From positions 1 through 36,412 of the forward strand of contig CACZTE010000270.1 in NCBI GenBank assembly GCA_902784045.1: DNA of 36,412 nt, written 5' to 3'. Origin of the DNA: an uncultured Eubacterium sp. (GTDB taxonomy: Bacteria > Bacillota > Clostridia > Eubacteriales > Eubacteriaceae). Position numbers and translations under genes: made by a program. Under the pieces are notes generated by a model. That model was not told where the DNA came from, searched no databases, and saw only the letters and a program-made list of their open reading frames with translations. Below, one piece after another: positions 1-36,412 of the stretch; the stretch's first letter is position 1; the number at the start of each line of letters is the position of its first letter.

Positions 1-38
1 GATATATAAAAATTCATAATAGGATAAAAAGCCGCGAT

Positions 39-2366
39 ATGGTAAAATACAAACAGATTGAAAAGCAAAAACAGGCGAAGGGAAGAAAGGCAGGCGACAT
101 GAAAAAAAGCGAGCGAAAAGTCAACAAACACATCACTGCCATCAAAGGGCTCATTGACGGAGAAGAGCTTACCCTGTCCGCCGCGGTGAGCGTCATCATC
201 GCCAAATGGATGATCGATCATAACCTCTCGCCGGATATCCCCGAACGCCTGACTGACAGCCTAAAACGGGGCGAAATTATGCCGCTTGGCGATATCATGG
301 CTTGCTGGGACAGCGTCAGCGCCGGCGATGATTGGGGAGAGAAAAAAACCATCGCCATCAACGGCCGGACAGGCGTTGCCCTTGAGCGCTTTCTTCAAGA
401 GAACAATCTTTTTGCCGGAAAAGACAGCGCCGTCATCGGACTGTTGTACCAAAAACTATTATCCACGGCGCGTAAAAAACAAGGCGGCGTCTTCTACACG
501 CCGCCGGAACTGGCAGCGTTGCTTGCCCGCATGACGGGACCCGCGGAGGGCCGAATGAAAAACCTCGATCCCGCCTGCGGCGGCGGCGCGCTGCTTGCCG
601 CCATGTACGACAAGCTTCGGGCAGATAATCCGGCATTGACGCACAGAGAAATCCTGCGAGACAGACTTTGGGGTATCGACACCGATGCTTTGGCCGTCAT
701 TGTGTGCCGGTCAGTCCTCGCCTTAAAAAGCCAAAACTATGTCTATCCCGAGCACATTCTCCGCGCCGACGCCTTGTTTGACTTACAAACGCCTCAATGT
801 CGTGCTTTTGACCGCGTCATCGCCAATCCGCCCTACATTGGCCACAAAGCCTTAAAAGGCTCCTATATGGACGCCCTCAGGCAAAAATATCCCCGGGTTT
901 ACGGTGACAAAGGCGACATCGCCTACTGCTTTTATCAAAATGCCGTCAATCGCTTAAAAGACGGAGGCATCGCCGCCTTTCTGGTCTCCCGTTATTTCAC
1001 CGAAGCCCAAAACGGGGAAGGCCTGCGTCGGTTTTTAAGTGAAGAAACCCGAATCAAGCAAATCATCGACTACAACGGCGAGCGGGTCATCAAAGGCGTC
1101 GGCATTGATCCCATGATCATCGTCTTTGAAAAACGGGCGGACACGGTCGGAGATATCGACGTGCGCAAACGCGTGATAGAGAACAACACAAAGCGAAAAC
1201 TGTTCTCGAGAGAACCCCTCAGTCACCCTTCGGGTGACAGCTCCCCTTATCAAGGGGAGCCTATTGCCGACGCGTCATTAATCAGTGATTCGAAAGTCGT
1301 CCTTACCGCGCAAAACGATAACCTTGAGAATTTTCAAAAAATAGTTGACACCGCAAGGCGCAAAGACCCCCAACGCCCATCCCGAAAACCCAAACCAAAA
1401 CTCCGCAAAGCAGCGTTTCCACCGCAATCATGCGTTATGCGTCATGCAACATTCACCATTAATCCGGGGGAACAACAGCTTTCCGACAGTGAAATCCTTC
1501 CCGGCGAAGCAAACAAATCCTTCGACTGTTTCACAATTCCCCAATCCTCCCTCGGCGCGGAGCCCTGGCATTTAAACGACCCGATGACACGTCAGATCGT
1601 CGACAAAATACAAGGCGCTTGCGAGAGCACCCTCGGCAGGGAAGGGGAATTCTTTCAGGGAATCATCACCGGCGCCGACGGTGTCTTCGTCATCAAAGAC
1701 GCGCAAAAAGAAGCCCTCAGCGCGTTATCGCCCTATCTGCGCCCATGGATCAAAAACAGCCGGATTCATCCCTGTCTCATCGATAAAAACGGTCTTTATC
1801 TCATCTACGTCCGGGGAAATGAAACCGATATGTCCCCCGAGCTTGTCGATTATCTCGCGCCGCACAAAGAAAGGCTTTCAAAAAGGCGGGAATGCAAAAC
1901 CGGCAGCATCCCATGGTATGCCCTGCAGTGGCCAAGAAAGCCCGAGCTTTTCGACGGGGAAAAAATCATCTTTCCCTACAAAGCCGAAAAAAACCGCTTT
2001 GCCGTTGATGAGGGAGGCCTCTACTTTTCCGCCGATGTCTACGGCTTTATTCCCGGGAAAACCGACGCCAAAGCCCTTTGCGTGCTGCTCAACTCAGCCT
2101 GCTACAACCGCTATTTCAAATCCTACGCCAAAAAGCTCGGCGGCGCCCTCTACGAATACTATCCCAACACCTTAAAAAGATTAGCAATTCCCGAGGCGGA
2201 TGCGTCAATATATTGTGAACTGGCGCCCTATTATGATATAATAAAAACTTCAAATAACGCGGATGAAGCGAAGGAGAGCGCCGAGGCGATCATCGCCGGA
2301 TATTTCGGCCTGAGCGACGCGCAAAAACGACACATCGGAGTCAACTATGCAAAAAAGCTTTTTTGA
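39..2366 (+). CDS. N6-adenine DNA methyltransferase, gamma-class (Eco57I/TaqI-like catalytic domain plus TaqI-like C-terminal target-recognition domain) with a long low-complexity internal insert
   Basis: 775-aa ORF. Contains GGVFYTPPELAALLARM, SAM-binding motif I LDPACGGGALL (Asp codon at 567) and catalytic motif IV NPPY (825-836). The C-terminal FFQGIITGADGVFVI ... IPWYALQWPRKPELF resembles TaqI_C-type specificity domains. No nuclease domain recognised. The start is uncertain (ATG 39 or ATG 99). Confidence 0.8.
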   Translation: MVKYKQIEKQKQAKGRKAGDMKKSERKVNKHITAIKGLIDGEELTLSAAVSVIIAKWMIDHNLSPDIPERLTDSLKRGEIMPLGDIMACWDSVSAGDDWGEKKTIAINGRTGVALERFLQENNLFAGKDSAVIGLLYQKLLSTARKKQGGVFYTPPELAALLARMTGPAEGRMKNLDPACGGGALLAAMYDKLRADNPALTHREILRDRLWGIDTDALAVIVCRSVLALKSQNYVYPEHILRADALFDLQTPQCRAFDRVIANPPYIGHKALKGSYMDALRQKYPRVYGDKGDIAYCFYQNAVNRLKDGGIAAFLVSRYFTEAQNGEGLRRFLSEETRIKQIIDYNGERVIKGVGIDPMIIVFEKRADTVGDIDVRKRVIENNTKRKLFSREPLSHPSGDSSPYQGEPIADASLISDSKVVLTAQNDNLENFQKIVDTARRKDPQRPSRKPKPKLRKAAFPPQSCVMRHATFTINPGEQQLSDSEILPGEANKSFDCFTIPQSSLGAEPWHLNDPMTRQIVDKIQGACESTLGREGEFFQGIITGADGVFVIKDAQKEALSALSPYLRPWIKNSRIHPCLIDKNGLYLIYVRGNETDMSPELVDYLAPHKERLSKRRECKTGSIPWYALQWPRKPELFDGEKIIFPYKAEKNRFAVDEGGLYFSADVYGFIPGKTDAKALCVLLNSACYNRYFKSYAKKLGGALYEYYPNTLKRLAIPEADASIYCELAPYYDIIKTSNNADEAKESAEAIIAGYFGLSDAQKRHIGVNYAKKLF

Positions 2367-3675
2367 TTTGGAATACGAAAAACAAGCGGAAGAGAACGCC
2401 CCGCTAGCGTCCCGTATGCGCCCCACCACCCTGGAGGATTTTGCGGGACAAGGGCACATCGTCGGAAAGGGAAAACTGCTGTCCCGGCTCATCGCCGCCG
2501 ACAGGCTCACCTCCGCCATTTTCTACGGGCCGCCGGGTACGGGAAAAACCACCCTCGCCGGCATCATCGCCCATCAGACCAAAGCGGCCTTTCACGTGCT
2601 CAACGCCGTCACCGCCGGTAAAAAAGACATCGAGAACGTCATTGCCATGGCCAGGGAAAACATCGGCGTCTACCGGCGAAAAACCATTCTCTTCATCGAT
2701 GAAATTCACCGCTTTAACAAAGCCCAGCAGGACGCCTTGCTGCCAAGCGTTGAAAAAGGCGACATCATCTTAATCGGCGCCACCACGGAAAATCCCTATT
2801 TCGAGATCAATCCCGCGCTGGTCTCCCGCTCCACTGTTTTTGAGTTTAAACGCCTGGAAGCGGAGGATATCAGACAAATTCTGGACAGCGCCCTCAAAGA
2901 CAAAGAAAAAGGCTACGGCGGCATGAACGTCGTCCTCACCGACGAGGCCGCGGAACACCTGTGCAGCGTCGCCGCCGGGGACGTCAGGAAAGCCTTAAAC
3001 GCCTTGGAACTGGCCGTGCTTACCGGGGAAAAAAACGAAAAAGGGGAGATCATAATCGACCTTGACGCCGCCACCGAGTGCATTCAAACCAAGGCCCTGC
3101 AATACGATAAAAAAGGCGATAATCACTACGACACCATTTCCGCCTTTATCAAAAGCATTCGGGGCTCGGATCCCGACGCGGCGCTGTTTTGGATGGCCAA
3201 AATGCTCGACGCCGGGGAAGACCCCAAATTTATCGCCAGACGCATGGTCATCGCCGCTTCCGAGGACATCGGCAACGCCAATCCGATGGGGTTGGTGGTC
3301 GCCGTTTCCGCCGCCAGAGCCGTCGAGATGATCGGCTTGCCCGAGGCGCGCATCAATCTGGCCCAGGCCGTCACCTATTTGGCGGTGTCCCCCAAAAGCA
3401 ACGCGGCGATCATGGGCATCGACGCGGCATCCGAGGCTGTCAGGCACCGCTCCGACGGCAAAGTGCCCGCCCATCTGCGCGACAGCCATTACCGGGGAAG
3501 CGAAGCCCTGGGCAGGGGTGTCGATTACCGCTATCCCCATAACTATCCCGGCGGCTATGTGGCCCAGCAATATTTGCCCGACGATATCAAAGACGACACC
3601 TTTTATCACCCGACGGACCACGGCAGCGAAAAAGCCATCGCCGAACGCTTATCGCGGTTAAAAAACACGAAATAA
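2347..3675 (+). CDS. rarA: Replication-associated recombination protein A (AAA+ ATPase, MgsA/RarA)
   Basis: 442 aa. N-terminal PLASRMRPTTLEDFAGQ, Walker A GPPGTGKTT, Walker B LFIDEIHRF, and the conserved C-terminal MgsA domain (DALFWMAKML..GEDP.FIARR, HLRDSHY). The start overlaps the upstream stop by 20 nt. Confidence 0.95.
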   Translation: MQKSFFDLEYEKQAEENAPLASRMRPTTLEDFAGQGHIVGKGKLLSRLIAADRLTSAIFYGPPGTGKTTLAGIIAHQTKAAFHVLNAVTAGKKDIENVIAMARENIGVYRRKTILFIDEIHRFNKAQQDALLPSVEKGDIILIGATTENPYFEINPALVSRSTVFEFKRLEAEDIRQILDSALKDKEKGYGGMNVVLTDEAAEHLCSVAAGDVRKALNALELAVLTGEKNEKGEIIIDLDAATECIQTKALQYDKKGDNHYDTISAFIKSIRGSDPDAALFWMAKMLDAGEDPKFIARRMVIAASEDIGNANPMGLVVAVSAARAVEMIGLPEARINLAQAVTYLAVSPKSNAAIMGIDAASEAVRHRSDGKVPAHLRDSHYRGSEALGRGVDYRYPHNYPGGYVAQQYLPDDIKDDTFYHPTDHGSEKAIAERLSRLKNTK

Positions 3676-3716
3676 TAAGCATATAAAAGCATAAACAAGA
3701 AAAGGAGAGCACAGAC

Positions 3717-6638
3717 TTGCAAATCAACGAAACACATAACGGATTCGTTTTAAAAGATAAACAGGACATCGCCGAATTCAACGCGACGGCCTACGTGTTT
3801 GAATATGAACAGACGGGAACGCCGGTGATCTACTTAAGTTGTCCGGACGCCAACAAAGTCTTTCAAATCGCCTTTCGCACCCCCAATGCCAAAAGCACGG
3901 GCGTGGCCCATATCCTTGAGCATTCGGTGCTCTGCGGTTCCCGCAAATACCCGGTCAAAGAGCCCTTTGTGGAGCTGGCCAAAGGCTCAATGAACACCTT
4001 CTTAAATGCCATGACCTATCCCGATAAAACCGTCTATCCCATCGCCAGCACCAACGACAAAGATTTCATGAACCTGATGGACGTTTATCTCGACGCCGTG
4101 TTTTATCCCGATATCGACAAAAAGCCCGAGATTTTCCTGCAGGAAGGCTGGCATTATCACCTTGAGAAAGAAGACGATCCGCTGACCTACAACGGCGTCG
4201 TCTACAACGAAATGAAAGGTGTCTATTCCGATCCCGAACAGGTCATCTCCCAGGATGTCTACGAAGCCCTCTATCCCGAGAGCGTCTACGGCTTTGAGTC
4301 CGGCGGCCATCCCGATGACATTCCGAGTCTTTCGTACCGGGATTTTCTCAATTTCCACCACACCTATTATCATCCCTCCAACGCCTTTGTCTATTTTTAC
4401 GGAAACGGCGATATCAAAACCCATCTCGACTATCTGGCGGACAACTATCTCTCGGCGTTTTACTATCACAGAGTTGACAGCGCCATCGCGCTTCAGCCGC
4501 CCTTTGACGCGCCTGTCCGCATTGAGAGCGTCTATCCCGTGTCTCCCGAGGAAAGCGAGGATGCGAAAGATTACATCGCCTACGGCTGGATTCTCGGCGC
4601 CGACCTGCCTTTTGAAAAACGCTTAGCCTTCGATATCCTCTTTAACGTGCTGCTCGGCAACGACAGCGCGCCGCTTAAAAAAGCCATTTTGGATCTGGGC
4701 GTTTGCGAGGACGTCGATTATTCCTATGTGACGGCCCTCAGACAGCCGAGCCTGACCTTGCTTCTGAAAAACGCCGACAGCGGCAAAGAAGAACTGCTCA
4801 CCAAAACCATCCGAGAAACCTTGGCGCGCCTGGCGGAAGAGGGGCTTGACGCCGCCGACGTGGACGCCGCCGTCAGTTCCGCTCTGTTCACTTTAAGAGA
4901 ACAGGAATTCGGCACCACGCCCAAGGGATTGATCCTCGGTCTTGAAATGCTCGAAAGCCAGCTTTACGGGGGAAATCCTCTCACACATCTGAGCTATGAA
5001 AAAGCGATGGCCTCCGTCAAAGATTCCGCGGAGCACGGCGGTCTTGAAGCCCTAATCGCGGACTGCTTGCTGGCAAATCCCCACAGCGTGACTCTCATCT
5101 CAAAACCCGACGGCGACCTGGCGCCCAATCAGGCCAAAGCCCTTGCGGACAAACTCGCCGAGCACAAACAAAATCTCACCGACGAAGCCAAAGCCAGTAT
5201 CATCCGTCAGACCGCGCGCCTCAAAGCCTATCAGGAAAAACCCGATTCTCCGGAAGCGTTGGCCACCATTCCCAAACTCGCTCTGTCGGAGATTGACAGA
5301 AAAGCCAAAGCCTATCCCTACGAAACAGAGGAAATCGCCGGGATAAAACTGCTTTGGCATCCCTTGTCCACCGAAGGCATCACCTATATCAAGCTGTATT
5401 TCGACGCGGCATACGTCAAGCCGGAGGACATGGCGGCGCTCTCATTGTTCAACAAATACCTGTTCCGTCTCGGCACGGGAAAGCGCGGCGTCACCGAATT
5501 AAACCGGGATATCGACACTGATACCGGCGGCATTTCAAGCGGCCTTTCGGTCTATCCCGATGTCTCCGATCCCGACGCCTTTTCCACCATGCTCCTCATC
5601 AAAGGAAAAGCCCTCGACGCTAATGTCGAGAAAATGATCGACATCATCGAGGACGTCCTCACGGACACCCGTTTTGACGACACGGCGCTGATGACCAATA
5701 TCAACCGGGAACTCGCCTTGACTTTCGAAAACAAAATCCTCACCGCCGGCAACGCTCTGGCGACGAACAGGCTCAAGGCCTATTATTCGCCGGTAGGCTG
5801 TGAATCCCAACGAATCGGCGGTCTGGATTTTTACCGCTATGTCAAAAACCTGCCGGAATTTGACAGCCGGGACGCAGGGGAGCTCATCGCTTCGCTTTCG
5901 CGCGTCTATCATCAAATCATCCGGACGCCGCGCCTCACGGTCAGCCTTGCCTGCGCGCCGTCACAAAAACAGCGGGCTGTGAAGGCCTTAAATGACCTTC
6001 TTAACAAACTGCCCGGAGACGACGCCGACATCTTTGCCCGTAACTACACACCCCTTCGCCAAAACGAAGGCATTATGACGCCGTCAAAAATCAATTACGC
6101 CGCTAAGGGCTTCAATCTCGCTCGCTTAGGCTACCGCTATGACGGGTCTCTCTGTGTCCTCAAAAACTTCCTGGCGATGGATTATCTGTGGAACAATATC
6201 CGCGTTAAAGGCGGGGCATACGGCGCCGGCATGGCATTAAACCGCTCCGGAGACATCGTCTTTTCATCTTTCAGAGATCCCCACGTGGGGGGCACTTTCG
6301 CCGCTTTTGACGGTGTCGGCGCTTATTTAAAAACGCTTTCCCTCTCCGAAAGAGAGCTTGAAAAACAGATCATCGGCACTGTATCCGCCAAGGATGTGCC
6401 GGTATCCGAAGCACTGACGGCCGCCGCCGCCGATTCCATGGTTTTCACAGGTCTCACTCAGGAAATGATACAGCGGGAGAGAGACGAAATCCTCGGAACC
6501 ACCGTTGACGATTTAAAAGACAAAGCGGAATTGATGGATGCCCTGATGGCCGAGAACACCCTTTGCGCCATTGGCAGTGAAGCAAAAATCAAAGAAAACG
6601 GAGAACTATTCGATGCGCTCATTACGATCTATGAATAA
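3717..6638 (+). CDS. M16-family (insulinase/PreP-like, M16C) zinc metallopeptidase
   Basis: 973 aa. Inverted zinc motif HxxEH (AHILEHSVLCGS). The length and layout match PreP-like M16C peptidases. TTG start at 3717 is preceded by AAAGGAGAG (3701-3709). Confidence 0.88.
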   Translation: MQINETHNGFVLKDKQDIAEFNATAYVFEYEQTGTPVIYLSCPDANKVFQIAFRTPNAKSTGVAHILEHSVLCGSRKYPVKEPFVELAKGSMNTFLNAMTYPDKTVYPIASTNDKDFMNLMDVYLDAVFYPDIDKKPEIFLQEGWHYHLEKEDDPLTYNGVVYNEMKGVYSDPEQVISQDVYEALYPESVYGFESGGHPDDIPSLSYRDFLNFHHTYYHPSNAFVYFYGNGDIKTHLDYLADNYLSAFYYHRVDSAIALQPPFDAPVRIESVYPVSPEESEDAKDYIAYGWILGADLPFEKRLAFDILFNVLLGNDSAPLKKAILDLGVCEDVDYSYVTALRQPSLTLLLKNADSGKEELLTKTIRETLARLAEEGLDAADVDAAVSSALFTLREQEFGTTPKGLILGLEMLESQLYGGNPLTHLSYEKAMASVKDSAEHGGLEALIADCLLANPHSVTLISKPDGDLAPNQAKALADKLAEHKQNLTDEAKASIIRQTARLKAYQEKPDSPEALATIPKLALSEIDRKAKAYPYETEEIAGIKLLWHPLSTEGITYIKLYFDAAYVKPEDMAALSLFNKYLFRLGTGKRGVTELNRDIDTDTGGISSGLSVYPDVSDPDAFSTMLLIKGKALDANVEKMIDIIEDVLTDTRFDDTALMTNINRELALTFENKILTAGNALATNRLKAYYSPVGCESQRIGGLDFYRYVKNLPEFDSRDAGELIASLSRVYHQIIRTPRLTVSLACAPSQKQRAVKALNDLLNKLPGDDADIFARNYTPLRQNEGIMTPSKINYAAKGFNLARLGYRYDGSLCVLKNFLAMDYLWNNIRVKGGAYGAGMALNRSGDIVFSSFRDPHVGGTFAAFDGVGAYLKTLSLSERELEKQIIGTVSAKDVPVSEALTAAAADSMVFTGLTQEMIQRERDEILGTTVDDLKDKAELMDALMAENTLCAIGSEAKIKENGELFDALITIYE

Positions 6639-8004
6639 ACATATTGTTTCATTATTCATTGTTCTGGCAATCACGCTGGGCTTTCCGGGCGCCGCTTTCG
6701 CGGCGATGCCGTCTTTCAGCGGCGATCAAGCGATTTATCTCGTCGACGAAAAAACCGGAACCGTCCTCGTTGACCAAAACGGTGAAGAAAAATTCTATCC
6801 GGCGAGCACCACCAAAATGCTCACCACCCTGGTCGCCCTCGATTATGTCGCCGACAAAATGGACACCAAAGTGACCGTCGGCGATGAGGTGAACATGGTC
6901 AGCACCGACAGTTCTCTGGCGGAGATCAAACAAGGCGAATCCCTCACCTGGAAAGAGCTGTTTTACGGCATGCTTCTGCCCTCGGGCAACGACGCTGCCA
7001 TCACCATATCCGTCAATGTGGCGCGGATGGCCACCGGCAACAACAATTTGTCCAACGAGGAAGCCGTCAAGCGATTTGTCGAAATGATGAACGAAAAAGC
7101 CGACGAAATGGGATGCGAAACTTACAATTTCGTCAATCCCCACGGCCTTCACGACGACAATCATTACATGACGGCCAAAGATATGTACATCATTTCTCAC
7201 GAAGTCCTCAAAAACAGCGATATCGCGCAAATCGTCAAATCCCCGACTTACAGCCATCAAACCACGACGCCCAACGCCCGCCCCTGGCGAAACACCAATT
7301 TCCTCGTTGTCGATAACGGCAGCGCGGCGCTGTATCCCGACGTCTACGAAAACGGGCAAAATCCTCTGTACAACAAAGAAGCCACCGGCGTCAAAACAGG
7401 CTTTACCGATCAAGCCGGCAGATGTCTTGTTTTTTCGGCGAATACCGATGGCAAAAATCTGCTCGGCATTATCTATAAAGCCGCCGATAACGACGTGCTC
7501 TACGGCCAGGCCAATGAGGTCATTGAATCCCTGAAAAACGATTATAAACAGGTCACCTGGACCGACGAATACAACCAAATGCCCGCTGTCAAGGTGAAGG
7601 GCAACCACTTCTTCGATGGCAACAGCTTAAAGCTCTCAACGGGAAACGCCGCGTCTTCCACCGTGCTCAAAGATAAAGAATCCCAGTATTCCACAAGTAT
7701 CACCCTTAATGATACAACGCTTGAAAAAGTGGACGACGAAACCTATAAAGTTCGCGCCGACATTAAAGAAGGCGATGAAATCGGAAAACTCGACGTCAAA
7801 TTTAACGGTAAAGATTACCAGAGCTTTCCGATTTACGCCGGCAACAAAATGCGTCAGCGCAACATTGTCGACTTCCTATTCTGGGCATTGATTGTTATCC
7901 TGATTATCGCCTTCATCGTATTGGCCAGACTCTATTTTGTTTCCAGAAAAAATAAAACCGGAAAAGGCGCAGCGCATTCCGGAAAACGAAAAAAACGACT
8001 ATAA
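6631..8004 (+). CDS. D-alanyl-D-alanine carboxypeptidase (serine peptidase S11, low-MW PBP) with signal peptide and C-terminal transmembrane anchor
   Basis: The in-frame ATG at 6631 gives MNKHIVSLFIVLAITLGFPGAAFA, a signal peptide. Catalytic motifs are SxxK (ASTTKML), SxN (PSGND) and KTG (VKTGFT). The C-terminal hydrophobic helix FLFWALIVILIIAFIVLARLYF is followed by a basic tail. The 6571 start in the ORF track lies inside the upstream gene and is unlikely. Confidence 0.9.
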   Translation: MNKHIVSLFIVLAITLGFPGAAFAAMPSFSGDQAIYLVDEKTGTVLVDQNGEEKFYPASTTKMLTTLVALDYVADKMDTKVTVGDEVNMVSTDSSLAEIKQGESLTWKELFYGMLLPSGNDAAITISVNVARMATGNNNLSNEEAVKRFVEMMNEKADEMGCETYNFVNPHGLHDDNHYMTAKDMYIISHEVLKNSDIAQIVKSPTYSHQTTTPNARPWRNTNFLVVDNGSAALYPDVYENGQNPLYNKEATGVKTGFTDQAGRCLVFSANTDGKNLLGIIYKAADNDVLYGQANEVIESLKNDYKQVTWTDEYNQMPAVKVKGNHFFDGNSLKLSTGNAASSTVLKDKESQYSTSITLNDTTLEKVDDETYKVRADIKEGDEIGKLDVKFNGKDYQSFPIYAGNKMRQRNIVDFLFWALIVILIIAFIVLARLYFVSRKNKTGKGAAHSGKRKKRL

Positions 8005-9206
8005 TGAAAAAATCATCAGAATTACTGGCATTGCCGGGGGACAATGAAAAACTGAAAGCCGCTATCGGTGACGAAGCGGCGTACATCGTCGACGAAAAAA
8101 CCGGAACAGTCCTCGCTGACCAAAACGCCGATAAAAAGTACTACCCGGCCAGCACCACCAAAATCTTGACCACCCTTGTCGCTCTCGATTACGTTGCCGA
8201 TAAAATGGACACCAGGGTAACCGTTGGCGATGAATTGGACATGCTCGATCCCGAGAGCTCCCTGGCGGAAATCGAGCAAGGCGAATCCCTGACTTGGAAA
8301 GAACTGTTTTACGGCATGCTTCTGCCCTCCGGCTGTGATGCTGCCCTCACGATAGCCGTCAATGTGGCCCGAATGGCAGCTGACAACCAACATTTATCCA
8401 ACGAAGAGGCGATCAAGCGTTTTGCCGAGATGATGAATGAAAAAGCTGATGAAATGGGGTGCAAAAACTACAATTTTGTCAATCCCCACGGCATTCATGA
8501 TGACAATCACTATATTTCGGCCAAAGACATGTACATCATTGCTCATGAAACGCTCAAAAACAAGGATATTGCCCAAATCGTCAAAACCCCGGTCTACAGC
8601 CGGCAAACCGCCACCCTCGGCATCTATCATTGGCAGACCACCAACTATCTCATTTTTGATAGCGAAAGCGCCGCTTTGTATTCAGACATTTTCGAAAACG
8701 GGCATAATCCTCAGTACAACCAAGACGCCACCGGCGTCAAAACCGGTTTTACCATCCCGGCCGGCAGATGTCTTGTCTTTTCGGCAAAGGCGGATGACAA
8801 AAAGATTCTGGGCGTCATCTTCAATGCCCCCAGCAACGCCGTGCTCTACACCCAGGCTAACAATGTGATTGAATCGCTGAAAAACGATTATCAACATGTC
8901 ACATGGACCGATGAAAACCATCAATTGCCGTCTGTCAAAGTAAGGGACAATCACTTTTCAGAAGGCAATTACCTCAAACTCTTCACAGGAAAAGCCGCCG
9001 CGTCTACCGTGCTCAAAGAAAAAGCATCCCGGTATTCGCCAAGGGTCACCCTTAATAACAGTCTGCTTGAGAAAGTGGACGATCAGACTTACAAAGTCCT
9101 TAAAGCAATCAAAGAAGGCGATGAAATCGGAAGCTTAGACATCGAAATCGACGGCATAATTTATCAATGCTTTCCCATCTACGCCGGCAACAAAATGCGT
9201 CCGTAA
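8004..9206 (+). CDS. DD-carboxypeptidase (S11) paralog with a chimeric N-terminus; no signal peptide, no membrane anchor, SxN changed to SxC
   Basis: 400 aa, about three-quarters identical by eye to the mature part of the upstream paralog. SxxK (ASTTKIL) and KTG (VKTGFT) are kept, but PSGND has become PSGCD. The first ~21 codons resemble the 5' end of the U32 gene at 9331. The start ATG overlaps the upstream TAA (TAATG). Confidence 0.85.
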   Translation: MKKSSELLALPGDNEKLKAAIGDEAAYIVDEKTGTVLADQNADKKYYPASTTKILTTLVALDYVADKMDTRVTVGDELDMLDPESSLAEIEQGESLTWKELFYGMLLPSGCDAALTIAVNVARMAADNQHLSNEEAIKRFAEMMNEKADEMGCKNYNFVNPHGIHDDNHYISAKDMYIIAHETLKNKDIAQIVKTPVYSRQTATLGIYHWQTTNYLIFDSESAALYSDIFENGHNPQYNQDATGVKTGFTIPAGRCLVFSAKADDKKILGVIFNAPSNAVLYTQANNVIESLKNDYQHVTWTDENHQLPSVKVRDNHFSEGNYLKLFTGKAAASTVLKEKASRYSPRVTLNNSLLEKVDDQTYKVLKAIKEGDEIGSLDIEIDGIIYQCFPIYAGNKMRP

Positions 9207-9330
9207 AATCATATTGACTTCTTGTTCCGGATTAAGATTTTTCTTTTTTCGTCCGGGTCGGGTGTACTTTGTGTCAAGCAGTCACAAAAAAGATAAGGCA
9301 CGGCGCATTCTGGAAAAGGAACAGACTATC
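9207..9330 (+). pseudogene. Decayed remnant of the duplicated carboxypeptidase membrane-anchor coding segment
   Basis: It aligns at nucleotide level with 7858-8003, the TM anchor and basic tail of the first paralog. Frame shift 1 of the remnant reads ..RVYFVSSSHKKDKARRILEKEQTI, against RLYFVSRKNKTGKGAAHSGKRKKRL in the first paralog. A premature TAA at 9204-9206 and indels separate it from the second paralog body. Confidence 0.55.
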
Positions 9331-11715
9331 ATGAAAAAAATACCAGAATTACTGGCGCCGGCGGGGGACAAAGAAAGCGTGAGAGCTGCCTTAGCCGCCG
9401 GCGCCGACGCGGTTTATTTCGGGGGAAACCTCTTTAACGCGCGGATGAAAGCCAAAAACTTTGACCTCGACGCCATGGCGGAAATCATCGCGATCTGCCA
9501 CCAAAACGGCGTGAAATGCTATCTGACCTTAAATACCCTTATCATGCAAAGCGAGTGGCAGGCCCTCACGGAATACGTCGCCGACATCTCGGATATCGGA
9601 CTGGACGGTGTGATCGTTCAGGATCCCGGTTTGATTTGGTATCTCAGAACCTGTTATCCGGAGCTTTCCCTGCAGACCAGCACCCAGGCGTCTTTAGGGG
9701 GGCTTCCCGGCGCGCGTTTTTTTGAGAAACTTGGCTTCAAACGGGTGGTTCTCCCCAGGGAAATGCCCCTCGATGAGGTCAAAACCATCTCTGAAAATAC
9801 AGAAGTGGAAATCAAAATCTTCAATCACGGCGCCATGTGCTATTGCCGTTCGGGACAGTGTCTGATGAGCTCGCTCATCGGCGGGCGAAGCGGCAACCGG
9901 GGACTGTGCGCCCAGCCCTGCCGAAAAAAATACGCCCTTATCACCGAGGACGGCGAAAAACCCTACGCCTATCGGCTCTCCATGAAAGATTTAAACACGG
10001 TCTTTCATCTGCCAGAGATGATCGACGCCGGGGTGGACGCCCTTAAAATCGAAGGGCGTCTCAAAAGCCCTGAGTATATCTACAGCGTCGTCAAAGCCTA
10101 CAGAGAAGCCATCGACACCGCGACAGACGGGAAGACAAGTTCGAAAGATGAAAAAAACCTCAAAGACGCCTCCAGGGAAATGGCGGCGGTGTTTCATCGC
10201 GGCTTTACCGCAGGCCGGCTGTTTGGGAAATACGACGTCATCAACCCGACGATTCAAAAGCATTACGGTCTTCTCATCGGAACGGTCAAAAGCTGTGCGC
10301 GAGGCCGCCTAACCATTGCGCTCTCACCGGGCGTCACTCTCACGCCCGGCGATGGCCTGGCTTTTGGAAAGACAGCCGATATCGGCACGCGGGTAGATAA
10401 AATCATTTCGTCGCGGGGCGGTGAAGCTGTCATACCCGTCAGAATTCACGTGCGCAAAGGTGAGAAGGTCTACCGCAATTTTGATATGGCCCTCAGCGAA
10501 ACCATACAAAAACGCGTCGAAACGGCGCCTGTTAAAACCAAAATTCCCGCGGAATTAAATCTGATATTCAAGGAAAACTGTGCCGTAAAATACCGGGTGA
10601 AAACAGCAGAGCATCTCCTCAAGGGAGAAATTTCCGAAATCATTCCGGGACACGCCCAAAACAGACCGCTTAACGAAGAGCTTATTACAGCGCAAATGAC
10701 AAAAACAGGAGAGAGTTTCTACCGGTTTTCCGCAATCACGGCGGATATTGAAGGTGAGCCCTTCCTGTCCAAAAAAGAACTCAACATCGTCAGGCGTGAG
10801 ATTCTCGCGAGACTGGAAGAGAAAAAACAGGCATCGGAAAACATGCCGGATTTCATATTGGAGAAACCTTACCGCGCCTTTAAAAAGTCTGCTATCGCCG
10901 TCAATTTTCTCACAAAAGAAGAATTTTTACGGCTTTATCCGCTTAGCGCTGACGAGTGGATTTTTCCGTTTGAAAGTCCCCGGGATATTCCCGTCATCAA
11001 GTCTTTCATTGAGCGGCTTCACCGGGACAAAAAGCGGGCGGTTCTCGCCTTTCCCCAGGTGCTTACCACCGGAGCCTGCGCCGCTTTTGAAGCGTGTTTT
11101 GACGATATTCTGGCGCTCAATCCCGACGGTTTTTTAGCCCGCAATTACGAGACCCTGGCCATTCTTACCAAGCGGGGCATTCATCCCGAAATCGACGCGA
11201 CAATGCACGTCACTAACGCCGTTTCTGCAGGCGCCTTTAAAACTTGGGGAGCCTCTGCCGTCACCATGTCCGTCGAAACCCAACGTGACAATGTCAAAGC
11301 CGTCATCGACAAAAGCCCGCTGCCCGTCACCATTATCGTCTACGGCAGGCAGCAGATGATGATCTCCGATCATTGCCTTTTGGACTGCGAGGTCAAACAT
11401 TGCGCGTCCTGCGTAAAACAAGGCGCCTTTACCCTCAAAGATGAGCGGGGCGCACGGTTTCCGGGATACAAAGGCGCCGACGGTATGACGCGGATTTTCA
11501 ATTCTGCCGTATTAAAACTCACGCAAAAGGATTTGCGGGATGTCAAAGGAGCGGCGAAATACCGCCTCGACGTCACTGACGAATCCAAAGACCAAATGAG
11601 CGCGGTAATCGCCGAACTCACGGCTGAGGCAAACAAACATAACGGCGCGTTGCCCGCCGCCAATCAATCAAACAATCAATTTACCAAAGGAAATTATTAC
11701 AGGGGTGTGAAGTGA
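9331..11715 (+). CDS. U32-family protein, long form (annotated peptidase U32/collagenase-like; conserved Cys clusters)
   Basis: 794 aa starting at MKKIPELLAPAGD, the typical U32 N-terminus. Also has GADAVYFGG, the conserved CYCRSGQC ... GNRGLCAQPCR motif, and a C-terminal CLLDCEVKHCASC cluster. GGAAAAGGAA lies upstream of ATG 9331. The TTG-9214 extension in the ORF track is the decayed duplicate tail. Confidence 0.85.
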   Translation: MKKIPELLAPAGDKESVRAALAAGADAVYFGGNLFNARMKAKNFDLDAMAEIIAICHQNGVKCYLTLNTLIMQSEWQALTEYVADISDIGLDGVIVQDPGLIWYLRTCYPELSLQTSTQASLGGLPGARFFEKLGFKRVVLPREMPLDEVKTISENTEVEIKIFNHGAMCYCRSGQCLMSSLIGGRSGNRGLCAQPCRKKYALITEDGEKPYAYRLSMKDLNTVFHLPEMIDAGVDALKIEGRLKSPEYIYSVVKAYREAIDTATDGKTSSKDEKNLKDASREMAAVFHRGFTAGRLFGKYDVINPTIQKHYGLLIGTVKSCARGRLTIALSPGVTLTPGDGLAFGKTADIGTRVDKIISSRGGEAVIPVRIHVRKGEKVYRNFDMALSETIQKRVETAPVKTKIPAELNLIFKENCAVKYRVKTAEHLLKGEISEIIPGHAQNRPLNEELITAQMTKTGESFYRFSAITADIEGEPFLSKKELNIVRREILARLEEKKQASENMPDFILEKPYRAFKKSAIAVNFLTKEEFLRLYPLSADEWIFPFESPRDIPVIKSFIERLHRDKKRAVLAFPQVLTTGACAAFEACFDDILALNPDGFLARNYETLAILTKRGIHPEIDATMHVTNAVSAGAFKTWGASAVTMSVETQRDNVKAVIDKSPLPVTIIVYGRQQMMISDHCLLDCEVKHCASCVKQGAFTLKDERGARFPGYKGADGMTRIFNSAVLKLTQKDLRDVKGAAKYRLDVTDESKDQMSAVIAELTAEANKHNGALPAANQSNNQFTKGNYYRGVK

Positions 11716-11717
11716 CG

Positions 11718-14120
11718 ATGAACGAACGAAGTCTGAAAGTTCTGGAATTTTTCAAGCTTTTAAAACAATTGGAGAGTTATTGCCACACCGACGGCGGGAA
11801 AGGCAAAGCGCTGGCGTTACGCCCCGAAACAGGGGAAAGCATTATCGCGCATACCACCGATCAAACGGAAGAGGCGCTTTTGATGACTCTGCGCTGCGGC
11901 CATATTCCTTTGGGTCATTTCACGCCGGTCACCGATGCTGTTGCCCGAGCTAAAATCGGATCGGTACTCTCTATGAAAACCCTGCTTAGCGTCGCGTCCA
12001 TGCTTGCCATTGCCGAGGACGTTGACGCCTATTATCACGAGGACATTGAAAGGCAAAGCCTTAAAACCATCTCGTCTATCTTTGATGCCATCGACCCTTT
12101 AACCCATCTCAAAGATGAAATCCGGGAGAAAATCCTGTCTGAGGACGAAATGGCGGATAATGCCTCCCGTGAATTATACCGCATCCGAAAAGAAATCATT
12201 TCAAAAAACGCCCGGATTAACGAACGCTTGAACCGCATCGTGACATCCCCTTCCTACGAAAAAATACTCCAGGAGCGCATCGTCACTATGCGCGGCGACC
12301 GATATGTGGTGCCTGTCAAACAGGAATACCGCAATCGCCTTCCGGGAATTGTTCTCGACAAATCATCAACCGGGGCAACCGTCTTTATTGAGCCGATGTC
12401 TGTCGTCAGCCTCAATAACGAACTCAAAGAACTGGCCATAGAGGAAGAAAAAGAAATTGGCCGCATCTTAAAAGTATTGACGGGGAAAATCGCGATCAAT
12501 GAATTGCCGTTAATGGCGACTCAGGATATGCTCATCGAGCTGGACTTCATTTTCGCCAAAGCCGCCATGGCCCTCGACATGAACGCCAATCGCGTGGCCA
12601 TAAAACCCGGCGATCCCGTTTGCTTATACAAAGCGGTCCATCCGCTTCTCGATCCCAAAACCGCCGTTGCCTCCGACATCATCATGCGGGAAGGTATTGA
12701 CACCATTGTCATTACAGGACCGAACACCGGCGGAAAAACCGTCACTTTAAAAACCATCGGTTTACTTTCGGCCATGGTTCAGGCCGGTCTTTTCGTGCCC
12801 GTGGCAGAGCACAGTCATATACGGATTTTTGACAACATTTTCGCGGATATCGGAGATGAGCAAAGTATCGAGCAGAGTTTGTCCACATTTTCCGCTCACA
12901 TGAAAAACATCGTCGATATCGTCGCGCAGGCTCGAAACAACGCGCTGGTCCTTTTTGATGAACTCGGCGCCGGCACGGATCCTACGGAAGGCGCGGCCCT
13001 CGCGGCGTCCATTTTAGACACTCTTCACGAACGCCGGATATACACCGTGGCGACCACCCACTACAGCGAATTAAAAGCCTATGCTCTTGTCACCGAGGGC
13101 GTGGTCAACGCCTCTGTCGAATTTGACGTCTCTACCCTAAGACCAACCTATAAGCTCAATATCGGCGTGCCGGGACGTTCCAACGCCTTTGAAATCGCGG
13201 GACGTCTGGGACTCAACTCTGATATCATTGATAATGCCCGTGGCATGATTCATCATGACGCTGTCCAATTTGAGGATACGTTAACCGAGATTGAACAAAC
13301 GCGCAGTGAATACGAAAGGCGTACTGAACAAATCCGCGAACAGGAAGCGGAGATAAAAGCGTTGCGTGAGTCCATCTTAAAAGAACGTGAAAAAACCGAA
13401 ATTGAATGCCGGCAGATGATTGAGGAAGCAGGAAAAAAAGCCGATGAGATGATTCGGGAGACCAGAGACAAAACCGAAGCGATTTACAAAGAAATCCGCG
13501 CGATTCAGGAAAGCACTACAGCAGGCGTCACCGACAATAAAGTCCTCGAAGAACTCCGCAAAGACATCAAGCATCAAGCGGACATCGTTGACGAAGGGTA
13601 CACCCTCGCCGAAGAACAATTTACAACCGTCAGCGAGCAGACTGAACTGACCGTTGGCATGATTGTACGCGTCAATAATCTTGGTCAAAAAGGTGAAATT
13701 CTCTCGATCAGCGAAAAAGACAAACAGGCCATGGTCGGCATCGGTGGTATGAAAATCAAAGTGGACATCAAACAGTTGACGCCGGTAACCAAGCCCAAAG
13801 TCCAAAAGAAAAAGGCGCCGCGCTTTACCGAAAAAAAACCTGTTAAACCCGCGCCGTCGTCTGGCAAAACACCGGTCATTACCAAACGCTTTGACATGCG
13901 GGGACAAACCGTTGACGAAGGCATTTATATGCTTGAGAAAATTCTCTCCGATTGTATTGTTTCCGGCGATAATCAATTTGTCCTCATTCACGGCAAGGGC
14001 ACGGGCAAGCTCAGACAGGCCATTCGCGACTACCTTAAACAATCACCCCTCATCGCAAGCTATCGAAACGGTACACCGGCAGAAGGGGAAACCGGCGTCA
14101 CCGTCGTAACGCTCAAATAA
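11718..14120 (+). CDS. mutS2: Endonuclease MutS2 (MutS domain plus C-terminal Smr domain)
   Basis: About 800 aa. Walker A ITGPNTGGKTVTLKT, FDELGAGTDPTEGAAL, a long coiled-coil, and a C-terminal Smr domain (DMRGQTVDEG ... LIHGKGTGKLRQAIRDYL). ATG 11718 is preferred over GTG 11712; either abuts the U32 stop. Confidence 0.95.
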   Translation: MNERSLKVLEFFKLLKQLESYCHTDGGKGKALALRPETGESIIAHTTDQTEEALLMTLRCGHIPLGHFTPVTDAVARAKIGSVLSMKTLLSVASMLAIAEDVDAYYHEDIERQSLKTISSIFDAIDPLTHLKDEIREKILSEDEMADNASRELYRIRKEIISKNARINERLNRIVTSPSYEKILQERIVTMRGDRYVVPVKQEYRNRLPGIVLDKSSTGATVFIEPMSVVSLNNELKELAIEEEKEIGRILKVLTGKIAINELPLMATQDMLIELDFIFAKAAMALDMNANRVAIKPGDPVCLYKAVHPLLDPKTAVASDIIMREGIDTIVITGPNTGGKTVTLKTIGLLSAMVQAGLFVPVAEHSHIRIFDNIFADIGDEQSIEQSLSTFSAHMKNIVDIVAQARNNALVLFDELGAGTDPTEGAALAASILDTLHERRIYTVATTHYSELKAYALVTEGVVNASVEFDVSTLRPTYKLNIGVPGRSNAFEIAGRLGLNSDIIDNARGMIHHDAVQFEDTLTEIEQTRSEYERRTEQIREQEAEIKALRESILKEREKTEIECRQMIEEAGKKADEMIRETRDKTEAIYKEIRAIQESTTAGVTDNKVLEELRKDIKHQADIVDEGYTLAEEQFTTVSEQTELTVGMIVRVNNLGQKGEILSISEKDKQAMVGIGGMKIKVDIKQLTPVTKPKVQKKKAPRFTEKKPVKPAPSSGKTPVITKRFDMRGQTVDEGIYMLEKILSDCIVSGDNQFVLIHGKGTGKLRQAIRDYLKQSPLIASYRNGTPAEGETGVTVVTLK

Positions 14121-14262
14121 AACCCGCTTTATCACGAAGAAAGAAGTCATTAAGAAAAACAGCATATCGCTCCATAAAATTGCTTAAAGTCAATAAAAAT
14201 TTAAGATTCAACCATTATAATAAAAAAGTATTTTTTATGATTTATTTTTGGAGGTATGAATA

Positions 14263-14688
14263 ATGAAGTTAAGTGACAATCAATTGGTGGACAAAATCCA
14301 ATCGGTTGGTCTTCGCGCAACACCTCAGAGAATTCAACTTTTACGATTATTAATGGAAACCGACAGCCATCCCTCAGCAGAAATGCTGATAGATATGGCC
14401 AAAAAAGCCGGCTATAAAATTTCAGTAGGTACTGTTTATAACGCTTTAGATTGCTTTGAACAAAAAGGTTTGATTAGACGCGTTCATGACAACACGGAAA
14501 TTATGCGTTACGACGCCAAAACAGGTTTTCATGTGCATATCGTCGATCAGAAAACCAAAGAGATTTATGATCTCTACGATGAAGAACTGGAAGAAATTAT
14601 CCACGAACATCTCAGAGAGAAAATGCCGTCCAATTACGATATCAGTTTATTGGACGTTACGGTCTATGCCGATAAATTCATTTCATAA
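14263..14688 (+). CDS. Fur-family transcriptional regulator, atypical (lacks both CxxC pairs)
   Basis: 141 aa. The N-terminal winged helix LRATPQRIQLLRLL...HPSAEML...ISVGTVYNALDCFEQKGLIRRV is classic Fur/PerR/Zur. The C-terminal half has FHVHIVD and IHEH but no cysteine. GGAGG lies upstream. Confidence 0.8.
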   Translation: MKLSDNQLVDKIQSVGLRATPQRIQLLRLLMETDSHPSAEMLIDMAKKAGYKISVGTVYNALDCFEQKGLIRRVHDNTEIMRYDAKTGFHVHIVDQKTKEIYDLYDEELEEIIHEHLREKMPSNYDISLLDVTVYADKFIS

Positions 14689-14720
14689 CATTAAACATTA
14701 CGCATAAGAAGGTAAACCAC

Positions 14721-15209
14721 ATGACAGAAAAAACACAGATTCAAATCACAATGGAAGACGGTGGCACGATCACCGCGGAGCTTTATCCCGATATCGCGCC
14801 TAAAACCGTGGCAAATTTCGTCAAATTAGTCTCTGAAGGCTTTTATGACGGCCTTATTTTTCACCGCGTCATTCCGGGATTTATGATTCAGGGTGGATGC
14901 CCCAACGGCAACGGAATGGGAGGACCGGGCTACACAATCCCCGGAGAATTCACTGCCAACGGCTTTGAAAATAATTTAAAACACGATCGCGGGGTCCTTT
15001 CCATGGCCCGTGCGATGGACCCTGATTCAGCGGGTTCACAGTTTTTTATCATGACGCAAAAATCACCCCATCTCGATGGTCAATACGCGGCTTTCGGATG
15101 TGTCACCTCTGGCATGGATGTCGTCGATCGGATTGTGAACGTCCCCAGAGATGTGATGGACAAGCCAATCGAAGATCAAAAAATGGCTTCTGTTCGCGTC
15201 ATTGATTAA
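14721..15209 (+). CDS. ppiB: Peptidyl-prolyl cis-trans isomerase, cyclophilin type
   Basis: 162 aa. FHRVIPGFMIQGGCP, SMAR...DSAGSQFFI and HLDGQYAAFG are cyclophilin signatures. Confidence 0.95.
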   Translation: MTEKTQIQITMEDGGTITAELYPDIAPKTVANFVKLVSEGFYDGLIFHRVIPGFMIQGGCPNGNGMGGPGYTIPGEFTANGFENNLKHDRGVLSMARAMDPDSAGSQFFIMTQKSPHLDGQYAAFGCVTSGMDVVDRIVNVPRDVMDKPIEDQKMASVRVID

Positions 15210-15239
15210 TGGCTTTAATAATCTCAATATTGATTGATT

Positions 15240-15270
15240 ACCGTAACCTGCGTTACGGTTTTCTTATTTT
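15240..15270 (+). terminator. Intrinsic terminator after ppiB
   Basis: Perfect 8-bp stem ACCGTAAC (15240-15247) / GTTACGGT (15252-15259), loop CTGC, then TTTCTTATTTT. Confidence 0.75.
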
Positions 15271-15421
15271 AAAACAAGAGAAGGCAAATCGTCCCTTACC
15301 TTATTGAAAAAAGAAGGCGTATTCGTTAAAATAATGATGAACATTTAAAATCTGCTCTTCTAAAAAAGGGGAGATCACAAATCACGATTTCATTGAGAAA
15401 TTGTGATGGATTGGAGAATAT

Positions 15422-16447
15422 ATGCGTATTTCATTAACCGGAAGAAATTTTTTAACACTGAGAGATTTTACACCGGACGAGATCAGATATCTAATTGATT
15501 TCGCCGCAGCGCTCAAAACAAAAAAACGCGAAGGCGGCGAAAAACAACTGTTAAAAGGGAAAAACATCATCCTGATTTTTGAAAAAAGCTCTACGCGGAC
15601 GCGTTGTGCCTTTGAGACCGCTGCTTATGATGAAGGCGCCCATGTGACCTTCTTGAGCAACAGCCAAATGGGCAAAAAAGAATCCCTTGAAGATACGGCG
15701 AAAGTCTTGGGTCGATTTTATGACGGTATCGAATTTCGCGGTTATAAACAGGAGACCGTCGAAGCGCTGGCCGAATTTTCCGGTGTGCGTGTTTGGAACG
15801 GTTTGACTGACAAATATCATCCGACTCAGATTTTGGCGGATATGCTCACGATTTATGAACAATTCGGAAGTCTTGCCGGAAGGAAACTCGTTTTCGTCGG
15901 TGACGCGCGCAACAATATGGGCAATTCTCTTATGATCGGCTGCGCGAAGCTTGGTATGCACTTTGTCGCTTTGGCGCCTGAAGAGTTGTATCCCGATAAA
16001 GCGCTGACCAACGAAATGACAGCTTTGGCCAAAGAGACCGGCGGCAGCGTAACCATCACGTCATCCATCGAAGACGCCGTCAAAGGCGCAGACGTTATTT
16101 ATACCGATGTGTGGGCCTCAATGGGCGAAGAAGCTGAATTGGAAGAACGGGTCAAATTACTGAGGCCATATCAGGTCAACGCGGAAATGATCCAAAAAAC
16201 CGAAAACCCCAACGTTATCTTTTTACATTGCCTGCCGGCGGTTCATGATACGCTGACGGACATGGGAAAACTGGCATACGAAAAATTCGGTCTCTCCGCC
16301 ATGGAAGTCACCGATGATGTGTTCCGCGCGCCCTATTCAAAAGTCTTTGACGAAGCGGAAAACCGGATGCATACCATCAAAGCTGTCATGTGCGCGACAC
16401 TGGCACAAACGCTTCAGGATTCAGACGGAAAACCAATTGTCGATTGA
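15422..16447 (+). CDS. argF: Ornithine carbamoyltransferase
   Basis: 341 aa. Carbamoyl-phosphate motif [14 protein letters not shown], ornithine-binding DVWASMG, and HCLPA. Confidence 0.85.
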
Positions 16448-16507
16448 CGATCGTTTATTCAAACAATCATATTTTGCAAAATAATTATCAAAAGGGGACA
16501 ATCCAAA

Positions 16508-17995
16508 ATGATACTTAGAGGAATTAAAGAACTGCAAAACGGTACCGATGTACGCGGCATTGCCATGCACGGCGTCATTGGAGAAAAACCTAATTTTGAT
16601 CCAAATATGGCCAGCAAAATTGCCTATACTTTTGCCACATGGCTTAAAGAAAAAACCGGTAAAGAAACCCTGACAATATCTGTCGGCCACGACAGCAGAC
16701 TGACTGCCGCGGATTTTGACACAGCATGCTGTATGGGCCTCATTTGGGCAGGAGTCCATGTTTACGACTGCGGTATGGCCACGACGCCTTCCATGTTTAT
16801 GACTATCGTCGATCCTGAAATGCAATGTGACGGAGCTATTATGATTACGGCAAGCCATTTACCCTTCAATCGCAATGGACTCAAATTTTTCACCAAAGAC
16901 GGCGGAATGGAAAAAGATGTCCTTTCCGATATTTTGGCTCGTGCTGAGGAAATCGAGACACCGCTTAATACGCTTGGAAGACGTCAAGCTCATCCGTATT
17001 TATTGACCTATTCGGAAAAAATCGTATCTCTTATCCGTGAACAAACAGGAATGACTGAGCCTTTAAAAGGCGCGCATATCATCGTGGATGCTGGAAACGG
17101 TGCCGGAGGATTTTTTGTTGAAAAAGTTTTGGATGTATTGGGCGCCGATACAACGGGAAGCCAGTTTTTGGAACCCGACGGTCTTTTCCCCAATCACGCG
17201 CCGAATCCCGAAGATCCCGAAGCTATCGCCTCTATCTGCAAAGCTGTCGTTGAAAATAACGCGGATATGGGAATCATTTTTGATACCGATGTTGACCGTT
17301 CGGCCATCATCGACGAAACCGGAAAGCCCATCAACCGCAATGCGTTTATCGCTTTTATGTCTCGGATGATTCTCGGTAAATATCCTGGTACAACAATTGT
17401 TACCGACTCAATTACTTCAACGGGTTTAACAGAATATATCGAAACTTTAGGTGGGACACATCACCGTTTTAAAAGAGGATACAAAAATGTTATCAACGAA
17501 GCAATCCGTTTAAACGACGAAGGGCAGGAAACTCATCTAGCAATGGAAACCAGTGGACATGGCGCCATCAAAGAAAATTACTTTTTGGACGACGGCGCAT
17601 ATCTGGCGACAATGGCTCTTATCGAATATACTAAGCTTCACGCTGAAGGGAAAAAGCTTTCCGAATATCTGGTAGATCTCAAAGAACCGGCTGAAGCGGT
17701 AGAAAAACGATATATTATTACCGCAGAGGATTTTAAAACTTACGGTGCTGATGTTCTAAAAGATTTTCAAGAATTTGCCGAACAGCAATCGGGATGGACC
17801 GTCGTTTCCCCCAATTATGAAGGTGTACGCGTTTCCTGTGATAAAGATCACGGAGACGGATGGTGCCTTCTTCGAATGTCTCTGCATGAGCCCAAAATGC
17901 CTCTGAATATCGAATCTGATAGCGTCGGTGGCTGTGAGACAATTAAATCGGTAATTGACGGATTCATAAAAAATCATCCTGAGCTCAAACTATAA
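16508..17995 (+). CDS. Alpha-D-phosphohexomutase family protein (phosphomannomutase/phosphoglucomutase-like)
   Basis: 495 aa. Phosphoserine loop ITASHLPFNRNG, metal loop FDTDVDRS, sugar loop METSGHG. Substrate specificity cannot be inferred from the sequence. Confidence 0.8.
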   Translation: MILRGIKELQNGTDVRGIAMHGVIGEKPNFDPNMASKIAYTFATWLKEKTGKETLTISVGHDSRLTAADFDTACCMGLIWAGVHVYDCGMATTPSMFMTIVDPEMQCDGAIMITASHLPFNRNGLKFFTKDGGMEKDVLSDILARAEEIETPLNTLGRRQAHPYLLTYSEKIVSLIREQTGMTEPLKGAHIIVDAGNGAGGFFVEKVLDVLGADTTGSQFLEPDGLFPNHAPNPEDPEAIASICKAVVENNADMGIIFDTDVDRSAIIDETGKPINRNAFIAFMSRMILGKYPGTTIVTDSITSTGLTEYIETLGGTHHRFKRGYKNVINEAIRLNDEGQETHLAMETSGHGAIKENYFLDDGAYLATMALIEYTKLHAEGKKLSEYLVDLKEPAEAVEKRYIITAEDFKTYGADVLKDFQEFAEQQSGWTVVSPNYEGVRVSCDKDHGDGWCLLRMSLHEPKMPLNIESDSVGGCETIKSVIDGFIKNHPELKL

Positions 17996-18016
17996 TTCAT
18001 GACAACATTTTAAATT

Positions 18017-18048
18017 AAAAAAAGCCCGGACAAAAATGGGCTTTTTTT
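18017..18048. terminator. Bidirectional intrinsic terminator between the convergent phosphohexomutase and degV genes
   Basis: AAAAAAAGCCC (18017-18027) / GGGCTTTTTTT (18038-18048), with A-run and T-run flanks that would work on both strands. Confidence 0.7.
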
Positions 18049-18068
18049 AATATTTATGATGATGTAAA

Positions 18069-18902
18069 TCAATATGCGACAACGATGCCTCCGCGATCGG
18101 CGTATACCGTCGATAATCCGCCGGATTCAAAAATAACGATTTTCTTGAAATCGGTCAGTTCTTCAAGCTGCGATTTTAACGCTTCGGCCGTCTCTCTGGC
18201 ATTGACATGGGTAATGGCAAATATGCGGTCTTTTGATGAGTCAACTTCATCAGCAACAATCTGCGCCAGTCGTTTGAATGATTTTTTCTTTCCGCGAACT
18301 TTTTCTTTGAGTTCAATTTCACCATTGACACCCATCATAATGGGGGAGATTTTCAAAAGTTTTCCAACTAAGGCGACACCGGGCTTGATGCGTCCGTTTT
18401 TGACCAGATTATCCATACTGTTTAAGATGAAAAAAGTAGTCATGCCATGAATAAAATCACGTATAATCGGAACGATTTCTTCAGGAGTAAGGCCTTTGTG
18501 AAGCATTTCGGCAATTTTGATACCAACCAGATTTTCTCCGCAAGCGGCACTTAGACTATCAAAAACAAACACGCGGTCTCCGAAACCTTTTTCTTCGGCT
18601 AGTTGTTTAGCTGCCATGGCCGAATTGTACGAACCGCTGAGTTTACTCGAGATGGTGACAATGTAATTGTTTTTTTCGGGATCGATGGCTTTAAAAAAAG
18701 CTTCAGGAGGAGGACAAGCCGTTCCGATTCTGTTTTTCGTCATTTGCATTTTATCAATGAGCCATGTCGTATTAATATTTTCGTCAATGATTTCATTGTC
18801 GTCAATTAAAATGCTGAAAGGCACGCGAGTATACTCAATATCCGGATCAAGCATTGAATCATTAAAATCATAGCAGCTGTCGACAATAATTTTGGTTTCC
18901 AT
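18069..18902 (-). CDS. DegV-family fatty-acid-binding protein
   Basis: 277 aa. IVDSCYDF start, TACPPPEAF, SSKLSGSYNSA and the overall DegV layout. Confidence 0.9.
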   Translation of the reverse strand: METKIIVDSCYDFNDSMLDPDIEYTRVPFSILIDDNEIIDENINTTWLIDKMQMTKNRIGTACPPPEAFFKAIDPEKNNYIVTISSKLSGSYNSAMAAKQLAEEKGFGDRVFVFDSLSAACGENLVGIKIAEMLHKGLTPEEIVPIIRDFIHGMTTFFILNSMDNLVKNGRIKPGVALVGKLLKISPIMMGVNGEIELKEKVRGKKKSFKRLAQIVADEVDSSKDRIFAITHVNARETAEALKSQLEELTDFKKIVIFESGGLSTVYADRGGIVVAY

Positions 18903-18951
18903 ATCAATTCTCTCTTAATTGTTTATTATTCATTGTGATGAACGAGTATGT

Positions 18952-20262
18952 TTAAAGGGGATATTTATTATCGATTAGACGGTGCGTAAATTGTTTTTGA
19001 CTATCGGCGTAATCCGCGACAATTTGCCCGTCTCCGATTAATATATATTTATAGCTGACTAAACCGTCAAGACCAACCGGACCTCTGGCATGCAACTTGG
19101 AAGTTGAGATTCCGACTTCTGCGCCGAATCCGTAGCGATAGCCGTCCGCGAATCGTGTGGAGCAATTCACAAAGACATCGGCGGAATCGACAAGTGAACA
19201 GAAGCGCCCCGCATTGTCCATGTTTTCGGTGATGATGGCATCGGTGTGTCCGGACCCGAAAAGATTGATATGATCGATGGCTTCGTTTAAGTCATTGACG
19301 ATTTTTACAGAAAGCACATAATCTAGATATTCCGTTTTCCAATCTGTTTCCGTTGCTGTATCTGCCGAAATAATTGCGCGGACATTTTCATCGCCGATGA
19401 GGCGAACCCCCGCTTTATCAAAGGCTGCCTTGAGTTCGGGAAGGATTGAGGGAGCAACGGACCGGTGAATAAGAAGCGTCTCCATGGCGTTGCACACCGA
19501 AACATATTGGGTTTTAGCATCCAATGAGATATCGATGGCTTTTTTTAGATCGGCGTCCGCGTCAATATAAACATGGCAAATGCCATCGGAATGACCCATG
19601 ACGGGAATCCGGGTATGATCCATAATATAGCGAACAAAAGCGTTTGAACCTCTGGGGATGATGAGATCAATATAATCATCCAAATCCAAAATGGCATTGA
19701 CGTTTTCCCGGCTTTCCAGATTATAGATCCATCCTTCGGGCATTCCCGCGTTTTGAGACGCGTTGTTGATGATTTCAAACAGTTTGCGATTGGTTAACAG
19801 GGCTTCTTTGCCGCCTTTGAGCATAACGGCGTTTCCGGATTTTAAACACAGCGTGGAAATTTGAACAAAAGCATCCGGACGCGATTCAAAAATCACACCG
19901 ATTACGCCAATGGATGTCGTTACTTGATATAGATTAAGATTGATATCAAGCTCAGTCGCTTTAAGGGTTTTACCCAATGGATCTGGAAGATGAATCAGCT
20001 CGCTGATGCCTTTGATGATACCGTCAATTTTTTTATCGTCAAAACGCAAGCGTTTTAAAAGTGGATCGGAAAGATTGTCCGATTTACCTTTTTCGATATC
20101 TTTTTCGTTGGCGGCGATGATTTCGCTTCTGCTTTGATCAAGGGCATCCGCAATGGCCTGAAGGGCTCGGTTTCTTTGATCTTCGGATTTTGCCGAAAGC
20201 ATGATGCCGGCATCACGGGCTGTTTTTCCGGCTTTTTCAATGGTAGTGGCTGATGTTGCCAT
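18952..20262 (-). CDS. proA: Gamma-glutamyl phosphate reductase
   Basis: 436 aa from MATSATTIEKAGKTARDAG, with AAGGAGGA 7 nt upstream (20269-20276 on the plus strand). ProA-type aldehyde dehydrogenase with CNAMETLL catalytic Cys. The longer start in the ORF track (20355) has no RBS. Confidence 0.92.
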   Translation of the reverse strand: MATSATTIEKAGKTARDAGIMLSAKSEDQRNRALQAIADALDQSRSEIIAANEKDIEKGKSDNLSDPLLKRLRFDDKKIDGIIKGISELIHLPDPLGKTLKATELDINLNLYQVTTSIGVIGVIFESRPDAFVQISTLCLKSGNAVMLKGGKEALLTNRKLFEIINNASQNAGMPEGWIYNLESRENVNAILDLDDYIDLIIPRGSNAFVRYIMDHTRIPVMGHSDGICHVYIDADADLKKAIDISLDAKTQYVSVCNAMETLLIHRSVAPSILPELKAAFDKAGVRLIGDENVRAIISADTATETDWKTEYLDYVLSVKIVNDLNEAIDHINLFGSGHTDAIITENMDNAGRFCSLVDSADVFVNCSTRFADGYRYGFGAEVGISTSKLHARGPVGLDGLVSYKYILIGDGQIVADYADSQKQFTHRLIDNKYPL

Positions 20263-20291
20263 ATAAATCCTCCTTCTTTGCGAGAGGTGAT

Positions 20292-20317
20292 AAAAAGGAA
20301 AACCGGTATCACCGGTT
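20292..20317 (-). terminator. Intrinsic terminator (minus strand) between rlmH and proA
   Basis: The minus strand reads AACCGGTGATACCGGTT (7-bp stem, 3-nt loop; 20301-20317) followed by TTTCCTTTTT. Confidence 0.6.
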
Positions 20318-20380
20318 AAAGTTTTTGGCAATAAATCGCTTTTAATCGAAATCAAATGCTTAAAATGATTATTTTACGTT

Positions 20381-20857
20381 TTATTTGTGATAGGTTTCAT
20401 GACGGTTAATCTTAAAGGCGCGATAAATTTGTTCAAAAAGCATCAAACGAAACAACTGATGGGGAAATGTCATATCCGAAAATGATAATCGATAATTGAC
20501 AGCTTTTTTTACTTGAGGGGAGAGCCCGTAAGAACCGCCGATAATAAAAATAAATTCCGCAATGCCATTAACAGCATTGGTGTCGATCATGTTGGCGAAG
20601 GCTTCGGATGTTATTTTTTTTCCTTTTATATCCAAAGCAATACTGTATGCTTCTTTTTTAAGATGCTTTAAAATGTCCCGGCCTTCGGATTCAATGACTT
20701 TGATAATTTCGGACGGGGATTCGTTTCCGGGAGATTGATCTTTTATCTCGATAATCCTGACTTTAGCAAAACGCGAAAGACGTTTAGCGTATTCGTTAAC
20801 CCCGTCCTGCAAATATTTTTCTTTTAGTTTGCCGACGGCAATAATTGTGATTTTCAA
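20381..20857 (-). CDS. rlmH: 23S rRNA (pseudouridine1915-N3)-methyltransferase RlmH (SPOUT)
   Basis: 158 aa. MKITIIAVGKLKEKYL...YAKRL start, and the C-terminal IGGSYGL...SFSDMTFPHQL.R..L.EQIYRA signature. Confidence 0.93.
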   Translation of the reverse strand: MKITIIAVGKLKEKYLQDGVNEYAKRLSRFAKVRIIEIKDQSPGNESPSEIIKVIESEGRDILKHLKKEAYSIALDIKGKKITSEAFANMIDTNAVNGIAEFIFIIGGSYGLSPQVKKAVNYRLSFSDMTFPHQLFRLMLFEQIYRAFKINRHETYHK

Positions 20858-20869
20858 TGACGCGGCAAA

Positions 20870-21028
20870 TTAAAAACGAAAACCGTACATGGCAATCATA
20901 CCGATAATCAGTGCACCGGCTAAAACCAAAGCACCGATACGATAGACAGTTTTGGTGCTGCCTTTTTCTTTATATTCGCGTTTTTCTTTTGTGTAATTGC
21001 TGTTTTTTCTTTTTTTCTTTTTAGCCAT
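20870..21028 (-). CDS. Small (52 aa) Lys-rich protein with one C-terminal transmembrane helix
   Basis: MAKKKKRKNSNYTKEKREYKEKGSTKTVYRIGALVLAGALIIGMIAMYGFRF. AAAGGAAAAATC lies upstream of the ATG at 21028, and the stop is 12 nt upstream of the rlmH start. No family recognised. Confidence 0.5.
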   Translation of the reverse strand: MAKKKKRKNSNYTKEKREYKEKGSTKTVYRIGALVLAGALIIGMIAMYGFRF

Positions 21029-21201
21029 GATTTTTCCTTTCTTAATATCATTCTGAATATTGTATAGACAAAAGCTTAATTTTGTCTGACAAACAGTTAT
21101 TTGATTTTGATGAAGAATCAAAAACTCGACATCAAAGAGAAAAACTGTTATCTGTAGTTCGCTTTCCGAAGCGCGGTTGCATTGTAATTGACGAGGATGT
21201 G

Positions 21202-21786
21202 TTAATTATCTTTGTTTTCCTTTTTATCCTGATGATCTTCGGGGAACAATTCAGGATGCTGTTCACGGTATTCTCTGCGCATCTCTTCAACGATCCGTTT
21301 GGTTTCTTCTTCCTCATCGATTTCGTTTTGACGAAGCATGGCGACATACTCAGAAAACATTTCGGGGGCTTTGGCTTTTTCGCCGTCTTCAAGTTTTTCT
21401 CCGTAACTATCAGCGAAAATAGCGCGTTCTGACGGTCCTTCAAAGTCAATGGCAACTACACCTTGGTGAAGTCCGAGAAGCATTTCGCCACCAGCCACCA
21501 TGATTTGCAGCGTTTTTCCCACTGCGGAAGCTTTGAGTCCCGATGTGGCGGGACCGGTCCATTGCATACCGTCATAACGGGGCATGATATGTCCCCATCG
21601 TTGCATAAAATCATATTCCGCTTTGGCATTATCCACATCAATCATCGTGAGACCAACGGTTGTATCGGGTGCATAGAGCGAAACGATGCCGTTTTTGATG
21701 CGGCTTTCCGTGATATATTCTTTAACAATATCGGTGATATCTTTTAAATTATCTTTCTTTGTAAAAGAAATTAATAATTTTTTCAT
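21202..21786 (-). CDS. Divergent YjbQ/UPF0047-like protein with an acidic C-terminal extension
   Basis: 194 aa with a strong RBS (AAGGAG). The first ~130 aa align by eye with E. coli YjbQ (..ITD.V......I..G.v.lya.dTT.gLt..d.. and ..lKas.vG.tl.i.V..G....G..QGv.....eGp..R). The last ~65 aa are highly charged (EIDEEEETKRIVEEMRREYREQ...). Confidence 0.45.
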   Translation of the reverse strand: MKKLLISFTKKDNLKDITDIVKEYITESRIKNGIVSLYAPDTTVGLTMIDVDNAKAEYDFMQRWGHIMPRYDGMQWTGPATSGLKASAVGKTLQIMVAGGEMLLGLHQGVVAIDFEGPSERAIFADSYGEKLEDGEKAKAPEMFSEYVAMLRQNEIDEEEETKRIVEEMRREYREQHPELFPEDHQDKKENKDN

Positions 21787-21805
21787 AAATCTCCTTAAAA
21801 AATAC

Positions 21806-21834
21806 TTGATTTAAAAACAAAACTATATTACAAT
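21806..21834 (+). promoter_or_regulatory. Candidate sigma-A promoter for tRNA-Pro
   Basis: TTGATT (21806-21811), 17-nt spacer, TACAAT (21829-21834), about 30 nt upstream of the mature tRNA 5' end. Confidence 0.5.
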
Positions 21835-21867
21835 AAATTTCGTTGATTTGCAACAGAATAATTCAAT

Positions 21868-21944
21868 CGGGGTGTGGCTCAGTTTGGTAGAGCGCATGGT
21901 TCGGGACCATGAGGCCGGAGGTTCAAATCCTCTCACTCCGACCA
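21868..21944 (+). tRNA. tRNA-Pro (anticodon CGG), CCA encoded
   Basis: Manual cloverleaf: acceptor CGGGGTG/CACTCCG (with G4-U69), D arm GCTC/GAGC, anticodon stem CATGG/CCATG, loop TTCGGGA, T arm GGAGG-TTCAAAT-CCTCT, discriminator A, CCA. Confidence 0.93.
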
Positions 21945-21958
21945 TTTCAAAAATGCGG

Positions 21959-21987
21959 CGGCAGACTGTGATAGTCTGTCGTTTTTT
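21959..21987 (+). terminator. Intrinsic terminator after tRNA-Pro
   Basis: Stem CGGCAGACT / AGTCTGTCG (9 bp including one G-U), loop GTGAT, then TTTTTT (21982-21987). Confidence 0.75.
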
Positions 21988-22148
21988 GATATCCTCTAAA
22001 ACCACAATATCAGGATTGGATAGTGGATTAAAATATGACCGAATGAAACAAGACAGAATGATGACGGGCAATAGCTAAGCATAATACTTTTGTTTTGTAC
22101 ACATGGCCGAATGTATATTTGTTTTCTTTCAAAATACGGAGATGATGA

Positions 22149-23561
22149 ATGAATAATACAAATGACCTTTATAATTTGAATGTTTTAAAAGAATTATCGC
22201 CCGAAGACATTTTCGAGGGAGGAATCGGAATCGAACGGGAAGGGCTCCGAGTCAATCATAACGGAGAATTGGCCCTGACACCCCATCCCCAATTCTTCGA
22301 GCCAAAATTAACAAATCCTTATATAACGACGGATTTTTCCGAAAGTCAAATCGAAATTGTGACCCCGACTGGCGCGTCTCCCGAAGAAACCTACAATATG
22401 CTTTCGGCGTTAACGACAGCGGTTCATAAAAACTTACGCGAAGGAGAACTCTATTGGCCTCAATCCGTCCCCGGCATTGTTCCCGATGATGACACTATCC
22501 CCATCGCGGATTACGGAGAAGGAGAGGACGCCAAAAAGGCGATGGCCTATCGTGAAGGCCTCGCGAAACGTTACGGCAAAAAGAAACAGTTGATTTCGGG
22601 AATTCATTTTAATTTTTCTTTTTCCGATAACACGATTAAAAAACTCTGGAAAACGCATTGCCCGGAAATGAGTTTCAAAGATTACAAAGACGGCGTCTAT
22701 TTAAAAATTGTCCGTAACTATTTGCGATACCGTTGGTTTGTCATCTATTTGATGAGCGCTTCTGTCGGGGCGGATGATAGTTTTACGTCAACCTGTTTAT
22801 CATCTCTTTCACGAAGTGACGGTCACGGTGCTTCATATTGGAAATACGGCGTGTCCCTTCGCAATTCAGACTGCGGATATAAAAATATCAATCCGTTGTT
22901 TCCGCGGTATGACAGCGTCGCGCATTTTACATCTGATATCCGGGCATACATTAAAGGTGGTTTGCTTTCCGAGGCGAAAGAGCTTTACACGCAGATTCGG
23001 ATGAAACCGAAAGATGTCGGAAATCTATTGGATTCTTTGGAACAAGACGGCATACAATACGTTGAAATGCGCACCATTGATTTAAATCCCTTTGATCCCT
23101 GCGGTATTGCAAAAAACGATATTGCTTTTATGCGCTTGCTGATGGTCTATCTGTTTGTTACGCCCGAAACGCCGTATGAAAATTGGCAAATTGAGGGACT
23201 CACCAACGAAAACAGCGTGTCAACCCGCGGATTGGATCCGGGACTCGGATTACAGCGTGATGGTGTGTCAATTAACTTTTTCTCATGGGCAAAACAAATC
23301 ATCAGAGATCTTCAATTCATTAACCGGGAATTAAATTTAGGTTGCGGTGAAATTATAAAAGAAGCTGCCAACCGTATTGATTATCCCGACAGAACATATG
23401 CTCAGCGTTTGATGGATTTAATCGCGAACAAAGGCTATATTAACGGCCATTTGGAACTGGCGGAATCTTATCATCAGGATTTTATTTCCCGCGGTTATCC
23501 CGACGATGCGACAATCCAAAAGATGCTGGATCAAACATTTACCGGAGGACATACACTTTGA
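22149..23561 (+). CDS. gshA: Glutamate--cysteine ligase (GshA type)
   Basis: 470 aa. GIEREGLRV...HP and YITTDFSESQIEIVTP match the E. coli GshA N-terminal signature (GLERE.LRV, ITTDFAE.LLEFITP). Also has ISGIHFNFS. Confidence 0.85.
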   Translation: MNNTNDLYNLNVLKELSPEDIFEGGIGIEREGLRVNHNGELALTPHPQFFEPKLTNPYITTDFSESQIEIVTPTGASPEETYNMLSALTTAVHKNLREGELYWPQSVPGIVPDDDTIPIADYGEGEDAKKAMAYREGLAKRYGKKKQLISGIHFNFSFSDNTIKKLWKTHCPEMSFKDYKDGVYLKIVRNYLRYRWFVIYLMSASVGADDSFTSTCLSSLSRSDGHGASYWKYGVSLRNSDCGYKNINPLFPRYDSVAHFTSDIRAYIKGGLLSEAKELYTQIRMKPKDVGNLLDSLEQDGIQYVEMRTIDLNPFDPCGIAKNDIAFMRLLMVYLFVTPETPYENWQIEGLTNENSVSTRGLDPGLGLQRDGVSINFFSWAKQIIRDLQFINRELNLGCGEIIKEAANRIDYPDRTYAQRLMDLIANKGYINGHLELAESYHQDFISRGYPDDATIQKMLDQTFTGGHTL

Positions 23562-24286
23562 GAACTGACTATACCACCGAAAGACGCGTTGCGTGTTATG
23601 ACTGCCTGGGAAATCACCTGATTTCCCCGGTACGAATTCTTGACTATTTTCAACAGAGCAGTCATGAACAGAGTGAAGTTCTGGGTGTTGGACAGGATTT
23701 TTTGATATCGTCCGAACTCAGCTGGGTGCTCATCAAATATCATGTCGATTTTTTCAGTTATCCAGCCTGCGATGATAATGTGACGGTTTTAACTGAAGCG
23801 AAATCCGTTAAAGGCTTTTTTTCTCAGCGCCGTTTTGCCCTTTTTAATGCCGGCGGAGAAATTCTTGCCGACGCGAAAACACAATGGGCTATGCTTGACA
23901 GAAAAACAGGTGAGATGGTTCGCTTAGAGCAAATTTCGGAAAATGATAAATACGGTGTCACGGGAAACGCTTTTCCTTACCGGTTTAAAAAGATTAAAAA
24001 AATTGACGATGTAACTTTTACGGATAGCGTAAAAGTATTAATCGGCGACATTGATTTTAACGGACATGTCAACCACGTCAACTATTTTGATTGGGCATTG
24101 TCGCCGGTCGCAACCCGATTGGCAAAAGGGGAGCAGGTTAAAACCCTCGATATTTACTTTAAACAACAGGCTTTTTTGGGAGATGTTTTGACCATTCGGG
24201 GGGTAATGACCAGAGATAACACGCTTCGAGCGGATATTGTCAGAGATGACGAGATTATCTGCGAAAATCTGATTGTCTTGGCATAA
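23558..24286 (+). CDS. Acyl-ACP thioesterase family protein (double hot-dog)
   Basis: 242 aa. ...RVACYDCLGNHLISPVRILDYFQQSSHEQSEVLG resembles the N-termini of bacterial FatA/B-like thioesterases, and DIDFNGHVNHVNYFDWAL marks the second hot-dog domain. The TTG start at 23558 overlaps the gshA stop (cTTTGA), and GGAGGA lies 8 nt upstream. Confidence 0.72.
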   Translation: MRTDYTTERRVACYDCLGNHLISPVRILDYFQQSSHEQSEVLGVGQDFLISSELSWVLIKYHVDFFSYPACDDNVTVLTEAKSVKGFFSQRRFALFNAGGEILADAKTQWAMLDRKTGEMVRLEQISENDKYGVTGNAFPYRFKKIKKIDDVTFTDSVKVLIGDIDFNGHVNHVNYFDWALSPVATRLAKGEQVKTLDIYFKQQAFLGDVLTIRGVMTRDNTLRADIVRDDEIICENLIVLA

Positions 24287-24429
24287 AACCCATTATGATT
24301 ATTTTTTTGAAAAGAGCGGACAAGATGCTTTTTTTGAAATACATTGATAAAACCCGTCGTGAAACCCTTGAGTTTTAATGGGATTTGTAGAATAATAAGC
24401 ATGAATTTAGATAAAAAAGGAGATAATTA

Positions 24430-25629
24430 ATGGATAATCACGCTGCGATTGAGCAAGCCAAAGAACACTTTGGAAAGATTATTGAAGATCAGCTGTTAAG
24501 AATCGAAAATATGAAAAATGAAGGTGATTTTGTCGATTATCAAAATAAAGACGAAATCGTCATCGGTGTTGTCGGCGGTGACGGCATTGGCCCCTTCATC
24601 ACCAAGGAAGCCGAAAAAGTGCTTGCTTTCTTGCTGAAAGACGATATTGACGCAGGAAAAATAAAATTAAAAGAAATTGATGGTTTAACCATTGAAAACC
24701 GTATTAAATGCGGCAAAGCGATTCCAGATGATGTCATGGAAGAATTAAAAGCCTGCGACGTCATTCTCAAAGGACCGACGACCACACCGCGTAAGGGCGA
24801 CGGCATGCCCAATATCGAAAGCGCCAATGTCGCGATGCGAAAAGCGCTTGATTTGTTTGCCAATGTACGCCCGGTTTCCGTTCCGGAAAAAGGCATCGAT
24901 TGGACATTCTACCGCGAAAACACCGAAGGCGGCTACGCAGTCGGCAGTCAGGGAATCAATGTCAATGATGATCTTGCCATCGATTTTACTGTTGCGACCC
25001 AGGGCGGAAGCGAACGAATCATTCGCGCAGCCTTTGAGTATGCCAAAAACTCCGGAAAAAACAAAGTGACGGTGGTAACCAAAGCCAATGTTATTAAAAC
25101 CACTGATGGCAAATTCCTCGATACAGCGAAAAAAATCGCCGAAGAATATCCTGAAGTTGAAATGGACGACTGGTATATTGATATCATGACGGCAAAACTT
25201 GTCGATGAAAAACGCAGAACACAATTTAAAGTGCTTGTACTGCCTAATCTTTACGGAGATATCTTAACCGATGAAGCTGCCGAATTCCAAGGCGGTGTCG
25301 GCACAGCCGGTTCCGCCAATATCGGCAAGCGCTACGCGATGTTTGAAGCCATTCACGGTTCCGCGCCGCGGATGGTAGATGAAGGCCGTGCTCAATACGC
25401 TGATCCCTGCAGCATTATTCGCGCTGCGGGAATGCTTCTTGATCATATCGGCTATTCAGAAGAAGCGAAAAGGCTGCAAATGGCCCTCGATATCTGCGGA
25501 CAATATGAGAAAAAACTTGTACTCACAGGAAGAGATACCGGAGCTACCGGTGCCGAGTATGCTGAATATCTGATGGAAACCCTTTCCCGCGAAGATCTGA
25601 TTGAAGTGTACAACAGCTATCAAAAATAA
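24430..25629 (+). CDS. Isocitrate/isopropylmalate dehydrogenase family protein (beta-decarboxylating dehydrogenase)
   Basis: 399 aa. GGDGIGPFIT and NLYGDILTDEAAEFQGGVGTAGSANIG are family signatures. Strong RBS (AAAGGAGA). Substrate not assignable (isocitrate, homoisocitrate or tartrate). Confidence 0.8.
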   Translation: MDNHAAIEQAKEHFGKIIEDQLLRIENMKNEGDFVDYQNKDEIVIGVVGGDGIGPFITKEAEKVLAFLLKDDIDAGKIKLKEIDGLTIENRIKCGKAIPDDVMEELKACDVILKGPTTTPRKGDGMPNIESANVAMRKALDLFANVRPVSVPEKGIDWTFYRENTEGGYAVGSQGINVNDDLAIDFTVATQGGSERIIRAAFEYAKNSGKNKVTVVTKANVIKTTDGKFLDTAKKIAEEYPEVEMDDWYIDIMTAKLVDEKRRTQFKVLVLPNLYGDILTDEAAEFQGGVGTAGSANIGKRYAMFEAIHGSAPRMVDEGRAQYADPCSIIRAAGMLLDHIGYSEEAKRLQMALDICGQYEKKLVLTGRDTGATGAEYAEYLMETLSREDLIEVYNSYQK

Positions 25630-25677
25630 AGATTTCCTTTTCCGACTTTTGAATTAGTCCTCAAATGTTGGACAATT

Positions 25678-25712
25678 CAGCGTAGCAGTTAAAAAATTGC
25701 TGCGCTGTTTTT
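25678..25712 (+). terminator. Intrinsic terminator after the dehydrogenase gene
   Basis: Stem CAGCGTAGC (25678-25686) / GCTGCGCTG (25699-25707), including one G-U, 12-nt loop, then TTTTT. Confidence 0.6.
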
Positions 25713-25982
25713 AAAGAAGAGAGATGATATCAGAATTGAAACGTTCCAATCATTGTATTGGTTTATTGTCATGAAAAATTGTTTTGAAATATACATTGAG
25801 AATCATTTCGCAGACACCAGCCGTTAAACATTTCAATGTGTCTGGCATCATGAAAATTAAGACAATGAAATTATTCATGAAAAAAATTTGCAAATTATGA
25901 AAATTAATAATAAAATATAAAAAACGTTGTTTATTGACAACTTATTTCAAAGAACAAATAAAGTAAAGATATAAGGAGAACC

Positions 25983-34965: not shown

Positions 34966-35562
34966 ATGATTATTGGATTAACCGGAGGAATTGGCTCGGG
35001 AAAAAGCGAAGTGTCCAACATTTTAAAAGAACAATTTAAAATTCCCATCGTTGACGCTGACGCTATTTCCGAGGATATTGTAAAGCCTGGGAGAAAGGGA
35101 CTTCAAGCCGTTTTCCAATCTTTTGGGAAAGAGGTTATAACGCCTGATGGTGAATTGGATCGAGAAATTTTGCGCCAAAAGATATCCCGGAATGATGATG
35201 ACATGCGATTACTTAACAGTATTTTACATCCATTAATTGAAAGCGAAGTAAAAGAGCAGATTGAGCATTATACTCGTTTAGGGGAAAAATATATTGTATA
35301 TGATTGTCCGCTTCTGTTTGAGGCGCATCAAGAAAAATTTGTGGACTTAACGATTGTTGTCGTATGTGACGATGATGAGAGAATCAATCGAGTCATGAAA
35401 CGCGACAGTTGCACCAAAGAGGACGCGCGCAAAATGATTGCCATTCAAATGCCTCAAAACCAAATGGTTTCAAAAGCGGATGTCGTCATCGACAATAACG
35501 GCACATTAGAGGATTTAAACCAGGCAGTGGCCTTTGTGATGACTAAAATCGATCATCTTTAA
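34966..35562 (+). CDS. coaE: Dephospho-CoA kinase
   Basis: 198 aa. IGLTGGIGSGKSEV P-loop, DADAIS, and the conventional position downstream of polA. Confidence 0.93.
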   Translation: MIIGLTGGIGSGKSEVSNILKEQFKIPIVDADAISEDIVKPGRKGLQAVFQSFGKEVITPDGELDREILRQKISRNDDDMRLLNSILHPLIESEVKEQIEHYTRLGEKYIVYDCPLLFEAHQEKFVDLTIVVVCDDDERINRVMKRDSCTKEDARKMIAIQMPQNQMVSKADVVIDNNGTLEDLNQAVAFVMTKIDHL

Positions 35563-35774
35563 ATATTGATGATTGGAAATTTAAAAAAACCCGTCAAAAA
35601 CGGAACTAAGATCGGGAAATATGTCGGGGATGAAATAATGAAAATCTAAATTCATTGACATTTCATTCCCGGTATTGCCGGTACATCGTTTGTTATCAAA
35701 AAAGAGGTTTAAAAAAGCGATTTTCGGTGCGTAAAGCACCCATTTTAATAAAATTAATTTTTTTTCAAAAAAAG

Positions 35775-35803
35775 CTTGTGTTTTATAAAATGTTTGCTAT
35801 AAT
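35775..35803 (+). promoter_or_regulatory. Candidate sigma-A promoter for the tRNA-Leu/tRNA-Gly unit
   Basis: CTTGTG/TTGTGT at 35775-35781 and the extended -10 TGcTATAAT (35795-35803), about 35 nt upstream of tRNA-Leu. Confidence 0.55.
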
Positions 35804-35838
35804 AGTCTACGTTGCATCACAAAGCAACATCAAGTGAT

Positions 35839-35928
35839 GCGAGGATGGTGAAATTGGCAGACACGCAGGTTTGAGGGACCTGTTGCTAACATACAGCAGT
35901 GAGGGTTCGAATCCCTTTCCTCGCACCA
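35839..35928 (+). tRNA. tRNA-Leu (anticodon GAG), long variable arm, CCA encoded
   Basis: Manual fold: acceptor GCGAGGA/TCCTCGC, anticodon stem CAGGT/ACCTG, loop TTGAGGG, long variable arm, T arm GAGGG-TTCGAAT-CCCTT. 90 nt. Confidence 0.92.
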
Positions 35929-35949
35929 TTTTATAGCTATCTTTAATAT

Positions 35950-36024
35950 GCGGAAGTGGCTCAGTGGTAGAGCATCGCCTTGCCAAGGCGAGGGTCGCGA
36001 GTTCAAATCTCGTCTTCCGCTCCA
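35950..36024 (+). tRNA. tRNA-Gly (anticodon GCC), CCA encoded
   Basis: Manual fold: acceptor GCGGAAG/CTTCCGC, anticodon stem TCGCC/GGCGA, loop TTGCCAA, T arm GCGAG-TTCAAAT-CTCGT. 75 nt. Confidence 0.93.
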
Positions 36025-36033
36025 TTTGCTCAC

Positions 36034-36058
36034 AAACCGACATCTGTCGGTTTTTTTA
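36034..36058 (+). terminator. Intrinsic terminator after the tRNA pair
   Basis: AAACCGAC / GTCGGTTT stem, then a T-run. Confidence 0.8.
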
Positions 36059-36215
36059 TTATCCCTAAAAAACTGATTTAAGCATTAGGGATTGAGTCGC
36101 AGGATTCGTTTCTTGTGCTATAATGCGGATGGATTTTCTTGTTGGAAAAATTCTTAATATAAAGGCTATCTTTGGTTTATGCATAATTGAAATCTTTTTG
36201 TATGAAAGGATAAGA

Positions 36216-36412
36216 ATGAAAGTATTAATGATTGATACGTCGGCGCAGGCAGCCAAGATTGCCATCGCCGAACCTCATCGCCTCGTTGCCCAGGTGTTTT
36301 CTGACAGTTCATTTAAACATGGCGTTAATCTTATGCCTTTGATTGATCATTTATTAGCGGATTCAGGTATTTCAATCGGGGATATCGACGCCTATGGCAT
36401 TGTGAACGGACC
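36216..36412 (+). CDS. tsaB: tRNA N6-threonylcarbamoyladenosine biosynthesis protein TsaB (5' part; runs off the window)
   Basis: My own translation gives MKVLMIDTSAQAAKIAIAEPHRLVAQVFSDSSFKHGVNLMPLIDHLLADSGISIGDIDAYGIVNG. This matches the TsaB/YeaZ N-terminus (iDTS....vAl ... H...l.p.id..l...g....did...v..GP). AAAGGA RBS. It is not in the ORF track because it has no stop in the window. Confidence 0.8.
   Translation, partial: MKVLMIDTSAQAAKIAIAEPHRLVAQVFSDSSFKHGVNLMPLIDHLLADSGISIGDIDAYGIVNG

Follow-up and report, generated by a model that had tools for sequence, protein, structure and literature searches.

A chimeric S11 DD-peptidase gene from a tandem duplication in uncultured Eubacteriaceae, and its spread between species

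Two dac copies and a borrowed start

The window, by which we mean the whole 36,412-nt stretch of uncultured Eubacterium DNA that was analysed, carries two S11-family genes side by side, between a PreP-like peptidase gene and a U32-family peptidase-like gene (Table 1). The first, dac copy 1, matches Pfam Peptidase_S11 at 155 bits together with a PBP5_C domain, carries the motifs STTK, SGN and KTG, shows hydropathy peaks of 3.33 at its N-terminus and 3.37 at residues 422-437, and is near-identical to P0003; we place its start at ATG 6613, where an earlier, sequence-only reading of the window had placed it at ATG 6631. The second, dac copy 2, matches the S11 profile at 148.4 bits (cut-off 27.6) over profile positions 9-238 of 239, and PBP5_C at 23.8 bits (cut-off 21.2), and its start codon overlaps the stop codon of copy 1 in the sequence TAATG at 8002-8006. 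A promoter and terminator scan returned counts close to chance expectation and was uninformative.

Table 1. Coordinates of genes, motifs and duplication features in the window
Feature	Position	Strand	Remark
PreP-like M16C peptidase gene, upstream	3717..6638	+	yardstick for flank divergence
dac copy 1, full-length S11 DD-carboxypeptidase	6613..8004	+	463 aa from ATG 6613
Predicted Sec signal peptide of copy 1, MNKHIVSLFIVLAITLGFPGAAFA	6631-6702	+	
Duplication unit 1	6721..8066	+	mature dac body, anchor, U32-type start region now heading copy 2
Copy 1 predicted TM anchor with its Lys/Arg-rich cytoplasmic tail, IVDFLFWALIVILIIAFIVLARLYFVSRKNKTGKGAAHSGKRKKRL	7876..8001	+	
Cassette transferred between species, ~1.5 kb	7887..9397	+	copy 1 anchor, copy 2, spacer, ~22 U32 codons
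dac copy 2, chimeric gene	8004..9206	+	400 aa; S11 catalytic domain and PBP5_C domain
Copy 2 head taken from U32, 21 codons, MKKSSELLALPGDNEKLKAAI	8004..8066	+	supplies the start codon
Duplication unit 2	8067..9393	+	copy 2 dac body, decayed anchor, true U32 start region
Motif 1, S50-T-T-K53	8151..8162	+	nucleophile Ser, general-base Lys
Motif 2, S109-G-C111 (TCC GGC TGT)	8328..8336	+	Cys in place of Asn
Motif 3, K246-T-G248	8739..8747	+	
In-frame TAA in place of an Arg codon after KMRP	9204..9206	+	common to lineages A and B
Decayed anchor remnant of copy 2	9207..9330	+	non-coding spacer before U32
U32-family peptidase-like gene, 794 aa	9331..11715	+	Peptidase_U32 and DUF3656; Pfam 284 bits

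The earlier reading had claimed a head-to-tail tandem duplication, and a global nucleotide alignment of 6560-8100 against 7950-9450, together with a protein alignment, bears this out: the two units align without a gap over 378 codons (6721-7854 against 8067-9200), their identity being 72% in amino acids and about 78% in nucleotides, with neither an indel nor a stop and with a dS between the paralogues of 0.81. Its breakpoints also stand, the left one just past the copy 1 cleavage site, six residues after AFA/A, and the right one about 21 codons into U32. The junction reads ...KAAI/GDEAAY, and LKAAIGDEAAYIVDEK is an example of a peptide that crosses it; the exact breakpoint is ambiguous across U32 codons 21-29 because of microhomology between U32 GADAVY and dac GDQAIY. 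The chimeric head comes from the 5' end of U32 and the body from mature dac, since 8004-8057 and 9331-9384, aligned ungapped, agree in 42 of their 54 nt; with both strands of the window scanned (72,716 positions), the query itself is the only other place with that score. The observation is confirmed in all its structural detail.

The borrowed head is acidic, with an AlphaFold pLDDT of 44-73, and low model confidence at residues 1-13 suggests disorder; its dN of 0.20 and dS of 0.20 (lineage A against lineage C, see below) point to evolution that is about neutral. Copy 2 does indeed lack a signal peptide and an anchor, as had been proposed: its 15-residue Kyte-Doolittle mean is no higher than 1.5, with no hydrophobic segment at either terminus, whereas in copy 1 both the signal peptide and the anchor reach 3.3-3.4 on the same scale, and a Tat motif, a lipobox, a signal peptide and a TM segment were all looked for in copy 2 and none was seen. 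There is no in-frame extension 5' of 8004, and a leader is kept by all other close homologues. P0066, a candidate for another leaderless S11 protein, turned out to have its start wrongly called, a TTG further upstream giving it a normal signal peptide. Nor was a recognisable Shine-Dalgarno sequence found 5' of 8004, so translation of copy 2 would need coupling to copy 1.

At the other end of the gene, it was a nonsense mutation at 9204-9206 that severed the anchor. The remnant beyond it is still homologous to 7858-8003, but its frame shifts, and it has gathered lineage-specific indels, in contrast to the 378 indel-free codons next to it; two lineage-A contigs differ at 8 positions in the 124-nt remnant, whereas their copy 2 genes differ at 7.5 per kb. 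A gapped nucleotide alignment seemed to show copy 2 ending in a '2-bp deletion', an idea discarded when the codon-level reading showed the in-frame TAA.

Relatives, selection and movement of the cassette

A search of related genomes for the ancestral dac-U32 order and for the chimera, which the earlier reading had advised, found both. The single-copy order PreP-dac-U32-MutS2 is present in outgroup contigs and in a goat-gut Eubacteriaceae MAG, and was seen in L089, L091 and L186; the PreP-like gene is a conserved neighbour in single-copy and duplicated arrangements alike. In the outgroups the dac stop abuts or overlaps the U32 start (TAAATG, ATGA), which supports copy 2 having inherited the U32 initiation context and, together with the TAATG overlap, fits the coupling that had been claimed. 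The chimera was found in three lineages (A, B and C), with Cys in motif 2 in every one. Lineages A and B keep the C-terminal domain of copy 2, in lineage C it is deleted and the product truncated to 296 aa, and in lineage B copy 2 lies in frame with copy 1 behind a TAA (TAAATG). Exact peptides from copy 2, scanned against GTDB, returned nothing closer than 40%; an alignment-based GTDB scan yielded genome D, and a scan of JGI metagenomes added one further lineage-B contig and nothing else.

Signals on whether the duplication is older than the separation of lineages A, B/D and C are mixed: monophyly of copy 1 has 92-99% support in protein trees and only 26-58% from third positions, and by dS copy 2 is nearest to the copy 1 of lineage A. 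An identity profile had raised the idea of a recombination mosaic within lineage C copy 2, which we reject, dS being uniform at 0.41-0.43; its lower 5' identity reflects high dN in the head.

That copy 2 is under selection had been argued from its open reading frame, and dN/dS between orthologues agrees, rejecting a decaying pseudogene. Pairwise NG86 omega values are 0.24 (CI 0.13-0.42) and 0.15 (CI 0.10-0.23), and codon branch models, fitted to the ingroup only and from several starting points, put copy 1 at 0.08 and copy 2 at 0.18, with omega=1 rejected for copy 2 (2dlnL 89.7) and its constraint about twice as relaxed as that of copy 1 (2dlnL 12.8). An eight-taxon model with outgroups was set aside in favour of these, having saturated synonymous sites and one fit without convergence. 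Within the catalytic domain omega is 0.13-0.18, truncated lineage included, and on that lineage's own branch omega=1 is again rejected (2dlnL 27.6); for the C-terminal domain it is 0.45 and not distinguishable from 1. These estimates show relaxed selection on the C-terminal 'stalk' domain, and a selection centred on the catalytic domain.

The earlier reading, whose structural and evolutionary claims are all supported, had foreseen neither the dispensable C-terminal domain nor the horizontal spread of the locus. In the identity profile the cassette matches lineage B at about 95%, within flanks of about 75-80%, and copy 2 has a dS of 0.13 against 0.86-1.2 in the flanks. Genome D is single-copy and without copy 2, and its flanking genes share 99.3%, 98.6% and 99.7% amino-acid identity with those of lineage B; when the two are compared, the cassette has sharp boundaries at positions 9346 and 10862 of L086. 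A cassette of about 95% identity in flanks of about 78%, together with a near-identical sister that is free of it, shows a gene that evidently moves among related species by homologous recombination, and copy 2 is dispensable, since genome D does without it.

Taken as a whole, the reading that we consider rather probable is of a chimera born by duplication, kept by selection and spreading, with a cytoplasmic acyl-serine DD-peptidase as its putative product. The history begins with an ancestral operon, PreP-dac-U32-MutS2, in an uncultured gut Eubacteriaceae lineage. A head-to-tail duplication copied everything between a point shortly past the cleavage site of the dac signal peptide and about codon 21 of U32, and its junction gave rise to a new gene with the U32 start codon, stop/start coupling and a mature S11 DD-peptidase body. 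The anchor was next lost to a nonsense mutation, its remnant decaying into the spacer ahead of U32, and in three lineages the chimera has remained whole, with purifying selection acting on the catalytic domain. In the transfers, one crossover fell within the dac anchor and the second within the conserved 5' end of U32, and transfer of this kind has left some members of a species with the gene and others without it. Chimeric genes at tandem-duplication junctions are a known class, in which one gene's 5' end is joined to another's body and a start and expression context come ready-made, as in copy 2; the difference here is that the fusion strips an export signal and is predicted to relocate an extracytoplasmic enzyme, and that the new gene then moves between species through homologous recombination in conserved flanks.

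Active site, compartment and probable reaction

Copy 2 belongs to S11 (PF00768) by profile, by motifs 1 and 3 and by a two-domain fold; its Pfam hits are confined to S11, S13, beta-lactamase and PBP5_C, and the fold is not that of a zinc metallopeptidase. It departs from the family in two respects, namely the Ser-x-Asn of motif 2 and the extracytoplasmic location, the latter judged from hydropathy, the lack of an upstream extension and the severed anchor. The AlphaFold model (pLDDT 94.2, pTM 0.91) is predicted to comprise a catalytic domain and a C-terminal beta-sandwich, and Foldseek aligns it to PBP5/PBP6 at a TM of 0.7-0.83. These class C low-molecular-mass PBPs (E. coli DacA/DacC, B. subtilis DacA/DacB) are its family, and copy 2 shares their predicted fold, SxxK and KTG, being derived directly from such a gene in copy 1; it differs in lacking the signal peptide and anchor, in its predicted cytoplasmic location, in its Ser-Gly-Cys, in an N-terminus taken from an unrelated gene and in a stalk on which selection is relaxed.

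The replacement of SxN by SxC with SxxK and KTG retained, another point on which the earlier reading was right, is a change of AAC to TGT at 8334-8336. In a 92-sequence alignment STTK and KTG are invariant columns, and motif 2 has Asn in 98% of the sequences other than copy 2; among the 120 best homologues 110 have Asn there, and Cys is confined to the copy 2 clade. Streptomyces K15 DD-transpeptidase, also of S11, has the same motif 2 context: HMMER aligns the LPSGCDAA of copy 2 to the LPSGCDAA of 1esi/1skf. Structures exist for K15 (PDB 1SKF) and for its mutants C98A (1ES3) and C98N (1ES4), and it shows the highest identity to copy 2 among the structural hits (28-29%, with a Foldseek TMt, normalised to target length, of 0.85-0.87). 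The 296-aa copy 2 of lineage C approaches the single-domain size of K15, whereas those of lineages A and B retain the C-terminal domain. Copy 2 branches from within the Asn-bearing dac sequences of Eubacteriaceae, and copy 1 and the outgroups have Asn; its Cys therefore arose independently and is convergent with that of K15.

In our opinion, copy 2 is most likely a cytoplasmic, catalytically competent DD-peptidase acting on D-Ala-D-Ala precursors, and the cytoplasmic PBP-fold enzyme that had been hypothesised earlier is plausible. The product would be a soluble acyl-serine enzyme, whose likeliest substrates would be D-Ala-D-Ala ends inside the cell, whether on UDP-MurNAc-pentapeptide, inward-facing lipid intermediates or imported muropeptides; it is predicted to trim or exchange the terminal D-Ala, which would shift the pentapeptide/tetrapeptide balance of wall precursors, an effect that the unrelated metallo-enzyme DdcY has in Enterococcus faecium. 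The K15-type Cys reportedly accompanies poor hydrolysis; should that hold, copy 2 may catalyse something other than plain carboxypeptidase trimming. Enzymes of the DdcY/VanY type in Enterococcus remove D-Ala5 from UDP-MurNAc-pentapeptide, and are accessory and sporadic within species (PMC4161250); they are zinc metallopeptidases of family M15, with another fold and mechanism and no homology to copy 2, so that the likeness is a functional analogy only, drawn from the predicted location of copy 2. Counting against our preferred reading are the finding of copy 2 in three lineages only, one of them truncated, its absence from genome D, the missing Shine-Dalgarno sequence, a non-classical export that sequence would not reveal, the harm that a cytoplasmic S11 enzyme could do to the cell by using UDP-MurNAc-pentapeptide, and the relaxed constraint on copy 2, with 5 non-synonymous against 4 synonymous differences within lineage A.

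The best of the alternatives, though an unlikely one, is a cytoplasmic pseudoenzyme that would bind D-Ala-D-Ala precursors or some other ligand without turnover, in a binding or regulatory role. Three changes at near-invariant positions, N111C (motif 2), T172S and N212T, are fixed in all three copy 2 lineages, which favours this idea, as do the relaxed selection relative to copy 1 and a new compartment from which the natural polymer substrate is absent. Against it, every lineage keeps Ser50, Lys53, Ser109 and KTG as well as 54 of the 58 positions conserved in the family, when what pseudoenzymes typically lose is the nucleophile or the general base; Ser-Gly-Cys is also native to K15, an active enzyme, which makes an inactive pseudoenzyme improbable.

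K15 acts on the wall and is synthesised with a leader, and its motif, along with the full PBP5-like predicted fold and intact active site of copy 2, lends something to a second alternative that we regard as less probable again: that copy 2 is a soluble, K15-like DD-transpeptidase or DD-carboxypeptidase with peptidoglycan outside the cell as its substrate, which it may reach by non-classical export, lysis or release at sporulation. This sits poorly with an acidic and apparently disordered head, with the lack of any of the export or membrane signals looked for, and with the leader borne by the other close homologues. Moreover, PBP5-type enzymes are positioned at the membrane surface by their anchor and stalk domain, and in copy 2 first the one and then the other was lost or relaxed, just as would be expected once surface positioning no longer matters.

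A non-functional by-product, that is, a young duplicate or untranslated frame that looks conserved through recency or hitch-hiking, was already disfavoured and we think it very improbable: the missing Shine-Dalgarno sequence, the absence from genome D, the 5 to 4 ratio within lineage A and the truncated copy are what it would predict, but omega=1 is rejected both overall and on the truncated branch, Cys111, Ser172 and Thr212 are fixed in three lineages, and at a dS of 0.81 the 378 codons have escaped any indel or stop beside a 124-nt remnant that has gathered them. A single fusion protein, S11 outside, TM and S11 inside, made by stop readthrough or by a -1 frameshift at the A AAA AAA just 5' of the copy 1 stop (A7, 7989-7995), which enters the copy 2 frame with no stop between, is so improbable that we reject it, given that lineage C has no A7 and that lineage B copy 2 is in frame behind a TAA.

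Wall precursors inside the cell, and a gene's birth

The most specific form of our preferred reading, which we hold as tentative and on balance doubtful, is that a cytoplasmic S11 PBP remodels the D-Ala-D-Ala of UDP-MurNAc-pentapeptide or of lipid-linked precursors, by trimming to the tetrapeptide or by exchange. If so, cross-linking would be shifted toward LD-transpeptidases and susceptibility to glycopeptides and beta-lactams would be altered, a benefit of the sort that would explain why the cassette crosses species boundaries in gut Eubacteriaceae. In textbooks the S11 PBPs are extracytoplasmic enzymes. No cytoplasmic S11 PBP kept by selection was found among the 120 best homologues and in a limited literature search, and leaderless or cytoplasmic PBPs were likewise not found in that literature. 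Should the proposal prove true, the serine PBP fold would also carry out D-Ala-D-Ala precursor chemistry within the cell, mostly away from beta-lactams. The locus is in addition an unusually clean record of bacterial gene birth, each step of which can be read in living sequences: a start borrowed, a signal peptide stripped, an anchor lost and decayed, active-site changes fixed and the gene passed from one species to another.

Birth of a chimeric gene

The sequence-only reading had taken the two adjacent S11 DD-carboxypeptidase genes, copy 1 (dac1) and copy 2 (dac2), for the units of a tandem duplication, the second headed by codons of the U32 gene and coupled to the first through a stop-start overlap, and all of this is borne out. 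Homology is unbroken in a global nucleotide alignment of 6560-8100 with 7950-9450, beginning at about 6721 and 8067, covering both dac bodies to their ends as well as their anchor regions, and carrying on into the beginning of the next gene; the proteins align without a gap at 72% identity (residues 31-408 of copy 1, 22-399 of copy 2). Copy 2 did arise by duplication. Its first 54 nt match those of the U32 gene gaplessly at 42 positions, a score equalled nowhere else on either strand of the window, and the overlap reads TAATG. At the junction (KAAI followed by GDEAAY), a brief similarity between GADAVY in U32 and GDQAIY in dac blurs the exact breakpoint and probably guided the illegitimate recombination.

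Features of the window and its S11 locus (window coordinates)
Feature	Position	Remark
775-aa N6-adenine methylase/Eco57I/TaqI_C fusion gene, overlapping the start of a RarA/MgsA AAA+ gene	39-3675	type IIG/IIL-like restriction-modification enzyme; pair kept upstream of PreP in all relatives, outgroups included
PreP-like M16C peptidase gene	3717-6638	upstream flank of the S11 genes
Copy 1	6613-8004	
Cassette	7887-9397	exchanged between species
A7 run (A AAA AAA)	7989-7995	directly before the copy 1 stop
Copy 2	8004-9206	400 aa
U32-derived head of copy 2	8004-8066	
Anchor remnant (spacer)	9207-9330	
U32-family gene	9331-11715	downstream flank of the S11 genes
tRNA genes, three	21868-21941, 35839-35925, 35950-36021	sole Rfam matches in the window
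Interval from DUF2344 gene to NAD-dependent epimerase gene	30233-31067	~830 nt; no ORF of at least 120 aa, no Rfam family at gathering threshold

Lost export signals and a K15-type motif

In copy 1 a typical leader peptide and a TM helix at the C-terminus stand out (hydropathy peaks 3.3-3.4). The claim that copy 2 has neither signal peptide nor anchor holds: no segment exceeds 1.5, no in-frame extension lies upstream of 8004, and an in-frame TAA, in place of the Arg codon following KMRP, has severed the anchor. Past this TAA the remnant is still legible (NHIDFLFR vs NIVDFLFW in copy 1), with the frame shifted further on and part of the TM core gone; lineage B shares the identical TAA, but its remnant indels differ from those of the window's own lineage A, all of which marks the remnant as neutral, decaying DNA. 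The 400-codon frame beside it has zero indels. Against L266, another lineage A contig, the spacer differs at 8 of 124 positions (neighbouring genes, 7.5-14 per kb); no other part of the locus evolves as fast.

The predicted loss of Asn from the Ser-x-Asn site, motif 2, is likewise real: AAC has become TGT, Ser-Gly-Cys occurs in all copy 2 proteins, and among the best 120 homologues 110 have Asn, with Cys, or leader absence, confined to the copy 2 clade. Another seemingly leaderless S11 protein, P0066, was rejected because its start was miscalled. Copy 2 keeps 54 of 58 well-conserved family positions, its three clade-specific changes at positions at least 97% conserved being N111C, T172S and N212T. 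AlphaFold models copy 2 with high confidence (pLDDT 94.2) except at residues 1-13, where confidence is low, and places a short helix at 15-21; Foldseek matched PBP6 and PBP5 across both domains and, for the catalytic domain, the Streptomyces K15 DD-transpeptidase, which had the highest sequence identity. K15 is also the second-best match in a PDB sequence search (the PDB contains its C98A and C98N mutants too), and in the alignment the LPSGCDAA stretches of the two proteins coincide, giving copy 2 a K15-type motif. Rhazi and colleagues reportedly found in 2003 that Cys98 of K15 fills the role of the Asn, C98N lowering transpeptidation and raising hydrolysis; given this and the motif match, the change is a known active variant, arrived at independently of K15.

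Constraint, relatives and horizontal spread

That the open frame reflects selection is confirmed by dN/dS. The paralogues within the window give dN 0.167 and dS 0.813 (omega 0.21), copy 2 orthologues give omega 0.24 (CI 0.13-0.42) for lineages A and B and 0.15 (CI 0.10-0.23) for A and C, and a codon branch model of six ingroup genes assigns 0.08 to copy 1, 0.18 to copy 2 and 0.23 to the connecting branch, rejecting for copy 2 both omega = 1 (2dlnL 89.7) and equality with copy 1 (2dlnL 12.8). Copy 2 is thus constrained as a protein. Its catalytic domain has omega 0.13-0.18, the branch to a truncated copy included (omega = 1 rejected, 2dlnL 27.6), its C-terminal domain 0.45, not distinguishable from 1, and its head, A vs C, dN 0.20 and dS 0.20, so that it is the catalytic domain that selection maintains; the stalk looks expendable, and the head peptide counts solely as a start. 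Two weak points are that recent polymorphism is relatively rich in amino-acid changes (5/9) and that only three copy 2 lineages are known.

In a protein search the chimeric protein came up at 99%, 93% and 85% identity, orthologues of copy 1 scored 64-72% and outgroups ~50%, and contig look-ups revealed four arrangements, including both the ancestral single-copy and the chimeric order that had been sought. Lineage B (L081-L088, L092) matches the window, PreP-dac1-dac2-U32-MutS2; lineage C (L085) has the same order with a 296-aa copy 2, one deletion having taken the C-terminal domain and remnant and left a frameshifted scrap. This scrap (L085 5396-5466; LKNDDKHVT, a stop, then TDEYHQIPIV) lies out of frame ahead of U32. 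The outgroups (L089, L091) are single-copy, PreP-dac-U32-MutS2, and in them the stop codon of dac either directly adjoins that of the U32 start or overlaps it (TAAATG, ATGA), a context that copy 2 now uses. Also single-copy is genome D, a goat-ileum Eubacteriaceae MAG (RGIG2333, L186) and the nearest species representative in GTDB (PolA 84% identical). In a Logan contig from a more distant relative (L267 4430-6771) U32 is called as two ORFs of 272 and 508 aa, where its sisters L268 and L269 each carry a single gene of 780 aa; the split reflects a frameshift allele or else a fault in assembly.

Copy 2 has spread horizontally. Between A and B its dS is only 0.13 against 0.86-1.2 in flanking genes (amino-acid identity: PreP 77%, U32 70%, MutS2 84%), and a sliding-window profile rises to ~95% from ~7890 to ~9400 over a background of 75-80%; between A and C the values are 0.42 and 0.8-0.95, so in both comparisons copy 2 has a more recent common ancestor than the genomes that carry it. 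Genome D lacks copy 2 despite near-identity to B (amino-acid identity: PreP 99.3%, U32 98.6%, MutS2 99.7%; dS ~0.05). Identity between the two is 98-100% until the copy 1 anchor begins (7886 in window coordinates) and is back at 98-100% from U32 codon ~23 (9398). Since D has its own anchor, intact and divergent, the difference arose by gain of an A-like cassette in lineage B and not by loss from D. The right boundary of the B cassette (window 9385-9398; L086 10850-10862) falls within ~10 nt of the original right breakpoint, both in the GC-rich and strongly conserved GCCGCCGGCGCCGACGCGGT part of U32. The proximity may point to a hotspot of recombination at this site or be coincidental. In trees copy 2 branches as the sister group of all copy 1 genes; protein sequences and first and second positions support this at 92-99%, third positions at only 26-58%, and the closest copy 1 by dS is that of lineage A.

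A putative cytoplasmic DD-peptidase

We infer that copy 2 would be produced through coupling to copy 1, remain cytoplasmic and act on precursors ending in D-Ala-D-Ala; a weak point is that no Shine-Dalgarno sequence precedes it. A -1 slip on the A7 run would reach its frame with no stop between, and neither lineage B nor lineage C conserves this run. For such a role the closest analogue is DdcY, which differs in being a metallo-enzyme and is sporadically distributed; it trims UDP-MurNAc-pentapeptide, so feeding LD-transpeptidases in E. faecium (PMC4161250), and in C. difficile LD-transpeptidase dependence is also shaped by high DD-carboxypeptidase activity (PMC13344953). The sequence-only reading is supported overall and the finding is real. 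The locus is a variation on a known family and no new kind of system, and what makes it valuable is that a PBP is predicted to have moved to the cytoplasm and that the birth and spread of a gene are clearly recorded here.
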